From Alphaproteobacteria bacterium (lineage in GTDB: Bacteria; Pseudomonadota; Alphaproteobacteria; UBA828), in contig CAXXVO010000005.1 of assembly GCA_963422645.2 (NCBI GenBank), positions 128,001 through 192,000 of the forward strand: a stretch of 64,000 bases of DNA, read 5' to 3'. Within the stretch, counting starts at the first letter, position 1, and each line of letters opens with the position of its first letter. Under the pieces are notes generated by a model. It was not told the origin of the DNA. It saw only the letters and a list, made by a program, of their open reading frames with translations, and did not search any database. Position numbers and translations under genes: made by a program. Below, one piece after another: positions 1-64,000 of this stretch.

Positions 1-176
1 AACGAAAATGTCAACAGAGCGACTGGCTATCCACGGCATTTACGAATTTCGGCCTCAGTGGCTACGAAATTCGTAGGGTAGACCATGTCTGCGGGTCTGC
101 GGGCGGTTGCGTTCTACTCGCTCGCTTGGAATCATTGGCGCCGACCAGCGACAGCGGCGACGAGAGGAGCAGGGCC

Positions 177-308
177 ATGAACCCAAAATCCAAGCGCATT
201 CTTCAGCTCTGCGCCGACAACGTGTTCTGGGTGTTTCTGGCCCTGATGATCGTCCTCGGCTCCGCCCTGGATACGCCGCTGATCAACGTCGGGCTGACGG
301 CCCGCTGA
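177..308 (+). CDS. Small hypothetical membrane protein (43 aa)
   Basis: ATG at 177 preceded by GAGGAG; one hydrophobic stretch (VFWVFLALMIVLGSAL). Confidence 0.4.
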   Translation: MNPKSKRILQLCADNVFWVFLALMIVLGSALDTPLINVGLTAR

Positions 309-399
309 GCGCCGCTGCAGGTCGCGCGCCGGAGGTGAGGGCCGCGCCGACGCCGGGGTCGAGAGGGCACCGAAGCGCCCTGACGGGGCGGCGAACACG

Positions 400-1671
400 A
401 TGAGCCGGCGAGCGAGACGACGGCAGTCTGCGGCCAGCGCCGGTCGCACCCGCGCCGGCAATCCGGCCGCCCCCCACGCGGACGTCCTCGCCCGCGCGGT
501 GCGACACATGAAGGAAGGCCGCCCGCACAGGGCGGATCAGCTCCTCTCCAAGCTGCTGGCAGGCGATGGGGCCGAGGACCCGAGCGTCCTGCACTATGCC
601 GGCATCGCCCGCTACCGTTGCAGCCGATTCGACGAGGCGGCTGCGCTGCTGCGCCAGGCGACCGAGGCGGCGCCGACCTATGCCGAAGCGCACAACAGCC
701 TCGGCATCCTCCTCCTCGAGACCGGGCAGGACTCCGAGGCCCGCGCTGTGCTTGAGCGCGCTGTGGCGCTCCGCCCCGACTACGCCAACGCTCACACCAA
801 TCTCGGCAACGCGCTGAGCACGGCCGGTGCGTTGGAAGAAGCGGCGACGGCCTACCGCAGGGCCATCGCCCTCGACCCTTACGACCTGCAGGCGCACCAC
901 CGGCTGGCGTGGACCCATCTCGCCCTCGGCGCGGTGGACCAGGCCCTCGCCGCCTGCGCCAGCGCGCTCGTCATCGACCCCTTCTGCCAGAACGCGCTGG
1001 CGACCTGCGCGCTCGCCGAGCAATTCGCGGGTGATGGCGACGCCGGCAGCGGGCTCTATGACTTCGACCGCTTCGTGACCCGGGTCTCCCTCACGCCGCC
1101 GCCCGGCAGCGGCGACATCGACACCTTCAACGAGGCGCTCGCAACCGCCGTTCGCGAGGCGCCCTCCCTGGTCTGGGAGCCTCCCAACCGCGTGACCCGC
1201 AACGGTGCGGTGACACAGGACCTGCTGGCCGCGCCGAGCCCACCCATCCGCAACCTGGAGCGCGCACTGCGTGCCGCGATCGACGCCTACCGGGAGACAC
1301 TCAGGGCGGACCCGGAGAGCCCCTTCCTCGCCCGCATCCCCCGGCGCTACCGGCTCACGCTGATCGCCTCCATCTTGACCGCGGGCGGCCGGCACCCGCC
1401 GCACATTCACGAGGGCGCGTGGCTGAGCGGGGTCTATTACGTCACTGTGCCCCCACAAATTGGTGCCGAGAGCACCGACCGCGGCGGCTGGCTCGAGTTC
1501 GGCCGTCCCGACCACGACCCGCCGGAAGGGAGCACCTTCCGCTGCGCCAGCCTCTCCCCCCGCGCCGGCACGGCGCTGCTTTTCCCCTCCTATGTCTTTC
1601 ACGGGACGCTGCCCTTCGACGGGCCGGGCGAGCGTATCGGCATCGCCTTCGACGCCTATCCTGAGCCCTAA
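400..1671 (+). CDS. TPR-repeat protein with C-terminal putative 2OG-Fe(II) oxygenase domain
   Basis: TPR motifs (YAEAHNSLG, YANAHTNLG); C-terminal HxPHIH...WLSGVYY...LFPSYVFHGT...RIGIAF. Confidence 0.85.
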   Translation: MSRRARRRQSAASAGRTRAGNPAAPHADVLARAVRHMKEGRPHRADQLLSKLLAGDGAEDPSVLHYAGIARYRCSRFDEAAALLRQATEAAPTYAEAHNSLGILLLETGQDSEARAVLERAVALRPDYANAHTNLGNALSTAGALEEAATAYRRAIALDPYDLQAHHRLAWTHLALGAVDQALAACASALVIDPFCQNALATCALAEQFAGDGDAGSGLYDFDRFVTRVSLTPPPGSGDIDTFNEALATAVREAPSLVWEPPNRVTRNGAVTQDLLAAPSPPIRNLERALRAAIDAYRETLRADPESPFLARIPRRYRLTLIASILTAGGRHPPHIHEGAWLSGVYYVTVPPQIGAESTDRGGWLEFGRPDHDPPEGSTFRCASLSPRAGTALLFPSYVFHGTLPFDGPGERIGIAFDAYPEP

Positions 1672-1949
1672 GGCCAAGTTAAGGGTCTTTGTACGGCATT
1701 CCGTCACGCCCCTATCACGGCGTTACCGCGCGGGCGGACAGAACAGGCCCCAAACCGAGGTCGTGTCCCCAAGCGTGGAGTTAGATACAAACAAAACAGT
1801 CATGGTCCCCGCGGTTCTGAGCCACCCCGTGGCATGAAACAGGAGCGGTTCGGCTGACGTTTTCCTTGCGCTTGCACCCATTTGCCGTGTCAGGATGGGT
1901 ATTGGCGGAGGTGGGGACGTGTGAGCGTCGTTATATCGGTGACGTAGTT

Positions 1950-2062
1950 CCCGATGACAAAACTGCTTCCGGCGGCCGGCTCCGCACCCCGTATTGTACC
2001 CGGCCCGTGGCCGTGGACGCGCGGCAAATTGCACCGCACCCGCTCGTCGGATGCGTGTTCTT
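1950..2062 (+). ncRNA. Putative bridge RNA core (target and donor binding loops) of IS110 element A
   Basis: Candidate guides TGACAAAA (1955-1962), GTATT (1991-1995), CGCGGCAAA (2020-2028) and TGTT (2056-2059); each pair flanks a hairpin. True RNA boundaries unknown. Confidence 0.5.
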
Positions 2063-2148
2063 CCGACCGCTGTCCCCGCCTCCACCGTGGCGATGCCACG
2101 GCGTGATCGTACGCCGCCGTGGCGAGAGCGCAAATGAGGAGGAAGGCG

Positions 2149-3399
2149 ATGAAGACGGAAGGCTTGCACGTCGTCCGGCCGCGCGCGGCGGGTCTGGACG
2201 TGCACAAGATGGAGATCACCGCGACGGTTCGCCTCTGTGAGGGCGAGGGTGAGCCGGTGGTGGAGACGCGCTGCTTCGGCACGCTGCCGAGCGGTCTGGA
2301 GGAGATGGTCGCGTGGCTGACCGGTCACGGCGTCGAGGCTGCGGTGATGGAAGGGACCGGGGTCTACTGGCAGGCGCCCTTCGCGGCCCTGGAGGCGGCC
2401 GGGCTCGAGGCGATCCTGGTGCATGCGCGTCAGGTGAAGCAGTTGAAGGGGCGCAAGACCGACGTGGCGGACAGCGTGTGGCTGGCCTGCGTGTGCCAGT
2501 TCGGGCTCTGCACGCCTTCCCACGTTCCGCCTGAGCCGTTCCGGGAGCTGCGCGCACTGAGCCGCCAGCGCCGCGTCCTGGTCAGGCAGCGCTCCGCCGT
2601 GCGCAACCGCGTGCAGAAGATCATCGACCGCGCCGGTGCGCGCATCGGCGGCATCCTCTCCGACGTCTTCGGCGTCAACGGCCGGAAGATCCTCGACGGC
2701 CTGGCGCAGGGGACGGCGCGCGAGGTCATCCTCGCCTCGCTCACCAGCCACGTTGCGAACAAGCTGGAGGGGCTCGGCGAGGCGCTCACCCTGAGCCTGG
2801 GCGACAACGACCGCTTCATGCTCAACGACCTGCTGGAGGAGCATGACGCGCTTGAGGCGCGCATCGCGTCCTACACCAGGAAGATCGACGGGCAGATGAC
2901 ACCGTGGGAGGAGCAGCTCCGTCTGCTGACCACCATCCCCGGCATCGACCGCACCGCCGCCTCGACCATCCTCATCGAGATCGGCCCCGACATCGGCGTG
3001 TTCGCCTCCAAGGAGCACTTCGCCGCCTGGGCCGGGCTCTGCCCCGGCAACAACGAGAGCGGGGGCAAGCGCCGCAACGCACGCACCCGCATGGGCTCCA
3101 AGACCCTGCGCGCCTGCCTCGTCGAGTGTGCCCACGGCGCGGCCCGAACCAAGGGGTGCCAGTTCGAGGCTCATCACCGCGCCCTCGCCGCCCGGCGCGG
3201 CTACAAGCGCGCCATCGTCGCCGGCGCTCACAAGATGCTGCGCATCATCTATGTGGTGCTCAAGACCGGCAGGCCCTACTACGACCGCACGGCCGACTAC
3301 GACGCTCTGATGGTCAAGCGCAACGCTCCTCGGTGGATCCGCATGCTCCGCCGCTACGGCTACATCGAGCCCGTAGGCGCGGAACTCAAGGCCGCCTGA
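2149..3399 (+). CDS. IS110-family recombinase/transposase
   Basis: DEDD motifs GLDVHK, MEGTG, KTDVADS; C-terminal GLCPGNNESGG; RBS GAGGAGG before ATG 2149. Confidence 0.95.
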   Translation: MKTEGLHVVRPRAAGLDVHKMEITATVRLCEGEGEPVVETRCFGTLPSGLEEMVAWLTGHGVEAAVMEGTGVYWQAPFAALEAAGLEAILVHARQVKQLKGRKTDVADSVWLACVCQFGLCTPSHVPPEPFRELRALSRQRRVLVRQRSAVRNRVQKIIDRAGARIGGILSDVFGVNGRKILDGLAQGTAREVILASLTSHVANKLEGLGEALTLSLGDNDRFMLNDLLEEHDALEARIASYTRKIDGQMTPWEEQLRLLTTIPGIDRTAASTILIEIGPDIGVFASKEHFAAWAGLCPGNNESGGKRRNARTRMGSKTLRACLVECAHGAARTKGCQFEAHHRALAARRGYKRAIVAGAHKMLRIIYVVLKTGRPYYDRTADYDALMVKRNAPRWIRMLRRYGYIEPVGAELKAA

Positions 3400-3725
3400 G
3401 CGGCCCGCATCTCGTCAGCCGGCTACGCGGGACCGCTTCGGACCACATCGGGGAAGTCCACCGCTCGTCTCCGCCGCGCCGACCCTGGCGGTCTCAGCCA
3501 ACGCCGTGACCTCGGGGTTGGAGCGTCACCGCGCGTCCCTCGCCAGAATCTGTTTCACGGCAAAATAGTTGGAGTGAGTCACGGTAACTACCCAGGTACC
3601 CCAATCCTGAGTTGAGGACGGTGATTATGGCGGCGGCCGCGGCCTGGTTCTGCCACCGCGATTGGTTCTTGACCTCATAGAGTTGCGGGACTATGGACTG
3701 CTCTCTCGCGTGACGGGAGCGGTCC

Positions 3726-4391
3726 ATGGGGTATTTCGGCTCGAAGGCGACAGCAGGTCTGTGCCAAGCGCTGATTGCGCTGATGCCGCCGCACTCCGTC
3801 TACATCGAAAGCCACCTTGGGGGCGGGGCGCTGATGAAGCGCAAGCCGCCGGCCGTGCGTTCGATCGGCATCGACCGCGATGCGCAGGCGCTCGAGGCCT
3901 TCGTCTGCGACTACCCGGTCGATCTGGTTCACGGCTGTGCCCATGACTTCCTGGCCTCGTTCCCGTTCCTGGGCCCGGAGCTGGTTTACAGCGATCCGCC
4001 CTATCTGCACGCGACCCGCCGCTCGGCGCAGCGCTACCGCTTCGAGTACGAGGAGGCCGGCCACGTCGCGCTTCTCGCGCTGCTCAAGGCTCTGCCCTGC
4101 CAGGTCATGATCTCGGGCCATCCGTCGGCGCTCTATGACGAGGTGCTGGCGGGATGGCGCCGGCTGGCGCTGCAGGTCACGACCCAGGGTCTGGTGCGAA
4201 CCGAGGTCGTCTGGTTCAACTACGCCCCCGACCGGATGCATTGGGCCAGCCACGCAGGCCGGAACTTCACCGACCGCCAGCGCATCAAGCGCAAGGCAGC
4301 CAACTGGGGCCGGCGCTACCAGGCCTTGCCGCCGGGCGAACGCCTCGCCGTGCTCGCCGCCATGATGGCCGTCGAGGCCGAAGACACGTGA
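3726..4391 (+). CDS. Dam-like (D12 class) N6-adenine DNA methyltransferase
   Basis: N-terminal YFGSK, SAM-binding YIESHLGGG and catalytic DPPY motifs. Confidence 0.88.
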   Translation: MGYFGSKATAGLCQALIALMPPHSVYIESHLGGGALMKRKPPAVRSIGIDRDAQALEAFVCDYPVDLVHGCAHDFLASFPFLGPELVYSDPPYLHATRRSAQRYRFEYEEAGHVALLALLKALPCQVMISGHPSALYDEVLAGWRRLALQVTTQGLVRTEVVWFNYAPDRMHWASHAGRNFTDRQRIKRKAANWGRRYQALPPGERLAVLAAMMAVEAEDT

Positions 4392-5929
4392 CGGTGTCGC
4401 ACTGGCACGAAGACCTCGCCGCCCGTAACGAGGCCTTCTGCTGCCTGAAGGAGCTTCTCGAGCCATCATCCCTCGCAACCACTGTCGTCGTTGCCGTCCG
4501 GGAATGGGGGCAGGGGCTGCTGCGATCAGCCACCGCGCTCGCCCGGGAAAATGCCGCACTCGAGCAGGAGAACGCGGCCCTGCGCGAGCGCATCGCCGAA
4601 CTCGAGCGCAGCGCGGCCCTCAACAGCACCACAAGCAGCAAGCCCCCCGCCAGCGACGGGCTCAAGAAGAAAAGCGGAGCCCAGAGGCGCACCCAAAGCC
4701 AGCGCGGAAAGTCCGGCGGGCCCAGTGGCGGCCAGCCCGGCCACAAGGGAACCACCCTCGCGCGGAGCGACAGCCCGGACCGTGTCGTCGATCACCACCC
4801 CTCCACCTGTTCCGGCTGTGGCGTCGAGCTCTCGGACGCCGACCGGCAAGGCGCGCCCGCCTGTCGGCAGGTCTTCGACGTACCCGAGCCGCAGCCTCTC
4901 GAGGTCACCGAACACCGCGCCCATCGCTGCCTCTGCGGCGCATGCGGCACGCTGACACGAGCCGCCTTCCCGCCGGGCGTCACCGCCCCGGTCCAGTACG
5001 GCCCTCGCATCACCGCTTGGGTGAGTTACCTGCTGTACGCCCAGTTCGTGCCCGAGAAGCGTCTGGCCGAACTCATGAGCGACATCTTCGCGGTGTCCAT
5101 CTCCACTGCCACGATCGCCGCCATGGGCCGGCGCACAGCGCAGCGCTTCGAGGGCTTCCTCGACCATGTCGCCGATCTGATCCGCACGCAGGCGCCGGTC
5201 AAGCACCTCGACGAGACCGGCCTGCGTATCGCCGCCCGTACCCGCTGGCTCCATGTGCTGTGCACCCCGTTGCTCACCGTCCTGCGCATCGGCGAGGGAC
5301 GCGGCGATGTCGAAAAGAACCTGAAAGGCATCCTCGTCCACGACGACTTCGCCCCCTACTTCACCATCAAGGGCGTCCGCCACGGCGCCTGCAACGCACA
5401 TCACCTGCGCGAACTCCAGGCCCTGATCGACATCGAGAAGGAGGAATGGGCGGCGAGCATGCACCGCCTGCTTCAGCGCGCTCAGCGCAGGGCCGCCCGC
5501 TTCGCCCGTGAGAAAGACCGTCAAGTCCCCGCCTCCCTGGTGGCCCGCATCTCAAGGGCATGGGACCGTATCCTCGAAGAAGCCATCGCCTTCCATGAGG
5601 CCCAACCGCCGCTCCAGATCGCAAAGCGAGGGCGAAAGAAACGCCGCATCGGCCACAACCTCGCGCGCCGCCTTCAAAAGCATAAGGAGGGCTGCCTGCG
5701 CTTCCTCACCGACCTGCGCACGCCGTTCACGAATAACGAGGCGGAGCGTGACATCCGTATGAACAAAGTGCATGAGAAGATCTCAGGCGGCTTCCGCTCC
5801 CTGCAAGGCGCCTGCAACTTCGCCGGAATGCGCAGCGTCATCGTCACCGCTCGAAAGCAAGGCTGGAACATCCTGCAAATCCTGGCGCACCCGGAACCGA
5901 TGCAGCTGATCCCTATACTGCGCTCCTGA
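4388..5929 (+). CDS. IS66-family transposase (TnpC-like, single ORF)
   Basis: Coiled coil, SSKPPASD, GGQPGHKG, Zn-finger CxxC pairs, HLDETG, CNAHHLREL, FTNNEAERDIR. Start inferred at the GTG overlapping the MTase TGA. Confidence 0.92.
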   Translation: MTVSHWHEDLAARNEAFCCLKELLEPSSLATTVVVAVREWGQGLLRSATALARENAALEQENAALRERIAELERSAALNSTTSSKPPASDGLKKKSGAQRRTQSQRGKSGGPSGGQPGHKGTTLARSDSPDRVVDHHPSTCSGCGVELSDADRQGAPACRQVFDVPEPQPLEVTEHRAHRCLCGACGTLTRAAFPPGVTAPVQYGPRITAWVSYLLYAQFVPEKRLAELMSDIFAVSISTATIAAMGRRTAQRFEGFLDHVADLIRTQAPVKHLDETGLRIAARTRWLHVLCTPLLTVLRIGEGRGDVEKNLKGILVHDDFAPYFTIKGVRHGACNAHHLRELQALIDIEKEEWAASMHRLLQRAQRRAARFAREKDRQVPASLVARISRAWDRILEEAIAFHEAQPPLQIAKRGRKKRRIGHNLARRLQKHKEGCLRFLTDLRTPFTNNEAERDIRMNKVHEKISGGFRSLQGACNFAGMRSVIVTARKQGWNILQILAHPEPMQLIPILRS

Positions 5930-6681
5930 ACTTCTCCGGCTCATCCTGAGTATCGCTGTCCTCTCATCTTGTTCGCGACGCGGCGTTCATCATCCTCTCG
6001 CGCTCAAGAGAGTAGGCACCCCCGCGGCGTGGGGGCGTTGACGCAAAAGGAACTGGCTTGTTCCATAAGAGAGAGGGGGTACCTGGGCAGTTACGAGTCA
6101 CGAGATTGGGTGGGTTGCTTTGTCTCCTGATTAAGTGTTATGTTACTGGTAGTTGTGGAATTGCGCAAGAGAATTGTAGCGGTACCGTTCTGATGTAAGA
6201 GAGGAGGGCTTGGAGGACTATGTTGCAATCAGGGAAGTGAATGCGTATGTCGGAGATGATTGATCTGTCATTGGGGAGGGGCATGCGGTGGATATGATTG
6301 TGAATAGAGGCGATAAGGCGGTGACCGGGAGCGACGTATCCGGGTGGGACGGTCTTACTGGTATTATATGGAGTATTGCAGGTGATCCGGGCCAGAATGC
6401 GGCTCCGAGATCCCGTCGTCGCCCTCAACTAGAGGCACGTCCGCACCAAATCCTCGTCGCGGATAGCCATGCGCGCGACGGTAGCGCACAGCCAGAGTCG
6501 TTACCAGTGACTTGAGAAATCCCAGCCGATAGCGATCACAACGCCGTCCGCCTCCACGGCCGAACCGCATCCTTATCAACCAGTTACACAGCGAACCGGT
6601 CGCCCCCCGCCACGCGCGGGTCCGTGAGGGCAAAAGCCAAATGGCTGAGCTACTCGACCGCTGATCACAGCGGTTGATCTA

Positions 6682-7864
6682 GTCACCTGAATCTAAAGTT
6701 CGTGGCATAAATTTTGTTCGACCCGAAGGCAGAAGCGCTTGACGGCGGCGAGGATGTCGTCGGCTGATTTGGTCCACCTGAAGGGTCGGGGATTTTCGTT
6801 GTGGGTTTCGATGAAGGCGTGGATGTCGGCTTCGAGCTGGCGGGTGGATGTGTGCACCCCGCGTTGCAGCTGCTTGCGTGTCAGCTCGGCGAACCAGCGC
6901 TCGACCTGATTGAGCCACGACGCCGATGTCGGCGTGAAGTGGACGTGCCAATGCGGACGCCGCGCCAGCCAGGCCTTGACCCCCGCCGTCTTGTGGGTGG
7001 CGTAGTTGTCCATGACGACGTGGATGTCCAGCCCGTCCGGGACATTGCGATCGATCACCTTCAGGAAGTCGAGGAACTCCCTGGCCCGGTGGCGGCGATA
7101 GCACTTGCCTATGACCGAGCCGGTGGCAACGTCGAGGGCGGCGAAGAGCGAGGTCGTGCCGTTGCGCTTGTAGTCATGGGTGCGCCGCTCAGGGATGCCC
7201 GGCAGCATCGGCAGGACCGGCTGGCTGCGGTCGAGCGCCTGGATCTGGCTCTTTTCGTCGACACAGAGCACCAGCGCGCGATCCGGCGGCGACATGTAGA
7301 GGCCTACGATGTCGCGGACCTTCTCCACGAAGTGCGGATCGGCCGACAGCTTGAAGGTCTCGGCCCGATGGGGCTGCAGGCCGAAGGCGCCCCAGATGCG
7401 CCAGATCGACGTGTGCGACAGCCCCGCCTCCTTCGCCATCGAGCGCAGCGACCAGTGGGTGGCGTCCGCAGGCGTCGAGGTGAGCGTCCGCTCGATCACT
7501 TGCGCCACCTTCTCGTCCGCGATGGTCCGCGGCCGTCCCGGCCGGGGTTCGTCCGACAGACCCTCGATGCGGTCCTTGACGAAGCGCCTCCGCCACTTGC
7601 CGACGGTGTGTTCGTGCACGCCGATCTCTGCGGCCACCGCCTTGTTGCCAAGCCCGTCCGCGCAAAGCAGGATCATGCGGCAGCGATCCGACATGGAGCG
7701 CGCCACACGGTGGCGGCGAACCTGCGCTTCCAGAAACGACCGCTCCTCACCGCTCAAGACCAGGGCCGCCAGCGGCCGTCCCGTACCGCGCGCCATCGAG
7801 ATGACCTCCTCTGTCCGACTCGGAGAGCCACCCTACAATGAACCCTACTTCCGTGCCAGGTGAC
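6682..7864 (-). mobile_element. IS630-family element
   Basis: Inverted ends GTCACCTG...AAGT; inserted in CTAG with TA duplicated (6680-6681, 7865-7866). Confidence 0.9.
6693..7796 (-). CDS. IS630-family transposase
   Basis: HTH region; [19 protein letters not shown] and [13 protein letters not shown] motifs. Confidence 0.95.
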
Positions 7865-8007
7865 TAGCCCTCTGTTGTTTTGGTTCTGTGTCCCGGCCAC
7901 AATAATTCGGGTATGGTGAATTGCGGCTGGCGCATGCAGGGGCCCTCGCTCCGGGTTCACTGCAAATCGCGGGGTGGCCACACCGTTCAATCGACTGGGA
8001 GGGAGTC

Positions 8008-8349
8008 ATGAAGGTATTGGCGGGGACACTCGCCCTGAGCGGGCTCTTGGCGTTTCTCGATGCCTGCGGATACACCCCCCATGATTCTCCTGAGGACATC
8101 GCCCGGTCCCATGACAGGGTTCTGGAGACCCTGACGAGCGACATCGATACGCCCGGTCCTGCTCCCGTGTACTCCAGAAGCCATAGTGCTGCCGAACTGC
8201 TCTCGACGCCGGAGCCCGTGCTGGACTTCAACTGCGAGGAGGTCCGTGCGGAGTTGGGTCCCTTCGCGAGGGCTGCGGCGCGCCACCGTGACCTGGGCTG
8301 GTCGGGGGCAGACGAATTCAGTTTCTCGTTCAAGTCGTGCGAATTCTAG
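8008..8349 (+). CDS. Hypothetical lipoprotein
   Basis: RBS GGAGGGAG; signal peptide ending in lipobox-like LDAC. Confidence 0.45.
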   Translation: MKVLAGTLALSGLLAFLDACGYTPHDSPEDIARSHDRVLETLTSDIDTPGPAPVYSRSHSAAELLSTPEPVLDFNCEEVRAELGPFARAAARHRDLGWSGADEFSFSFKSCEF

Positions 8350-8601
8350 CGCCCGAACAGGACGATGGGTCATCAAACGCTCTGGTAGAATATTGCTAGG
8401 GTCGGTGCCACGGGCGGACAAGCGCCCAGTCGCGCGTCGCGACAGGATCGCATGCGGCACTCGAAGGGCGTTCGGCCAGCCACGTCGAACTCGGCCGCGC
8501 CTCCATTGCTCAGCCAACACTGAGACTGGAGCGCCCCATGGGAGCTGCTCACCAATGGCCTGTCCAATTGGGAATGCGGGGGGCTGGCTAGGGAGGTTCT
8601 G

Positions 8602-10716
8602 ATGCAACCGACTTCGGGGCCGCGGCCCAAGTCCTGGTTAATTGTGTTGAGCCTGATGGCCGTCCCGCTCTTCGCGATGGTCTGCGCTTCCGATGCGCGC
8701 GCGGACACGCCAGTAGAGGTTGAGCAGGAAGTCGCCGAGGAAGCGGAGGTCGAGGTCGGGCCATCGGCCAGTGCCACGACCACACCGCTCATCCCCCGCA
8801 AGGTCCTGTTCGGCAACCCGGACAAGATAAACGTCCAGATCAGCCCGGACGGGCGTTTCCTGAGCTACGCCGCCCCGGTGGACGGGGTGCTCAACGTCTG
8901 GGTAGGGCCGGTGGATGACCCGGCGGCGGCCCGGCCCGTCACCCGGGACACGTTCGGGGGAATCGGCAACTACTTCTGGGCCGACGCCGGCGATCACATC
9001 GGCTACCTCATGGACTGGCAAGGCGACGAGAACGCGCATCTCTATTCCGTCGAATTGGATACCGGCGCGATCTGGGACTTGACCCCAATGGTCGGCGCGC
9101 GGGCGGTCATCGTGGGGGGCAGCCCCAAGTTCCCCAACGAGCTGCTTGTGGGTCTGAACGGCCGCGACCCCCGATACAACGATATCTATCGGATCAACGT
9201 CAGAACCGGGGAAAGGCGGCTGGTGCAGGTGAACGACCGGTTCGCCGGCTTCCTCATCGATGACGATTTCAACATTCGCTTCGCCAGCCGTCCCTCCGAG
9301 GACGGGGGCAGCGAACTGCTGCGCTCCACCGCTGGCGGCGGCTGGGAGTCGTTTATCAAATTCCCGCTGGAAGATGTCGAGACCGGCAAGATCTTCGGCT
9401 TCGACGAGACAGGGCGGGTCCTGTATCTGGCGGACAACCGGGGGCGGGATACCTCCGCTCTTACCGCCATCAACCTGGACACCGGGGAACAGACCGTCAT
9501 CGCCGCCGACGCCAGGGCCGATGTGAACGGCGTGATGAGACACCCCAGGGAACGGACCATCCAGGCCGTCGACTTCATCTATGATCGCAGGGAGTACCGC
9601 ATTTTGGACGACTCCATCGCCCCCGACATGGAATACTTGCGCACGGTGGCCGATGGCGACTTTCAGGTGATCAGCCGCCCCCTGGACGACAGCCGCTGGA
9701 TCGTGGTCTACCCGGTGGACGACGGGCCGGCGCGCTACTACAGCTATGACCGAGCCAGGAAAGAGGCGACGTTCCTGTTCACGCACGCGAAAGAGTTGGA
9801 GGGGCTGCCGCTGGCCAAATTGCACCCGGTCGTTATCACGTCGCGCGACGGGCTGGACCTGGTGAGCTACTACATGCTGCCGGTGGAGAGCGACAGGGAT
9901 GGCTCGGGGCGTCCGGACCACCCCTTGCCGATGGTCCTGCATGTGCATGGCGGCCCCCATGAGCGGGTGGAGTGGAACTATTGTCCGTTGTGCCAACTCC
10001 TGGCCAACCGGGGCTACGCCGTGTTGACCGTAAACTTCCGGGGCTCCACCGGGTTCGGCAAGGCGTTCGTCAACGCCGCCAACTTGGAGTGGGGCGGCAA
10101 GATGCACGACGACCTGATCGACGCCGTGCAGTGGGCCATCGAGCAGGGGATCGCCGACCCGCAGCGGGTGGCGATTTATGGTGCCAGCTACGGCGGCTAC
10201 GCCACTCTGGTGGGCCTGACCCTTACCCCGGATACCTTCGCCTGCGGCGTGGACATCGTCGGCCCTTCGAACCTAGTTACCCTGCTGAACAGCATTCCAC
10301 CTTACTGGGAGCCGGCGATCGAGCGGATGGTCCGTCAGATCGGCGACCATCGCACCGAGGCGGGCCGGGCCTTCCTGGCCGAGCGTTCCCCGCTTACGCA
10401 CGTCGAGCGCATCAGCAAGCCCCTGCTCATCGGCCACGGCGCCCACGACCCTCGGGTCAAGCTAGCCGAGGCTGAGCAGATCGTTCAGGCCATGCTGGCC
10501 AGGAACCTCCCGGTCACTGCCGTCATCTATCCCGACGAAGGGCACAGCATCAGTCGGCCCGAGAACACACTCTCCTTCCTGGCAGTAGCGGAAGCCTTCC
10601 TGGCCGAGTGTCTGGGAGGGAGGCACGAGCCGGTGGGGGATGACTTCGCGGGCTCGTCCATCGTCGTGCCGGTCGGAGCGGAGCATATTCCGGGGCTCGT
10701 GGAAGCTCTCGAATAG
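8602..10716 (+). CDS. S9-family (dipeptidyl/acylaminoacyl) peptidase, probably exported
   Basis: HGGP, NFRGSTGFGK, GASYGG nucleophile, HDPRV and DEGH motifs; N-terminal hydrophobic leader. Confidence 0.93.
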   Translation: MQPTSGPRPKSWLIVLSLMAVPLFAMVCASDARADTPVEVEQEVAEEAEVEVGPSASATTTPLIPRKVLFGNPDKINVQISPDGRFLSYAAPVDGVLNVWVGPVDDPAAARPVTRDTFGGIGNYFWADAGDHIGYLMDWQGDENAHLYSVELDTGAIWDLTPMVGARAVIVGGSPKFPNELLVGLNGRDPRYNDIYRINVRTGERRLVQVNDRFAGFLIDDDFNIRFASRPSEDGGSELLRSTAGGGWESFIKFPLEDVETGKIFGFDETGRVLYLADNRGRDTSALTAINLDTGEQTVIAADARADVNGVMRHPRERTIQAVDFIYDRREYRILDDSIAPDMEYLRTVADGDFQVISRPLDDSRWIVVYPVDDGPARYYSYDRARKEATFLFTHAKELEGLPLAKLHPVVITSRDGLDLVSYYMLPVESDRDGSGRPDHPLPMVLHVHGGPHERVEWNYCPLCQLLANRGYAVLTVNFRGSTGFGKAFVNAANLEWGGKMHDDLIDAVQWAIEQGIADPQRVAIYGASYGGYATLVGLTLTPDTFACGVDIVGPSNLVTLLNSIPPYWEPAIERMVRQIGDHRTEAGRAFLAERSPLTHVERISKPLLIGHGAHDPRVKLAEAEQIVQAMLARNLPVTAVIYPDEGHSISRPENTLSFLAVAEAFLAECLGGRHEPVGDDFAGSSIVVPVGAEHIPGLVEALE

Positions 10717-10842
10717 AATGAAACGGCCCCGCCGATTCGGACAGCCTGGCGGCTTGGTTTCGGTGTATTCCGCGTGATGCTCAGGCCGCCAGAATCCCCT
10801 ACCCAAAATCACGTGAGACGAGCCGCAGTCGCGTAGCTTGGG

Positions 10843-11895
10843 CTAAAAGCTGAAGGTGAAGAGTTTAAATTCGCGTGCGGGTCTTTCGAATTCCGAGGCC
10901 GTGAACCGGTCCGGCACTGCGGACCAGTCATCGTAGATATCGCCACCGATATAGAATCGCCCCGTCGTGCCGGGGTCTGCGAGCGAGGTACTTGTCGCGA
11001 AGAGCTCGTAGGAATGCTCTGGCGGGCGTGATCCGACTCGATCGTCATGAGGCACGAACTCCACGAGACCGTCACCGTCGACGTCCGCGTGGATCCAGTC
11101 GAGGTGGAGCAGGCGATGATAGCTGCGGTCGGCCATCAAGGCGCTCAGTTCGATGTTGAACCGTGAGATGATCGATTCAGCGTCCGGAAGAGAGCGCTGG
11201 ACAGCGAAGTGCAGGGAGCGCGACAGAAGGGGTGTGAAGCCGAACGCCAGTCGGGTTCGCGCTTCCTCTGGATGGTTGCTGAGGAGATACTGGACGACCA
11301 GCTCGTCCATCAGCGTGTAGTCCGCCTCGCCGCTGAGGACCATTGCCACGCTGTCCTCCAGGCCGCGCGAGTCGACGAGAATCGAGCCGGCGGCCGTCTC
11401 GACCGCCTCGCCATAGGCGTACCCGGCTACCAGGGCGATCCGCTCGCCGGCGAGCGCAGCCAGCGTGGTTGCGGATACGTCGCTGCCCCGGCGCCCGACG
11501 AGGACCAACCTGTTCTCAAGATACGGCTGGGAGTAAATAAGCTGGCGTTCGCGCTCCGCATCAATCCAGAGCGCTGCGCTTCCGTCAAACTCGCCGCTCA
11601 GCAGCGAGGACGTAAACTTGGCTTCGTCCACGATGACCGTGTCGGCAATGATGCCGAGGCGTTCGAGAGCCTCCTCGACCAGATCGAGGGCGAAGCGCGG
11701 CTGTCCCGGCGGGTTGGTGAACGGCGACCAGGCCGTCGACACCAGTTGCAGGTGCCGGTCCTTCTCCGTGGCCATGACCGGGATTGCGATGATCAGGAGT
11801 AACAGCGCTACGATCGCCGACCCGAACCAGAGAAGTAGCCGCTTTGGGCGCATGAGTCGTGAACTGTCCAGTTCCCGAGCGTCGTTGGCTGACAT
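10843..11895 (-). CDS. Amino-acid ABC-type substrate-binding family protein with C-terminal extension
   Basis: N-terminal hydrophobic segment; STAWSPF, YSQPYLENRLV, GYAYG; DVDGDG motif near the C-terminus. Confidence 0.7.
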   Translation of the reverse strand: MSANDARELDSSRLMRPKRLLLWFGSAIVALLLLIIAIPVMATEKDRHLQLVSTAWSPFTNPPGQPRFALDLVEEALERLGIIADTVIVDEAKFTSSLLSGEFDGSAALWIDAERERQLIYSQPYLENRLVLVGRRGSDVSATTLAALAGERIALVAGYAYGEAVETAAGSILVDSRGLEDSVAMVLSGEADYTLMDELVVQYLLSNHPEEARTRLAFGFTPLLSRSLHFAVQRSLPDAESIISRFNIELSALMADRSYHRLLHLDWIHADVDGDGLVEFVPHDDRVGSRPPEHSYELFATSTSLADPGTTGRFYIGGDIYDDWSAVPDRFTASEFERPAREFKLFTFSF

Positions 11896-13076
11896 GGTGC
11901 TTCTCCTATGCCCATTCGCTTCGACAGGAGACCATGGGGCCGTTCTCGCTCCAATGGCAAGAGTCGCATATTGGGCGGCCTCGCTTCGAGCGGAACTTCG
12001 CCGATGTAGCCGGCGGATATCACTCGACGTAGCCGGTGATTGTTACCCAAATGGCCACCCCGGAGCGAAGCGACGCGATCAAGCCCGGCCCTCAAGTCCG
12101 GCAACACGGCGCGGGTGCCACGTATCCAGTCCCACTGGAGGGAGGACCCGTTCCGCGCCGCTCTGGCGCCGGTTCGACGCCCTTCCAGCACGGAGTCCGC
12201 CATGCTCGATGCCCACCAGGCGGTGGACGCTCGCGCCCGTCGTTCCCGCCTCAGTCTGTTCCGACGTCTATGATCGCAGAGATAGACTGCCCGACCCTTT
12301 CGGCCGCTGCCTCGATCTCGCGATCTCCCAGATGGGCATAGCGCAGCGTCGTGCGCACATCGGAATGACCGAGCAGCCGGGAGACGACCGGAACCGGCAC
12401 GCCGTTCATCACCGCGTGGCTGGCATGGGAGTGGCGGAGGTCGTGAAGGCGAACGTCCTCAATGCCGGCTTCCCGCCGGGCGCGATCCCAGAACGCGAGG
12501 TTGCAGCTGCGGGGCCGGGCGGGATCTCTCGGGGACGGAAAGACGAACGGGCTTCCACCGCGCGGCCGGCGTTCGAGAATGCGCCGGGCCGGAGTGTTGA
12601 GGGGAACGATCCTTGGCCCGGTCTTGCCGTCGGCAAGGACCAGCCTGTCGCGATCGACTTCCGACCAGCGCAGCCGGAGGATTTCGCTCCTGCGGCATCC
12701 GGTCAGAAGCAGGAGCCGGATGATATTTGCCTGCTCACGCCTACTGTCGCGGGTCTGCCTGTCCAGGACGTTGTGGAGCCGGGATATCTCCTCCCGTGAC
12801 AGAAAGTGCGTGAGCACCCGTCTTGGGTTCCGTTCCACGGCCCGCGCCGGGTTGGTGCCGAGGTGGCCGCGGGCGAACGTGAAGTTGATGATCTGGGTGA
12901 GTAGATCGAGCGCGTGATTGGCGTTGCCGGGCGCGGTCCGGCTGAACCGGTCGAACCATCGCCCGACCTGGGCCTAGGCAATGCGATCGAGCGGCTTGGA
13001 GCCGAAGGCGGGCAGCAGCTGGCGGTCGAGCAGGGACTGGACGCCCTTTCTCGTGGACGGCTTGTATCCGTCAAAA

Positions 13077-14844
13077 CAGTCATGGTCCCCGCGGTTCTGA
13101 GCCACCCCGTGGCATGAAACAGGAGCGGTTCGGCTGACGTTTTCCTTGCGCTTGCACCCATTTGCCGTGTCAGGATGGGTATTGGCGGAGGTGGGGACGT
13201 GTGAGCGTCGTTATATCGGTGACGTAGTTCCCGATGACAAAACTGCTTCCGGCGGCCGGCTCCGCACCCCGTATTGTACCCGGCCCGTGGCCGTGGACGC
13301 GCGGCAAATTGCACCGCACCCGCTCGTCGGATGCGTGTTCTTCCGACCGCTGTCCCCGCCTCCACCGTGGCGATGCCACGGCGTGATCGTACGCCGCCGT
13401 GGCGAGAGCGCAAATGAGGAGGAAGGCGATGAAGACGGAAGGCTTGCACGTCGTCCGGCCGCGCGCGGCGGGTCTGGACGTGCACAAGATGGAGATCACC
13501 GCGACGGTTCGCCTCTGTGAGGGCGAGGGTGAGCCGGTGGTGGAGACGCGCTGCTTCGGCACGCTGCCGAGCGGTCTGGAGGAGATGGTCGCGTGGCTGA
13601 CCGGTCACGGCGTCGAGGCTGCGGTGATGGAAGGGACCGGGGTCTACTGGCAGGCGCCCTTCGCGGCCCTGGAGGCGGCCGGGCTCGAGGCGATCCTGGT
13701 GCATGCGCGTCAGGTGAAGCAGTTGAAGGGGCGCAAGACCGACGTGGCGGACAGCGTGTGGCTGGCCTGCGTGTGCCAGTTCGGGCTCTGCACGCCTTCC
13801 CACGTTCCGCCTGAGCCGTTCCGGGAGCTGCGCGCACTGAGCCGCCAGCGCCGCGTCCTGGTCAGGCAGCGCTCCGCCGTGCGCAACCGCGTGCAGAAGA
13901 TCATCGACCGCGCCGGTGCGCGCATCGGCGGCATCCTCTCCGACGTCTTCGGCGTCAACGGCCGGAAGATCCTCGACGGCCTGGCGCAGGGGACGGCGCG
14001 CGAGGTCATCCTCGCCTCGCTCACCAGCCACGTTGCGAACAAGCTGGAGGGGCTCGGCGAGGCGCTCACCCTGAGCCTGGGCGACAACGACCGCTTCATG
14101 CTCAACGACCTGCTGGAGGAGCATGACGCGCTTGAGGCGCGCATCGCGTCCTACACCAGGAAGATCGACGGGCAGATGACACCGTGGGAGGAGCAGCTCC
14201 GTCTGCTGACCACCATCCCCGGCATCGACCGCACCGCCGCCTCGACCATCCTCATCGAGATCGGCCCCGACATCGGCGTGTTCGCCTCCAAGGAGCACTT
14301 CGCCGCCTGGGCCGGGCTCTGCCCCGGCAACAACGAGAGCGGGGGCAAGCGCCGCAACGCACGCACCCGCATGGGCTCCAAGACCCTGCGCGCCTGCCTC
14401 GTCGAGTGTGCCCACGGCGCGGCCCGAACCAAGGGGTGCCAGTTCGAGGCTCATCACCGCGCCCTCGCCGCCCGGCGCGGCTACAAGCGCGCCATCGTCG
14501 CCGGCGCTCACAAGATGCTGCGCATCATCTATGTGGTGCTCAAGACCGGCAGGCCCTACTACGACCGCACGGCCGACTACGACGCTCTGATGGTCAAGCG
14601 CAACGCTCCTCGGTGGATCCGCATGCTCCGCCGCTACGGCTACATCGAGCCCGTAGGCGCGGAACTCAAGGCCGCCTGAGCGGCCCGCATCTCGTCAGCC
14701 GGCTACGCGGGACCGCTTCGGACCACATCGGGGAAGTCCACCGCTCGTCTCCGCCGCGCCGACCCTGGCGGTCTCAGCCAACGCCGTGACCTCGGGGTTG
14801 GAGCGTCACCGCGCGTCCCTCGCCAGAATCTGTTTCACGGCAAA
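13077..14844 (+). mobile_element. IS110-family element A, copy 2
   Basis: Identical to 1797-3564; inserted in the integrase gene. Confidence 0.92.
13429..14679 (+). CDS. IS110-family recombinase/transposase
   Basis: Same protein as 2149-3399. Confidence 0.95.
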   Translation: MKTEGLHVVRPRAAGLDVHKMEITATVRLCEGEGEPVVETRCFGTLPSGLEEMVAWLTGHGVEAAVMEGTGVYWQAPFAALEAAGLEAILVHARQVKQLKGRKTDVADSVWLACVCQFGLCTPSHVPPEPFRELRALSRQRRVLVRQRSAVRNRVQKIIDRAGARIGGILSDVFGVNGRKILDGLAQGTAREVILASLTSHVANKLEGLGEALTLSLGDNDRFMLNDLLEEHDALEARIASYTRKIDGQMTPWEEQLRLLTTIPGIDRTAASTILIEIGPDIGVFASKEHFAAWAGLCPGNNESGGKRRNARTRMGSKTLRACLVECAHGAARTKGCQFEAHHRALAARRGYKRAIVAGAHKMLRIIYVVLKTGRPYYDRTADYDALMVKRNAPRWIRMLRRYGYIEPVGAELKAA

Positions 14845-15015
14845 TGGGCTTCCTTCCACGCACCCTCGATGAAGTCCCGAAATAGCGGAGCGACCCGCCT
14901 GGGCGCTCTGGTCGCTTCCGGTTCCGCCTTGCGCGCATGGCATTCCCGGCGGGCCTCCGCGACGGTCTTCAGCGACACCGGGCCGAGCGAGACCCGTCTC
15001 GATCGCCCGTCAGTA

Positions 15016-15127
15016 CGCGCGGCCGAAGAAGCCGGCCAGCAGCACTACCGTCATGATGTAGGGAAGGATCAGTATCAGATCTGTCGGCGCCTGGCCGATC
15101 ACCGGCAGGTCCACGCCCTGCAGGCGC
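15016..15127 (-). pseudogene. C-terminal fragment of an ABC transporter permease (nucleoside/sugar type)
   Basis: Translates RLQGVDLPVIGQAPTDLILILPYIMTVVLLAGFFGRA. Confidence 0.55.
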
Positions 15128-15232
15128 GGTGGCGGCAGTCGTCGTGGCGGCCGACGAGGAGGCGGCCATCGCGCGCGCTACGGTCGAGGTGCTGAAGCGC
15201 GGCCTGCGGCACCGCGGCGGCCCGGGCGGCGG

Positions 15233-16231
15233 TCAGACGTATGCGCCTTCGAGCACGCCGCGCAGCGCGCCGCGATCCATGAAGCGCGGGCCCGCCTTCG
15301 GCTCGGCCTCCCAGCGCGCGAGCCAGGTACCGTCGACCGTGAGCTCGAGCTCCTCGGAGTCGGCGCGGCTGTTGCGCTCGTGCCATTTCTCCTCGAACTC
15401 CCCGGCCCAGACCTTGAAGTCGGGCTTGAGGCCGGGCTCGTCCACCCGCCGCATCGGCACGGACGGAATGTTGATGCCCGGCGGCGTGCCGGGCGCATGC
15501 CAGCGCAGGTCGACGGCCCAGCGCACCGCGTCGGTGTGGTTCTCCGTGGAGCGGTGGGGGATGAGATTGCTGTGGAGGATGACCGAGCCCAGCGGCGCCT
15601 CGCAGGTCACGATCTCCTCGGCCGCGACGTCCGCCCCATCCATGATGAGATACCAGGAATCGCGGTTCGCCGTGGTCTGGCTCTCGATGTCGTGGTGGTA
15701 GATCCGGGGCGGGTTGTGGGCGCCGCGCAGGAACTGTAGCGCGCCGTTCTCCCGCGTCGCGTCGACGAGCGGAATCCAGATGGTGGGAATGAACGTGGCC
15801 TCCGCATCCGGCGTGAAATAGGCGGCGTCCTGGTGCCACGGCACGGTGAGCCGGCTGGTCTCGGGCGTCTTGGACCGGAGCACCCAGTTGGCATGGCCGT
15901 CGATGTCGCGGCCGATGAGCTGCTCGACGATGTCGAGGAGCTGGTGCGAGCGCCAGAGCTCCGCCAGGGCCGGTCCGAACTTGCCGCGCAGGTTGGCGAG
16001 GACACCGGCGCCGGGAAAATCCCGGTTGAGGGCGGCAAGACGCGTGGAGAAGCCCTTGTCGGCGTGGGTGTCGGCGATGTGGCCGCGCTCGTGCAGTATC
16101 GCCGCGATGCCGTCGACCAGCTCGTCCAGCTCGGCGATCACGGAAGCGAGCTCGGCCGGCCGAAAGAGATCGGGGACGAGCAGGAATCCGTCTTCCCTGT
16201 ACTCCTCCAGTTGTTCCCTGCTGAGACTCAT
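15233..16231 (-). CDS. Phytanoyl-CoA dioxygenase (PhyH) family protein
   Basis: LSREQLEEYREDGFL start, PWHQD, WIPLVDATRENG, HRS...R motifs. Confidence 0.9.
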   Translation of the reverse strand: MSLSREQLEEYREDGFLLVPDLFRPAELASVIAELDELVDGIAAILHERGHIADTHADKGFSTRLAALNRDFPGAGVLANLRGKFGPALAELWRSHQLLDIVEQLIGRDIDGHANWVLRSKTPETSRLTVPWHQDAAYFTPDAEATFIPTIWIPLVDATRENGALQFLRGAHNPPRIYHHDIESQTTANRDSWYLIMDGADVAAEEIVTCEAPLGSVILHSNLIPHRSTENHTDAVRWAVDLRWHAPGTPPGINIPSVPMRRVDEPGLKPDFKVWAGEFEEKWHERNSRADSEELELTVDGTWLARWEAEPKAGPRFMDRGALRGVLEGAYV

Positions 16232-16433
16232 CGTCTGTGTCTCCTTTGCACTATCGCCGGAAGGGCCTCCACACACGGTGTCAATCGAATAGCAGTGCAA
16301 GCCGTCGCAGCCGGGGTGGTCGATTCACTCCGAGCAAGAATGTCCGCCGTTCGGTGGCGTCGCCATCGGACAGGGCGCAAGGGGCAAGACGGCCGACGGC
16401 TTCATGCGTGTAGCCGCGTTCGCATCGCGCCAG

Positions 16434-17234
16434 TCATACAGCCTTCCCGAGTTCTTCGGAAATCTCGCGAACCGCCCTTCCTCCGGCCATCGCTGTTTCC
16501 AATTCCTCCCGCGCGATATCGCCCTTGTCCCAGTTGCCGAGCGTTCGGCCACGGTTCAGAACCATGAACCTGTCGCCGACAGCGAAGGCATGATGAATGT
16601 TGTGCGTGATGAAGATCACGCTCAGGCCGCGCGTCCTCAAAAGATCGACGTACTTCAGCACGGTCGCGGTTTGGTGGACGCCGAGCGACGACGTCGGCTC
16701 GTCGAGGATGAGTACCCGAGCGCCGAAATGCACCGCTCGCGCAATCGCCAGACACTGCCGCTCTCCTCCCGACAATGTCCCCACCGCCTGGTGCGGGTCG
16801 CGTACGTCGATGCCGATCCATGCCATTTCCTCGCGCGCTGTCCGCATGGCGCGCCGTATGTCGAAGAGACGAAGTGGACCGAACGATTTGACCGGCTCCC
16901 GCCCCATGAAGAAATTTCGTATCACCGACATCAGCGGGATCATGGCAAGATCCTGGTGAACGGTGGCAATCCCGAGATCCAGGGCCTCGCGTGGGTTCCG
17001 GAGACGAACCTCCGTGCCGTTCACGAAGATCTGACCCGCGGTCGGCCTGAAGACGCCTGACAGGATCTTGATGACGGTCGACTTGCCGGCACCGTTGTCG
17101 CCAAGCAGGCACAAGACCTCGCCCGGGCGGACCGCAAGCGACACCCCGGCCAACGCCACGACCGCGCCGAAGTTCTTCTTAAGGTCCCTTGCCTCCACCA
17201 TGGGAGCGCTGCCCGGTGCCCGGTCGCGTTCCAT
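16434..17234 (-). CDS. Sugar ABC transporter ATP-binding protein
   Basis: Walker [22 protein letters not shown]. Confidence 0.93.
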
Positions 17235-18325
17235 TAGCGTTCACCCGTAACGCGCCGACGGATGTAGTTGTTGGCGGCGACGGCGGCCAACAACATCCCG
17301 CTGAGAAAGACGAGGTAGTAGTCGAGGTCGAAGCTCGTGTACGTCAAACCGATTTGGACCATACCGAAAATCACCGCTCCCACGGCGGCGCCGATGGCCG
17401 ATCCGTAGCCTCCGGTCAGAAGACAGCCCCCGACCACCGCCGCGATAACGGCTTCGAATTCCTTCAGCGCGCCAGCCAGGGTGTGCGTCGTACCGATCGT
17501 CAACACGGTAATGATTGCGACCAGCGCGGCCGAGCACGCGGTGCCCAAGAAGAGAGTCGTCTTCACTCTCTCTACCGGCACGCCGGAGGTTCGCGCTGCG
17601 CGAGCATCGCCTCCCGACGCGTAGATCCAGTTGCCGAATCTGGTACGCACCAGGACAAATGTGGCAACGAGCGTGAGGAGCAAGAGCCACAACACTTCAA
17701 CCGGCACGCCTTTCGCCTTGGGCAAGCCGCTCCTGAACGTGTCGATCCAGCCCTCGGATCCCATCCACAGGAAAGCCGATTCGAACGCGTCGTCGGCGAG
17801 GAACAGCCTCAGCCAGTCGCCTTCGGTGGCTTCCTTCACGCCCGTCAATATGGTGACGCCCGTGATCATCTTGAGTCCGACCAGGGTTGCGCCCTTGAGG
17901 CCGAACATGAAGGCGAGCGTGACGATGAACGAAGGCAAACCGGTCCGGAGCACGATCTGGGCGTTGATGAACCCGTAGCATGCCGCCATCGCGAACGTTA
18001 CGATGATCGCCAACCAGAGAGGAAAATCCCAAACAATCAGGCACGCCCCGAAAATCATGCCGGAGAAGCCAATCATCGAGCCAATCGAGAGATCGAATTC
18101 GCCCGCAATCATGAGAAGCGACGCAGCCACGGCCAGAATGCCGAGCTGTGCCGCCGGCACCATCCAGCTCATGATCCCGGCTATCGTGAACATCGACGCG
18201 TTGGCGGTGAAAAGGAAGAACACCACCACAACCACAAAACCTGCGACCGCGCCGAGTTCCGGTCGGCGCATGACGCGCACGAACAGCGGCGTCCGGAGGA
18301 GTCGCTCGTCGCGGCTCTCCGTCAT
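17234..18325 (-). CDS. Sugar ABC transporter permease
   Basis: Multiple TM segments; [29 protein letters not shown]. Confidence 0.93.
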
Positions 18326-19341
18326 CTATTGCTCCTCGCTCAACGAGCAGCTCACACCAAGGGTCTATGGCCGAGGACTTGTGGCCGCCGCGTCGCCGCG
18401 CGGCGACGCGATTGCCACGACGAAGCGGTCCGCACTTTCATGCAGACCGCTCGCCGCCAATCGAGGTTTATCGATATCCGTTCTTCGTCTGTTCGAGCAC
18501 CGACGCGGCGTTGGACGCGTCAATGACCAGCGGGCCGGAACCGATGTGATCCACAATGAACGTGATTCCATAGCGGGCCTTCAGATTGAGCGCGATCACC
18601 GGCAGGTATCCTTGTAGATAGGGCTGCTGGTCGATGGTGAAGGTGATCCTGCCGTCGCGGATATCTTCAAGCACCTCCTCGGAGAGGTTGAAGGTCGAGT
18701 GGAGGATCTCGTCGGCCAAACCCATCTCCTCGACCGTATCTGCGATCGTGGGCGCAGTGGTCGTGCTCATCGAGACTATGACGTCGACCTCCGGATCCGA
18801 CTCGAGAACGCCTCTTGTTCTGGCGGCGACGTCTGAGGGATTCCAGTTGGACGGCACGACGCCGGCGGGGCTGCCGAAACCCTCATCCAAACCATTGCAA
18901 ATCGCGTCGAGAAGGATGTTGCCGGGCAACAGGTTGAAGCACACGGCTTTGGTGCCGCCCAGCTCCTTGAGGCGCTTGCCGGAGATAACGCCGGCTTCGT
19001 ACAGGTCTTCTCCGACAAAGAACATGGTGCCGGTCTGCTCCTGCGTGCCCACACCAAGGTTGATCGATACAGCCGGAATCCCGGCATCCACCGCCGCCCG
19101 AATCCCCGGCCCGAGGGCGTCCACGTCGGTGACCGCCACGATCAGCCCGTCCGGTTCTTGAGCGGTGGCGGAACGAATCAGGTTGTGCATCGCCACCAAG
19201 TCGGCCCCGCCTTCGGGGGCCTGGTAGCTGAGCTCCGCCCCGATAAGAGCCGATGCATCCTCGGCTCCCTTCTTGACCGGCGCCCAGAAGCTGTCGCCCG
19301 CCGCAGCATGCGTGATCATGACGATTCTCAAGGTTCTTTCT

Positions 19342-21220
19342 GTAACTGCCCAGGTTCTTGCTGTGAAAATTCTCTGGGATTCGGCACAACGCTACCCACG
19401 CGACGCCCGTGTGCTCCTCTGTGGTCGCCGGGTTTCACAGCTCACGATGCCCCTCTTGCGGACTGCGACCGGTAAGCTACCCCGATGTGGCCCGAAGTCC
19501 GCCCGCGCGACGGGCACCGATTTTCATTCTATGGGGTGGTCCAGCACGGCGTCGACCATGATCGTTTATGAGAATGGCTCCGCTGTTGGAGAACCCGTGC
19601 CAGGTGAGCTTACGCGCACTTGACGGTGGCGATGAGCCGATCCGATGGGCTGGTCAGGGCTTCGATGATATTCCAGCCCTGCTTTCTGGCGGTGGTGATG
19701 ACGCTGCGCAGGATGGCGAAGTTCTCGGCCCCCTGCGCGGACCGGAAGCCCCCGGAGATCTTCTGGCGCAGCTTCATCATCCGAAGGTCGCGCTCGGCCT
19801 CGTTGTTCGTGAACCCGACCTCGAGGTCGATCAGGAACCGGAGCACCGCGCATTTGTGGTCGCGCAGCCTCAAGGCCAGATTGTGACCGATCCTTCGCTT
19901 CCGGCGCTTCTTCCTCTTGCCAGGCGAGAACGGTGGTTGGCTCTCGTGAAAGGCCAGCGCATCGGCGATGATCTCGTCGTATCGGCGCTCGATCAGCGCC
20001 ACAAGCCTCGCCGGAACGGCGATATCCTTGTCCAGCGCGATGCGGGCGGCGCGATTGGCTCGGCGCAGGAGCTGCTGCATCCGCCGGGCCCAAGCCTCCC
20101 CTTCGATGTCCACCAGCGCCTGCAACTCCCGCAGGTGATGGGCGTTGCACAGGCCGTGCTCCACCCCTTCCATCGCGAAGTACGGCTTCCAGTGATCGTG
20201 CACGACGATGCCGGAGACACCCGAGAGCAGGGCGCCGCGCTTGCCGCTGACCCGGTACGCCGCCAGCAGCGGCGTGCAGATCACATGAAGCCACTGCGTC
20301 TGACCGCCGATCCGCAAGCCGGTCTCGTCCATGTGTTTCACCCGCGCCGTGCCCGCCGCCAGGTCCTGTATGTGCAAGGCCGCGTCCCGCAGCCGCTCGG
20401 CCGCCCTCTCGCTCATCGTCGCCAACGTCGCAGCCGTCACCGGCGCGCCGAAGAGCTCGGCCATCACCTGCGACAGCCGATCCTCCGGCAGGAAGTGAGC
20501 GTGCTGAAGGTAGACCGCCACCCCGGCAATGCGCGGGCCGTACTGCACCGGCGCCGACACCCCGTCGGGGAACGCCGCCCGGGTCACCGTCCCGCAATGC
20601 CCGCAGCACTTGGCATGCGCCCGGTGCTCGGTCACCTCCAGGGGGCTCGGCTCGGGCAGATCGAACACCTGGCGGGCGACGGGCGTTCCCGCCCTGGCCG
20701 CGTCCGAAAGCGGCGAACCGCATCCCTTGCAGGAAGCCGGGACGTGATCCTTCACCCGATCCGGGTGATCGGCGCGGCGCAGCGTCTTGCCCTTGTGGCC
20801 GGGCTGGCCACCGGGCTTGCGGCCCGATTTGCCGCGCAGGCTTCGGGTTCGCCGCTTCGAATTCGGCTTCCTCAGCCCATCGCTCGAAGGCGGCTTGCCG
20901 CTGTTGAGGCCGAGACGGCGCTCCAACTCCTCGATGCGCTCGACGAGACGCGCGACTTGCTCTTCCAGCCGCGCGTTCTGCTGCCGAAGCCAGGCATTTT
21001 CCTCCCGAAGCCGGGCGTTCTCCTCCTCCAGGCGGGCGATCTTCTGCGCGGGCGTTTCGGGCGCTGCTCCCGTCGAAGGGCCGCGCGGCGACTCGGGATT
21101 GCTCATGTCGTTGTTGAGTCATTTCCCGAAATTCCCGTCAAGCCCTTTCCACCAACTCCGAACGAGAAACGCCTCAATCCACTGGCCCAAAATGACAAAT
21201 CAGACGACCTGGGCAGTTAC
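19342..21220 (-). mobile_element. IS66-family (ISBst12-like) element without passenger gene
   Basis: Inverted ends GTAACTGCCCAGGT; 8-bp target duplication TTCTTTCT at 19334-19341 and 21221-21228. Confidence 0.95.
19610..21106 (-). CDS. IS66-family transposase
   Basis: KPPSSD, GGQPGHKG, HMDETG, CNAHHLREL, FTNNEAERDLR. Confidence 0.93.
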   Translation of the reverse strand: MSNPESPRGPSTGAAPETPAQKIARLEEENARLREENAWLRQQNARLEEQVARLVERIEELERRLGLNSGKPPSSDGLRKPNSKRRTRSLRGKSGRKPGGQPGHKGKTLRRADHPDRVKDHVPASCKGCGSPLSDAARAGTPVARQVFDLPEPSPLEVTEHRAHAKCCGHCGTVTRAAFPDGVSAPVQYGPRIAGVAVYLQHAHFLPEDRLSQVMAELFGAPVTAATLATMSERAAERLRDAALHIQDLAAGTARVKHMDETGLRIGGQTQWLHVICTPLLAAYRVSGKRGALLSGVSGIVVHDHWKPYFAMEGVEHGLCNAHHLRELQALVDIEGEAWARRMQQLLRRANRAARIALDKDIAVPARLVALIERRYDEIIADALAFHESQPPFSPGKRKKRRKRRIGHNLALRLRDHKCAVLRFLIDLEVGFTNNEAERDLRMMKLRQKISGGFRSAQGAENFAILRSVITTARKQGWNIIEALTSPSDRLIATVKCA

Positions 21221-21473
21221 TTCTTTCTTCATCAGCAAACGAAGCGGACGCAATCAGCACGCTGCCCAGAATTGTCGCCGATGCGACCGTGGCTCTAATC
21301 AAATGCTTCATTGGTTCCTCCCAGTTGACATTCGACCTCCGAACGTATGTGGCGTGAGGTCCAATTGCTCTCGCATTCAGCCATAGAGGAAAGGGGGGGG
21401 ACTCCCCACCATTTGTAAAGAGGGCTCCGGCACGCGCGAGTAGGCGTGCTTGGCACTCTGTGTGGTTTCTGCG

Positions 21474-22727
21474 TCACGCTGCATGGGCTTGTCTCGCGAA
21501 GGCGGGATTGAAGACGGTCTGGTTTTCGAGCATCGCGCAGGCGACGCCGAGCAGGCGGTCGGCGACGCCGCGAAGTGCACGAGCGTGGCCGTGGCCGCGG
21601 GCACGCAGCGCGGCGTATTTCGCCTTGCTGACGGGGTCGTGCTGTATCGCGACCCCGGCCCAGTGGTAGACGGCGTCCTGGAGCCGGTTGTGAGACGCGA
21701 GACGTCGTATGACGATGAGCGACTTGCCGGACCGCTTGGTCACGGGAGCGACGCCGGACAGGCATCGCAAGGCCTGGTAGTCTCGCCGGCGCAGAGGATC
21801 GTGTGCTTCTGCGAGCAGCGTGGCGAGGACGATCCTGCCGACGCCGGGAAGCGAGCTCAGGATTTCCACGTCACGCTGCGCATTTGTTCCCGGCTCGTCC
21901 TCCGGGGAGGCTGCCGATCGGGACAGCGTTGCGCTCAGACGGTCGAGTTCGCCATAGGCCTTGGCGAGCTGCTGCGCGATGACGGCAAGCTGCGAGAAGA
22001 CGACCTCGATATGAGCGACTGCGGCCTCGGTCGTGCCGGGTGCGACGGACACCGCCTGCTCGCGCATGATCCGGAGCGCGGTTTCGGCATCGATCCGGCG
22101 CACCCGATGGCGCTTCAGGAGCTTGGCGACGGTGGCGGCGCGGACGCGCTGCGCCTTTGCGGGCGTCGGCGCAAGGCACCAGAGCTCGCGAACCCAGGCC
22201 CTGGTGAGATCGCTTTCGACCTTGAGGAGCTGCGGATAGTAGCGCCAGAGCTGCTGGCGGGCCCGGTTCACCAGCCGGGTCCTGTCGCGGGTCAGGTCGT
22301 TGGCGATCCGCGACCACTCGCGCAGCTCGACGATCTCCGGCGCTGCCGGGTCCAGGCGCCGGAACGCATGGCCATCGGTCCGCAGGGCATCGGCGAGCAC
22401 GCGGGCGTCGCGGCGATCGTCCTTGGCGCCGGCCGGCGAGAAGCGGTCGCGGAAGCGGTCGAGCTGCTTCGGATTCACGGAGTGGACCGTGAAGCCGCGT
22501 TCCATCATGGTCTCGACGACGGGTCCGTGCGGGATCTCGATGGCGACCCCGATCGCGTGCGGGTCGACGCCCGCCCTGGCGAGGATCCAGGCCGCCATCT
22601 CTGCGAGACCGGCTCCGCCGTGACTGAAGGCCCGCTCGGCCGACACCTCGCCAGCGCTGTCGACAACGCAGACCTGGTGGGTCTCCGAGCCCCAGTCGAT
22701 CCCCGCAAAATACTCAAGCATGTGCAT
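21474..22727 (-). CDS. IS110-family recombinase/transposase
   Basis: AGIDWG, AIE, KDDRRDA, LSSLPGVG and GVAPVTKRSGK motifs. Confidence 0.93.
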   Translation of the reverse strand: MHMLEYFAGIDWGSETHQVCVVDSAGEVSAERAFSHGGAGLAEMAAWILARAGVDPHAIGVAIEIPHGPVVETMMERGFTVHSVNPKQLDRFRDRFSPAGAKDDRRDARVLADALRTDGHAFRRLDPAAPEIVELREWSRIANDLTRDRTRLVNRARQQLWRYYPQLLKVESDLTRAWVRELWCLAPTPAKAQRVRAATVAKLLKRHRVRRIDAETALRIMREQAVSVAPGTTEAAVAHIEVVFSQLAVIAQQLAKAYGELDRLSATLSRSAASPEDEPGTNAQRDVEILSSLPGVGRIVLATLLAEAHDPLRRRDYQALRCLSGVAPVTKRSGKSLIVIRRLASHNRLQDAVYHWAGVAIQHDPVSKAKYAALRARGHGHARALRGVADRLLGVACAMLENQTVFNPAFARQAHAA

Positions 22728-22769
22728 GGCATTCCCTTCGCGCCCTTGTGCAAACGGACCGCCACGATG

Positions 22770-22890
22770 CCTTCCCGTCCCTGTACTGGCGCTCAAGGCG
22801 CAAACTCCCCACCAGGCGTCCATCGTGGCCAGGGACCGAGGCACAGGTCCCCCCCAGGTGCTCTCGGCGCAGGGGGCGCTCGGTTGCTCT
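22770..22890 (-). ncRNA. Bridge RNA core of IS110 element B
   Basis: 11-nt match to the element end (22804-22814 = 21401-21411), 8-nt complement of the other junction (22779-22786), and C/G-run guides at 22872-22876 and 22849-22855. Boundaries approximate. Confidence 0.78.
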
Positions 22891-23185
22891 CGATCCCTTG
22901 GCCCGTCCCGTCCGCAATGGACGGGACTGCCACGATGGCAGGGAGCTTCGATGAGCTGCACCTGGCCACTGGCTTCCCCTCCGCGCTACGCGCTCCGGCG
23001 AAGCCAGTGGCCAGCCAGCACTGCTGCGATGAAGGTCGAGGAAATGGCTAAGCAACGTCTGCACCCCGAAACGGCTGAAGCGTCATGAGAGGTACAGGGG
23101 GGCAAGTTCGCGAGAACAGATCACGACGAGGTGCCGTCCAGTCGGCGGTCCTCGTCTCGGGCAATTCTCCTCAGCCAAGCCGGCG

Positions 23186-24180
23186 TGTCGACGGCGGAGG
23201 AATAATGCACCACGCTGTGGGACACGACCCGGTCCGGTCGCGGCGACGCAAAATTTCGCCACCCATGGCCCCTTGTCGGTAGTGTCGAGGGGCGGGGGAT
23301 GTACGGCGTGGAGATCTATGCGGCGGTTCGTCTGGCGGTTGTCGATGAGGGTCTGAGCCATCACGAGGCGGCGCGGCGGTTCGGCATCGACCGGCGGACG
23401 GTGAAGAAGATGCTGAGCTATTCGGCGCCGCCGGGCTACCGCCGGACCAAGCCGGACGGGTTCACCGGCATCATCGATGCGATCCTTGTCGCGCGGGACG
23501 CGCGCGGAGCGCACGATGAGGCGGACAGGGATCCGGATGTGCCGCGCAAGCAGCGGCACACGGCGCATCGGATCTTCGAGCGACTGCGGGACGAGCACGG
23601 GTTCACGGGTAGCTACACGATCGTGAAGGACTATGTGCGGTCCCGCCGGCAGTCGACGCGGGAGGCCTTCGTTCCGCTGCATCACCCGCCGGGCCATGCC
23701 CAGGTCGACTTCGGCGAGGCGGTGGTGAAGTTGCGGGGGCAACGCGAGAAGGTCGCCTTCTTCTGCCTGATCCTGCCCCATTCCAATGTCTGGTTCGTGA
23801 AGGCCTATCCCCGGGAGACGAACGAGGCCTTCCTCGACGGCCATGTCAGCGCCTTCGCCTTCCTCGGCGGGGTCCCCCGATCAATCCTGTACGACAACAC
23901 GACGCTCGCGGTGGTGCGGATCCTGGGCGACGGCACCCGCCGGCGCACTCGTGCGTTCACGCATCTGCAGTCGCACTACCTGTTCCGCGACCGCTTCGGC
24001 CGGCCCGGCAAGGGCAACGATAAGGGCAAGGTCGAGGCTCTGGTGAAGATGGCGCGCCGCAAGTTCCTCGTGCCGATCCCGAAGGTGCACGACCTGGACG
24101 TTCTGAACGAGCGGCTGGCGGCACGTTGCCTGGAGCGTCTCGATGTGCTGGAGCAAGGCGAGCGGGCGGCGGCGCTGTTG
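23186..24180 (+). pseudogene. IS21-family left end plus truncated istA
   Basis: TGT end at 23186; ORF from 23299 with AQVDFG, LYDN and NDKGKVE; C-terminus replaced by IS3 sequence. Confidence 0.8.
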
Positions 24181-24590
24181 GCCGAGGCGGCCGGCATGAT
24201 CCAGGAATACGAGGCCCGGATCACGGCGCTCGAGCGGCTGGTCGGCAAACAGGCCCTGGAGATCGAGTTCCTAAGGGGGGCTCAAAGGCAAGGACGGCGG
24301 TCGGGAAGCGCGCCCATGTCCGTCATCACTGGCCCGAAGAAGGGCTCTCCATCGCCGAAGGATGCCGACTGATGGGGATAGCGCGCTCCACCTATTACAG
24401 GGAACCGGAGGGATCGGCCGACGACACCGCCCTGGTAGAGGCCATGCACGCGATCAAGGACGAGTTGGAAGCCTATGGCTGGCGGCGCATGCAGGTGGCG
24501 CTCAGGCATCGGGGCTGGATCGTGAACCACAAGAAGATCCAACGCCCGATGCGCGAGCATGCCATGCAGCCGCCGCGCCGGCGCCGATTC
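24181..24590 (+). pseudogene. IS3-family fragment (orfA end and orfB start)
   Basis: LERLVGKQALEIEFL; MGIARSTYY...YGWRRM...VNHKKIQR. Confidence 0.8.
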
Positions 24591-25134
24591 TACCACGCTG
24601 CTGGTGCTTCGGCAGCGTGCCCGAGGTCGTCTCACTCAGTGGTGTGACAACGGTCACCCGTTCAAGAGTATGACCCGGGTCGCGATCGGCGTTTGACATT
24701 GATGGCAGGGGCGATCTGCCCCGGACCTCGTATAAGAGACTGACTCTTTGCCAAGCGACTCCTGCTGCCGAAGCAGTTCTGGCCGGTGAGCTCGCGTCGG
24801 GTCCGAGAAGGCTTGGCGATGGGCCCGGAGAAGGACGCAGCGCGTGCCGCCTAGAGATTTTCGCTTTGGCGGGCGGGGGCGTCTGACCTGATCGTCGATA
24901 TTGCCTTGGCCTCGCCAGCTGGCAAGTCACCCGGCGGCCTTTTGATCTTGCCGCAATGCACATGAAATAGTAACTGCCCAGGTACCCCCTCTCTCTTATG
25001 GAACAAGCCAGTTCCTTTTGCGTCAACGCCCCCACGCCGCGGGGGTGCCTACTCTCTTGAGCGCGAGAGGATGATGAACGCCGCGTCGCGAACAAGATGA
25101 GAGGACAGCGATACTCAGGATGAGCCGGAGAAGT

Positions 25135-26673
25135 TCAGGAGCGCAGTATAGGGATCAGCTGCATCGGTTCCGGGTGCGCCAGGATTTGCAGGATGTTCCA
25201 GCCTTGCTTTCGAGCGGTGACGATGACGCTGCGCATTCCGGCGAAGTTGCAGGCGCCTTGCAGGGAGCGGAAGCCGCCTGAGATCTTCTCATGCACTTTG
25301 TTCATACGGATGTCACGCTCCGCCTCGTTATTCGTGAACGGCGTGCGCAGGTCGGTGAGGAAGCGCAGGCAGCCCTCCTTATGCTTTTGAAGGCGGCGCG
25401 CGAGGTTGTGGCCGATGCGGCGTTTCTTTCGCCCTCGCTTTGCGATCTGGAGCGGCGGTTGGGCCTCATGGAAGGCGATGGCTTCTTCGAGGATACGGTC
25501 CCATGCCCTTGAGATGCGGGCCACCAGGGAGGCGGGGACTTGACGGTCTTTCTCACGGGCGAAGCGGGCGGCCCTGCGCGCGCGCTGAAGCAGGCGGTGC
25601 ATGCTCGCCGCCCATTCCTCCTTCTCGATGTCGATCAGGGCCTGGAGTTCGCGCAGGTGATGTGCGTTGCAGGCGCCGTGGCGGACGCCCTTGATGGTGA
25701 AGTAGGGGGCGAAGTCGTCGTGGACGAGGATGCCTTTCAGGTTCTTTTCGACATCGCCGCGTCCCTCGCCGATGCGCAGGACGGTGAGCAACGGGGTGCA
25801 CAGCACATGGAGCCAGCGGGTACGGGCGGCGATACGCAGGCCGGTCTCGTCGAGGTGCTTGACCGGCGCCTGCGTGCGGATCAGATCGGCGACATGGTCG
25901 AGGAAGCCCTCGAAGCGCTGCGCTGTGCGCCGGCCCATGGCGGCGATCGTGGCAGTGGAGATGGACACCGCGAAGATGTCGCTCATGAGTTCGGCCAGAC
26001 GCTTCTCGGGCACGAACTGGGCGTACAGCAGGTAACTCACCCAAGCGGTGATGCGAGGGCCGTACTGGACCGGGGCGGTGACGCCCGGCGGGAAGGCGGC
26101 TCGTGTCAGCGTGCCGCATGCGCCGCAGAGGCAGCGATGGGCGCGGTGTTCGGTGACCTCGAGAGGCTGCGGCTCGGGTACGTCGAAGACCTGCCGACAG
26201 GCGGGCGCGCCTTGCCGGTCGGCGTCCGAGAGCTCGACGCCACAGCCGGAACAGGTGGAGGGGTGGTGATCGACGACACGGTCCGGGCTGTCGCTCCGCG
26301 CGAGGGTGGTTCCCTTGTGGCCGGGCTGGCCGCCACTGGGCCCGCCGGACTTTCCGCGCTGGCTTTGGGTGCGCCTCTGGGCTCCGCTTTTCTTCTTGAG
26401 CCCGTCGCTGGCGGGGGGCTTGCTGCTTGTGGTGCTGTTGAGGGCCGCGCTGCGCTCGAGTTCGGCGATGCGCTCGCGCAGGGCCGCGTTCTCCTGCTCG
26501 AGTGCGGCATTTTCCCGGGCGAGCGCGGTGGCTGATCGCAGCAGCCCCTGCCCCCATTCCCGGACGGCAACGACGACAGTGGTTGCGAGGGATGATGGCT
26601 CGAGAAGCTCCTTCAGGCAGCAGAAGGCCTCGTTACGGGCGGCGAGGTCTTCGTGCCAGTGCGACACCGTCAC
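25135..26673 (-). CDS. IS66-family transposase
   Basis: Same as 4388-5929 except one codon shorter (RAQRRA vs RARRA). Confidence 0.92.
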   Translation of the reverse strand: MTVSHWHEDLAARNEAFCCLKELLEPSSLATTVVVAVREWGQGLLRSATALARENAALEQENAALRERIAELERSAALNSTTSSKPPASDGLKKKSGAQRRTQSQRGKSGGPSGGQPGHKGTTLARSDSPDRVVDHHPSTCSGCGVELSDADRQGAPACRQVFDVPEPQPLEVTEHRAHRCLCGACGTLTRAAFPPGVTAPVQYGPRITAWVSYLLYAQFVPEKRLAELMSDIFAVSISTATIAAMGRRTAQRFEGFLDHVADLIRTQAPVKHLDETGLRIAARTRWLHVLCTPLLTVLRIGEGRGDVEKNLKGILVHDDFAPYFTIKGVRHGACNAHHLRELQALIDIEKEEWAASMHRLLQRARRAARFAREKDRQVPASLVARISRAWDRILEEAIAFHEAQPPLQIAKRGRKKRRIGHNLARRLQKHKEGCLRFLTDLRTPFTNNEAERDIRMNKVHEKISGGFRSLQGACNFAGMRSVIVTARKQGWNILQILAHPEPMQLIPILRS

Positions 26674-27335
26674 GTGTCTTCGGCCTCGACGGCCATCATG
26701 GCGGCGAGCACGGCGAGGCGTTCGCCCGGCGGCAAGGCCTGGTAGCGCCGGCCCCAGTTGGCTGCCTTGCGCTTGATGCGCTGGCGGTCGGTGAAGTTCC
26801 GGCCTGCGTGGCTGGCCCAATGCATCCGGTCGGGGGCGTAGTTGAACCAGACGACCTCGGTTCGCACCAGACCCTGGGTCGTGACCTGCAGCGCCAGCCG
26901 GCGCCATCCCGCCAGCACCTCGTCATAGAGCGCCGACGGATGGCCCGAGATCATGACCTGGCAGGGCAGAGCCTTGAGCAGCGCGAGAAGCGCGACGTGG
27001 CCGGCCTCCTCGTACTCGAAGCGGTAGCGCTGCGCCGAGCGGCGGGTCGCGTGCAGATAGGGCGGATCGCTGTAAACCAGCTCCGGGCCCAGGAACGGGA
27101 ACGAGGCCAGGAAGTCATGGGCACAGCCGTGAACCAGATCGACCGGGTAGTCGCAGACGAAGGCCTCGAGCGCCTGCGCATCGCGGTCGATGCCGATCGA
27201 ACGCACGGCCGGCGGCTTGCGCTTCGTCAGCGCCCCGCCCCCAAGGTGGCTTTCGATGTAGACGGAGTGCGGCGGCATCAGCGCAATCAGCGCTTGGCAC
27301 AGACCTGCTGTCGCCTTCGAGCCGAAATACCCCAT
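26670..27335 (-). CDS. Dam-like N6-adenine DNA methyltransferase
   Basis: Same as 3726-4391 except M37T. Confidence 0.88.
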   Translation of the reverse strand: MGYFGSKATAGLCQALIALMPPHSVYIESHLGGGALTKRKPPAVRSIGIDRDAQALEAFVCDYPVDLVHGCAHDFLASFPFLGPELVYSDPPYLHATRRSAQRYRFEYEEAGHVALLALLKALPCQVMISGHPSALYDEVLAGWRRLALQVTTQGLVRTEVVWFNYAPDRMHWASHAGRNFTDRQRIKRKAANWGRRYQALPPGERLAVLAAMMAVEAEDT

Positions 27336-27709
27336 GGACCGCTCCCGTCACGCGAGAGAGCAGTCCATAGTCCCGCAACTCTATGAGGTCAAGAACCAAT
27401 CGCGGTGGCAGAACCAGACCGCGGCCGCCGCCATAATCACCGTCCTCAACTCAGGATTGGGGTACCTGGGTAGTTACATGAAATAAGCATTTTGCATCCT
27501 GTCGGCGAACGCACCGGCTTGTTTCATAAGAGCGATTGATCCCATGTCACAATGAGGGATCACAAGTGCACGCCGAACAACAGGCGGCCGAGGTGGCCGT
27601 ACAGGGCGAGGGGAAATCAAGAAAGCCCCTCATCCCGAGTAGGCCTGCACGACCTATTCGAGGAACAGCGCGACGGGAAAACTCTTCGCCGGCGGGGACG
27701 GGATGCGCG

Positions 27710-28705
27710 TCACGCGAAGGGCAGAAGCACCGTCGAGCCGGTGGTGCGCCGTTCCTCGATGGCGCGGTGCACGTCGGCGGCCTCGCGCAGCGGATAGCGG
27801 TTGCGGACGATGATCGTCACCGCCCCCGACGCAACGACGTCGAACAACTCCTGCGCCGAAGCGACCAGGTCCTCGCGTTCCTCGACATAGTGCATGAGCG
27901 CCGGGCGGGTGACGAACAGCGAGCCACGCGCGCCCAGATCCACGACATCGACGGGGTCCGGCGCGCCCGAGGCATGGCCGTAGCTCGCCAGGATGCCGAG
28001 CGGTCGCAAACAGTCCAACGAGCGGGTGAACGTGTCCTTGCCGATGCTCTCGTATACCACCGGGCAGCCCTTGCCTTCGGTGACCTCCATGACCAGCGGC
28101 ACAAAATCTTCGCGCGAATAGACGGCGACATGGTCGGCACCGTGGGCCTTGGCGAGTTCCGCCTTCTCGTCGGTGGACACCGTGCCGATCACGACAGCAC
28201 CCAGGTGCTTGGCCCACTGGCACAGGATCAGCCCCATGCCGCCCGCCGCCGCATGGACCAGCACCGCATCGCCCGGCTGCACCCGGTAGGTTCGGCGTAA
28301 GAGATACTGGGCGGTGAGACCCTTGAGCGTGATGCCGGCGGCGTCTTCCTCGGAGATGCCGTCGGGCAGCCTGACCATCCGCTTGGCCGGCATCACCCGG
28401 CGCTGCGCATAGGCGCCGTGCGGTGGGCTGGCATAGGTGACCCGGTCGCCGACCGCGCATTCCGTCACGCCGTCGCCGACCGCTTCGACCGTCCCCGCGC
28501 CCTCAATCCCTAAGACGAAGGGCAGCGGCGGCACCGGCCAGGGATGCGGCATGCCGCGCCGGTTGTAGGTGTCGATATAGTTCACCCCGATGGCGCCGTG
28601 CCGGATCAGAACTTCGCCCGGTCCCGGCTCGCCGACCGGCCAGTCCTGCCAACGGAAGACGTCGGGCGTGCCCTTTTCGTGGATGACGGCAGCTTTGTTG
28701 CTCAT
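27710..28705 (-). CDS. qor: NADPH:quinone oxidoreductase (zeta-crystallin family)
   Basis: GVNYIDTY, LKGLTAQYL, HAAAGGMG, TTGSTVL. Confidence 0.88.
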   Translation of the reverse strand: MSNKAAVIHEKGTPDVFRWQDWPVGEPGPGEVLIRHGAIGVNYIDTYNRRGMPHPWPVPPLPFVLGIEGAGTVEAVGDGVTECAVGDRVTYASPPHGAYAQRRVMPAKRMVRLPDGISEEDAAGITLKGLTAQYLLRRTYRVQPGDAVLVHAAAGGMGLILCQWAKHLGAVVIGTVSTDEKAELAKAHGADHVAVYSREDFVPLVMEVTEGKGCPVVYESIGKDTFTRSLDCLRPLGILASYGHASGAPDPVDVVDLGARGSLFVTRPALMHYVEEREDLVASAQELFDVVASGAVTIIVRNRYPLREAADVHRAIEERRTTGSTVLLPFA

Positions 28706-28920
28706 GGCTTCTCCCGGTGTGGCATGCGTCCTGATGCCGTAGTCCCGGTCTTCTTTACCATTTTCCGCGAGCGACAGGAGAAAGCTGCGGTGCCGGACGA
28801 ATGCCGTTCTACCGGCGACGGCGACGAAGGGGTCGCGGGCGGACCCGCAAGCCTTGGCAACGCTTCCATGTCGACGCTAGCCTTGTCGATCCACCGGGCT
28901 GATCGACGGGAGGCCGCGCC

Positions 28921-29604
28921 ATGTATGACGCGATCGTTGTGGGGGCACGGTGTGCCGGCGCCTCTCTTGCGATGCTTCTTGCGCGCAAGCGCTACCGCGT
29001 GCTGCTCTTCGATCGGGCGACCTTCCCGAGCGATCAGACCATGTCGACGCATCTCGTCTGGCAGAACGAGACCAATCGTCTGCGCAAGTGGGGCTTGCTC
29101 GACAAGGTCGCCGCATCGGATTGTCCACCGATGTCGTCCTTCATCATCGACTTCGGGGCTTTTTCGCTCGCCGGCGAACCGCCTCCGCTGGACGGTCAGA
29201 AGCACGCGTTCGCTCCGAGACGCTACGTGCTCGACAAGATCCTGGTCGATGCCGCCGGGGAGGCCGGCGCCGAGGTCAGGGAGGGCTTCTTCGTCCGGGA
29301 TCTCGCAGGCGACGGCGACCGCGTGACCGGAATTGTGGGAACGGACAAGACCGGCTCCACCGCAAGAGAGACCGCCCGGATCGTCATCGGTGCGGACGGC
29401 ATGAACTCGCTGGTGGCGCGCGCGGTGCGGGCGCAAGAATACAACGCGAAGCCGCGGCTCCAAGGCACCTACTTCACTTACTGGAGCAATGTGCCCGTCG
29501 ACGGTGTGGAGTTCTACGTTGGGGAATGGCGAGGGGCATACGCCATGCCCACCAACGACGGCATGACGGTGGTCGGCGCGAACTGGACCGCTCGGGATGG
29601 GTAG
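28921..29604 (+). pseudogene. Truncated FAD-dependent oxidoreductase/monooxygenase
   Basis: VVGARCAG and IGADGMNS motifs; ends at 227 aa without the C-terminal GDA motif. Confidence 0.75.
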
Positions 29605-29728
29605 CCTACGACAAGGCGAGGGGGGCCGAGATCGTGTCCCTGGATCTGCCGAACGGGGTGCTGGGGGCGCCGATGACCTACCTGCTCGACGGCGTGCAGC
29701 ACATCGCGTTGACCGTCGGGGGGGGGGG
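29600..29728 (+). pseudogene. C-terminal fragment of a PQQ-dependent dehydrogenase-like protein
   Basis: VAYDKARG...LDLP...GAPMTYLLDGVQHIALTVGG. Confidence 0.55.
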
Positions 29729-30240
29729 ACTCCCCACCATTTGTAAAGAGGGCTCCGGCACGCGCGAGTAGGCGTGCTTGGCACTCTGTGTGGTTTCTGC
29801 GTCACGCTGCATGGGCTTGTCTCGCGAAGGCGGGATTGAAGACGGTCTGGTTTTCGAGCATCGCGCAGGCAACGCCGAGCAGGCGGTCGGCGACGCCGCG
29901 AAGTGCACGAGCGTGGCCGTGGCCGCGGGCACGCAGCGCGGCGTATTTCGCCTTGCTGACGGGGTCGTGCTGTATCGCGACCCCGGCCCAGTGGTAGACG
30001 GCGTCCTGGAGCCGGTTGTGAGACGCGAGACGTCGTATGACGATGAGCGACTTGCCGGACCGCTTGGTCACGGGAGCGACGCCGGACAGGCATCGCAAGG
30101 CCTGGTAGTCTCGCCGGCGCAGAGGATCGTGTGCTTCTGCGAGCAGCGTGGCGAGGACGATCCTGCCGACGCCGGGAAGCGAGCTCAGGATTTCCACGTC
30201 ACGCTGCGCATTTGTTCCCGGCTCGTCCTCCGGGGAGGCT
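29729..30240 (-). mobile_element. IS110 element B, truncated copy (3' 512 bp)
   Basis: Matches 21401-21912 with one substitution seen; preceded by an 11-G run; cut off exactly at the TGT end at 30241. Confidence 0.9.
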
Positions 30241-30247
30241 TGTAGCC

Positions 30248-30290
30248 GGCCGAAAGTCTTTGCGAATCGCGGCCGGAAGTCTTTGCGAAT
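30248..30290 (+). repeat. Two tandem 20-bp putative transposase-binding sites, 23-bp period
   Basis: GGCCGAAAGTCTTTGCGAAT and GGCCGGAAGTCTTTGCGAAT. Confidence 0.85.
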
Positions 30291-30412
30291 GGCCTGGAAA
30301 ATCGTCTGGTTTTCGGGGCTGAATCGGGCTGGAAAAACCGGCCTGTGCATGGGCCGTGAAGGAGCGCTGCGCGGGGGGTTCAGGGCCCGTGCACGGGCGG
30401 TGCGTGAGGGTT

Positions 30413-31297
30413 TCAGGCGCGGTCGGGACCGGGGCGGGCGCCGGGGCGGCACGGGCGTTCGAGTTCGGCCTTCCACCATTCGGGGTCTTCGACGGCGCGT
30501 TCTGCGGCGTCGTATCCGTCGTGACCGGTCCATCTTCCGGGGTCGGCGTCGGCGTACCATCGGCCTGCGCCGCGGTGTCGTTCGAGGGCGTCGTCGATGC
30601 GGGCGATCCCGTCCGCCGGGCGTCCCCGGCAGAAGCGCTCGAAGAAGGCGTTGAGGCGGCATCGGGGGCAGCGTCCGCAGGGCTCTGCCGCGACGGTGCA
30701 TCGCCAGGTGAGCGCCTCCAGCCCGGGCGGGAGCAGGGCCTGGAGCATGAAGCGCCCGGCGACGGGTCCGAAGGGGTCGTCCCGCGACGGCGGCCACTGC
30801 GCGCCGTCCTCCCAGCCGGGGAAGAAGGGGAGTTCCATGGGGACGGCGGTGCGCGCGCGGTAGACGGGATACCAGTACATGCGGTGCATGTCGTCGGCGG
30901 TGTCCCACGAGGTGATGCCGAGCATCACCCGGTCGGCGCGGTGGCGCTCGGCCTCGTCGGCGTGGGTTGCGTACCGGTCGAGGCCCCAGGGGCCGAATGT
31001 GGGGTCGCAGACGCCCTCCCACCCTCTCCCGTCCCTGATCGGGTATCCGGCGCCGGCATCGAGGTCGAGGCGCAGGGCGTCGCGCGACACGTGGCGCACG
31101 GGCCGGACGTTGCGGGAGAGCCAGTCTGCGACGGCCTCGCTTGCGGCCTGCTCGCGGGCGATGCGCGCGGGCAGTTCGCGGGCCGGCTCGCGGTAGTAGG
31201 AGAGGACGACCTCGTCTTCGGTCTCGCGCAGGACGAGGAGGGCGAGGGCGGTGCTGTCGATGCCGCCGCCTGCGGGGACGAGGGTGCGTCTTGGAAT
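30413..31297 (-). CDS. QueC-like PP-loop ATPase (start uncertain)
   Basis: LVPAGGGIDSTALA PP-loop and TWRC-x6-CGRCPRC zinc motif. Confidence 0.7.
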   Translation of the reverse strand: MPRRTLVPAGGGIDSTALALLVLRETEDEVVLSYYREPARELPARIAREQAASEAVADWLSRNVRPVRHVSRDALRLDLDAGAGYPIRDGRGWEGVCDPTFGPWGLDRYATHADEAERHRADRVMLGITSWDTADDMHRMYWYPVYRARTAVPMELPFFPGWEDGAQWPPSRDDPFGPVAGRFMLQALLPPGLEALTWRCTVAAEPCGRCPRCRLNAFFERFCRGRPADGIARIDDALERHRGAGRWYADADPGRWTGHDGYDAAERAVEDPEWWKAELERPCRPGARPGPDRA

Positions 31298-31298
31298 C

Positions 31299-32111
31299 CT
31301 AGCCCCACTCGATGACGATATAGCCGGCGGAGACCGGGGAGGGCACGGTGAGCTGGGTGTGTCGGCTGACGCCGCTTGCGCCGGCGGGGGCGGAGGAGGT
31401 TCCGTCTGCGCCGTCTGCGCCGTTGCGTCCGTAGACCGCTCTCTTGCCGCCCTTGCCGCCGCGCGCCGTGCCGCCGAGGACGGCGGTGTTGCTGCCGTCG
31501 CCGCCGTCGGTGCCGGGGCGCGCCGTGCTGGTAAGGAGGGTGGGCGGTCCGTCCGTGCCGTCCACGCCGTTGCTTCCCACGGACCACCAGTAGGAGCTGC
31601 CCGGCGAGACCGCGATCTCGAAGTAGATGAAGCCGCCGCCGCCGCCGTCGCCGCCACGCCAGGTGGTGCGCCTGTCGGGGCCCCTGCCGCCGGAGGTGAT
31701 GCGGGTATAGCTGCCGCCGTCGCCGGCGGCGCCGCCCCGCAACTGCACGCGCACGCGGGTCACGCCCGTGGGCGCGACCCAGTACCCGGAGTCGGGCGTG
31801 GTGAAGGTCTTGCGCCCGCGCGGCGTGGGCCGGGGCGCCGGCTCGGGCGCGGGACGCGGCGGCGCCGTGCGCTCGCTGAGGTTGGCCAGCCGCGTGCGCT
31901 CGGCCGCGCTGAACACCTCGCCCCGCATCTGGCGGAAGGGGTGCAGGCCGGAGCCGTCGAGGGTGGCGACGCCGCCCGGATCGCCGAAGGCGTCGATCAT
32001 GGCGTTGATTGTGTCGGCCATGGCCTTTATGGCGACGCGGGCGTGGGCGGGCGAATCGCTGCCCTGGTCGAGGTGGGTGGTGTCGATCTTCCGGGTGGGC
32101 CATGCGGTCAT
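31299..32111 (-). CDS. Phage tail-fibre-like protein with glycine-rich C-terminal domain
   Basis: RBS AAAGGAAA; WVAPTGVTRVRVQLRGG, GGGGGF, ARGGKGG and GYIVIEW; follows the tail-tip gene. Confidence 0.75.
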   Translation of the reverse strand: MTAWPTRKIDTTHLDQGSDSPAHARVAIKAMADTINAMIDAFGDPGGVATLDGSGLHPFRQMRGEVFSAAERTRLANLSERTAPPRPAPEPAPRPTPRGRKTFTTPDSGYWVAPTGVTRVRVQLRGGAAGDGGSYTRITSGGRGPDRRTTWRGGDGGGGGFIYFEIAVSPGSSYWWSVGSNGVDGTDGPPTLLTSTARPGTDGGDGSNTAVLGGTARGGKGGKRAVYGRNGADGADGTSSAPAGASGVSRHTQLTVPSPVSAGYIVIEWG

Positions 32112-32132
32112 TGGGTTTCCTTTCGCGCCCAC

Positions 32133-33736
32133 TCAGCTCGCCGGCGCGGCGATATGGGCGCGGGCGAGGCCGAAGCAGAGGTACTTGACGGTGGGGAGTT
32201 GCCCGCGCTCCCAGGTCCAGGTCCACTCGACCTGGACGATGCGTCCTGCAATCCTGTCCCCGGCGGCGTAGCCGGTCCAGGCGGCGGAGGCGAGGTCGTC
32301 TCGGAAGTCGGCGGCGCGCACGCGCACCGTCGGCTGGACGGCGGCGTCGGAGTCCCAGGCGAGCACCGAGACGACGCCGTCCTGGCCGAGGTCTGCCGGC
32401 ATGGAGGTGTAGACGGTGGGCTCGGCCGCCCAGGCCGCGCCGGGGAGCGCCCATCCGGTCCAGGCGTCCCAGGTGGTGAGGCCGCGCCAGGCGTAGTCGG
32501 CGGCGCCGGTGGCGGGATCGGCCCAGGAGAAGTCGAGGGCCGCGCCGGCGAGCGTGCCGCGGGTCCATCCCTCGGCGCTGGGGCAGGCCCAGAACAGGCT
32601 CTCGCCCCGGCGCTGGGCGCCGAGGCGCGCGGTGACGCGGCTCTCGGGGCCGTAGCGCCCGCCGGTGTCGAGGGCGCGGAAGGAGAATACCCAGTCGCCG
32701 GCGGCGGGCTCGACGGCCTCCCACGGGCTTGCGGTGAGCCACCCCCGGTGGATCGCGCGCAGCTCTTCCCACGGCGTGCCCGGATCTGCGGGCCAGCCGG
32801 GCGCGGGTCCGTATCTGATGCGGACGCCGAGCAGGTCGGGGTCGGGCGGCTCGGCCCAGCGGAAGCGCCGGGTTCCGTCGCCGAGGCGCTCGACGTGGGC
32901 CTCGCCGACGGCGCCGGGGGGCGTGCGCAGGCCGCGGATCGTATATGCGATGCGGTGCCGCGGGCCGCCGCCGCGGGGCAGGACGACGATCTCGATCCAG
33001 CCCTCGGGCGGGCTGGTCCAGCGCGCCTCCGTGTCGCCGCCGTCGAGGCTGGCGACGGTGCGCATGGGCCGGCGCTCCCACGACGCGCGGACCTCGGCGC
33101 CGCGCCAGTCGCCGGCGACGGTGAGGGAGAGCGCGATCTCGACGAGGAAGGCGGCGCCGACGCGGATCAGGGTCTCGGTGACGGTGGCGTGCAGGACCCG
33201 CGGCAGATTGCGCCGTATCTGCGGCAGATCGACCGAGAGGTCGGCGGTGGCGGCAGCGTAGTAGGCGCCGAGCTCGTCGACGGCCTCGAGGCGCACCCGG
33301 TCCCCGGATCTGGGGCTGACGCCCACGACCTTCACCCTCGCCGGCCCGGCGCCTGCGGGATAGAGGCGCCAGAGCGTGTCGACGGGCTCGCCGATTCCGT
33401 CCTCCGGCGCGGGTGTCGTCCACACGCGGGCGGTTTCGGCGCCGTTCGCGCGCGCGTCGGAGCCGGGCGGGCCGGCATGGGCGCGCACGGTCTCGAGCGC
33501 CCCTTCGGGCCGGCGCAGCATCAGCCAGTCGGTCCCCGCCTCGCCGGCGATCCGCACGGCGCGGTCGAGGGTGCATCCGTCGTCGTGCAGGGCGACGAGC
33601 CGGCCCGTGCGGCCGCCGTCGAGCAGGCCGTGGCTGAGGTGGACCACGTCGCCGCGCCTGATGGAGAGGCCTTCCGGCCCCGTCTCCCAGGCGATCCGCC
33701 GCCGGTGGTAGCGCTGGCGCGCGGCCTGGAGATTGT
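32133..33736 (-). pseudogene. Phage tail-tip/host-specificity (TipJ-like) protein, 5'-truncated by IS21
   Basis: NLQAARQRYHRRRIAWETGPEGLSIRRGDVVHLSH and FN3-like segment (FRW...PDPDLLGVRIRY...FRALDTGG). Confidence 0.72.
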
Positions 33737-33794
33737 TGTTAAGCGTGGAAAAGTGACCCCCTATTGGGGGTGATCGGCGTCCAAAATTGACCCC
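33737..33794 (+). repeat. IS21-family left end
   Basis: TGTTAAGCGTGGAAAAGTGACCCC with second site GCGTCCAAAATTGACCCC. Confidence 0.8.
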
Positions 33795-33852
33795 CTTGGA
33801 TTTGTGTCCATGAACACACCTCGTCGTTTGGACGGACGGGGTGGTGGGGGAG

Positions 33853-35367
33853 ATGCTGGTTGTGGAAACGATCGCGAAGATCCGTCGGGATCATCTGGTG
33901 AAGGGCGTTCCGATCAAGAAGCTCGCCCGGGATTTGAGGGTTTCCAAGAACACGATACGCAAGGTGGTGCGGGGCGATGCGACCTCGCACAGCTACGAGC
34001 GCAAGATCCAGCCGATGCCGAAGCTTGGGCTGTGGGTGGAGGAGCTTGAGCGCCAGCTGAAGGCCAACGAGAAGAAGGCACGCAAGGATCGGCTGTCTCT
34101 TCTGCGGATTCATGAAGACCTTGTGTCGCTGGGCTACAAGGGCGGCTATGACGCGGTTCGCCGCTATGCCAGGGCCTGGCGGCGCCGGTGGCGGCTGTTG
34201 TCGCCGGCGCAGGCCTATGTGCCGCTGATCTTCGATCCCGGCGAGGCCTACCAGTTCGACTGGAGCCACGAGTACGCGCGTCTGTCGGGCGCGACGACCA
34301 GGGTGAAGGCGGCGCACATGCGGCTGTGCCACAGCCGGATGTATCTGGTCCAGATCTTTCCCCGCGAGAGCCAGGAGATGGTCTTCGAGGCGCACGAGCG
34401 TGCCTTCCGCTTCTTCGGCGGGGTCTGCCGGCGGGGCATCTACGACAACATGAAGACGGCGGTGAGCACGATCTTCGTGGGCAAGAAGCGGGACTACAAC
34501 CGCCGCTTCCAGGAGCTGTGCTCGCACCATCTGGTGGAGCCTGTGGCGTGCACGCCAGGGGCTGGCTGGGAGAAGGGGCAGGTCGAGAAGCAGGTGGGTG
34601 ACCTTCGCGGCCGCCTGTTCGTGCCCATCCCGCGGGGCCGCTCCTACGCCGAGATCAACGAGTGGCTGATGGATCGGTGCATCGAGGACGCCAAGAAGCA
34701 TCCGCATCCGACAATCCCGGGCAAGACGGTGTGGCAGGTGTTCGAGGAGGAGCAGCCCTTCCTGATGGCGTATCGCGGCCCCTTCGACGGCTTCCATGCC
34801 AGCGAGGTGTCGGTCTCGAAGACCTGTCTGGTGCGCTTCGACAACAACCAGTACAGCGTCGCGGCCCGCGCCGTCGGCCGGCCGGTGGACGTGCGGGCCT
34901 ATGCCGATCGGATCGTCATCCGCCAGGACGGCGAGACCGTTGCCGAGCACCCCCGCAGCTTCGGGCGCGGCCGGTTCGTCTACGATCCGTGGCATTACGT
35001 GCCGATCCTGACGCGGAAGCCCGGCGCGCTACGCAATGGCGCGCCCTTCAAGGACTGGCAGTTGCCCAACGCGCTCGGCCGCCTGCGAACCCGGCTCGCG
35101 GGCCACGACGACGGCGACCGGCAGTTCGTCAAGGTGCTCGCGGCGGTGCTGGAGGACGGACTGGAGGCGGTTGAGGCGGCCTGTGCCGAGACGCTCGACT
35201 GCGGTGCCTGCAGCGCCGACGTGGTGCTCAACATCCTCGCCCGGCAGCGCCAGCCGGCACCGCCGGCAATCATCCCGACGCCCGAGGGCCTGCAGCTTCG
35301 CCACAAGCCGGTAGCCGACTGTCAGCGCTACGACAGCCTGAGGGAGGCCGGTCATGGAGCGTCATGA
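33853..35367 (+). CDS. istA: IS21 transposase IstA
   Basis: [30 protein letters not shown]. Confidence 0.95.
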
Positions 35368-36082
35368 TGTGCTGGAGATGATGACCCAGCTGAAGCTCGC
35401 AGGTATGCGCGCCGCTTACGACGACATCCTTGCCGACGGGCTCAAGCGCCGCCATCCGGTGCAACAGATCATCGGTACGCTGCTGCAGGTCGAGATCGCC
35501 GACAAGAGGGCCCGCTCGATCAAGTACCAGATGGCCTCCGCCAAGCTGCCGACGGTCAAGGAGCTGGCCGACTTCGACTTCGCCGCCTCGCCGGTCAACG
35601 AGCCCCTGATCCAGGAGCTCGCCGGCGGCGGCTTCCTCGAGGGCAAACGCAACATCGTGCTGGTCGGCGGCACCGGTACCGGCAAGACCCATCTCGCCGT
35701 CGCCATCGCGCGGTCCTGCATCCGCAAGGGCGCGCGCGGCCGGTGCTACAACGTCGTCGACCTGGTCAACCTCCTCGAGGCCGAGCTTCGCGCCGGACGC
35801 CAGGGCCGCACTGCAGACCAGCTCGTCCGCCGCGACTTCGTCATCCTCGACGAGCTCGGCTACCTGCCCTTCGCCCAGGCCGGTGGGCAGCTGCTCTTCC
35901 ATCTGATGAGCCGGCTCTACGAGCGCACCTCGATCGTCATCACCACAAACCTCGCCTTCGGCGAATGGCCATCCGTCTTCGGCGACCCCAAGATGACCAC
36001 AGCGCTGCTCGATCGCCTCACCCATCATTGCGAGATCATCGAGACCGGCAACGAGAGCTGGCGCTTCAAGAACCGCTCCTGA
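35354..36082 (+). CDS. istB: IS21 helper ATPase IstB
   Basis: [27 protein letters not shown]. Confidence 0.95.
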
Positions 36083-36266
36083 CCCGCCGCCGGCCTCCCT
36101 TGCGGCCCGGTTGCCCCGGTGGGCCAACAGGGACCCCCCACGCGGCTTCGCTCCGCGTAGCGCAGGGCGCCACACGAAGCCGCGCGCGCTCAACGCCGCC
36201 AACCCCTTGACCTTCCGCCTTCTTCCCGGCATCTTCCGGATTCGCAATGACTTTCGTCCCCCTACA

Positions 36267-36482
36267 CACATAGCCGTAGTCATACCAGCAGTCGCGGCGG
36301 ATGTGGTTCATGAATTCGTTTACGACGTCGTCGTACTCGGCCCAGGGGAAGGCGACGATTTCACCGTCGTCGTACCTGTCGTGCACGCTCTTGATTGGCG
36401 CAGAGCCTTCCGCTTAGAGCTTGGGCAAGAAGGCGACCAAGTCTCGGATATCCTGCGCCGTCGGCTGCGGCGTCCTCGTCAT
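36267..36482 (-). pseudogene. Truncated hypothetical gene with internal stop (DUF6508-like by recollection)
   Basis: MTRTPQPTAQDIRDLVAFLPKL*AEG...CWYDYGYV, cut at the ACA end at 36266. Confidence 0.45.
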
Positions 36483-36629
36483 TGGTTTGCTCCTATCAAC
36501 TCGCGTTGTTGCTTGCCGACACCGACGTCCCTGTCTCGTCTCGCCGTTCTCGACCATCGGCGTCCGCCTGCGCGTCCATGACGACGCGCGCCCGAAGTGC
36601 GGGCTCCATCGGACTGACCATGACCGTTC

Positions 36630-37523
36630 TTATTCTTCTGGGGAGATGTCGGGGAACACCGTCGCATTTTCGTGTATCAAGCGGGTGGGCTGCACCCACC
36701 AACCGGGACGCTCGCGGGCGATGGCGCCTGCCGCGTCCACTGCTGCCGCCTCATCCGCGAACAGGCCGAAGCAGGTGCCGCCCGAGCCGGTCATACGGGC
36801 GAGCAGGCAGCCTGTCGCCGCCACAAGGCGCGCGAGTACCCGGTCGATTTCGGGCACCTGGGCACGAGCCGGCAGCTCAAGATCGTTGCGCCGGGTGCGC
36901 AGCAGAGTGGCGAGCGCCGTCGCATCCGCGGGGGTCTCGCAGAAGCGATCCGCAGCCGAGAACGGCCCGCCCCGCGCGGCGAAGACGGGCCCGGTGGGCA
37001 CCGGCACGCCGGGATTGACCAGCAGCACGCCGCAGGGCGGCAGCGGCGGCGGTGCGCCCAACGCTTCGCCGATGCCGGCCATGTACGCGGCGCGCGAGTC
37101 CAAGCAAACGGGCACGTCGGCGCCGAGGCCGAGCGCGATCTCCCGAAGATCGTCCGTGTGCTCGGGGCCGAGCCGCCACAGCCGGGCGAGGCCGCGCAAT
37201 ACAGCCGCGGCATCGGCCGAGCCGCCGCCGAGGCCGGCCGCGACTGGCAGGCGCTTGTGCAGCGCGATCCGCACGCCGGCGGGTCGGCCGAGCCTCTCCG
37301 CCAGCGCCGCCGCAGCCCGCGTAGCCAGATTGTCGCCGGCGTCCAAGGCATCGGCGAAGGGTCCGCTCACGTTGAGAGCGAGGGCGTCGGCCGGCGCGAT
37401 CTCCAGTGTATCCGCGAGGGCGGCGAAGGTGACGAGGCTATCCAACTCGTGATAGCCGTCGGCCCGCCGGCCGGTTACGTGGAGGTAGAGGTTGAGCTTG
37501 GCCGGCGCCTCGACCCGGATCAC
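36630..37523 (-). CDS. ispE: 4-diphosphocytidyl-2-C-methyl-D-erythritol kinase
   Basis: APAKLNLYLHV, PVAAGLGGGSADAA, GADVP, MTGSG. Confidence 0.96.
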   Translation of the reverse strand: MIRVEAPAKLNLYLHVTGRRADGYHELDSLVTFAALADTLEIAPADALALNVSGPFADALDAGDNLATRAAAALAERLGRPAGVRIALHKRLPVAAGLGGGSADAAAVLRGLARLWRLGPEHTDDLREIALGLGADVPVCLDSRAAYMAGIGEALGAPPPLPPCGVLLVNPGVPVPTGPVFAARGGPFSAADRFCETPADATALATLLRTRRNDLELPARAQVPEIDRVLARLVAATGCLLARMTGSGGTCFGLFADEAAAVDAAGAIARERPGWWVQPTRLIHENATVFPDISPEE

Positions 37524-37533
37524 CGCCGGTCCT

Positions 37534-39339
37534 CTACTGTGATGCTTCGGCCTCGGCTCCGGCGGAGAGACCGTCCGCGATCTTGCGCCGGACCTGGGCG
37601 GCCAGATCGTCCTCCGGATCGAGGGTGAGCACGCGCCGCCACTGGAAGCGCGCCTCGTGCAACCGGCCCACCTGCCAGTAGGCGTCGCCCAGGTGGTCGT
37701 TGATGATGGGATCGCCCGCCACCAGCTCGACCGCCCGCTCCAGCTGGCGCACGGCCTCCTCGAAGTCGCCCAGCCTGTAGGCCGCCCACCCGAGGCTGTC
37801 GACGATATAGCCGTCGTCGGGCCGGAGCTCGACGGCCTTCTCGATCATGGTCCTGGCCTCGTCGAGATTGCGCCCCTGCTCCACCCAGGTATAGCCGAGA
37901 TAGTTGAGCACCAGCGGCTGATCCGGCTCCAACTCTAGCGCGTGCTTGAAGTCGGCCTCGGCCTTGGGCCACTCGCCCAGGCGTTCGAACGCGATGCCGC
38001 GCACGTAGAAGAGGCGCCAGTGGCGATACTCGACCGTCTCGATCCGCTCGACCGCGATGTCGTAGGCGGCAGCGGCCTCCGCGTATTGCTCGTCCCTCCT
38101 GAACACATCGCCGAGCGTGGTGACGGCGTCCGTGCGCTCGGGTTGCTCGTCCGCCAGCCGTCTCAGCGTCGCGATCGCTTCATCCTGCCGGTCGAGATCC
38201 GCGAGATCGCTCGCAGCGCGGAGCTGCGCCGCCCAGGCGAAGTCCGATTCGGCCGGGATGGAACGGTAGGCGTCGACTGCGGCCTCCAGGCGCTCCGCAT
38301 CTTCGAGAATTTCGCCAATCAAGAAGCGGGCCGCATGCAGATCGTCGCGGAGGAAAAGCGCAAGGCGCGCGTAGATCAGCGCGGCTTCGCCGTTGTCCCG
38401 GTTCGGTACCGAGGCGGCCACGCCGAGCAGAGCCTCCGCCAAGCCCTCGCGCGCATCGGAGACGATAGGCGGCACCGTCTCGCCGGCATCGACCGCAGCC
38501 AGCACGCGCTCCACCCAGATGATGTCCGGATTCTGTTCACGGTACTCCTGGTAGATCGCGCGGGCATCGACGATGCGCCCCGCCCGCATCAGGAGGCTGC
38601 CGAGCGCCGCCACCGGGCGGTGCGAGCCCGTGGAGTTCACGACCGCTTCACGCAGGAGGGCCTCGGCATCCGCCTCTCGCCCGGCGAGATCGTTAATCAG
38701 GCCGGCATGGAGGTTGAAGAAGGGCCGGTAGGCATCACGATCCGCGAGCGGTGCCAGCGCCGTCAGCGCCTCCGTGTCTGAGCCGGTACCGGTGTGTATC
38801 CACGCCTCGGCGAGCGGTATCAGGAGTGCATAGACGCTCTCCCGCTCGATCGCATCGATGCGCTGAAGCGCCGATTCGTCGTCGCCCTCGCGCGCGTCCC
38901 GCAGCCCGAGAAGGAATTGCGCCAGACGTCCGCTCGCCCCGATATCGAGCAGGCGCTCGGCCAGCGCGGCTGCAACGTCAATCCGGCCGTCGGCAACCTG
39001 TAGAGACACGGTGCGGCGCAGGAGAGAGGGATTGTCCGGATCCGCAGCGAGGACGCGCTGCAAGTGCCGGGCTGCCGCCGCATAGTCGCCGCGGCCATGG
39101 GCGTAGCGGCCGACGAGATAGCTGCCGAACTGCGAGGCGGCGGCCCGGTGGGCGCTCGCTGCGGGCTCCGGCGGCAAGGGTGGATCGTGCTCATCGGCTG
39201 CGATCGGCCCTGCAATGCTCGCCCCGCCGATCAGTCCGGCGGCCAGGGCACCGCTCAACCAGGCGACCGCGCCGCGACGCCCGCTGCCCGGGTCCTGCCG
39301 TCGCCGGGCGGCGCCCGCCCTTGCTTCACATGTTGGCAT
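37534..39339 (-). CDS. Tetratricopeptide repeat protein
   Basis: [23 protein letters not shown]; usual position upstream of ispE; start uncertain. Confidence 0.88.
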
Positions 39340-40966
39340 AGTTGGGGCCGCCCCCGCCTTCGGGCACCACCCATTCGATATTCTGCGTGGGGTCCTTGAT
39401 GTCGCAGGTCTTGCAGTGCACGCAGTTCTGCGCGTTGATCTGCAGGCGTGGCGGGCCGTCGGCGTCCTCCACGATCTCGTAGACACCGGCCGGGCAGTAG
39501 CGCTGCTCCGGCGCGTCGTAAAGCGCGAGATTCACCCCTATCGGCACGCCGTCGTCCTTGAGCGTCAGGTGCGCGGGCTGGTCCTCCTCGTGATTGGTGT
39601 TCGAGAGGTAGACCGAGCTCGGCTTGTCGAAGGAGACGACGCCGTCCGGCTTGGGGTAGGCGATCTTCGGCGCATCGGCGGCCTTCTTCAGGCTCTCGTG
39701 GTCTCGGCCGTGGCGGAGCGTCCAGGGCAGCACGCCGCCGGTCCAGAGCTCGATGAAGCTGATGGCGGTGCCGGCCACGAGCCCCCAACGAAATGCCGGG
39801 CGGCAATTCCTGACCTGCTTGAGCTCCTTCACCACCCAGGAGCGGCGTAACGCCGCCGGGTAGGAGTCGAGTGGCCTGGTGCCGTCGTCGGCCTCGCCCA
39901 ACGCGGCGAACACCGCCTCGGCCGCGAGCGCGCCGCTCTTCATCGCGTTGTGGCTGCCCTTGATCTTGGGCACGTTGAGGAAGCCCGCGGCACAGCCGAT
40001 CAGCGCGCCGCCGGGGAAGACGGTCTCGGGAATCGACTGGTATCCGCCCTCGTTGATCGCGCGCGCGCCGTAGCCCCGTCGCTGGCCCCCTTCCAGCACG
40101 GGGCGGATCAGGGGATGGGTCTTGAAGCGCTGGAACTCGTCGAAGGGCGAGAGGTGCGGGTTCTCGTAGTCGAGCGCCACGACGAAGCCGATCGAGACCA
40201 GGTTCTCGTCGAAGTGATAGAGGAAGGAGCCGCCGTAGGTGCGGCTGTCCAGCGGCCAGCCGAAGGTGTGCTGGATCAGGCCCGGCCGGTGCTTGCCGGG
40301 CTCGATCTCCCAGACCTCCTTGAGGCCGATGCCGTAGGTCTGCGGGTCCGAGCGCTTACGCAGATCGAAGCGCTCGGCCAGCTCCTTGGTGAGCGAGCCG
40401 CGCGCGCCTTCGGCGAAGAGCGTGTATTTCGCGTGCAGCTCAACGCCGGGCTCGTAGCTCGCCTTCTGGCTGCCGTCCCTGGCGATGCCCATGTCGCCGG
40501 TGGCGACGCCCTTGACCCGGCCGTCCTCGTGGTAGAGCACCTCGGCGGCGGCGAAGCCGGGGTAGACCTCGACGCCGAGCTCCTCCGCCTGCTGGCCCAG
40601 CCACCGGCACAAATTGCCGAGGCTGATGATGTAGTTGCCGTGGTTGCGCATTTGCGGAGGCAGGAAGGCGTTCGGCATCCTGATGCCGCCCTTCCTGGTG
40701 AGCAGGCGGAACTCGTCGCTGCCGGCCCGCGTGTTGAGCGGCGCGCCCTTCTCCTTCCAGTCCGGGATCAGCTCGTCGAGCGCGCGCGGCTCGAAGACGG
40801 CGCCGGAGAGGATGTGCGCGCCCACCTCGGAGCCCTTCTCCAGCACGGTGACGCTGATCTCGCGGCCGGCCTCCTCGGCGAGCTGGCGCAGGCGTATCGC
40901 GGCGGCGAGTCCGGCGGGACCCGCACCCACGATCACCACGTCGAACTCCATCGATTCCCGGCTCAT
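39326..40966 (-). CDS. Electron transfer flavoprotein-ubiquinone oxidoreductase
   Basis: [36 protein letters not shown]. Confidence 0.96.
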
Positions 40967-41099
40967 GCGCGCTCTCGATTGTCGCGGAAAAAGCCGGGTA
41001 CGCAAGCGCCCCCAGCGCGCCGCCGCACAGCGATTGAGCATAACATTTTCGAGTTGCGCCGGTACCCGGCGCGCGGCGCGCTATGGCAAAATACGACCC

Positions 41100-42080
41100 A
41101 TGACCCTTCTCCCCATGCTCGCGCTGGCGCTCGTGATCGCGCTTTCAGGCGTGAGAGCAGAGGGGGTGGGCTTCCGCGACATCTACGTCGAGGCCGACGG
41201 CGAAGCGCTGGTCACCGCGCTCTGGTATCCGGCCGAGGCGGCAACCGGACAGATGACCATCGGCCCGTTCACCATGGATGCCAGCCGGGGAGCCCCGGTG
41301 GGCGGCGGGCGCTACGGCCTCATCCTGCTATCGCACGGGACCGGGGGCGGGCGCCTGAATCACCGCGACACGGCGATCCGTCTGGCAGAAGGCGGTTTCA
41401 TCGTTGCGGCGCCGGAACATGCCGGCGACAGTTGGCGCGACAAGAAATTCAGCGGTACGTCGGAGAATTGGCGCCGGCGTCCGCGCCAGCTGAGCGCGGT
41501 TCTGGATCGTCTCCTCGGCGACACCGAGTTCGGCCCCCGCATCGACCCGGCGCGCATCGGGGCCGTCGGGCACTCGGCCGGCGGCTACAGCGTGCTCGCG
41601 CTGATCGGCGGCCGGGCGGACATGACCGTACTCGCGCGCCACTGTACGCAGCGTCGCGACGAGGACCCGCAGTTCTGCGGCTATGGCCGGCCCGGAGGGC
41701 ACGACGACGAAGCGATGCCCGATCTTGCGGACCGGCGGATCGGTGCCGTCGTGGCCGTCGCGCCGGTCGGCGCCCTCTTCGGCGACGGGGCGTTTTCAGG
41801 CGCTGCGGTGCCGGCGCAAATTCATCGTCTGGGAGGTGATCGGATCCTGCGTCAGCCTTGGCACGCGGAAAACATCGCGGCTCTGATGGGAGAGGTCGCG
41901 CACCTGGTGGTTCATCCGGAGGCCCACCACTTCGCCTTCATCACGCCCTTTCCGCCCGCGATGGCCAATGAAGTGGGCGCTGCGGGGCGCGATCCGGATG
42001 GCTTTGACCGGCGCGCGTTCCTGTCCCAAATCGACGAGCAGATTCTGAGCTTTTTCGACGACGCCTTGCCCGCGCCATAA
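41100..42080 (+). CDS. Exported alpha/beta hydrolase (predicted dienelactone hydrolase-like)
   Basis: Signal peptide; LSHGTGG, GHSAGG, HFAF. Confidence 0.85.
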   Translation: MTLLPMLALALVIALSGVRAEGVGFRDIYVEADGEALVTALWYPAEAATGQMTIGPFTMDASRGAPVGGGRYGLILLSHGTGGGRLNHRDTAIRLAEGGFIVAAPEHAGDSWRDKKFSGTSENWRRRPRQLSAVLDRLLGDTEFGPRIDPARIGAVGHSAGGYSVLALIGGRADMTVLARHCTQRRDEDPQFCGYGRPGGHDDEAMPDLADRRIGAVVAVAPVGALFGDGAFSGAAVPAQIHRLGGDRILRQPWHAENIAALMGEVAHLVVHPEAHHFAFITPFPPAMANEVGAAGRDPDGFDRRAFLSQIDEQILSFFDDALPAP

Positions 42081-42104
42081 CCGCGGTTGCGCCCGGCGTC
42101 AGGT

Positions 42105-43796
42105 CTACGCGACGTAGCCGTAGTCGCGGCGTGCGGCCTCCGGCGTGATGTAGCCTTCCGCCAGGTCTTCTTCCACCGCCTCGGGCGCGCGCTCCCTGGG
42201 CTCGCCGTAGCCGCCGCCGCCGGGCACGATGAGCCGCACCCGATCGCCCGGCCGCAGGCGGATGTTGGCGTACTTGGAGGACGACGCCTTGCCGTGGGTC
42301 TCGGTCACCGGACGCCAGTCGTCCGCGCCATCGGGCCGGATCAGGGTCGCGCCCACCGCACCTTCCTGGCCGCCGAAGAGGCCCCAGGGCTTGATCCGGT
42401 GCCGGTCGGTGCACTGGCTCGCGGTGATCTCCGCCGACAGAGTGCGGAGCGTCTTGCGATAGCCCAACCCGCCGCGATGGCGGCCCGGGCCGCCGGAATC
42501 CGGCGTCATCGCGAAGTCCTCGATATGGAAGGGGAAGCGGGTCTCGAACACCTCGACCGGGTTGAAGCGGCAGTTGCCGTTGATGGCGATGACGCAGTCG
42601 TTGCCATCGGCGTAGTCGCGCCCGCCCCAGCCGCCGGAGATCAGGTCGTAGCAGGCGAAGTACTCGTCGTAGTCGGGGTGATGGCCGCCGAAGACGAAGT
42701 TGCCGCCGGTGCCGCTCTCCGCCGCCATCGCGCGTTCGGGCACGCCTTGGGCCAGCGCGCCGATCACGATCAGCGCGAGCCTCGGGTGGGTCTCGGTGTT
42801 GCCCGCGACTTCGGGCGCCGGGTAGTCGACGTTGGCGACCGTGCCGGGCCGGGCCACGATCTTGATCGGCCTAAAGCATCCCGAGTTCTTCGGGATCGAC
42901 GGGTCGGTCATGTGGAAGAGGGCGTTGTATGTCGCCGACCATGTCACGCCGAGCGTGGCGTTGATCGGCCCCTTGGCCTGGTCGTCGGTGCCCGAGAAGT
43001 CGGCGATCAGCTCGTCCCCCTGGACGAAGACGTCGACTCGTAGCTGGTAGGGTTTGTCCTCGATCCCGTCGTTCTCGACGGTATCCTCGAAGTGGTAGCG
43101 GCCGTCGGGGAACTGCGCGATCTCGGCCCGCATGCGGCGCTCGGAATAGTCCATGAGGTCGCGGCAGGTCTCCTGCCAGAGGTCGCGGCCGTACTTCGCC
43201 ACCATCTCCTTGAGGCGCGCCTCGCCGACGTCCAGCGCACCGATCATGGCGCGCAGGTCGCCGTAGTTGTAGCGAGGCGTGCGCACGTTCGCGAGCATCA
43301 GCTTCCAGACCGCATCGACATCGCGGCCACGCTTCATGATCTTTACCGGCGGCACCCGGACGCCTTCGTGGAAGATCTCCGTCGCCTCGCCGGCGAAGCC
43401 GCCCGGCACCATGCCGCCGACCTCGGCGATGTGGCCGATGGCGACAACGAAGGCCAAGAGCTTGCCGTCGGCGAAGACCGGCTTGAAGAGCGTATGCTCG
43501 GGCACGTGCAGGCCGCCCCGGTAGGGGTCGTTGTGGACGATGACGTCGCCTTCCTCGATCTGGTCGATCGGGATTTCCTCGGCGCAGGTCTTGATCAAGA
43601 GCGGCATTCCGCCGATCTGGGCGGGGCAGAACTCGGCGACCGAGACCATCTCGCCGTCGGTGTCGGCGATGGCGCAGGTGAAATCGAGGCCCTCGTTGAA
43701 GATCGTCGAGTAGGACGTCTTCATCAGGGTGATCCCCATTTCCCGGCAGATCGACACCATCGAGGAATCGATGATGTTCATCGTCACCATGTCCAT
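42105..43796 (-). CDS. Hydantoinase B/oxoprolinase family protein
   Basis: NDPYRGGLH, HIAEVGG, DSGGPGRHRGG, PGGGGYG. Confidence 0.92.
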   Translation of the reverse strand: MDMVTMNIIDSSMVSICREMGITLMKTSYSTIFNEGLDFTCAIADTDGEMVSVAEFCPAQIGGMPLLIKTCAEEIPIDQIEEGDVIVHNDPYRGGLHVPEHTLFKPVFADGKLLAFVVAIGHIAEVGGMVPGGFAGEATEIFHEGVRVPPVKIMKRGRDVDAVWKLMLANVRTPRYNYGDLRAMIGALDVGEARLKEMVAKYGRDLWQETCRDLMDYSERRMRAEIAQFPDGRYHFEDTVENDGIEDKPYQLRVDVFVQGDELIADFSGTDDQAKGPINATLGVTWSATYNALFHMTDPSIPKNSGCFRPIKIVARPGTVANVDYPAPEVAGNTETHPRLALIVIGALAQGVPERAMAAESGTGGNFVFGGHHPDYDEYFACYDLISGGWGGRDYADGNDCVIAINGNCRFNPVEVFETRFPFHIEDFAMTPDSGGPGRHRGGLGYRKTLRTLSAEITASQCTDRHRIKPWGLFGGQEGAVGATLIRPDGADDWRPVTETHGKASSSKYANIRLRPGDRVRLIVPGGGGYGEPRERAPEAVEEDLAEGYITPEAARRDYGYVA

Positions 43797-43916
43797 GCTG
43801 TGCTCTCCCCGCGTTGGGCCGCGTGCGCCACCGCGTGCTTCCAAACCGACATTACGGTCTTGCCGGCCGCTTGAGAAGGCGCGCGTTCGCTGGAAGGCGA
43901 AGGCTATACTCCCGCC

Positions 43917-44714
43917 ATGGCGCGATTCGCCGTGGTCTTTCTCCTCATTCTCACCGTGACGGCGGCAGGCGCCGCGAGCGGGTCCGCGGTCCCGCTGCCG
44001 GCGGGCCTTGCGCTCGACGCGGAAGCACGGGTGGTCGAGGTCATCGACGGCAGCACGGTCCTGCTCGATGACGGTGAGACGGTGCGCCTCGCCGGCATCG
44101 AGCCTCCGAAGCACATCGCCGGCGACGCCGCCTCCGACATGGAGCCGCTCGTGGAGACGTCACGGCAGACGCTCGCCCGTCTGGTTCAAGGCCGCCGGGT
44201 CGGCCTGGCAGTGGGCGGCGTTCCGCGGGACCGCCACGGCCGGCTGCGGGTGCATTTGGTGCGGAGCGACGACGGAACCTGGATTCAAGGTACGCTGCTC
44301 GCGGCCGGACTCGCGCGGGTCCATAGCCTCGTCGACGACCGTGCGGCGGCCGCCGAGATGCTCGTCATCGAAGATCGCGCGCGTGCTGCGCGTCTCGGTA
44401 TCTGGTCGCAGCCTGGCTATCGGGTGCGCGCTGCAGGCGAGGCGGACGGCGGGCTCCACAGCTTCCAACTGGTCGAGGGGCGGGTCAGGGCGGCAGCAGT
44501 GGTTCGGGGGCGCGGCTACCTCAACTTCGGTGACGACTGGCGTGAGGACTTCACCGTCTCCATCGGGCCGCGCGATCGCCGGCGGTTCGAGTCGGAGGGC
44601 GTCGCCATCGAGGACTACGAGGGGCGTCTGGTGCGCGTGCGCGGCTGGGTCGACTCGTTCAACGGCCCCATGATCGAGGCCACTCATCCCGAGCAGATCG
44701 AGGTGCTCGAATGA
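43917..44714 (+). CDS. Thermonuclease (SNase-like) family protein
   Basis: VIDGST, VRLAGIEPP, DRHGR, ARAARLGIW. Confidence 0.87.
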   Translation: MARFAVVFLLILTVTAAGAASGSAVPLPAGLALDAEARVVEVIDGSTVLLDDGETVRLAGIEPPKHIAGDAASDMEPLVETSRQTLARLVQGRRVGLAVGGVPRDRHGRLRVHLVRSDDGTWIQGTLLAAGLARVHSLVDDRAAAAEMLVIEDRARAARLGIWSQPGYRVRAAGEADGGLHSFQLVEGRVRAAAVVRGRGYLNFGDDWREDFTVSIGPRDRRRFESEGVAIEDYEGRLVRVRGWVDSFNGPMIEATHPEQIEVLE

Positions 44715-46198
44715 TGAGTCTTCGCCGCGCGGCGGCTGCGCCGGCGGCTCTGGCGATGGGCCTCGCGCTGGCCACAGTGGCGCCGCTTCTGCTCGGCGGA
44801 TGCAGCGTCAATCCGGCGACCGGCGACGAGCAGTTCACCGCCTTCCTCTCGCCCGAGGAAGAGCGAAGGGTCGGTGCCCAGGAGCATCCCAAACTGGTGG
44901 AGGCGTTCGGCGGCCTCTACGACGACCCCGCGCTCCAGCACTATGTGTCGAGCCTCGGCAGGCTGCTCCAGCAGACCTCGGAGCAGCCCGAGCCGCCCTT
45001 CACCTTCGTCGTCCTCGACAGCCCCGAGGTCAACGCCTTCGCTCTGCCCGGCGGCTACGTCCATGTCACGCGCGGCCTGATGGCCCTCGCCAACGACGAG
45101 GCGGAGCTCGCAGGCGTGATCGCCCACGAGATCGGCCACGTGACGGCCCGCCACAGCGCCGAGCGATACAGCCACGGCCTCGTCGCCGGCCTCGGCGCGG
45201 CACTCCTCGGCGCGGTCATCGACAACCAGACCGTCTCGGATATCGTGAACCTCGCTGCCGGCGCCTACGTGCAAGGCTATTCGCGCTCCCAGGAGCTCGA
45301 GGCCGACACGCTGGGCGTGCGCTATCTGAGCCGCAGCGGCTTCGACGCGACGGCGATGTCGAGCTTTCTGGAGACCATGGGGGCCGAGGCCGCGCTTGCA
45401 CGCAAGATTGCCGGGGAGCGCGGGGAGGGAGCGCAGGGGGGCCTCTTCGCGAGCCATCCGCGCACCGCCGACCGGGTGCGGGCAGCGGCCGGCACCGCGC
45501 AAGCCGAATTTGGCGGCGAGCGCGAACGCGACCCCTACCTCCGGCGCATCGACGGCATGATCTACGGCGATTCCCCCGAGGAGGGGTTCGTTCGCGGCCG
45601 GGCATTTGCCCATCCGGTGCTGCGGATCGCGTTCACGGCTCCGCCGGGTTTTCACCTGCGCAACGCGCCGGAGGCGGTGGTGGGAACGCACCCGTCAGGG
45701 GCCACGATGCGCTTCGACGAGGCCACGCTGGCGGGCCCGTCGATCAGCACCTGGCGCTATCTTCGAGGCGTCTGGGCAGCAAAGGTGCCGCTGACCAAAA
45801 TCGAGAGAACGCAAGTCGACGGCATGGACGCGGTGGCCGCGAGCACGCGCGTCCGCACCAGGTCGGGCGTGCGCGACGTGCGGCTGGTCGCCATCCGGGC
45901 CGCGCCCCAACGGGTCTATCGCTTCTTCTTCGTGACGCCGCCGCAACGGACGAGAGAATTCTCGACCCCCTTCCGGCAGATGATCGCGAGCTTCCGGCGG
46001 CTCGGCGTGGAGCAGGTCGCGAACCTGCGCCCGCTCAGGCTGCGTGTCGTCGAGGTCGCGCCCGGCGATACCGTGGAATCGCTCGCGGCCCGCATGCCCT
46101 TCAACGAGTTCCGCGCCGAGCGCTTCCAGGTGTTGAACGGCTTTCGCCCCGGCGCGCGCCTTCAGCCGGGCCAGCTTGTGAAGATCGTCACCGAATAG
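44711..46198 (+). CDS. M48-family metalloprotease lipoprotein with LysM-like C-terminus
   Basis: GGC lipobox, NAFALPGG, HEIGH, ELEAD, ASHP. Confidence 0.92.
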   Translation: MMSLRRAAAAPAALAMGLALATVAPLLLGGCSVNPATGDEQFTAFLSPEEERRVGAQEHPKLVEAFGGLYDDPALQHYVSSLGRLLQQTSEQPEPPFTFVVLDSPEVNAFALPGGYVHVTRGLMALANDEAELAGVIAHEIGHVTARHSAERYSHGLVAGLGAALLGAVIDNQTVSDIVNLAAGAYVQGYSRSQELEADTLGVRYLSRSGFDATAMSSFLETMGAEAALARKIAGERGEGAQGGLFASHPRTADRVRAAAGTAQAEFGGERERDPYLRRIDGMIYGDSPEEGFVRGRAFAHPVLRIAFTAPPGFHLRNAPEAVVGTHPSGATMRFDEATLAGPSISTWRYLRGVWAAKVPLTKIERTQVDGMDAVAASTRVRTRSGVRDVRLVAIRAAPQRVYRFFFVTPPQRTREFSTPFRQMIASFRRLGVEQVANLRPLRLRVVEVAPGDTVESLAARMPFNEFRAERFQVLNGFRPGARLQPGQLVKIVTE

Positions 46199-46232
46199 CC
46201 TGAGTCCTGTCCGGGCCTCTGCTGCGGCACGC

Positions 46233-47336
46233 CTACTCCGCTGCCGCCTGCCAGCCGATCTCCGCACGGAGCCGCGGCATGAGCTCGGTCGCGGTGAGCT
46301 CCATGTGGCGCCGCCACAGGTCCTTATGGACCCAGTCGTGGTGCGAGACGATCAGGGTCTCGAAGGGGCCGGTCTCGTCGCGGAATTGGGCGATCTTCTT
46401 GGCCACCGTCTTGGGGCTGCCGGCGGTGACGATGGTGTCGATGCAGTACTCGGGCGTCACCTCCTCGTCGGGCATGTCGGGGTCCGACTTAAGCATGTGG
46501 ACGAAGCCGCCGGCGCTGGTGACACCGATGATGTATTTGAAATACCAGTGGAAGGCGTTGTCCTCGCGCCTGAGGTACTGGCGTGCCTCCTCGTCGGTCT
46601 CGGTGATGAGCAGGGTGCGGCCCGCCTTCCACTTGGAAGGATCGGGTGCGCGCCCGAGCTTCTTGCGCTCGTCCAGATAGTCGCGCCAATGGCCCTTGAG
46701 CACGGCGTCGGGGACGAAGTTGGCGGAGATGCACATCCAGTCCCGCCGGGCGGCGAGGCGGATACTGCCGGAGCCCCGGCTCATCGCCGGGATCATCACC
46801 GGCGGATGGGGCTTCTGGTAGGGCTTGCCCATGGCGCCGACGCCGATGTCGGACAGCACGTTGTCCTTGATCTCGAAGTCCCAGTACTTGCCGTGGAATT
46901 CGTAGGGCGGGTCCGAGGCCCAGATGCCGTGGATCATGTCAATGGACTCGACCAGCATCTCCATGCGGTCGAGGTCGGCGATCTTGAACATCTCGAAGTC
47001 GGGCGGCGTGGCGCCGGGCCCGATTCCCATCAGGAAGCGGCCCTCGGAGATGTGGTCGAACTGCGCCGCCTGGCCCGCCACGATCGCCGGGTGCTGATAG
47101 GGCAGGCAGAGGACGCCGGAGCCGAACTTGATCCGCTCGGTCTGGGGCACCAGGGCGGCGAAGAGCATGAGCGGCGACTGGATCGGCTCGGAGGGAAGCG
47201 CGAAATGCTCGCCGAGCCAGACCTCGTCGAAGCCGACCGCATCGGCGCACTTGATGATCTCGAAATCTTCCTTCAGCAGCGTGTGATAGCCCCGCCGAAA
47301 ATCCTGGATCGGGTGCATGAACATGCCGAGCTTCAT
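46233..47336 (-). CDS. LLM-class flavin-dependent oxidoreductase
   Basis: MKLGMFM, VWLGEH, GRFLMGIG, PYQKPHPP. Confidence 0.9.
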   Translation of the reverse strand: MKLGMFMHPIQDFRRGYHTLLKEDFEIIKCADAVGFDEVWLGEHFALPSEPIQSPLMLFAALVPQTERIKFGSGVLCLPYQHPAIVAGQAAQFDHISEGRFLMGIGPGATPPDFEMFKIADLDRMEMLVESIDMIHGIWASDPPYEFHGKYWDFEIKDNVLSDIGVGAMGKPYQKPHPPVMIPAMSRGSGSIRLAARRDWMCISANFVPDAVLKGHWRDYLDERKKLGRAPDPSKWKAGRTLLITETDEEARQYLRREDNAFHWYFKYIIGVTSAGGFVHMLKSDPDMPDEEVTPEYCIDTIVTAGSPKTVAKKIAQFRDETGPFETLIVSHHDWVHKDLWRRHMELTATELMPRLRAEIGWQAAAE

Positions 47337-47426
47337 GGTGCGCCTCCCTGGCGGCGTTCTCCTCGCGTGGCGCTCATTATGGTAAGGCCGCCCGCCTGCG
47401 TGCAATGGGCGGGCGGCGTGTGAGTG

Positions 47427-48161
47427 TCAGCCGTCCTCGTCGACGAGCTTGGGCAGAATCTTGGTCTCGGCGCGCGCGACGTCCTCGGGAAAGTCGATCT
47501 CGATCCAGGGCAGGCCGGTCACGTCTTCCAGGCCGAAAGGCGGGCTGGCGGCACGGAGGACGGCAGCGATGGCGTCCTCCATCGGGCGTTCGCTGCCACC
47601 CTCTTCGATCATCCGCCCGGCGGTCTCGACGAGCGTGTTTGCCGTCCGCTCGCTGAGGCGGAAGAAGCCGACCGATTCGCCGTAGGCGTCGAGCGCCGGA
47701 TCGATGGTCTTGCCGAAGTCGGCGGGCGCACCGTCAACGACGCCGACCTTGACCGGCTCGTCGCCCGGCTCGAAGGCGCGGTCCACCAGCAGGCAATCGG
47801 CGTGGTGCGTCTCGGCCAGGGGTTCGAGCACGCGGCGGTCGTAGAGCACGTCGCCATCCATCAGGAGGACCGGGCCGCCTGCCGTGAGCGCGGCCCGCAC
47901 GCGCCAGAGCGTGACGATGCTGCCCTGCTCGTAATCCGGGTTGTAGATGGTCGAGACATCGGTCTGGCCCAGCGCCCCCAGCGCGCGCTCGATCGCGAGC
48001 GCCTCGTGGCCGATGCCGATGACCGCGTCGTTCACGCCGAGCGCGGAGAGGATGGCGAGGTGGCGCTCCAGCAGAGTGCGGCCGCCGAAACGCAGCAGCA
48101 CCTTGGGCTCCTCGATTGCCAAACGCCGGCCGACACCGGCGGCGAGCATGACGGCACGCAT
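47427..48161 (-). CDS. Nucleotidyltransferase (phosphocholine cytidylyltransferase-like)
   Basis: LAAGVGRRL...PK, MDGDV, WIEIDFPED. Confidence 0.85.
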   Translation of the reverse strand: MRAVMLAAGVGRRLAIEEPKVLLRFGGRTLLERHLAILSALGVNDAVIGIGHEALAIERALGALGQTDVSTIYNPDYEQGSIVTLWRVRAALTAGGPVLLMDGDVLYDRRVLEPLAETHHADCLLVDRAFEPGDEPVKVGVVDGAPADFGKTIDPALDAYGESVGFFRLSERTANTLVETAGRMIEEGGSERPMEDAIAAVLRAASPPFGLEDVTGLPWIEIDFPEDVARAETKILPKLVDEDG

Positions 48162-48212
48162 GGTTGAATGTCCGGCGTTGTCACGACCCCGTTTCGGGCT
48201 ATATGACGCCCC

Positions 48213-48896
48213 ATGGTCGAACGCAAGATCGGCGCAAGTGACGGGGGCAGCGGCGAGGATGCCGAGCCTGCCAAGGCGAAGCCACGCGTGGCCTGGGATC
48301 AGCGGCTCGCCCGCTGGATGGTGCGGCCGCTGGTGCACACGCCGGTCACGCCGAACCACATCACCACGGTCAGGCTGCTCCTCGGGCTCGCGGCCTGCGG
48401 CCTCTTCGCGGTGGGCACGCGGCCGGAAATTCTCTACGCCGCCGGGCTCTTCATGCTCTCGAACTTCGTCGATCACATGGACGGCGAGCTGGCGCGGCTT
48501 TCCGGCAAGTCCAGCCGCTTCGGCTATCACTACGACAACTACTCCGACGCCTTCATTCATGTGGCGCTCTTCTTCTGCATCGGCTTCGGCCTGCAGGACA
48601 GCTGGATCGGCAGCTGGGCGCCCTATCTGGGCCTCATCTCCGGAGTCTCGGTCTCGGCGCTCTTCCTCATGTTCTGGCGGATCGAGCAGCGCGCCGGCAC
48701 GCGCCAGGCGCGGCAGCCGATGTTCAAGGGAATCCACCTGGAGGACGCGATGTATTTCATCGGTCCGATCACCTGGGGCGGCGGCCTGATCGTGCTGCTG
48801 CTCGCCGGCGTTGCTCTGCCGCCGATCTACGTGGTCTGGCTTGCCTGGAAGGAGCGCAGGCTGCTGTTCGGCAAGCCGCCGGAGGTGCCGTCATGA
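48213..48896 (+). CDS. CDP-alcohol phosphatidyltransferase family protein
   Basis: TPNHIT and DxxDGxxAR...G...DxxxD signature. Confidence 0.9.
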   Translation: MVERKIGASDGGSGEDAEPAKAKPRVAWDQRLARWMVRPLVHTPVTPNHITTVRLLLGLAACGLFAVGTRPEILYAAGLFMLSNFVDHMDGELARLSGKSSRFGYHYDNYSDAFIHVALFFCIGFGLQDSWIGSWAPYLGLISGVSVSALFLMFWRIEQRAGTRQARQPMFKGIHLEDAMYFIGPITWGGGLIVLLLAGVALPPIYVVWLAWKERRLLFGKPPEVPS

Positions 48897-49879
48897 CCAC
48901 GCTGGTGACCGGCGCGACCGGCTTTCTCGGCTCCGCCGTCGCCCGCGCGCTGCTCGATGCCGGCCACGCGGTGCGCGTGCTGACGCGGCAGGGCGCCGAT
49001 ACGCGCAACATCGATGGCCTCGACGTGGAGCGGGCGATCGGTGATCTGAATGAGCGCGCTTCGCTGGAGCAGGCCGCGCAGGGCTGCGACACGCTCTTCC
49101 ACGTGGCAGCCGACTACCGGCTCTGGATTCCCGACCCGCCGGCGATCTATCGAACCAACGTGGAGGGCAGCCGCGACCTGCTGCGCGCCGCCGCCGCCGC
49201 AGGCGCCTCGCGCATTGTCTATACCTCGAGCGTCGCCACCCTCGGCCTCAACGCGGACCATTCGCCGGCCGACGAGGCGACGCCCGTGACCGAGGCCGCG
49301 ATGATCGGCCACTACAAGCGTTCCAAGTACCTGGCGGAGGAGGCGGTGCGCGCGCTGGTCCGCGACGAGGGGGTGCCGGCGGTGATCGTCAACCCCTCAG
49401 CCCCCATCGGCCCGCGCGACATCAAGCCGACGCCCACCGGGCGAATCATCGTGGATTTCGCCACCGGCCGGATGCCGGCCTATGTCGATACCGGCCTCAA
49501 CGTGGTCCACGTCGACGATTGCGCCGCCGGCCACCTGCAGGCGCTCGCGCATGGCGCCGTGGGGGAGCGCTACATCCTGGGCGGCGAGGACATGACGCTG
49601 CGGGAAATTCTCGAGTGCCTGGCGAAGCTCACGGGTCGCCCGGCGCCGCGCATCCGGCTCTCCCACCGGCTGCTCGCGCCGGTGGCCGCCGCCGGTGAAG
49701 CCTGGGCGCGTGTCGCGGGCGGGGAGCCGCGGCTCACCCGCGACAGCCTGCGCATGGCGCGCAAGATGATGTTCTTCTCGTCCGCCAAGGCCGAGCGCGA
49801 GCTCGGCTACAGGGCGCGCCCCGCGCAAGAGGCATTGGCCGATGCGCTCCGCTGGTTTCAGGCCAACGGCTACGTCTGA
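48893..49879 (+). CDS. hpnA: Hopanoid-associated NAD-dependent epimerase/dehydratase
   Basis: TGATGFLG, HVAADYRLW, YKRSK, DIKPTPTG. Confidence 0.82.
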   Translation: MTTLVTGATGFLGSAVARALLDAGHAVRVLTRQGADTRNIDGLDVERAIGDLNERASLEQAAQGCDTLFHVAADYRLWIPDPPAIYRTNVEGSRDLLRAAAAAGASRIVYTSSVATLGLNADHSPADEATPVTEAAMIGHYKRSKYLAEEAVRALVRDEGVPAVIVNPSAPIGPRDIKPTPTGRIIVDFATGRMPAYVDTGLNVVHVDDCAAGHLQALAHGAVGERYILGGEDMTLREILECLAKLTGRPAPRIRLSHRLLAPVAAAGEAWARVAGGEPRLTRDSLRMARKMMFFSSAKAERELGYRARPAQEALADALRWFQANGYV

Positions 49880-50004
49880 GCGTGCCTGCCCCCTCCCGCC
49901 GGGATCGATCCTTGCCGCACCCCTCGGGATGACGCTAGAACCGCTGGCACTGCCCTCCGGGCCGCCATGCCGCGGCACTCATCAAACCTGACGGGATCAC
50001 GGGA

Positions 50005-50973
50005 ATGGAATACGGCTTCAACGTACCCAACGGCGGGCCGCTGGCCGTGCCGGAGCACATCGGAACCATCGCCCGGCACGGCGAGAAGCAGGGCTACCGG
50101 ATCCTCGCGATTCCGGACCACATCGTGGTGCCCAAGGGCATCGACTCGCCCTACCCCTATTCGCCCGACGGCACGCTCAACTTCCCCACGCTGCTTGCCG
50201 GCGAATGCCTGGAGCCAATTGCGCTCATGGCCTACCTCGCCGGCATCACGACCGAGATGCGGCTGCTCACCTCGGTGATGGTGGTGCCTTATCGCCAGCC
50301 GGTGCTGACGGCGAAGCTGCTCTCCACCATCGACTTGCTCTCGGGCGGGCGTGCGGTCGTGGGTGTCGGCGCCGGCTGGATGGCCGAGGAATTCCCGCCC
50401 GTGGGTGCACCGCCCTTCGAGGCCCGCGGCCGGGCGACTGACGAGTACCTGCGCATCTACAAGGAGCTCTGGACCGCCGATGCGCCCAGGTACGAGGGCG
50501 AGTTCACCTCCTTCGACGACATCCTCTTCCACCCGAAGCCGGTGCAGAAGCCGCATCCGCCCATCTGGGTCGGCGGCGAGAGCAAGCCCGCCAAGCGCCG
50601 CACCGTGCGCTACGGCGACGCCTGGTACCCGATCGGCTGCAACCCGCGCTTCCCGATGGACACCCTGGGCCGCTTCGCCGCCGGCCTCGACGATCTGCGA
50701 GCGATGGCGGAGGCGGAAGGCCGCGACCCGGCCAGCATCGACGTCGCCTTCTGGGCGGTCTGGTACGGCGCCAGTGAGGAGCCGATCATGACCGATACGG
50801 GCGAGCGCATGCTGCTCTCGGGCTCGGCCGACGACATGGCCGGCGACATTCAGGCGATGCGCGACCTCGGTGTCCGCCATCTGCTGCTGCAGATGCTGCG
50901 CCCGACCATCGAGGAGACCCTCGACGCCATCACCCAGTTCGCCGAAGAGGTGCGCCCCAGGGCCGATGGCTGA
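50005..50973 (+). CDS. LLM-class (putative F420-dependent) oxidoreductase
   Basis: DHIVVP, GVGAGWMAEEF, PKPVQKPHPPIWVGG. Confidence 0.88.
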   Translation: MEYGFNVPNGGPLAVPEHIGTIARHGEKQGYRILAIPDHIVVPKGIDSPYPYSPDGTLNFPTLLAGECLEPIALMAYLAGITTEMRLLTSVMVVPYRQPVLTAKLLSTIDLLSGGRAVVGVGAGWMAEEFPPVGAPPFEARGRATDEYLRIYKELWTADAPRYEGEFTSFDDILFHPKPVQKPHPPIWVGGESKPAKRRTVRYGDAWYPIGCNPRFPMDTLGRFAAGLDDLRAMAEAEGRDPASIDVAFWAVWYGASEEPIMTDTGERMLLSGSADDMAGDIQAMRDLGVRHLLLQMLRPTIEETLDAITQFAEEVRPRADG

Positions 50974-51040
50974 AGGCGCACGCTTGACCTCGGCCATGGG
51001 CGCCCTTAGCTAAGCAGCGGCACTGCATCGGTCGATTGCG

Positions 51041-51553
51041 ATGGCCATACGCCCGATCATCACTGCGCCCGACAAGCGGCTGAAGGAGCGCTCGGCGCCG
51101 GTCGAGGTCGTCGACGACGAGGTGCGCGCGCTGCTCGACGACATGATGGAATCGATGCACGCCGCAGACGGCATCGGCCTCGCCGCGATCCAGATCGGCG
51201 TGCCCAAGCGCTGCATCGTGACCGACGTGCATCTGGCGGACGAGCCGCCCGCGCCGCTCAAGCTGGTCAATCCCAAGGTCGTGTGGCGCTCGGACGAACG
51301 CGTGAACCGCGAGGAGGGCTGCCTCTCCTTCCCCGACCACTATGCCGAGGTGGAGCGGCCTGCGTCGGTGACGGTGGTCTATCAGGACGAGACCGGCGCG
51401 GCGCAGGAGATCACGGCGGTCGGCACGCTGGCCGTTTGCCTCCAGCACGAGATCGACCACCTGGAGGGGGTGCTTTTCGTGGACTACCTGTCGCTGGTCA
51501 AGCGCAGCATCATCCTGCGCAAGCTGACCAAGGCGCGCCGCGCTGCCGGTTGA
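51041..51553 (+). CDS. def: Peptide deformylase
   Basis: [20 protein letters not shown]. Confidence 0.97.
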
Positions 51554-51605
51554 GGCGACGCCTGAGGCTGCCGCAGCGAGTCGGGCCTTCCCCGCGCCGG
51601 AACGC

Positions 51606-52553
51606 ATGCAGCCATTGAGGCTGGTGTTCATGGGAACGCCGGCCTTCGCCGTGCCCACCCTCGACGCCCTCTGCGCGAGCGGCCACTCCATCGCTGCCGT
51701 CTACACCCAGCCGCCGCGTGCCGCCGAGCGCGGCCGCAAGGTGCGGCCAACGCCGGTGGCAGTGCGCGCCGAGGCCGCCGGGGTTCAGGTGATAACTCCG
51801 GCAAGCCTGAAACCCGCAGACGCGCAGACGGTGTTCGCGGCGCTGGATGCGGACCTCGCGGTCACGGTCGCCTATGGTTTGATCCTGCCGTCTGCCGTGC
51901 TGGCCTCGCCCCGGATGGGCTGCATCAACGCCCACGCCTCGCTGCTGCCGCGCTGGCGGGGTGCTGCGCCGATTCAGCGGGCGATCATGGCGGGCGACGG
52001 GGAGACCGGCGTCACCATCATGCGCATGGACGAGGGCCTCGATACAGGCCCCATCCTGATGGCCGAGCGGGTGCCGATCGGGCCCGAGACCGCGGGCGGT
52101 ACGCTGCACGACAGGTTGGCCGCCCTTTCCGCCCGGCTCGTGGTGGAGGCGATCGAAGCGCTCGCTGCAGGCACGCTGGCCGAGACGCCGCAGCCGAGCG
52201 AAGGCGCCACCTACGCGGCGAAGCTCGAAAAGCACGAGGCCGCCATCGACTGGCGCGCACCGGCGGCGCATTTGGAGCGCACGGTGCGCGCACTCGCGCC
52301 GAGACCCGGCGCCTGGTTCTCCCACGATGGTGAACGCATCAAGGTGTTGGCGGCCGAGAGGGTTGCCGGTGCGACGGATGCACCGCCGGGGACGATCATC
52401 GACGATGGGCTGACCGTCGCCTGCGGCGACGGCGCCGCGCTGCGCCTGACCCGCCTTCAACGCGCCGGCAAAGCGGCGATGGATAGAGACGCCTTCTTGC
52501 GCGGGCGGCCGATCACGGCCGGAACACGCTTGCCATGCCCCGCTACAAGCTGA
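51606..52553 (+). CDS. fmt: Methionyl-tRNA formyltransferase
   Basis: [26 protein letters not shown]. Confidence 0.97.
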
Positions 52554-53284
52554 CCCTCGAGTACGACGGCACCGGCTTCGTCGGCTGGCAATACCAGGGC
52601 GACGGGCGCTCGGTGCAGGAGGCGCTGGAGCGCGCGGTCGAGCGCTTCTGCGGAGAGCAGGTACGCGTGCACGGCGCGGGCCGCACCGATTCCGGCGTTC
52701 ACGCCCTGGGCCAGTGCTGCCACCTCGATCTCGCCCGGCAGGCAGAGCCCGACGAGCTGCGGGATGCGCTCAACGCACATCTGCGGCCCGCGCCGGTCGT
52801 CGTCCTCGACGCGGCCGACGTGCCGTCTGACTTTGATGCGCGGCGCGATGCCACGATGCGCGTCTATCTCTACCGGATCGTCAATCGCAAGACGCCGCTC
52901 GCGCTGGCGAAGGACCGCGCCTGGCATGTCGCGCGCCCGCTCGATGCCGACGCCATGGCCGAGGCCGCGCGCCTGCTGCAAGGCACTCACGACTTCACGA
53001 CCTTTCGAGCGGCCAAGTGCCAGGCGACCTCTCCGGTCCGCACCCTGAAAAGCCTCGCCGTCTCACGAAGCGGAGACGAGATCGCGATCCGGGCCTGGGC
53101 GCGCTCCTTCCTCCACCACCAGGTCCGCGCCATGGTGGGGACGCTGGTCGAGGCAGGCGAAGGCCGGCGGACTCCGGCCGACGTGGGCGCGGCGCTCGCG
53201 GCCTGCGACCGGCGCATGAGCGGCCCGACGGCGCCGGCCTACGGCCTCTATCTCGAAGCGGTGATCTATCCGCCGGCGTCCTAG
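52535..53284 (+). CDS. truA: tRNA pseudouridine(38-40) synthase
   Basis: [28 protein letters not shown]. Confidence 0.97.
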
Positions 53285-53313
53285 ATCGTTTCCGTTTCGC
53301 ACGGAAACGATCT
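53283..53313. repeat. Perfect 13-bp inverted repeat directly after truA (terminator or palindromic element)
   Basis: AGATCGTTTCCGT-ttcgc-ACGGAAACGATCT. Confidence 0.6.
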
Positions 53314-53420
53314 TGCAGTATTTTCGCTCACGGCAGCCGGCCTACGGCCGGCGCCTCCGCGTCGCGCGGCCACGCGCGCGGGAGCGCACGATGTGCGCCG
53401 CAGGAGCGGGGGGCCGCGGT

Positions 53421-53458
53421 CGCGGCCTGTCGCGCGTCCATTAAAGACGGACGCGCTC
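53421..53458. repeat. 38-bp palindromic repeat, copy 1
   Basis: 35/38 identical to 54021-54058. Confidence 0.75.
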
Positions 53459-53477
53459 CAGCCGGCGGTACCGCGCG

Positions 53478-53921
53478 CTACTTCTTGACCCCGAGCACGT
53501 CCCGGGTGCCGGCAATGCCGGTGCGGTAGATGCCTTCGACGAATTCGAGGCATTCCGCCTTGGTCTTGCCCTTCTTCGGCACAAAGCGGCTGGTCCATTC
53601 CACCTGGCTGCGCCGCGACGTGATGGGCTTCACCTTGATGGTGGCGGTGTAGTCGGAGAACGGCACCATATCGTCGGGATCGGCGGTGATCCTGTAGATC
53701 TGCGTGCGCGTCGCCGTATCGTATTTCAGCAGCGTTTCGTCGAGATTGCCTTTCACGCCCTTGACCTTGAGCGTGCGCACCGTGCCCTTCTTGTTGAGCG
53801 TGCTCCGCGTGATGGTGCCCGCCATGATCACGGTCAGATTGTTGAAGGCCCCGATCTCGCCAAAGACACGGTCGGCCGGTGCGCTGATCTCCTCGACGAC
53901 CTTCGCTCGCGTGTAAGCCAT
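53478..53921 (-). CDS. SRPBCC/polyketide cyclase-like family protein
   Basis: ISAPADRVF...GTVRTL...Y.ATIKV...VEWTSRF pattern. Confidence 0.8.
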   Translation of the reverse strand: MAYTRAKVVEEISAPADRVFGEIGAFNNLTVIMAGTITRSTLNKKGTVRTLKVKGVKGNLDETLLKYDTATRTQIYRITADPDDMVPFSDYTATIKVKPITSRRSQVEWTSRFVPKKGKTKAECLEFVEGIYRTGIAGTRDVLGVKK

Positions 53922-54020
53922 GCCCGCTCACTCCCATTCTCATTTGAGACGGCCCGCGATGGTGGACGTAAAGCGCGGCTAGCGCAACGCGCGATGGAAG
54001 CGATGATCGATTTCGCCTGG

Positions 54021-54058
54021 CGCGGCCTGTCGCGCGACCGTCAAAGACGGACGCGCTC
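54021..54058. repeat. 38-bp palindromic repeat, copy 2
   Basis: See 53421-53458. Confidence 0.75.
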
Positions 54059-54345
54059 TAGCCGCCGCCGCGCTGGAAGGAGATGTCGAGCCGGGCGAGG
54101 TGAGCGGCGGGATCGTCGTAGCCGCTGTAGCGGAAGCGCGCGGCGAGGACCGGCAGCGCCAGCAGGCCGATGCGGCGTTCGGGCCTGGACGAAAGCGTGA
54201 TCTCCAACGTGCCGGTCCCTTCGCGGACCGTGATCGTGTCGCCGTCATCTGCGATCCGGGCGCCCGCGAGCGCGCGGCGCAGCGTGCGCCGGAACTCGTG
54301 GCGCTCGATCGCCATTTCCTTCTCGACGGTCAGGGTCTTGGGCAC
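54058..54345 (-). CDS. Small hypothetical protein at the end of the aor operon (AorE-like position)
   Basis: 95 aa ending FQRGGG; co-oriented last gene of the operon. Confidence 0.7.
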   Translation of the reverse strand: MPKTLTVEKEMAIERHEFRRTLRRALAGARIADDGDTITVREGTGTLEITLSSRPERRIGLLALPVLAARFRYSGYDDPAAHLARLDISFQRGGG

Positions 54346-54398
54346 GAGCGCGGCCAGAACTCGGAGTTGCGACGGGGATTGGTGCCGGCTTCGCCGGC

Positions 54399-54650
54399 TC
54401 AGCCACCGGCCACGGGCGGCCAGATCGCCAACGTGTCGTTCTCGCTCAGAGCGTGGGAGCCGCGCTCGCTCGGCTCCACGTAGATGCCGTTCACCAGCAC
54501 GATGGAGCAGTACTGGCGGGGCAGGTTGAACCTCGCGAACACGTCCTCGGGCGTGGTCCCGCCGTCCAGGTCGAGCTCGACCTGGTTGTCCACGGCGCCA
54601 GCAGGGAGATAGTCGCTCAGCAAGGCGTAGAGCTTGACGGTCACCTTCAT
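54399..54650 (-). CDS. MoaD/ThiS-family sulfur carrier (AorD-like)
   Basis: VLVNG and C-terminal PPVAGG. Confidence 0.9.
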   Translation of the reverse strand: MKVTVKLYALLSDYLPAGAVDNQVELDLDGGTTPEDVFARFNLPRQYCSIVLVNGIYVEPSERGSHALSENDTLAIWPPVAGG

Positions 54651-54706
54651 GGCGTCGTCATTGCCGGTATCGCCGCCATCGCACCCGTCAACGCGTTCGG
54701 CGCCGC

Positions 54707-55954
54707 TCACACTTGGCTGTGGGCGACGTAGGCCTCCATCACGCGGTGCGGGTTCTCCAGCAGCCTTCCCTTCCAGTCGCCGAGCGCCGTCTCGTTCTGG
54801 ATCAGGCCGCGGATCACGCCGACGTGGTCGGTGAGCCCGATGCCGAGCGCGCCGACGAGGTGGTCGCCGTCGAATTCCAGCCGGAGGTACTTGTAGCCGT
54901 TCTCGTCCACGGCGACGCCGCTATCGCCGCCGGCGACGCCTTCCCAGCTCCCGAACGAGCTTGAGACGAGTCCGACCGTGGCGAGCACGTTCATGTTGAG
55001 GCTGCCCTTGTAGTGCGCGTGGCGGCCCAGCATGTTAAGTGCCGCGATGCGGCCGTGCTCGGTCGCGGTCGGCTGGATCGCGTGCACCGAGTATTCGCCG
55101 GTGGAGAAATCGAGGCCCTGGGCCACGTCGCCGGCGGCGAACACGCCCTTGGCGCTGGTCTCCAGATGCTGATCGACGAGCACGCCGTGGTCGGTCTCGA
55201 TCCCGCTCCCCTCCAGGAAGCCGATATTGGGTGCGACGCCGACGGCGAGCACGACCAGATGGGCGTCGATCCTCTCGCCGTTGTCCAGCACCACCGCCTT
55301 GTCGCCGCCAGCGCCGGTGGCGGCCTCGATCCCGGCGACCCGCGTCGAGGTGAGCACGCGGATGTTCTTGGCCCCGCACCAGCGTTCCAGCATCCCCCCT
55401 GCCGTCGCGTCCATCATGCGCGAGACCATGCGCTCTTCCATCTCGACCACGGTGAGATTGCCGCAGCGCTTCGCAAGCGCCTCCAGGATGATGCAGCCGA
55501 TGAAGCCCGCGCCGATCAGCACGACGTTGGCGTCTTCGTTGAGCAGGTGCGCGATCCCGCGGCAGTCTGCGAGGGTCCAGCAGTTGTGCACCCCGGGGAG
55601 ATCACGACCGGGCACCGGCGGGCTGAGCGGGGTCGCGCCGGTGGCGATCAGCAGGCGGTCGTAGGAGACCGTCTCGCCGCCGCTGAGGGTGAGCGTGCCG
55701 TCAGCCGATGCCACGAATTCCGCCCGCCCCTGCCGATACTGGATGCCGAGGCTTTCGTAATGCCCGTCAGTCTTGCGGAGATAGGTCCCGCTTTGCTCGA
55801 TCATGCCCTCGAGGACGTAAGGGATCGCCATCCGCGAATAGGGCGGCTCCGGCTCGTCGCCGATGAGGACGATGTCTGCGCCCCGGTCTCCCTTGCGCAA
55901 GGTTTCGGCAGCGACCACACCGGCCGGGCCGGCACCCACAATCACATGCTGCAT
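54707..55954 (-). CDS. FAD/NAD(P)-dependent oxidoreductase (AorC-like)
   Basis: GAGPAG, ATGA, GAGFIG, FAAGD. Confidence 0.9.
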   Translation of the reverse strand: MQHVIVGAGPAGVVAAETLRKGDRGADIVLIGDEPEPPYSRMAIPYVLEGMIEQSGTYLRKTDGHYESLGIQYRQGRAEFVASADGTLTLSGGETVSYDRLLIATGATPLSPPVPGRDLPGVHNCWTLADCRGIAHLLNEDANVVLIGAGFIGCIILEALAKRCGNLTVVEMEERMVSRMMDATAGGMLERWCGAKNIRVLTSTRVAGIEAATGAGGDKAVVLDNGERIDAHLVVLAVGVAPNIGFLEGSGIETDHGVLVDQHLETSAKGVFAAGDVAQGLDFSTGEYSVHAIQPTATEHGRIAALNMLGRHAHYKGSLNMNVLATVGLVSSSFGSWEGVAGGDSGVAVDENGYKYLRLEFDGDHLVGALGIGLTDHVGVIRGLIQNETALGDWKGRLLENPHRVMEAYVAHSQV

Positions 55955-56126
55955 GTTGGCTCCCGCTTGGCTCTTTTCGCCGCTCCTGCGGCACGCGCAC
56001 CGGCGCGGCCCGGCCCGGCAAGTTTCGTCTCGATCAGTCCCGTCAGCCCCGATGCAAGCCGGGGGGCCGGCGCCCTTGTCAGTGCGCGCGGCCCCCCGCT
56101 GTCACGAGAATGACGGATGAAACGGG

Positions 56127-57971
56127 TCAGAGCGCGAGGCGCTCCACCGTCTCGTTGCTGGGGACGCCGTCGTCGGTCCAGCCGCGCACCTCGTAGTATT
56201 CCGGCAGCATCTTGTCGAGGCCGTTGGTGAGCCCCTCTGCCGGGCCGGTCTTCGCCGCGTCCTTGAGCAGACGCGCGGGCAGGTTGTCGTCCTTGCCCGT
56301 GAAGCCCGCCGCACAGTTGTACTGCCGCTCCAGGTTCCAGACCCGCTCACCGACCTCCAGCAGCTTCTCCGTCGTCCAGTCGCCCTCGCAAGCCGCGTTG
56401 ATCTGCGGCGCGATGTCGTCGAGCGACCAGGCGAAGGTGGTGAAGACGCAGAGGCCGGAAGAATCGACCGCCGAGGTCGCGTCCTGGAAGGCCTTGACCA
56501 AACCGGCCTTGCCCTCGGTCACGTGCGGGTCGGTCTTCTCCGGCACGCCCAGGATCTCGGACGAGACGGTGTAGGCCCGCAGGTGGCAGGCGCCCCGGTT
56601 TGCGGTGGCGTAGGCGAGGCCCATGCCCTGGATGCCGCGCGAATCGTAGGCCGGGAACTCCTGGCCCTTGACCGACATCGAGAGCTCTGGCCGGCCGTAC
56701 TTCTCGCAGAGCCGCTTGGAGCCGAGGCCGATCTCGGCGCCGAAGCCCTCGCCCTTGCCGGTGAGCTCGGCGAGATCGGTCAGCGCCTTGGCAGAGCCGA
56801 ACTTGCACTCGATACCGCCGGTCTGCTCGTCGCCGATGGCGCCTTCCTCGTAGAGCTCCATGGCGGCGCCGACGGTGGCGCCGAAGGAGATCGGGTCGAT
56901 GCCCTGCTCGTTGCAGATGAAATTGGCGAAGGTCAGCGCGTCGAGATCGTCCACGCCCGTGGCCGCGCCGAGCGCCCAGGCCGCCTCGTACTCGAGGCCG
57001 CCGGAGGCGATCTGATACTCCGGCCGCTCTGCCACCGTGTAGTGGGTGCGCTCGACCGTGGAGATGCGCCCGCAGGCGATGGTGCAGCCGAAGCACGCGG
57101 CGTTGGTCACCAGGTTGGGCTTGCCGTCGGCGCGGGGCTCGGCCATCGCCTCGGCCGAGATGTTCTTCGCGCCATCGAACTGCACGTCCCGATGGTTGTG
57201 GGTCGGCAGCGCGCCGACTTCGTTGATGACGTTCATCAGCACCTGGGTGCCGTAGGCCGGCAGGCCCTGGCCGGTGACGGCGTTGTCCGCAAGGGTCTGC
57301 TTGCCTTCGGACGTCGCCTGCATGAAGGCGCCGGCATCTTCGACGCTGACGCCGAGGGTGCCGCGAAGCGCCACCGCCTTGAGGTTCTTCGACCCCATCA
57401 CGGTGCCGACGCCGGAGCGCCCGGCGGCGCGGTGCATGTCGTTCACCACACAGGCGTACTTGACGCCCTTCTCGCCGGCGATGCCGATGGAGGCGACACG
57501 GATCAGCGGATCCTGGTGCTTGGCCTTGATGCCCTCCTCGGTATCCCAGACCGACTTGCCCCAGTACTCGCTGGCGTCGATCAGCTGGGCGTTGTCGTTC
57601 TCCACCAGGAGGTAGACCGGGTTCGGCGACCGGCCTTCGAAGATGATCATGTCGAAGCCGGCGTTCTTCATCTCGTTACCGAAGAAGCCGCCGGAGTTCG
57701 AGCACGCGATCGCACCGGTGAGCGCGCCCTTGGTCACGACCGAGTAGCGCCCGGCCGTCGACGCGCAGGTGCCGGTCAACGGGCCGGTGGTCATGATCAT
57801 CTTGTTGTCAGGCGAGAGGGGATCGACCCTTGGGTCGGTCTCCTCGACCAGATACTTGGTCGCGAGCCCGCGTTGGCCCAGATACTTCTGGGCCCACTCC
57901 ATGTTCAGCGGCTCGTTCTTGCAGGTGCCCTCAGTGAGGTTCACCCGCAGCACGTTCCTTGCCCATGCCAT
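56127..57971 (-). CDS. Tungsten-containing aldehyde oxidoreductase catalytic subunit (AorB-like)
   Basis: YLGQRGL, AAGRSGVGTVMGSKNLKA, CFGCTIAC, GLEYE, NRGACHL. Confidence 0.95.
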   Translation of the reverse strand: MAWARNVLRVNLTEGTCKNEPLNMEWAQKYLGQRGLATKYLVEETDPRVDPLSPDNKMIMTTGPLTGTCASTAGRYSVVTKGALTGAIACSNSGGFFGNEMKNAGFDMIIFEGRSPNPVYLLVENDNAQLIDASEYWGKSVWDTEEGIKAKHQDPLIRVASIGIAGEKGVKYACVVNDMHRAAGRSGVGTVMGSKNLKAVALRGTLGVSVEDAGAFMQATSEGKQTLADNAVTGQGLPAYGTQVLMNVINEVGALPTHNHRDVQFDGAKNISAEAMAEPRADGKPNLVTNAACFGCTIACGRISTVERTHYTVAERPEYQIASGGLEYEAAWALGAATGVDDLDALTFANFICNEQGIDPISFGATVGAAMELYEEGAIGDEQTGGIECKFGSAKALTDLAELTGKGEGFGAEIGLGSKRLCEKYGRPELSMSVKGQEFPAYDSRGIQGMGLAYATANRGACHLRAYTVSSEILGVPEKTDPHVTEGKAGLVKAFQDATSAVDSSGLCVFTTFAWSLDDIAPQINAACEGDWTTEKLLEVGERVWNLERQYNCAAGFTGKDDNLPARLLKDAAKTGPAEGLTNGLDKMLPEYYEVRGWTDDGVPSNETVERLAL

Positions 57972-57983
57972 GACGAGTCCTCC

Positions 57984-58463
57984 CTAGGCCTCGGCCTGCG
58001 CGCCGGCGTCGGTCTTGGACGCCCACTGACGCATCCGATCGAGGCCGGTCCAGTTCGCGTCCACATAGGTGATCGCCGCGGTCGGGCACGCCTTGGCGCA
58101 CTCGGGATCGCCGCCGCAGAGATCGCACTTGATCACCTTGCCGGTGGAGGCGTTGTAATTCACGGTCCCGAAGGGGCAGGCGATGGTGCACACCTTGCAG
58201 CCCACACAGAGCGAATCGGAGACCACCTTGGCCCCGGTCGCGGCGTCGAGCGTGATCGCATCGACCGGGCAGGCCTGCATGCACCACGCCTCGTCGCACT
58301 GAGTGCAGGTGTAGGGGACCATCCGCCCCTGATCATGGAAGTTGAACACCTTGATGCGAGACTTGGCGGGGTTGAACACTCCCTCGTTCACGTGGGAGCA
58401 GGCCAGCTCGCATTGCAGGCATCCGGTACACTTGTCCGGGTCGATATGAAGCGATTTCAGCAC
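57984..58463 (-). CDS. 4x[4Fe-4S] polyferredoxin subunit (AorA-like)
   Basis: Four Cys clusters and C-terminal extension WTGLDRMRQWA; GTG start. Confidence 0.92.
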   Translation of the reverse strand: MLKSLHIDPDKCTGCLQCELACSHVNEGVFNPAKSRIKVFNFHDQGRMVPYTCTQCDEAWCMQACPVDAITLDAATGAKVVSDSLCVGCKVCTIACPFGTVNYNASTGKVIKCDLCGGDPECAKACPTAAITYVDANWTGLDRMRQWASKTDAGAQAEA

Positions 58464-58599
58464 GTTCGTAACCCCCCTACGCGCCAGTCAGGCGCTCACT
58501 GCCACTCTAGGTACACACTACACCACAAGACGCCCGCCTTGCACCGGGCGATGTAAGCGTTGGCATGACAGACGGTCATAGGACTCATTCCCGAACCGC

Positions 58600-59073
58600 C
58601 TAGCCTGCCATCGCCTCGGCACCCGCGGCGATGGCCTTCACGATATTGTGGTAGCCGGTACACCGGCAGAAATTGCCCTCCAGATAGGCGCGAATCTCCG
58701 CTTCGCTCGGCTTCCCGTTCTTCTTCACCAGGTCGAGCGCGCACATCACCATGCCGGGCGTGCAGAAGCCGCACTGCAGCGCATGGTGCTCCTTGAACGC
58801 CGCCTGCATGGGATGGAGGGTATCGCCGTCGGCCACGCCCTCGATGGTGAGCACGTCCGCGCCGTCCGCTTGGACCGCCAGCACGGTGCAGGCTTTCACG
58901 CACTCGCCGTCCACATGCACGTTGCAGGCGCCGCATTGGCTCGTGTCGCAGCCGACATGGGTGCCGGTGAGGCCGAGATCGTAGCGCAGGAACTCGACGA
59001 GCAGGGTGCGGGTCGACACCTCGCGGGCGACCTCCTCGCCATTGACGCTCATCTTGATCTGCGCTTGGGGCAC
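58600..59073 (-). CDS. CoxS/CutS-like (2Fe-2S)-binding subunit
   Basis: [26 protein letters not shown]; GTG start after GGGGGAG. Confidence 0.9.
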
Positions 59074-59244
59074 GTTCGCTCCCCCGACCCTTTGGTCACA
59101 TCCGGCGGGAAGAATAACCGCGACCGCTATGGCGGACAAAGCGTTTGTGCCGCGTGCCCGCGCGGCCCCGAGTCGGTGGCACTGCCCCGGCACTGCCGGT
59201 ATAGGATGGCCGGCACGTGAATTGCGGGCAGGCGAGGCGCAGGC

Positions 59245-60777
59245 ATGAACATCGCAGCGCTACTGGCGAAGACGGCCCGGGCTCTGCCCGCGCGGCCGGC
59301 GGTCTCCCTCGGCGACGCCGTGGCGGCGCGTTACGGCGAGCTCCACGGGCGTGCCGGGGCGATCGCGGGCGCGCTCAAGGCGGCGCAGGGGCTCGAACCC
59401 GGCGAGCGGGTGGCGATCTTCATGGCGAACCGGCCGGACTATCTGGAGGCGCTCTTCGGCATCTGGTACGCGGGCCTGGTCGCGGTCCCGGTCAACGCCA
59501 AGCTGCATCCGCGCGAGGTCGCCTACATCCTGGGCAACTCGGGAACCCGGCTCTGCATCACCGACGAGGGCCACGCAGACGGGATCGAGAGCGTGCGCGG
59601 CGAGGTGCCGGGCCTTGCTGCGCCGCTGGTGGCGGGCTCGGACGACTGGCGTGCCATGCTGGGGCACAACCCGGAAGGCCCCGCCGCAGCCCGCCCCGAC
59701 GACCCCGCCTGGCTCTTCTACACCAGCGGCACCACGGGCCGGCCCAAGGGTGCCACCATCACCCACCGCAACCTGCTGATGATGACGCTGAGCTATTTCG
59801 CCGATCTCAACCAGATCACGCCCGAAGATTGCGTGTTGCATGCAGCGCCGCTCTCCCACGGCTCGGGCCTCTACGCGCTGCCCTTCATCGCCAAGGGCGC
59901 CAGCAACGTAATTCCCGAGAGCGGCGGCTTCGAGCCGGCGGAAGTGCTGAGCCTGATCGAGCAGCACCCCGGCCTCAGCATGTTCGCGGCCCCCACCATG
60001 GTGGTGCGGCTGCTGGACAGCCCGGCGCTCAGCCGCGCCGACACCGCCAACCTGGACCTCATCATCTATGGCGGCGGCCCGATGTACGTCGCCGACGTGG
60101 AGCGCGCGCTCGCGGCCTTCGGCCCCAAGCTTGCCCAGATCTACGGCCAGGGCGAGGCGCCGATGACCATCACAGCGCTGTCCCGCGCCTGCCACGCCGC
60201 GAGCGACCAGCCGCGCTACCGCGAGCGCCTGGGCTCGGCCGGGATCGCACGGACGGATGTCGAGGTGCGGGTCGTCGACGAGGAGGACCGCCCCCTCCCC
60301 GCGGGCGAAAGCGGCGAGATCGCTGTGCGCGGCGATGTCGTGATGCCGGGCTACTGGGAGAACCCGGAGGCCACCGCGAGCGCGCTCAAGGGCGGCTGGC
60401 TGCACACCGGCGATGTCGGCCGCTTCGACGAGGATGGCTTCCTCACCCTGCTCGACCGCGCCAAGGACATGATCATCTCCGGCGGGACCAACATCTATCC
60501 CCGCGAGATCGAGGAGGTGCTGCTGCGCGATGAGGCGGTGCGCGAGGCTGCGGTGATCGGGCGCGCGCACCCCGAGTGGGGGGAGGAGGTGGTCGCCTTC
60601 GTCGTGCCCCACGACGGGCAAAGCGTCACCGAAGACCGGCTCGACCGGCTCTGCCTGGAGAGCATCGCCCGCTTCAAGCGCCCGCGCGCCTACCGCATCG
60701 TGGACGGCCTGCCCAAGAACAACTACGGCAAGGTGCTGAAGCGCACGCTGCGCGAAGAACTGGAGGCGGAAGCGTAA
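59245..60777 (+). CDS. AMP-binding acyl-CoA synthetase/ligase
   Basis: [27 protein letters not shown]. Confidence 0.92.
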
Positions 60778-60793
60778 ACGTTCCTACTTCCGC

Positions 60794-62134
60794 TCAGTTC
60801 GGCGCGTAGGGGTTCTTGCCCGCGCGCAGCATAAGCCGGATCGGCACGCCGGCGAGGCCGAACTCGGCGCCGATCCCGTTCACGAGATAGCGGCGGTAAC
60901 TCTCCGGCAGCGCCTGCGGCTTGCTGGCGAAGAGGGCGAAGGTCGGCGGCCTGGCCTTGACCTGGGTGATGTAGCGGAGCCTCAGCCGTCGGCCGGACGC
61001 GAGCGGCGGTGGATGATGGGCGACCGCCCCTTCCAGCCAGCGGTTGAGCGCGGCGGTGGGCACGCGGCGGTTCCAGGTGTCGAAGGCGGTGAGCACCGCC
61101 GGCATGATTGCCTTCGTCCCCGCGCCGGTCAGGCCCGAGCAGGTCACAACCGGCACTCCCTTCACTTGTGCGAGGGCGGCCTCCAGCCGGTCCTGAACCG
61201 CCGCGCGGGTGGCGGCGCGGTTTCGCACCAGGTCCCACTTGTTGTGGAGGATGACAATGGCCCGGCCTTCGTCCGCCACACGGGCGGCGATGGCCATGTC
61301 CTGACGGCCGGCGGGCTCGGACGCGTCCAGCACGACCAGCACCACCGCCGCCCGGCCGAGCGCACGCTCGGCGTCGCGCGAGGAAAGCTTGTCCAGCGCC
61401 GCTACGGTCTTGGCGCGGCGGCGCATGCCGGCCGTGTCCACCAGCTCGACCGCGCGGCCTTCGTAGGACCAGCGCACCGCGATGGAATCCCGTGTAAGCC
61501 CCGGTTCCGCGCCGGTGATGACCCGCGCCTCGCCCACCAGCCGGTTGAGCAGAGTCGACTTGCCGACATTGGGTCGGCCCACGATGGCGAGCCGGAGCAC
61601 GGCGTCCGCGCCCGGTCCCGCGCCTGCGCCCTGCGGCGTCTCGGAATCGAAGGGGCTGAGCGCATCGTAGAGGTCCGCGAGCCCCTCGCCGTGCTCCGCC
61701 GAGATCGGGATCGGCTGTCCCAGCCCGAGGGCATGACTTTCGGCGATGCCGCCGTCGGCCGCGCTGCCCTCGCACTTGTTGACCGCGAGGACGATCGGCA
61801 CCTGCAGCCGCCGGAGCTGATTGGCGAAGAACTCGTCGGCCGGCGTCACACCGGCGCGGCCGTCGATCAGGAGCAGCGCCGCGTCGGCGTCGGCCAGCGC
61901 GCGCGCCGTTTGCGCCATCATGCGGCCGGCCAGCGTCTCCGGAGACGCCTCTTCGAGCCCGGCGGTGTCGATGGCGCGAAAGCGGAGGGGGCCGATCCGC
62001 GCCCAACCCTCGCGCCGGTCACGGGTCACGCCCGGCGTGGGCGCGACGAGCGCCGCGCGCCTGCCCACCAGCCGGTTGAAGAGCGTCGACTTGCCGACAT
62101 TGGGTCGGCCCACGATGGCGACGGTGAAGGCCAC
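60794..62134 (-). CDS. der: Ribosome biogenesis GTPase Der
   Basis: Two GRPNVGKS G-domains with DTAG and NKxD/E. Confidence 0.97.
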   Translation of the reverse strand: MAFTVAIVGRPNVGKSTLFNRLVGRRAALVAPTPGVTRDRREGWARIGPLRFRAIDTAGLEEASPETLAGRMMAQTARALADADAALLLIDGRAGVTPADEFFANQLRRLQVPIVLAVNKCEGSAADGGIAESHALGLGQPIPISAEHGEGLADLYDALSPFDSETPQGAGAGPGADAVLRLAIVGRPNVGKSTLLNRLVGEARVITGAEPGLTRDSIAVRWSYEGRAVELVDTAGMRRRAKTVAALDKLSSRDAERALGRAAVVLVVLDASEPAGRQDMAIAARVADEGRAIVILHNKWDLVRNRAATRAAVQDRLEAALAQVKGVPVVTCSGLTGAGTKAIMPAVLTAFDTWNRRVPTAALNRWLEGAVAHHPPPLASGRRLRLRYITQVKARPPTFALFASKPQALPESYRRYLVNGIGAEFGLAGVPIRLMLRAGKNPYAPN

Positions 62135-62142
62135 CGGAGACC

Positions 62143-63495
62143 TCAGCGGAACGCGATCAGATCCGCGTCGTCGGTCACGATGAAGAGTGTCCGATCGGCG
62201 ACCACGGGCGGCTGGCGCACGGCGCCCCCGGCGTTGCGCCCGCCGAGAACGCGACCGTCGTAGGGTGAGATCGCGAGCACCCTGCCGTCCGAACCCGCCA
62301 CAACCAGGCGATCGCCGACGAGCACCGGGCCGGTCCAGAAGATCGCATCCTCCCGCTCCTCCGGGTCCTCGTAACGCGGCAGCGGCCGCACCCAGAGGAT
62401 GGCGCCGCTCTGGCGCGCGAGGCAGAGGAGCTCGCCGTCTGCGGTCAACACGAAAATGAAATCGCCGGCGACCCACGGCGTGTCGAGCCCGGCGATGTCC
62501 CGCTCCCAGAAGCGCCGTCCGCTTCGCTCGTCGATGGCGACCATGCGCCCGCCGTGGCCGATCGCGAACACCACGCCCCGGTCGATCACGGGATTGCCGT
62601 CGATGTCGTTGAAGGTGGCGATGGCCCCGATGCGCACGCCCTGGACCGAGAGGATGTCGGCCCAGATGGTGCGTCCGTTCTCGACCCGGAGCGCCGTGAG
62701 CTCGCCGGACGAGAAGGGTGCCACGACAACGCCGCCTTCCGCCGCCGGGCTGGCGCCCCGGAGAAGTCCGGCACTCTCCACGATCGCTGCGTGGCTCCAT
62801 TGCAAGGCGCCGCTGCGGGCGTCCAGGACCCAGAGCCGGTTGTCGTGGCTCACGGCGAAGACGCGGCCGCCGTAGACCACGGGCGGCGCGCGCACGGGCA
62901 CGCCGATCGAATGCCGCCATTGCAGGGCGCCGGTCTCCGCGTCCAGCGCGAGCACGTGGCCGAGGCCCGTCGTTGCGAACAGCCATCCGCCTGCCACCGC
63001 AAGGCCGCCGCCGAACGCGCCTTCGTCATCCTCTTCCGGCAACATGTTGTCGGTCCACACCCTGGCTCCCGTTTCGGCATCGAACGACGAGATCAGGCTC
63101 TGCGAGTCCATGGTGAAGACCCGCCCGCCGGCAATCACGGGAGTCGCAAGAGCGGGCCCGTCGTCGTCGGTCCCGCTGCCGATCCTGGCCCGCCAGCGTA
63201 GGGCGAGGGTGTCCGCCGCGGCGAGATGGTGCATGGCGTGGTGCGGGTAGCCGCCCGACTGGGGCCAGTCCTCATTCACATAGGGCGGTGGCAGACGCAC
63301 CGTAAGCGCCTCGGTGCCGGGGTCGGGCTCCAGCTGCCGTTCGACGGAGATCACCGAGAGTCGCTCGCCGGGAACCGGCGGAGGCTCGCCTTCGCCCATC
63401 CATTCCGACACGGTGTCGCAGCCGGCGAGCGCGAGCAGGAGGCAGAGGCCGAGCAGGGCGCTTCGCGCGGCCCCCGCAGGTGCGGCGCACCTCAT
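62143..63495 (-). CDS. bamB: PQQ-like beta-propeller lipoprotein (BamB-like)
   Basis: LAGC lipobox, repeated DAETGxxxW motifs, position upstream of der. Confidence 0.8.
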   Translation of the reverse strand: MRCAAPAGAARSALLGLCLLLALAGCDTVSEWMGEGEPPPVPGERLSVISVERQLEPDPGTEALTVRLPPPYVNEDWPQSGGYPHHAMHHLAAADTLALRWRARIGSGTDDDGPALATPVIAGGRVFTMDSQSLISSFDAETGARVWTDNMLPEEDDEGAFGGGLAVAGGWLFATTGLGHVLALDAETGALQWRHSIGVPVRAPPVVYGGRVFAVSHDNRLWVLDARSGALQWSHAAIVESAGLLRGASPAAEGGVVVAPFSSGELTALRVENGRTIWADILSVQGVRIGAIATFNDIDGNPVIDRGVVFAIGHGGRMVAIDERSGRRFWERDIAGLDTPWVAGDFIFVLTADGELLCLARQSGAILWVRPLPRYEDPEEREDAIFWTGPVLVGDRLVVAGSDGRVLAISPYDGRVLGGRNAGGAVRQPPVVADRTLFIVTDDADLIAFR

Positions 63496-64000
63496 TCCGA
63501 CGTGCTCCCGCCGGCCGAGCCATCCGCTTCAGCGTCATCCCAGTCGGCCGACTGGGCATCGCCCGCCAGTGCCGCCTCCAGGTCCCCGCCAAGGCTCAAC
63601 AGCAGCTCCGCCGCCCGCTGGCGCTGGCCGAGCGGCGCCCCCGGGTCGCTCACGAGCTCGGCGAAGAGCCCGCGCGCCGCCTCTTCGTTGCCGGCGCGCA
63701 TCTCGGCGATGGCGGAGAGTTCCGTCGCCAGCGGTCGCCAGGGCGATTGGCCCGCGAGCAGGGACGCGAGTCGCTGATTGACCTCCGCAGCGGACGCGCG
63801 GTCCACCAGCCGCTGTGCGGCAAGCAGTGCGCCCAAATCGCGATAGAGCGGGTCCAGCCGGGAATCCGCAGCCATCTGGTCGTAGACGAAGATGGCGCCG
63901 CTGATGTCCCCGCGTCCGGCGCGGGCGTCGGCTTCCGCCAGCCGGGCGAGCGCCGCGTAGCCGGACTCGGAATCGGCGGCGAGCGCAGCAAGCAGATCTG
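63492..64000 (-). CDS. YfgM-like TPR protein (partial, runs off the window)
   Basis: Helical Ala-rich frame (GYAALARLAEA...YRDLGAL...SPWRPLATEL) upstream of bamB-der. Confidence 0.7.
   Translation of the reverse strand, partial: DLLAALAADSESGYAALARLAEADARAGRGDISGAIFVYDQMAADSRLDPLYRDLGALLAAQRLVDRASAAEVNQRLASLLAGQSPWRPLATELSAIAEMRAGNEEAARGLFAELVSDPGAPLGQRQRAAELLLSLGGDLEAALAGDAQSADWDDAEADGSAGGSTSE

Follow-up and report, generated by a model that had tools for sequence, protein, structure and literature searches.

An IS66-family insertion sequence with a Upf31-family gene and a putative self-repressing promoter ahead of its transposase

The window analysed here, a 64,000-nucleotide stretch of an alphaproteobacterial contig, contains an insertion sequence of 2,511 bp (3584–6094), whose features are collected in Table 1. 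Its terminal repeats match at 18 of 19 positions (95% complementary), and the list of open reading frames places only two genes between them, ORF1, which encodes a small protein of methyltransferase fold, and a transposase. Duplication of 8 bp at the target site and terminal inverted repeats starting GTAA are hallmarks of the IS66 family. Both are found here together with a DDE transposase of the TnpC type, while tnpA and tnpB of the canonical three-gene IS66 group are absent, ORF1 being neither. The element is also a transporter IS (tIS), since ORF1, a non-transposase gene, sits between IRL and IRR. No third, endonuclease-sized reading frame fits between the ends in the ORF list of the element, and a restriction–modification system was rejected for want of that third gene. 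We conclude that the insertion sequence is autonomous and belongs to the single-transposase type of the IS66 family.

Table 1. Positions, within the window, of the features of the two element copies
Feature	Position	Strand	Remarks
Left target-site duplication, copy 1	3576–3583	.	8-mer GAGTCACG, identical on either side
Left terminal inverted repeat (IRL)	3584–3602	+	19 nt; starts GTAAC
Promoter–operator, putative	3669–3697	+	Conserved layout; putative function
TTGAC, putative −35	3669–3673	+	Conserved
Half-site CATAG	3676–3680	+	First arm of inverted repeat
Half-site CTATG	3691–3695	+	After 10-nt spacer; overlaps putative −10
TATGGA, putative −10	3692–3697	+	Overlapped by CTATG
Leader hairpin	3694–3726	+	3′ arm over GGAG ribosome site and first base of ORF1 start codon
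ORF1, 221 aa, Upf31-family methyltransferase-like	3726–4391	+	Dam-fold; without Dam target-recognition domain
GTGA stop/start overlap	4388–4391	+	GTG at 4388; ORF1 TGA at 4389–4391
Transposase, 513 aa, IS66 single-ORF type	4388–5929	+	DUF6444 N-terminal region; PF03050, NF033517
Right terminal inverted repeat (IRR)	6076–6094	−	19 nt; also starts GTAAC
Right target-site duplication, copy 1	6095–6102	.	8-bp direct repeat GAGTCACG
Second full copy	24970–27477	−	Aligned with copy 1; ORF list; duplication check
Second copy, ORF1	26670–27335	−	ORF list
Second copy, transposase, 512 aa	25135–26673	−	ORF list
Second copy, 8-bp duplication ATGAAATA	24962–24969 and 27478–27485	.	Duplication check

The transposase matches PF03050 (E 1.2e-40), DUF6444 (E 5.2e-10) and zf-IS66 (E 6e-05), and scores 288.6 bits against NF033517, for which the cut-off is 180. 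The PF03050/NF033517 DDE transposase, the DUF6444 region, the 8-bp duplications, the GTAA ends and the absence of tnpA and tnpB are all shared with the single-transposase subgroup of IS66, and we take the element to belong with the ISBst12 group of ISfinder. It departs from that subgroup in that a further gene, equipped with a promoter, operator and leader of its own, precedes the transposase gene, and in the GTGA overlap. The nearest plasmid-borne relative among the matches listed comes from Bradyrhizobium, with 48% identity, and its annotation is that of an IS66 transposase standing alone. Residues 1–68 have no counterpart among the 25 plasmid matches listed, all of which begin at residue 69 or later.

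The overlap of the transposase GTG with the ORF1 stop codon is kept in 11 of 12 representative relatives, the twelfth (L074) having a premature stop in ORF1. Two other readings were considered and rejected: a longer transposase of 591 aa from ATG 4154, and a −1 frameshift that would join ORF1 and the transposase in one protein. The open frame ahead of the GTG is not a conserved feature, extending just 96 nt in L015 and L038 and 12 nt in L054, and the conserved protein begins at the GTG. In L054, an earlier start is impossible because a stop codon lies 12 nt upstream of the GTG in the transposase frame. The sequence GAGG is found 6–13 nt ahead of the GTG, so that the transposase could initiate independently, without coupling.

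The second full copy in the window is inverted and differs from the first by two substitutions, one of which gives M37T in ORF1, and by a 3-bp indel in the transposase gene. A blastn search of the 5.9-Mb genome found 105 pieces with at least 90% identity, of which 36, spread over 15 contigs, are full length. A perfect 8-bp duplication flanks 22 of these 36; ORF1 is intact in 34, the transposase is 512–513 aa in 34, and both genes are intact in 32. The duplicated targets have a GC content of 37.5%, compared with 67.2% for the genome. Flanks are swapped between copies. The element was also recovered in contigs of four public runs from four studies, with 0–1 letters different per listed piece, and contigs from other runs switch to unrelated sequence at 3583/3584 and 6095/6096. 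Because four runs from four studies carry the element, breaking at both of its edges, the element is not an assembly artefact. The copy number and the duplications are far beyond chance, and we conclude that the element is genuinely mobile and highly active.

These results bear out much of an initial annotation of the locus, which had described a 2.5-kb IS66 element with GTAAC ends, a Dam-like gene and a transposase whose GTG overlaps the methyltransferase stop, but no restriction endonuclease gene, and a second, inverted copy in a different perfect 8-bp duplication. Every listed item is present, the overlap being read directly from the DNA. It had held, too, that the methyltransferase gene moves with the element; the gene lies inside the ends and is carried at all 22 of the different duplicated targets. 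The genome-wide count of copies that it called for is given above. Decay of the gene in most copies and misassembly, either of which it saw as fatal to its interpretation, are contradicted by the intact ORF1 copies and by the independent contigs.

ORF1 carries the motifs YFGSK, HLGGG and DPPY and matches phrog_56, a DNA methyltransferase (E 2e-17), and PADLOC MTase_II (E 5.6e-22). The top Foldseek matches of its AlphaFold2 model (pLDDT 89.5) are E. coli Dam and DpnM, with TM values of about 0.5. Across 40 diverse homologues, residues G32, D90, P91 and P92 are invariant, while G34 and Y93 hardly vary. In common with Dam, DpnM and T4 Dam, the D12-class N6-adenine DNA methyltransferases of PF02086, ORF1 combines a class I fold with DPPY and with a glycine loop that binds SAM, and its fold is closest to theirs. 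These invariant motifs suggest that the protein may still transfer a methyl group to some substrate. The dN/dS ratio of ORF1 (0.09–0.29), at or below that of the transposase (0.24–0.27), indicates that ORF1 is under purifying selection. A homodimer prediction scored 0.19 against a mark of 0.42 and counts neither way.

The fold, the conserved catalytic and SAM-binding residues, the selection on the gene and the matches to methyltransferase families, TIGR00571 among them, all speak for ORF1 as an active orphan N6-adenine DNA methyltransferase that modifies a short motif genome-wide and thereby protects the DNA of host or element against restriction or spreads a methylation pattern. Its operator, described below, would then serve dosage control, and some modification methylases are indeed autoregulated. 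The company that its relatives keep points the same way, 134 of the 196 plasmid records with ORF1 relatives being conjugative plasmids, where anti-restriction methylases are common. We nevertheless consider this reading unlikely. The scores of ORF1 fall below the curated cut-offs, at 12.1 bits for PF02086 (cut-off 22) and 22.1 bits for TIGR00571 (cut-off 114.85). In a profile alignment with DpnM, residues 5–62 and 80–158 of ORF1 correspond to DpnM 18–73 and 183–266, and the aligned blocks are separated by 17 residues in ORF1 as against about 109 in DpnM, a segment that we take to be the target-recognition domain. Judged by this alignment, ORF1 lacks a Dam-type target-recognition domain between its SAM-binding and catalytic regions; it is also about 60 residues shorter than the Dam-like enzymes and ends in a different C-terminal helical hairpin. 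Furthermore, the element has no cognate endonuclease, and protection of the host fails to explain why the gene is tied so strictly to a transposase operon in the four IS families described below.

Just one relative of ORF1 has been studied experimentally. Upf31 of plasmid pBP136 is 46% identical to ORF1 over residues 1–206, in an alignment that reaches the C-terminus, and the N-terminal G-K motif, the GGG loop, DPPY, a basic RIKRK motif and the C-terminal helices are kept in both proteins. This full-length similarity, including the C-terminal domain, places ORF1 in the Upf31 family. In the study of Elg et al. (2025; PMC11997246), SMRT sequencing picked up no methylation by Upf31 in methylase-free E. 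coli ('no discernible kinetic patterns'), nor was GATC methylation restored in a GATC-sensitive digestion; both results weigh against an orphan methyltransferase. The same study reports that Upf31 represses its own promoter; with a full-length hybrid, made of the R751 N-terminal part and the pBP136 C-terminus, expression from the upf31 promoter fell from 4.76 to 0.09 XylE units. The promoter of upf31 on the IncP-1β plasmids pBP136 and R751 resembles that of the element in that TTGAC is followed, at the same spacing, by a repeat element. The operator named by the authors, CAGCATCG, differs in sequence from that of the element, the position after TTGAC being all that is shared.

The two settings also differ. 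Upf31 is a plasmid backbone gene product with a predicted KorB contact (PMC11997246), whereas ORF1 heads a transposase operon inside an insertion sequence, and the IS-borne ORF1 proteins form a clade (support 100/99) separate from the three plasmid sequences in the tree. The closest plasmid homologue, 56% identical to ORF1, is on a Xanthomonas oryzae plasmid, and there too CATAG-N10-CTATG lies upstream. The initial annotation had suggested that the gene might spread a methylation pattern or shield DNA. The sub-cut-off scores, the 17 residues in place of about 109 and the negative Upf31 results of PMC11997246 tell against this, and of its general interpretation the mobile IS66 element with a Dam-like gene and a conserved overlap stands, while 'DNA adenine methyltransferase', as worded, does not.

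Upstream of ORF1, the layout TTGAC-N2-CATAG-N10-CTATG is present in 19 of 19 aligned loci from three IS types, some half-sites being one or two bases off. Of the 78 metagenome loci whose upstream stretch is long enough, 77 show a looser pattern. CATAG-N10-CTATG occurs 59 times in the genome of the host, always within copies of the element, while nine other spacers (6–9 and 11–15 nt) gave 0–1 genome matches each. From this arrangement we infer the promoter and operator roles of the segment. A scan of positions 3500–6200 for consensus sigma-70 promoters found none, because the putative −10, TATGGA, fails the criteria of the scan. No RNA runs are listed among the 24 sequencing runs.

The leader hairpin has a minimum free energy of −21.7 kcal/mol (z −3.99), a stability reached by 0 of 200 shuffled sequences. 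When 83 distinct leaders from relatives were folded, the median ΔG was −13.9 kcal/mol and the median z −2.58; at least eight pairs formed in 79 of the 83, the last paired base lay within 6 nt of the start codon in 81, and in 60 no more than 5 of 100 shuffles were as stable. RNAalifold, applied to a mixed MAFFT alignment of 18 leaders, returned no structure because two sequence groups were out of register; single-sequence folds and an ungapped alignment were used instead. In the latter, comprising the 28 of the 83 distinct leaders that are exactly 43 nt long, 8 of 12 hairpin pairs show compensatory changes, and the covariation score is 0.315, compared with 0.177 on average after shuffling (none of 500 shuffles attains 0.315) and 0.065–0.108 for slid controls.

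The same cassette is found 5′ of transposases from four families, IS66, IS701, IS1634 and ISKra4, in elements from at least eight phylum-level groups, as judged by record titles. Other IS66 transposases behind it are only about 29% identical to that of the element, and the accompanying ORF1 is about 70% identical. In the IS701 version (NF049999, E 1e-88), the cassette is enclosed by the element's own inverted repeats and 5-bp CTNAG duplications, and in the IS1634 version (NF033559, E 8.1e-74) both genes lie within 16-nt terminal repeats; the ISKra4 case (NF033572, E 1.6e-82) is based on adjacency. An IS630 transposase downstream of the cassette at L068 was rejected as a further partner; since an IRL remnant precedes the cassette, it is read as a later arrival in an IS66 element that had decayed. 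A specific contact between ORF1 and the transposase seems an unlikely reason for the linkage, since one ORF1 clade serves unrelated transposase families. In literature searches, with ISfinder and TnPedia outside their scope, no published description of an insertion sequence carrying a protein of the ORF1 type was found, which fits the earlier impression that the organisation is undescribed.

ORF1 might instead be a passenger, selfish or beneficial to the host, which has no role in transposition and came to lie beside transposases by repeated chance capture. Truncated 'solo' cassettes (L068 and L071) are in keeping with this, as are transporter ISs that carry a methyltransferase, such as IS220 of the IS1380 family, cited in PMC11891212. 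IS220 resembles the present element in having a methyltransferase-like gene that lies inside the inverted repeats and moves with them; it belongs to another IS family, whereas here one conserved cassette, wired into transposase expression, recurs in four. We consider a passenger very improbable. ORF1 lies directly 5′ of the transposase and on the same strand in 78 of 80 genome loci; in the metagenome, a similarity search places it there in 68 of the 76 loci that offer 600 nt or more, and a family search adds five. In the IS66 type-1 lineage, ORF1 and the transposase start overlap; the promoter, operator and hairpin accompany it in every IS setting, and it has stayed intact in nearly all full-length copies.

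We propose, giving it about an even chance, that the ORF1 cassette is a portable, self-repressing control module placed ahead of the transposase. An IS66 element would have acquired this cassette, which consists of four parts, namely, the TTGAC promoter, the CATAG-N10-CTATG operator, the leader inverted repeat and the Upf31-family gene. With the operator lying between the −35 and −10 boxes and overlapping the latter, the ORF1 protein would bind it and repress its own promoter, in the manner of Upf31 on IncP-1β plasmids. The transposase would be read from the ORF1 transcript, starting at the GTG that overlaps the ORF1 stop, and the common transcript and overlapping start would tie its output to the self-limited expression of ORF1. 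Because every copy has the same operator, the repressor would act in trans on all of them, and the cassette probably acts as a built-in brake on transposition. The analysis establishes the element's anatomy, its mobility, the fold of ORF1, the purifying selection and the conservation of cassette, operator and hairpin; from these we infer repression, the transcript start, translational coupling and action in trans. Among the three roles suggested in the initial annotation, regulation of the element's own transposition fits best, though by operator binding, on the analogy of Upf31, and not by demonstrated methylation.

Host Dam control and fold-back inhibition are classical features of IS10 and IS50. 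There, as may be the case here, a methylase-family protein affects the transposase promoter, and a leader inverted repeat can hide the start site in read-through transcripts; the difference is that the host methylase acts through GATC in IS10 and IS50, whereas the factor here is encoded by the element and the operator is specific to it. Host Dam control is also stated in PMC9296519. In the present leader, the hairpin has its 5′ arm across the predicted −10 and transcript start and its 3′ arm over the ribosome site, so that the full hairpin would form only in transcripts entering from outside the element and would shut off fortuitous expression from them, as in IS10 and IS50. This fold-back reading depends on the start: if transcription began upstream of the hairpin, the native mRNA would carry it too.

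Several observations count against the control module that we favour. Repression is carried over from the Upf31 relative at its modest identity, and with a different operator. The invariant DPPY and SAM loop would not be expected of a pure DNA-binding repressor; given their invariance in the 40 homologues, catalysis may be the main function, with repression only a dosage control. Nor has any brake kept the element from expanding widely in the host, where full-length copies number about 36 and fragments run to dozens.

In a quite unlikely variant, ORF1 would be a site-restricted methyltransferase that modifies only the adenines of its own operator, full methylation being the off state and hemimethylation after replication allowing a burst, like the Dam control of IS10 but self-encoded. 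The half-sites do contain adenines and occur only in the element. The catalytic motifs are invariant even though the family is one of promoter-specific DNA binders, to go by Upf31 (PMC11997246). A target so rare might, moreover, have evaded motif calling in the Upf31 SMRT work. Against this, we know of no methyltransferase of this fold that has so long a bipartite site without a recognition domain or subunit. The phrase 'no discernible kinetic patterns' (PMC11997246) also stands in its way. An equally doubtful extension regards the cassette as a 'transposition governor', captured by at least four unrelated IS families, with ORF1 recognising and methylating only its own operator. Were it true, each element would have a private switch, coupled to replication and copy number and independent of the host methylase.

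The usual picture of an insertion sequence is of two ends enclosing a transposase, under the control of host factors or of what the transposase gene itself encodes. One conserved module ahead of transposases from four IS families points to a regulatory device of mobile DNA that can be transferred. Similar small proteins form 3,706 clusters at 90% identity and 5,660 at 50% identity, and the 'DNA adenine methylase' labels on thousands of them may mislead. The IS setting, which is much larger, offers a second route to the function of the puzzling Upf31, and in this host the element, with its 105 pieces and swapped flanks, is a major driver of genome structure.

The element is bounded by 19-nt terminal inverted repeats that start with GTAAC and match at 18 of 19 positions, and copy 1, the first of its two occurrences in the window, has an 8-bp direct repeat on both sides. 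Its gene content is two, both on the plus strand: ORF1 and a transposase that also matches NF033517 (288.6 bits; cut-off 180). The GTAAC ends, the presence of just two genes, the IS66 assignment and the second, inverted copy with a different duplication, all described in the initial annotation, are borne out. Two substitutions and one 3-bp indel separate copy 2 from copy 1.

Positions of the element and its parts in the window
Feature	Position	Strand	Details
Element, copy 1	3584-6094		2,511 bp
TTGAC...CTATG signals	3669-3695		CTATG overlaps putative -10 TATGGA
ORF1	3726-4391	+	221 aa; YFGSK, HLGGG, DPPY
Transposase	GTG 4388	+	IS66; PF03050 E 1.2e-40, plus DUF6444 and zf-IS66
Element, copy 2	24970-27477	inverted	own, different 8-bp duplication

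The transposase GTG overlaps the ORF1 stop codon in the tetranucleotide GTGA, as had been recognised earlier, and the gene order places the transposase under the expression signals of ORF1. This junction is kept in 11 of 12 sequences that stand for the close IS66 lineage (the window and a single locus from each distinct sequence group among 62 loci); in the exception, L074, ORF1 is cut short by a premature stop codon. The GTG is preceded by a GAGG at a distance of 6-13 nt, so the transposase may be initiated independently there. A 591-aa transposase starting at ATG 4154 and a frameshift fusion of ORF1 with the transposase are both ruled out, because the frame upstream of the GTG is not kept open (252 nt in the window, 96 nt in the related loci L015 and L038, 12 nt in L054) and residue conservation of the transposase starts exactly at the GTG. 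Plasmid-borne IS66 relatives have nothing that corresponds to transposase residues 1-68 (window 4388-4591), since all 25 matches listed begin at residue 69 or later; this extension may be specific to the transposase lineage linked to the ORF1 cassette (putative promoter and operator, leader hairpin and ORF1).

The 5.9-Mb genome assembly of the organism (23 contigs, with the window at C6:128001-192000; completeness 99.58, contamination 8.48) contains 105 pieces of the element, 36 of them full length (blastn, at least 90% identity), extending genome-wide the two copies first noted. Perfect 8-bp duplications flank 22 of the 36, with 7 of 8 positions matching in one more; the remaining full copies have mismatched flanks, some reciprocal between copies. 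GC content is 37.5% in the 22 duplicated targets, 67.2% in the genome and 66.1% in the element. Of the 36 full copies, 34 have an intact ORF1 and 34 a transposase of 512 or 513 aa, with both intact in 32, so that decay of ORF1 in most copies, entertained in the initial annotation, is not seen. The same annotation had raised the possibility of an assembly artefact. At least half of the words sampled from the element are present in nine public sequencing runs, and contigs of four runs, from four studies, match it with 0-1 differing letters per listed piece; in all four the form is the 3-bp-shorter one, and the contigs pass into unrelated sequence at 3583/3584 and 6095/6096. From these near-identical contigs in independent runs, breaking at the ends, we conclude that the element and its ends are real and no assembly artefact. 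It is an active multi-copy IS66-family element.

Matching duplications are absent from 14 of the 36 full copies. The flanks of C6:391794 recur swapped at C9:534228, and both members of this pair (G000:C6:391794-394300 and G000:C9:531722-534228) have the same 15-aa truncation of ORF1. Such exchanged flanks indicate either that copies have recombined, by inversion or translocation, or that the assembly was joined across repeats. One deleted derivative (G000:C6:265597-266811) joins element positions 1-1031 to 2331-2511; since both ends and ORF1 are kept and most of the transposase is lost, it could be a non-autonomous, repressor-only copy.

The surroundings are a nest of insertion sequences. Copy 1 is preceded at 185 bp by the end of an IS110-family transposase (2119-3399, +; PF01548, PF02371) and followed at 600 bp by an IS630-type transposase (6693-7796, -; DDE_3 and HTH domains), and an ORF with HTH_21, typical of IS3-type transposases, directly precedes copy 2 (24126-24647, +). 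A further element, roughly 2.5 kb long, with inverted ends of 16 nt, a 6-bp duplication and ORFs giving weak HTH matches only, is inserted in several copies at the same position (element positions 2074-2079 in L176, G000:C18:2700-8100; also window 5919). Three pieces span 1-2079 and 11 start at 2074, the same junction occurs in contigs of runs X2 and X6, and two other copies carry the insertion at a second position, 2336. A second IS66-family element, with 66-70% nucleotide identity, has copies at a distance of 180-830 bp from at least seven copies of the element (for example G000:C16:124526-128578, C15:151698-155674 and C9:244240-248216); one flank 8-mer recurring at such sites suggests that the element inserted into the second IS and was then co-amplified with it.

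The initial annotation called ORF1 a Dam-like methyltransferase. The core, motifs and fold uphold this, but the protein falls below the profile cut-offs (PF02086, 12.1 bits against 22, with no Pfam match above threshold; TIGR00571, 22.1 against 114.85) and lacks the recognition domain. Its C-terminal half is matched by phrog_56 (E 2e-17) and PADLOC MTase_II (E 5.6e-22), and a profile of 40 homologues matches DpnM (E 3e-9), E. coli Dam and T4 Dam. The AlphaFold2 model (pLDDT 89.5) has E. coli Dam and DpnM as top Foldseek matches at a TM of about 0.5. Residues G5, H23, G32, D90, P91, P92, H113, S130, G178 and R184 are invariant in the 40 homologues. In the profile alignment, ORF1 5-62 pairs with DpnM 18-73 and 80-158 with DpnM 183-266, leaving only 17 ORF1 residues opposite about 109 of DpnM, a segment that we take to be the target-recognition domain. 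Instead of that segment the protein has, at its C-terminus, two long predicted helices (181-199, 203-219) after an invariant basic motif. The family comprises 3,706 clusters at 90% identity (E <=1e-3, among candidates scored) and 5,660 at 50%, of which 563 reach 1e-30. Against relatives, dN/dS is 0.09-0.29 for ORF1 and 0.24-0.27 for the transposase. ORF1 is thus conserved and under selection, with a Dam-like core and without the Dam recognition domain. That it is a passive passenger seems to us highly improbable. A transporter IS with a methyltransferase passenger has been recorded before, namely IS220 of the IS1380 family (PMC11891212), and ORF1 likewise lies inside IS ends.

Among 72,556 plasmid records, ORF1 has 196 matches, all below 60% identity and 134 on conjugative plasmids; they include upf31.0 of IncP-1 beta plasmids. 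Upf31 of pBP136 is 46% identical to ORF1 and has the same motifs. Elg et al. 2025 (PMC11997246) report that a dam-minus strain with Upf31 did not regain GATC methylation, and that SMRT sequencing after expression of Upf31 in a methylase-free strain gave 'no discernible kinetic patterns'. In their study, a full-length hybrid Upf31 brought the output of the upf31 promoter down from 4.76 to 0.09 XylE units, and these authors suggest binding to the promoter repeat CAGCATCG. An ordinary orphan methylase would share the Dam-like core and invariant motifs of ORF1; with the missing domain and the behaviour of Upf31 beside them, we regard this identity as unlikely.

The 170 nt upstream of ORF1 were aligned for the window and 18 loci representing each sequence type, chosen from the best 80 of 142. 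All 19 share one layout, TTGAC, 2 nt, CATAG, 10 nt and CTATG, some half-sites departing by one or two bases, and a looser pattern (TTGRC, 1-4 nt, NNTAG-N10-CTAN) occurs in 77 of the 78 metagenome loci whose upstream sequence is long enough. A consensus search for a standard promoter across 3500-6200 gave no match. The inverted repeat is embedded in the putative promoter and conserved. CATAG-N10-CTATG occurs 59 times in the organism's genome, always within element copies, and nine other spacer lengths give 0 or 1 occurrence each. Three plasmid homologues were compared: the repeat recurs upstream of that of Xanthomonas oryzae (56% identical), pBP136 combines TTGAC with a related 5-mer, the spacing being unchanged, and the Methylomonas homologue has no obvious repeat upstream. 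A methylase restricted to this putative operator, acting as a private epigenetic switch, would accommodate both the invariant motifs and the confinement of the repeat to the element; set beside the Upf31 kinetics, we consider it distinctly unlikely.

Every element has an inverted repeat between the putative -10 and the ORF1 start codon. In the window this hairpin (3694-3726) has a predicted stability of -21.7 kcal/mol (z -3.99). The window together with the genome and metagenome loci supplies 83 distinct leaders; of these, 79 form at least 8 pairs (median dG -13.9, median z -2.58), 60 are matched in stability by at most 5 of 100 mononucleotide shuffles, and 81 have their last paired base within 6 nt of the start codon. 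The hairpin is covarying: in the 28 leaders of exactly 43 nt, 78.9% of cells in a 12-pair helix are paired versus 24-46% with partners slid, 8 pairs have changes on both sides, and the covariation score of 0.315 (shuffled mean 0.177) is reached by 0 of 500 shuffles. Because its 5' arm shares sequence with the predicted -10 and with the expected transcription start region, the full hairpin should form only in transcripts entering from outside the element. With the start so placed, the leader is predicted to resemble the fold-back inhibition of IS10 and IS50. One metagenome copy (L138:3436-3488) has in the hairpin loop a tandem pentanucleotide of 5 units, versus 1-2 in relatives, which could vary in length.

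In one-genome-per-species contigs, 142 stretches encode an ORF1 relative; the best 80, from 28 assemblies, were kept. Record titles name Alpha- and Gammaproteobacteria, Tectimicrobiota, Dehalococcoidia, Binatia, Planctomycetota, Bacillota, Uhrbacteria and Acidobacteria, a breadth that is provisional because short contigs in metagenome bins may be mis-binned. Within 900 nt downstream on the same strand, 62 of these best 80 loci have an IS66 transposase 60-92% identical to that of the element (the 62 include L086, at 26%, which by its ORF1 groups with a distant IS66 lineage), nine an IS66 transposase about 29% identical (ORF1 about 70%), seven an IS701-family transposase, one an IS630 transposase and one none. 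The distant IS66 version has GTAAC ends, with 8-bp duplications in two of three copies inspected. The IS701 version (NF049999, E 1e-88) is a 2,781-bp element that has inverted repeats of its own as well as 5-bp CTNAG duplications, and it encloses the cassette and a small DUF3024-like ORF. This ORF is divergently oriented (L075:3479-3790, -, and likewise L092; weak match, E 0.0033, below cut-off) and is preserved in two elements that share 80% nucleotide identity across their ORF1 coding regions.

Of 80 metagenome loci, a similarity search assigned 63 to the distant IS66 type, four as closer to the element, one to IS701, eight to none and four as too short. Among the eight, two carry an IS1634 transposase (NF033559, E 8.1e-74) that lies together with ORF1 between 16-nt terminal repeats; one is linked to an ISKra4 transposase (NF033572, E 1.6e-82) through adjacency alone, two have IS66 N-terminal domains, one has an Ogg-like gene downstream and two fell into no class. 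In L154, a 380-bp remnant of an IS66 transposase N-terminus lies between the cassette and the IS1634 gene. The ORF1 tree envisaged earlier, of 30 proteins (window, 26 loci and 3 plasmid sequences, near-identical same-genome copies left out), unites all IS-borne proteins in one clade (support 100/99). The IS701-linked proteins nest within the clade of the element's lineage (99/98), from which we infer that the cassette has moved between transposase families.

Single-transposase IS66 elements, Upf31 and methyltransferase passengers in transporter ISs are already known. The literature searched, with the ISfinder catalogue outside the search, yielded no description of the cassette in any IS and, in keeping with the initial annotation, none of an IS66 so organised. 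What a reading as pure repressor chiefly leaves unexplained is the invariance of the catalytic motifs. From the Upf31 experiments and the geometry of the control region, we would give an even chance to a repressor reading. On this repressor reading, the ORF1 protein would repress its own promoter and hence the transposase, this repression would act in trans on all copies of the element, and the leader hairpin would block expression from outside transcripts.

Follow-up and report, generated by a model that had tools for sequence, protein, structure and literature searches.

The window, a stretch of 64,000 nucleotides analysed as a whole, contains an insertion sequence of the IS110 family whose ends abut runs of C. 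Guide-directed insertion into such runs, with CC as the core dinucleotide, is the best explanation for this element and is very probably correct. The anatomy of the element, an empty insertion site, the covariation of guides with flanking DNA, a conserved RNA fold, and an intact enzyme are demonstrated by the analysis. A first-pass annotation of the same DNA had proposed a target loop set for C/G homopolymers; the empty site, all junctions of the element, the guide/flank covariation, and the conserved two-loop structure bear this proposal out.

The element and its recombinase

The complete IS110-family element (21401..23096, minus strand) is 1,696 bp long, its limits being set by comparison of copies and by the empty site. 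The 5' end, at 23096, reads TGTACC, and the element finishes with GGGGAGT, the last base of which is 21401 (right end GGTGGGGAGT 3'). Terminal inverted repeats are absent (TGTACCTCTC at one end versus GGTGGGGAGT at the other), and duplication is limited to a short core, with CC on both sides in 63/63 relatives.

The recombinase gene (21474..22727, minus strand) encodes 417 residues with no internal stop. The protein contains a RuvC-like DEDD domain (PF01548; 3.6e-35, 121.5 bits versus a cut-off of 29) and a C-terminal Tnp domain (PF02371; 7.4e-16, 58.8 bits versus a cut-off of 21.3), and among solved structures it matches the IS621 transposase 8wt6 (E = 1.5e-6). In the phmmer alignment, residues D11, D104, and D107 align with catalytic Asp residues of IS621, and S333 (within RSGKS) aligns with the serine nucleophile, numbered S243 in chain 8wt6_A and S241 in the native protein. 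The catalytic Glu is probably E64 (within AIE), where the phmmer alignment is shifted by 3 residues. The window element is an ordinary-looking member of the family (IS110 subgroup) and has every testable family feature except the CT core.

The source genome, G000, holds four related places: the full copy, two truncated copies, and one remnant. On contig C16 is a 3'-truncated copy that is 100% identical to the full one. The window itself holds a 5'-truncated second copy (29729..30240, minus strand), also 100% identical, which retains the last ~512 bp of the element and lies next to a C11 run at 29718-29728. Contig C5 retains just a 30-bp right-end remnant. A megablast search of a plasmid database with the whole element gave zero matches, and an Rfam scan of 20500-24500 matched no relevant family.

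The full copy sits between two other multi-copy elements, at 19610-21106 (minus strand) and 23299-24372 (plus strand). One of the neighbouring ORFs resembles an IS66-type transposase by eye only; the other has a weak rve-integrase match in the Pfam scan (30.6 bits, short of the cut-off of 32.6). Both flanks are also found elsewhere in the source genome and in related genomes. The window also carries a different IS110-family element, element A, of ~1,774 bp, at 1791-3564 and about 13071-14844. About 48 identical hits to its recombinase domain are present in the source genome, where units follow one another head to tail in tandem arrays (period 1,768-1,769 bp), with 5 copies on contig C11 (G000:C11:48110-56953), 3 on C10, and 3 on C16. 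Its units join through ...CACGGCAAA(A)CAGTCATGG...

A bridge RNA in the 5' leader

As judged from its conserved fold, the 5' leader of the element encodes a bridge RNA built on a two-internal-loop plan. RNAalifold on 25 sequences gives 36 consensus pairs, 21 of them with compensatory changes, and places two internal loops between conserved stems; all four guides are located within these loops. The minus-strand motifs listed by the first-pass annotation (GCCCCC, G7, an 11-mer, a GCGC hairpin, and an 8-mer) were all found at the positions given for them.

The module of the target-binding loop (22827..22904, minus strand) consists of a basal stem (22903-22889 with 22840-22827) that has many compensatory pairs among the 25 relatives, an internal loop, and a distal hairpin (22871-22859). 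Within the loop, the left target guide (LTG) AGCGCCCCC occupies 22872..22880 (minus strand) and includes the GCCCCC at 22877-22872; natural sites match just its 3' (G/A)CCCCC part. The right target guide (RTG), GGGGGGG (22849..22855, minus strand), comprises 5 nt for the right target and GG for the core, and it covaries with the right flank across 13 + 9 RTG types. It is followed by AC (22847..22848, minus strand), which is complementary to the GT that ends the element and, from the description of IS621 in Hiraizumi 2024 (PMC11208158), is a candidate handshake guide of the target loop.

The module of the donor-binding loop (22764..22826, minus strand) has a basal stem (22826-22821 with 22769-22764) and a distal GCGC/GCGC hairpin (22801-22789), which correspond to pairs 94-99/153-159 and 120-123/130-133 of the RNAalifold alignment. 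The guides of this loop match the element's own ends, as had been proposed. The left donor guide (LDG; 22804..22814, minus strand) is the 11-mer TGGTGGGGAGT, identical to the right end at 21401-21411. It occurs 3 times in the window, the third place being the right end of the truncated copy (29729-29739); in shuffles 0.03 occurrences are expected, and 3 were reached in 0/100. The LDG is followed by UU, which is able to wobble-pair with the GG opposite a CC core. The right donor guide (RDG; 22778..22786, minus strand) reads GUACAGG + GA, and GUACAGG is the reverse complement of CC+TGTAC. The 8-mer GTACAGGG at 22786-22779 is likewise the reverse complement of CCCTGTAC at 23099-23092, so that the complementarity to the near junction claimed earlier is present. 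The GA is, from the same description of IS621, a candidate handshake guide of the donor loop, and its G is able to pair with the last C of the left target.

Identity of the LDG to the far end over 11 nt, although true of the window element, does not extend to its relatives: the match is 10 nt in L032 and L034 and 9 nt in L031 and L033, and it is these 9 nt (GTGGGGAGT) that match the right end in every close relative. Variants of the LDG track variants of the right end, e.g. GTAGGAGGT and GCTAGGAGGT. The donor guides had been described as long; with 9 conserved nt the LDG equals the 7+2 of IS621 as described, and that description was not upheld.

Upstream of the two modules, a long hairpin (22962..23014, minus strand) has the 15-bp perfect stem that was noted near 22962-23015, with 23014-23000 pairing with 22976-22962. 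It lies in a ~135-nt segment of the leader that is missing from distant relatives, whose leaders are 226-252 nt. The stems differ yet remain complementary in L032, L033, L048, L050, L053, and L076, and in L048, L050, and L053 the stem is wholly different but still complementary; the loop, CCGGAGCGCG(T/G)AGCGCGGAGG, is conserved. A short hairpin, GUCCCGUCC-AUUGC-GGACGGGAC (22905..22927, minus strand), is directly 5' of the target loop.

Insertion sites in C runs

Read on the element strand, the left flank of the full copy is C6 (23097..23102, minus strand), whose final CC would be the left copy of the core, and the right flank is C8 (21393..21400, minus strand), whose initial CC would be the right copy. 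On the plus strand these are the G runs reported earlier: 8 G at 21393-21400 and 6 G at 23097-23102, with 11 G at 29718-29728 beside the truncated copy. All junctions of the window element lie in C runs. In the source genome they are C6 left and C8 right for the full copy, C5 left for the C16 copy, C11 right for the truncated copy in the window, and C7 right for the C5 remnant. In the sister species G009, one copy (contig C9) has C5 left and C11 right, and a second (contig C3) has C7 left. An internally deleted copy in G027 lies between C6 and C7. This derivative, L030 (G027:C11:182949-183465), joins the first ~128 nt of the element to the last ~394 nt; it has neither the bridge RNA loops nor an intact recombinase gene, yet occupies a C6/C7 site, possibly as a non-autonomous copy mobilised in trans.

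The orthologous empty site in the sister species (G009:C2) reads gaactcg-C10-ttttctc, a pure C10, where the filled site in the window reads gaacttg-C6[IS]C8-tttcctc. In addition, a low-depth contig of the public run X18 joins both flanks across a G run. It is highly improbable that the C runs did not exist before insertion and are instead the element's own, or were made on insertion by a long duplication or by slippage at the ends. The filled allele does have 6+8 = 14 C versus 10 in the empty ortholog of the other species, and the G000 ortholog of the C5/C11 insertion site on G009:C9 is without any C run: this place (C6:330980-331080), ~30 nt upstream of a conserved start codon, reads ..GAGACCTCGCCGTT.. 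Against this idea, empty alleles consist of an uninterrupted run without the element (G009:C2 and the X18 contig), run lengths vary between copies that are 100% identical, a changed RTG is accompanied by a matching change of flank in relatives, and unoccupied copies of a repeat targeted in genome G041 already hold C5-C8. The empty site already largely refutes the making of the runs by insertion. For the copies on G009:C3 and in G027, the flanks gave no orthologous site in G000.

With C runs as pre-existing targets, the size of the site can be predicted. The minimal site is C10, since the C5 of the LTG and the G7 of the RTG share two bases (5+7-2). In G7-type copies for which both junctions are available, left plus right minus 2 gives 10-14, with the minimum of exactly 10 in L031, L048, L100, and L220. 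The run is split into 4-7 C on the left and 7-12 C on the right, a variability that follows if the register is free in runs longer than 10. The first-pass annotation had envisaged that slippage of register would change tract length. The variable split agrees with the first half of this idea; a change of length caused by the element is unsupported. Bridge recombination is expected to conserve tract length because the donor guides anchor the crossover at the element ends, and thus the tract is predicted to be split, not lengthened or shortened. The comparison of empty and filled tracts that had been called for consists of a single pair, 10 versus 6+8, from two different species, and assembled homopolymer lengths are possibly wrong by a base or two.

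C/G runs of at least 8 bases number 34 in the source genome. Five of these are of at least 10 bases, one of which flanks the truncated copy; the other four are unoccupied, and copy number is low. The activity of the element may be weak.

A GT core with a C6-TGT-C8 target was also considered, prompted by the extension of GGGGGGGAC and CCCCCUG into the element ends; it was rejected, the empty site being pure C10. Genomic C5TGTC5 repeats were likewise rejected as insertion sites.

Two repeats with C runs were observed in G000. The repeat ccacctCCCCCTGTCCCCCtcccccc, which is not an insertion site of the window element, has 11 hits, one of them a shorter variant (C10:378043-378055, C10:394118-394130, C9:77227-77239, C23:4424-4436, plus 7 more), and its G-rich strand carries four G runs. 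Eight copies of gagagggttcca-C8-attcgcgtcg (C8:261899-261906, C8:355455, C8:685382, C18:283966, C19:140711, C12:49650, C15:41535, and C15:383186) have a C8 run at a fixed place in another repeat, which is possibly the end of a further mobile element.

Covariation of guides and flanks

Comparison of sequences indicates that, in close relatives, a change of one or two letters in the guide goes together with a matching change of the insertion site. Genome contigs were scanned and yielded 189 relatives, 80 of them retained; TGTACC lies upstream of the gene in 73/80 of these loci, which represent the wider clade. Whole-element matches account for 22/80: four at 91-94% identity and 18 copies in one chromosome at 87%. 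The leaders of these 22 align base for base with that of the window element, and the leader segment that reads GGGGGGGAC in the window element changes in step with the right flank. Thus, RTG GGGGGGG is found with a C7 flank in L031 and L033, GGGGAGG with a CCTCCCC flank in L032, and GGTGAGG with a CCTCACC flank in 18/18 copies. The earlier annotation had named copies outside G/C runs as evidence that would count against its proposal; in such copies the RTG is changed to match.

The target loop could be parsed in 71/74, and the right end was also located, by its motif, in 63 copies with 13 RTG heptamers. In 44 of the 63, the reverse complement of the RTG is exactly the copy's own 7-nt right flank; there is 1 mismatch in 15 copies, 2 in 2, and 4 in 2. 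At the five non-core positions, cognate RTG/flank pairs differ by a mean of 0.43 and non-cognate pairs by 3.14. An independent set came from metagenome contigs, in which a search with a right-end 18-mer yielded 82 junctions in 80 loci, 41 of which have at least 1,500 nt upstream. The RTG was located in 14 of these, and it matches the flank exactly in 13/14. Runs of 7-9 C make up 13/78 of the metagenome right flanks with at least 12 nt. For the clade this gives a simple and testable rule: reverse-complementing the 7 nt before AC yields the right flank.

The left side fits less well, which counts against guide-directed insertion. Natural left flanks fit just the last 5-6 of the 9 nt of the LTG: the last 5 nt match the left flank in 39/62, all 9 nt in 1/62, and in the window element 3-4 of the 7 non-core positions match. 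Also against it, the flanks of L074 and L083 (..GGTCCC on the left, CCACTTG on the right) fit neither of their own guides (LTG AAGTCACCC, and an RTG predicting CCGAAGG); the remaining four copies of the same element fit but for a single mismatch. In L051, L053, and L056, all in one genome, the G runs at the RTG position are longer and of differing lengths (~G9-G13), and L056 adjoins C10TC; the tract length of the guide itself seems to vary.

The shortness of the LTG match is also a point for the idea that a protein, or an unusual structure of G/C-tract DNA, picks the site and that the complementarity of the leader is incidental. G/C tracts do have an unusual helix geometry. However, more than 20 RTG heptamers each predict their own flank, and single and double substitutions in elements otherwise 87-93% identical retarget as predicted, so that selection of the site in this way is scarcely credible.

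The target of the GGTGAGG variant is a repeat with 271 copies in its genome (G041). Among unoccupied copies of the repeat, the run before TCACCC is C5 in 20/30, C6 in 5, C7 in 2, and C8 in 3. Occupied copies have C3-C6 on the left and CC on the right, as expected for a 2-nt core. The elements with G7, GGGGAGG, and GGTGAGG guides, 87-93% identical, form a natural retargeting series with differing target classes and copy numbers.

Core dinucleotide and proposed mechanism

CC ends 63/63 left flanks and starts 63/63 right flanks and is therefore the simplest core. AC follows the RTG in 55/63 relatives, and GT is present at the right end in 63/63. CC as the core and the roles of the handshake guides are what we infer from these patterns and do not belong to what the analysis demonstrates.

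A CT core, as in IS621, would leave the element and its target the same and would partition the donor as ...GGAGTC-CT-GTACC...; at a poly-C target the second core base would then be mismatched, leaving a heteroduplex to be resolved by replication. Whichever partition is used, the joined ends read GTCCTGTAC and contain CT, and the sequence after the LTG reads CU. Many non-homopolymer flanks start with CCT, leaving CC and CT indistinguishable there, and relatives of IS621 almost always have T at core position 9 in the account of Hiraizumi 2024 (PMC11208158). The LDG is followed by UU and not CC, which speaks against a CC core. This reading is nevertheless quite unlikely. It requires a core mismatch at homopolymer sites, where no CT core dinucleotide is found, and it is CC that is common to both flanks in 63/63 copies; the third base is not T in target types C7, CCA.., CCC.., and CCG.. 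Under a CT core, moreover, the base beside the RTG would pair before exchange, a state reported to block recombination (Hiraizumi 2024, PMC11208158), and the LDG fits CC better. Durrant 2024 (PMC11208160) describes the filtering of guides for a CT core. On the published descriptions, CT is a feature of IS621 and its near relatives and not of the whole family.

In the general plan of a bridge RNA, every guide contains the core; the left guides read like the top strand, to which the right guides are complementary (Durrant 2024, PMC11208160). Handshake guides are described as pairing, once strands have been exchanged, with positions 6-7 of the other DNA and as having to stay unpaired with their own DNA until then (Hiraizumi 2024, PMC11208158). 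Applied to guide-directed insertion with a CC core, the donor loop (LDG GUGGGGAGU, RDG GUACAGG) would read the joined ends of a circle, ...GGGGAGT-CC-TGTACC... In the target loop, the (G/A)CCCCC of the LTG would pair with the bottom strand on the left and the GGGGGGG of the RTG with the top strand on the right, with the CC core common to both. After exchange of the top strand, the AC beside the RTG would pair with the GT at the end of the element, acting as a handshake guide. The recombinase, with its DEDD and Ser residues, would swap strands at the core, leaving the element within the run and flanked by CC at both ends; where a run exceeds 10, free register would produce a variable left/right split.

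Loop opening, expression, and activity

With a homopolymer target, LTG and RTG are complementary to each other. In a protein-free fold of the target-loop module, the G run of the RTG is taken up in pairs with the C5 of the LTG, and the MFE is -45.8 kcal/mol versus -30.6 kcal/mol when the guides are forced open. The predicted cost of opening, ~15 kcal/mol, counts against guide-directed insertion into C runs; for the GGTGAGG variant it is just 3.9 kcal/mol.

The right end contains a -35-like hexamer, TTTACA (21414..21419, minus strand), to which a promoter role is assigned by analogy with IS621. If the ends were joined into a circle through a CC core, 17 nt would separate this hexamer from TACCTC at the left end (23094-23089). 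Among 31 distinct relatives, TT(G/T)ACA is found at right-end positions -19 to -14 and TACC at left-end positions 3-6. Joined through CC, these would become a -35 box and a -10-like box, an arrangement that IS621 also has (Durrant 2024, PMC11208160), and they may drive expression from the junction. Scanned for promoters and terminators, the integrated copy gave one weak site, which lies outside the element. From an RNA library, a 151-nt contig spans 22758-22908 with a single difference, the contig alone being no proof of transcription; two such library contig sets, X15 and X16, resemble one data set filed twice. Public runs were read as assembled contigs, and parts of the element that were left uncovered were given no weight.

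The window element is complete and, to judge from its sequence, probably active today. It could instead be a recent but inactive relic, whose bridge RNA is unexpressed or locked by LTG/RTG pairing. For this speak the inventory of one full copy, two truncated copies, and one remnant, the four long runs left unoccupied, the predicted opening cost of 15 kcal/mol, and the integrated copy's want of an upstream -35 box. The intact ORF with its catalytic residues and the 100% identity of the copies speak against it, as does the retention of the G7 guide in at least 11 related elements of several phyla, which argues that the guide works. On balance a relic is rather unlikely.

Distribution in the clade and implications

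In a recombinase tree of 31 rows, the window element falls in a clade of 11 rows with 100/100 support, 8 of which have poly-G RTGs. Poly-G RTGs also occur in L055, L086, L100, and L077, and the well-supported branches require at least 5 changes of RTG state. From this pattern, homopolymer targeting is either old or recurrent in the clade, and its recurrence is supported by the sequences compared; the GGGGAGG and GGTGAGG RTGs look derived. The hosts of relatives, as labelled, include Alpha- and Gammaproteobacteria and Chloroflexota, Acidobacteriota, and Binatota MAGs. That IS110 elements with a CC core form a clade which spans phyla and keeps its bridge RNA aimed at G/C tracts of at least 10 bases is a tentative and somewhat doubtful extension of these observations.

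If this extension is correct, tract length would set the availability of sites, with slippage opening a site at 10 C or more and closing it below. The element would be coupled to the most mutable sequences of the genome, often just upstream of genes; both sites examined precede a start codon, by ~80 nt and ~30 nt. For the recombinase this would mean keeping apart two target guides that otherwise pair with each other, at a predicted cost of 15 kcal/mol. One or two substitutions in the guide would suffice to move an element to a REP-like repeat (271 copies), where there are at least 18 element copies. As for the window element itself, a natural bridge RNA that addresses low-complexity DNA with self-pairing guides would bear on the design rules of programmable recombinases. 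Finally, the long G/C runs beside IS ends in these genomes would be explained, which is relevant to assembly and annotation.

Comparison with known IS110 systems

Among the matches listed by a full-text literature search, judged by titles and abstracts, there was no paper on an IS110 element or bridge RNA aimed at homopolymers; the supplementary target tables of Durrant 2024 may list such guides. The word 'homopolymer' is absent from the text of that paper (PMC11208160).

The window element shares much with IS621 as described in Durrant 2024 (PMC11208160) and Hiraizumi 2024 (PMC11208158). Both have a DEDD RuvC-like domain and a Tnp domain with a serine, and a guide RNA in the 5' non-coding end with two internal loops and the core inside the guides. 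Both also have 2 nt in the handshake position after each right guide, and the -35-like hexamer in the right end has a counterpart in the -35 box of IS621. The proteins, however, are only remotely similar (E = 1.5e-6), CC and not CT is the simplest core, and the target is a homopolymer, which makes the two target guides mutually complementary. The IS621 bridge RNA is 177 nt, whereas the leader of the window element is 369 nt and has the extra long hairpin. The RTG is 7 nt, versus 4 in IS621.

ISPpu10 and ISPa11 are IS110 elements that target REP sequences (Durrant 2024, PMC11208160; for ISPpu10, 10.64898/2026.03.19.712850). Like them, the sister variant with RTG GGTGAGG inserts at the edge of a REP-like repeat, with at least 18 copies among the loci retained. 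Unlike them, the window element, with its G7 guide, uses rare C runs and has a low copy number. Elements of the IS1111 group, which use a seekRNA, have a recombinase of the same family and follow the same RNA-guided logic. In that group the guide RNA lies 3' of the recombinase gene, whereas in the window element it lies 5' of the gene.
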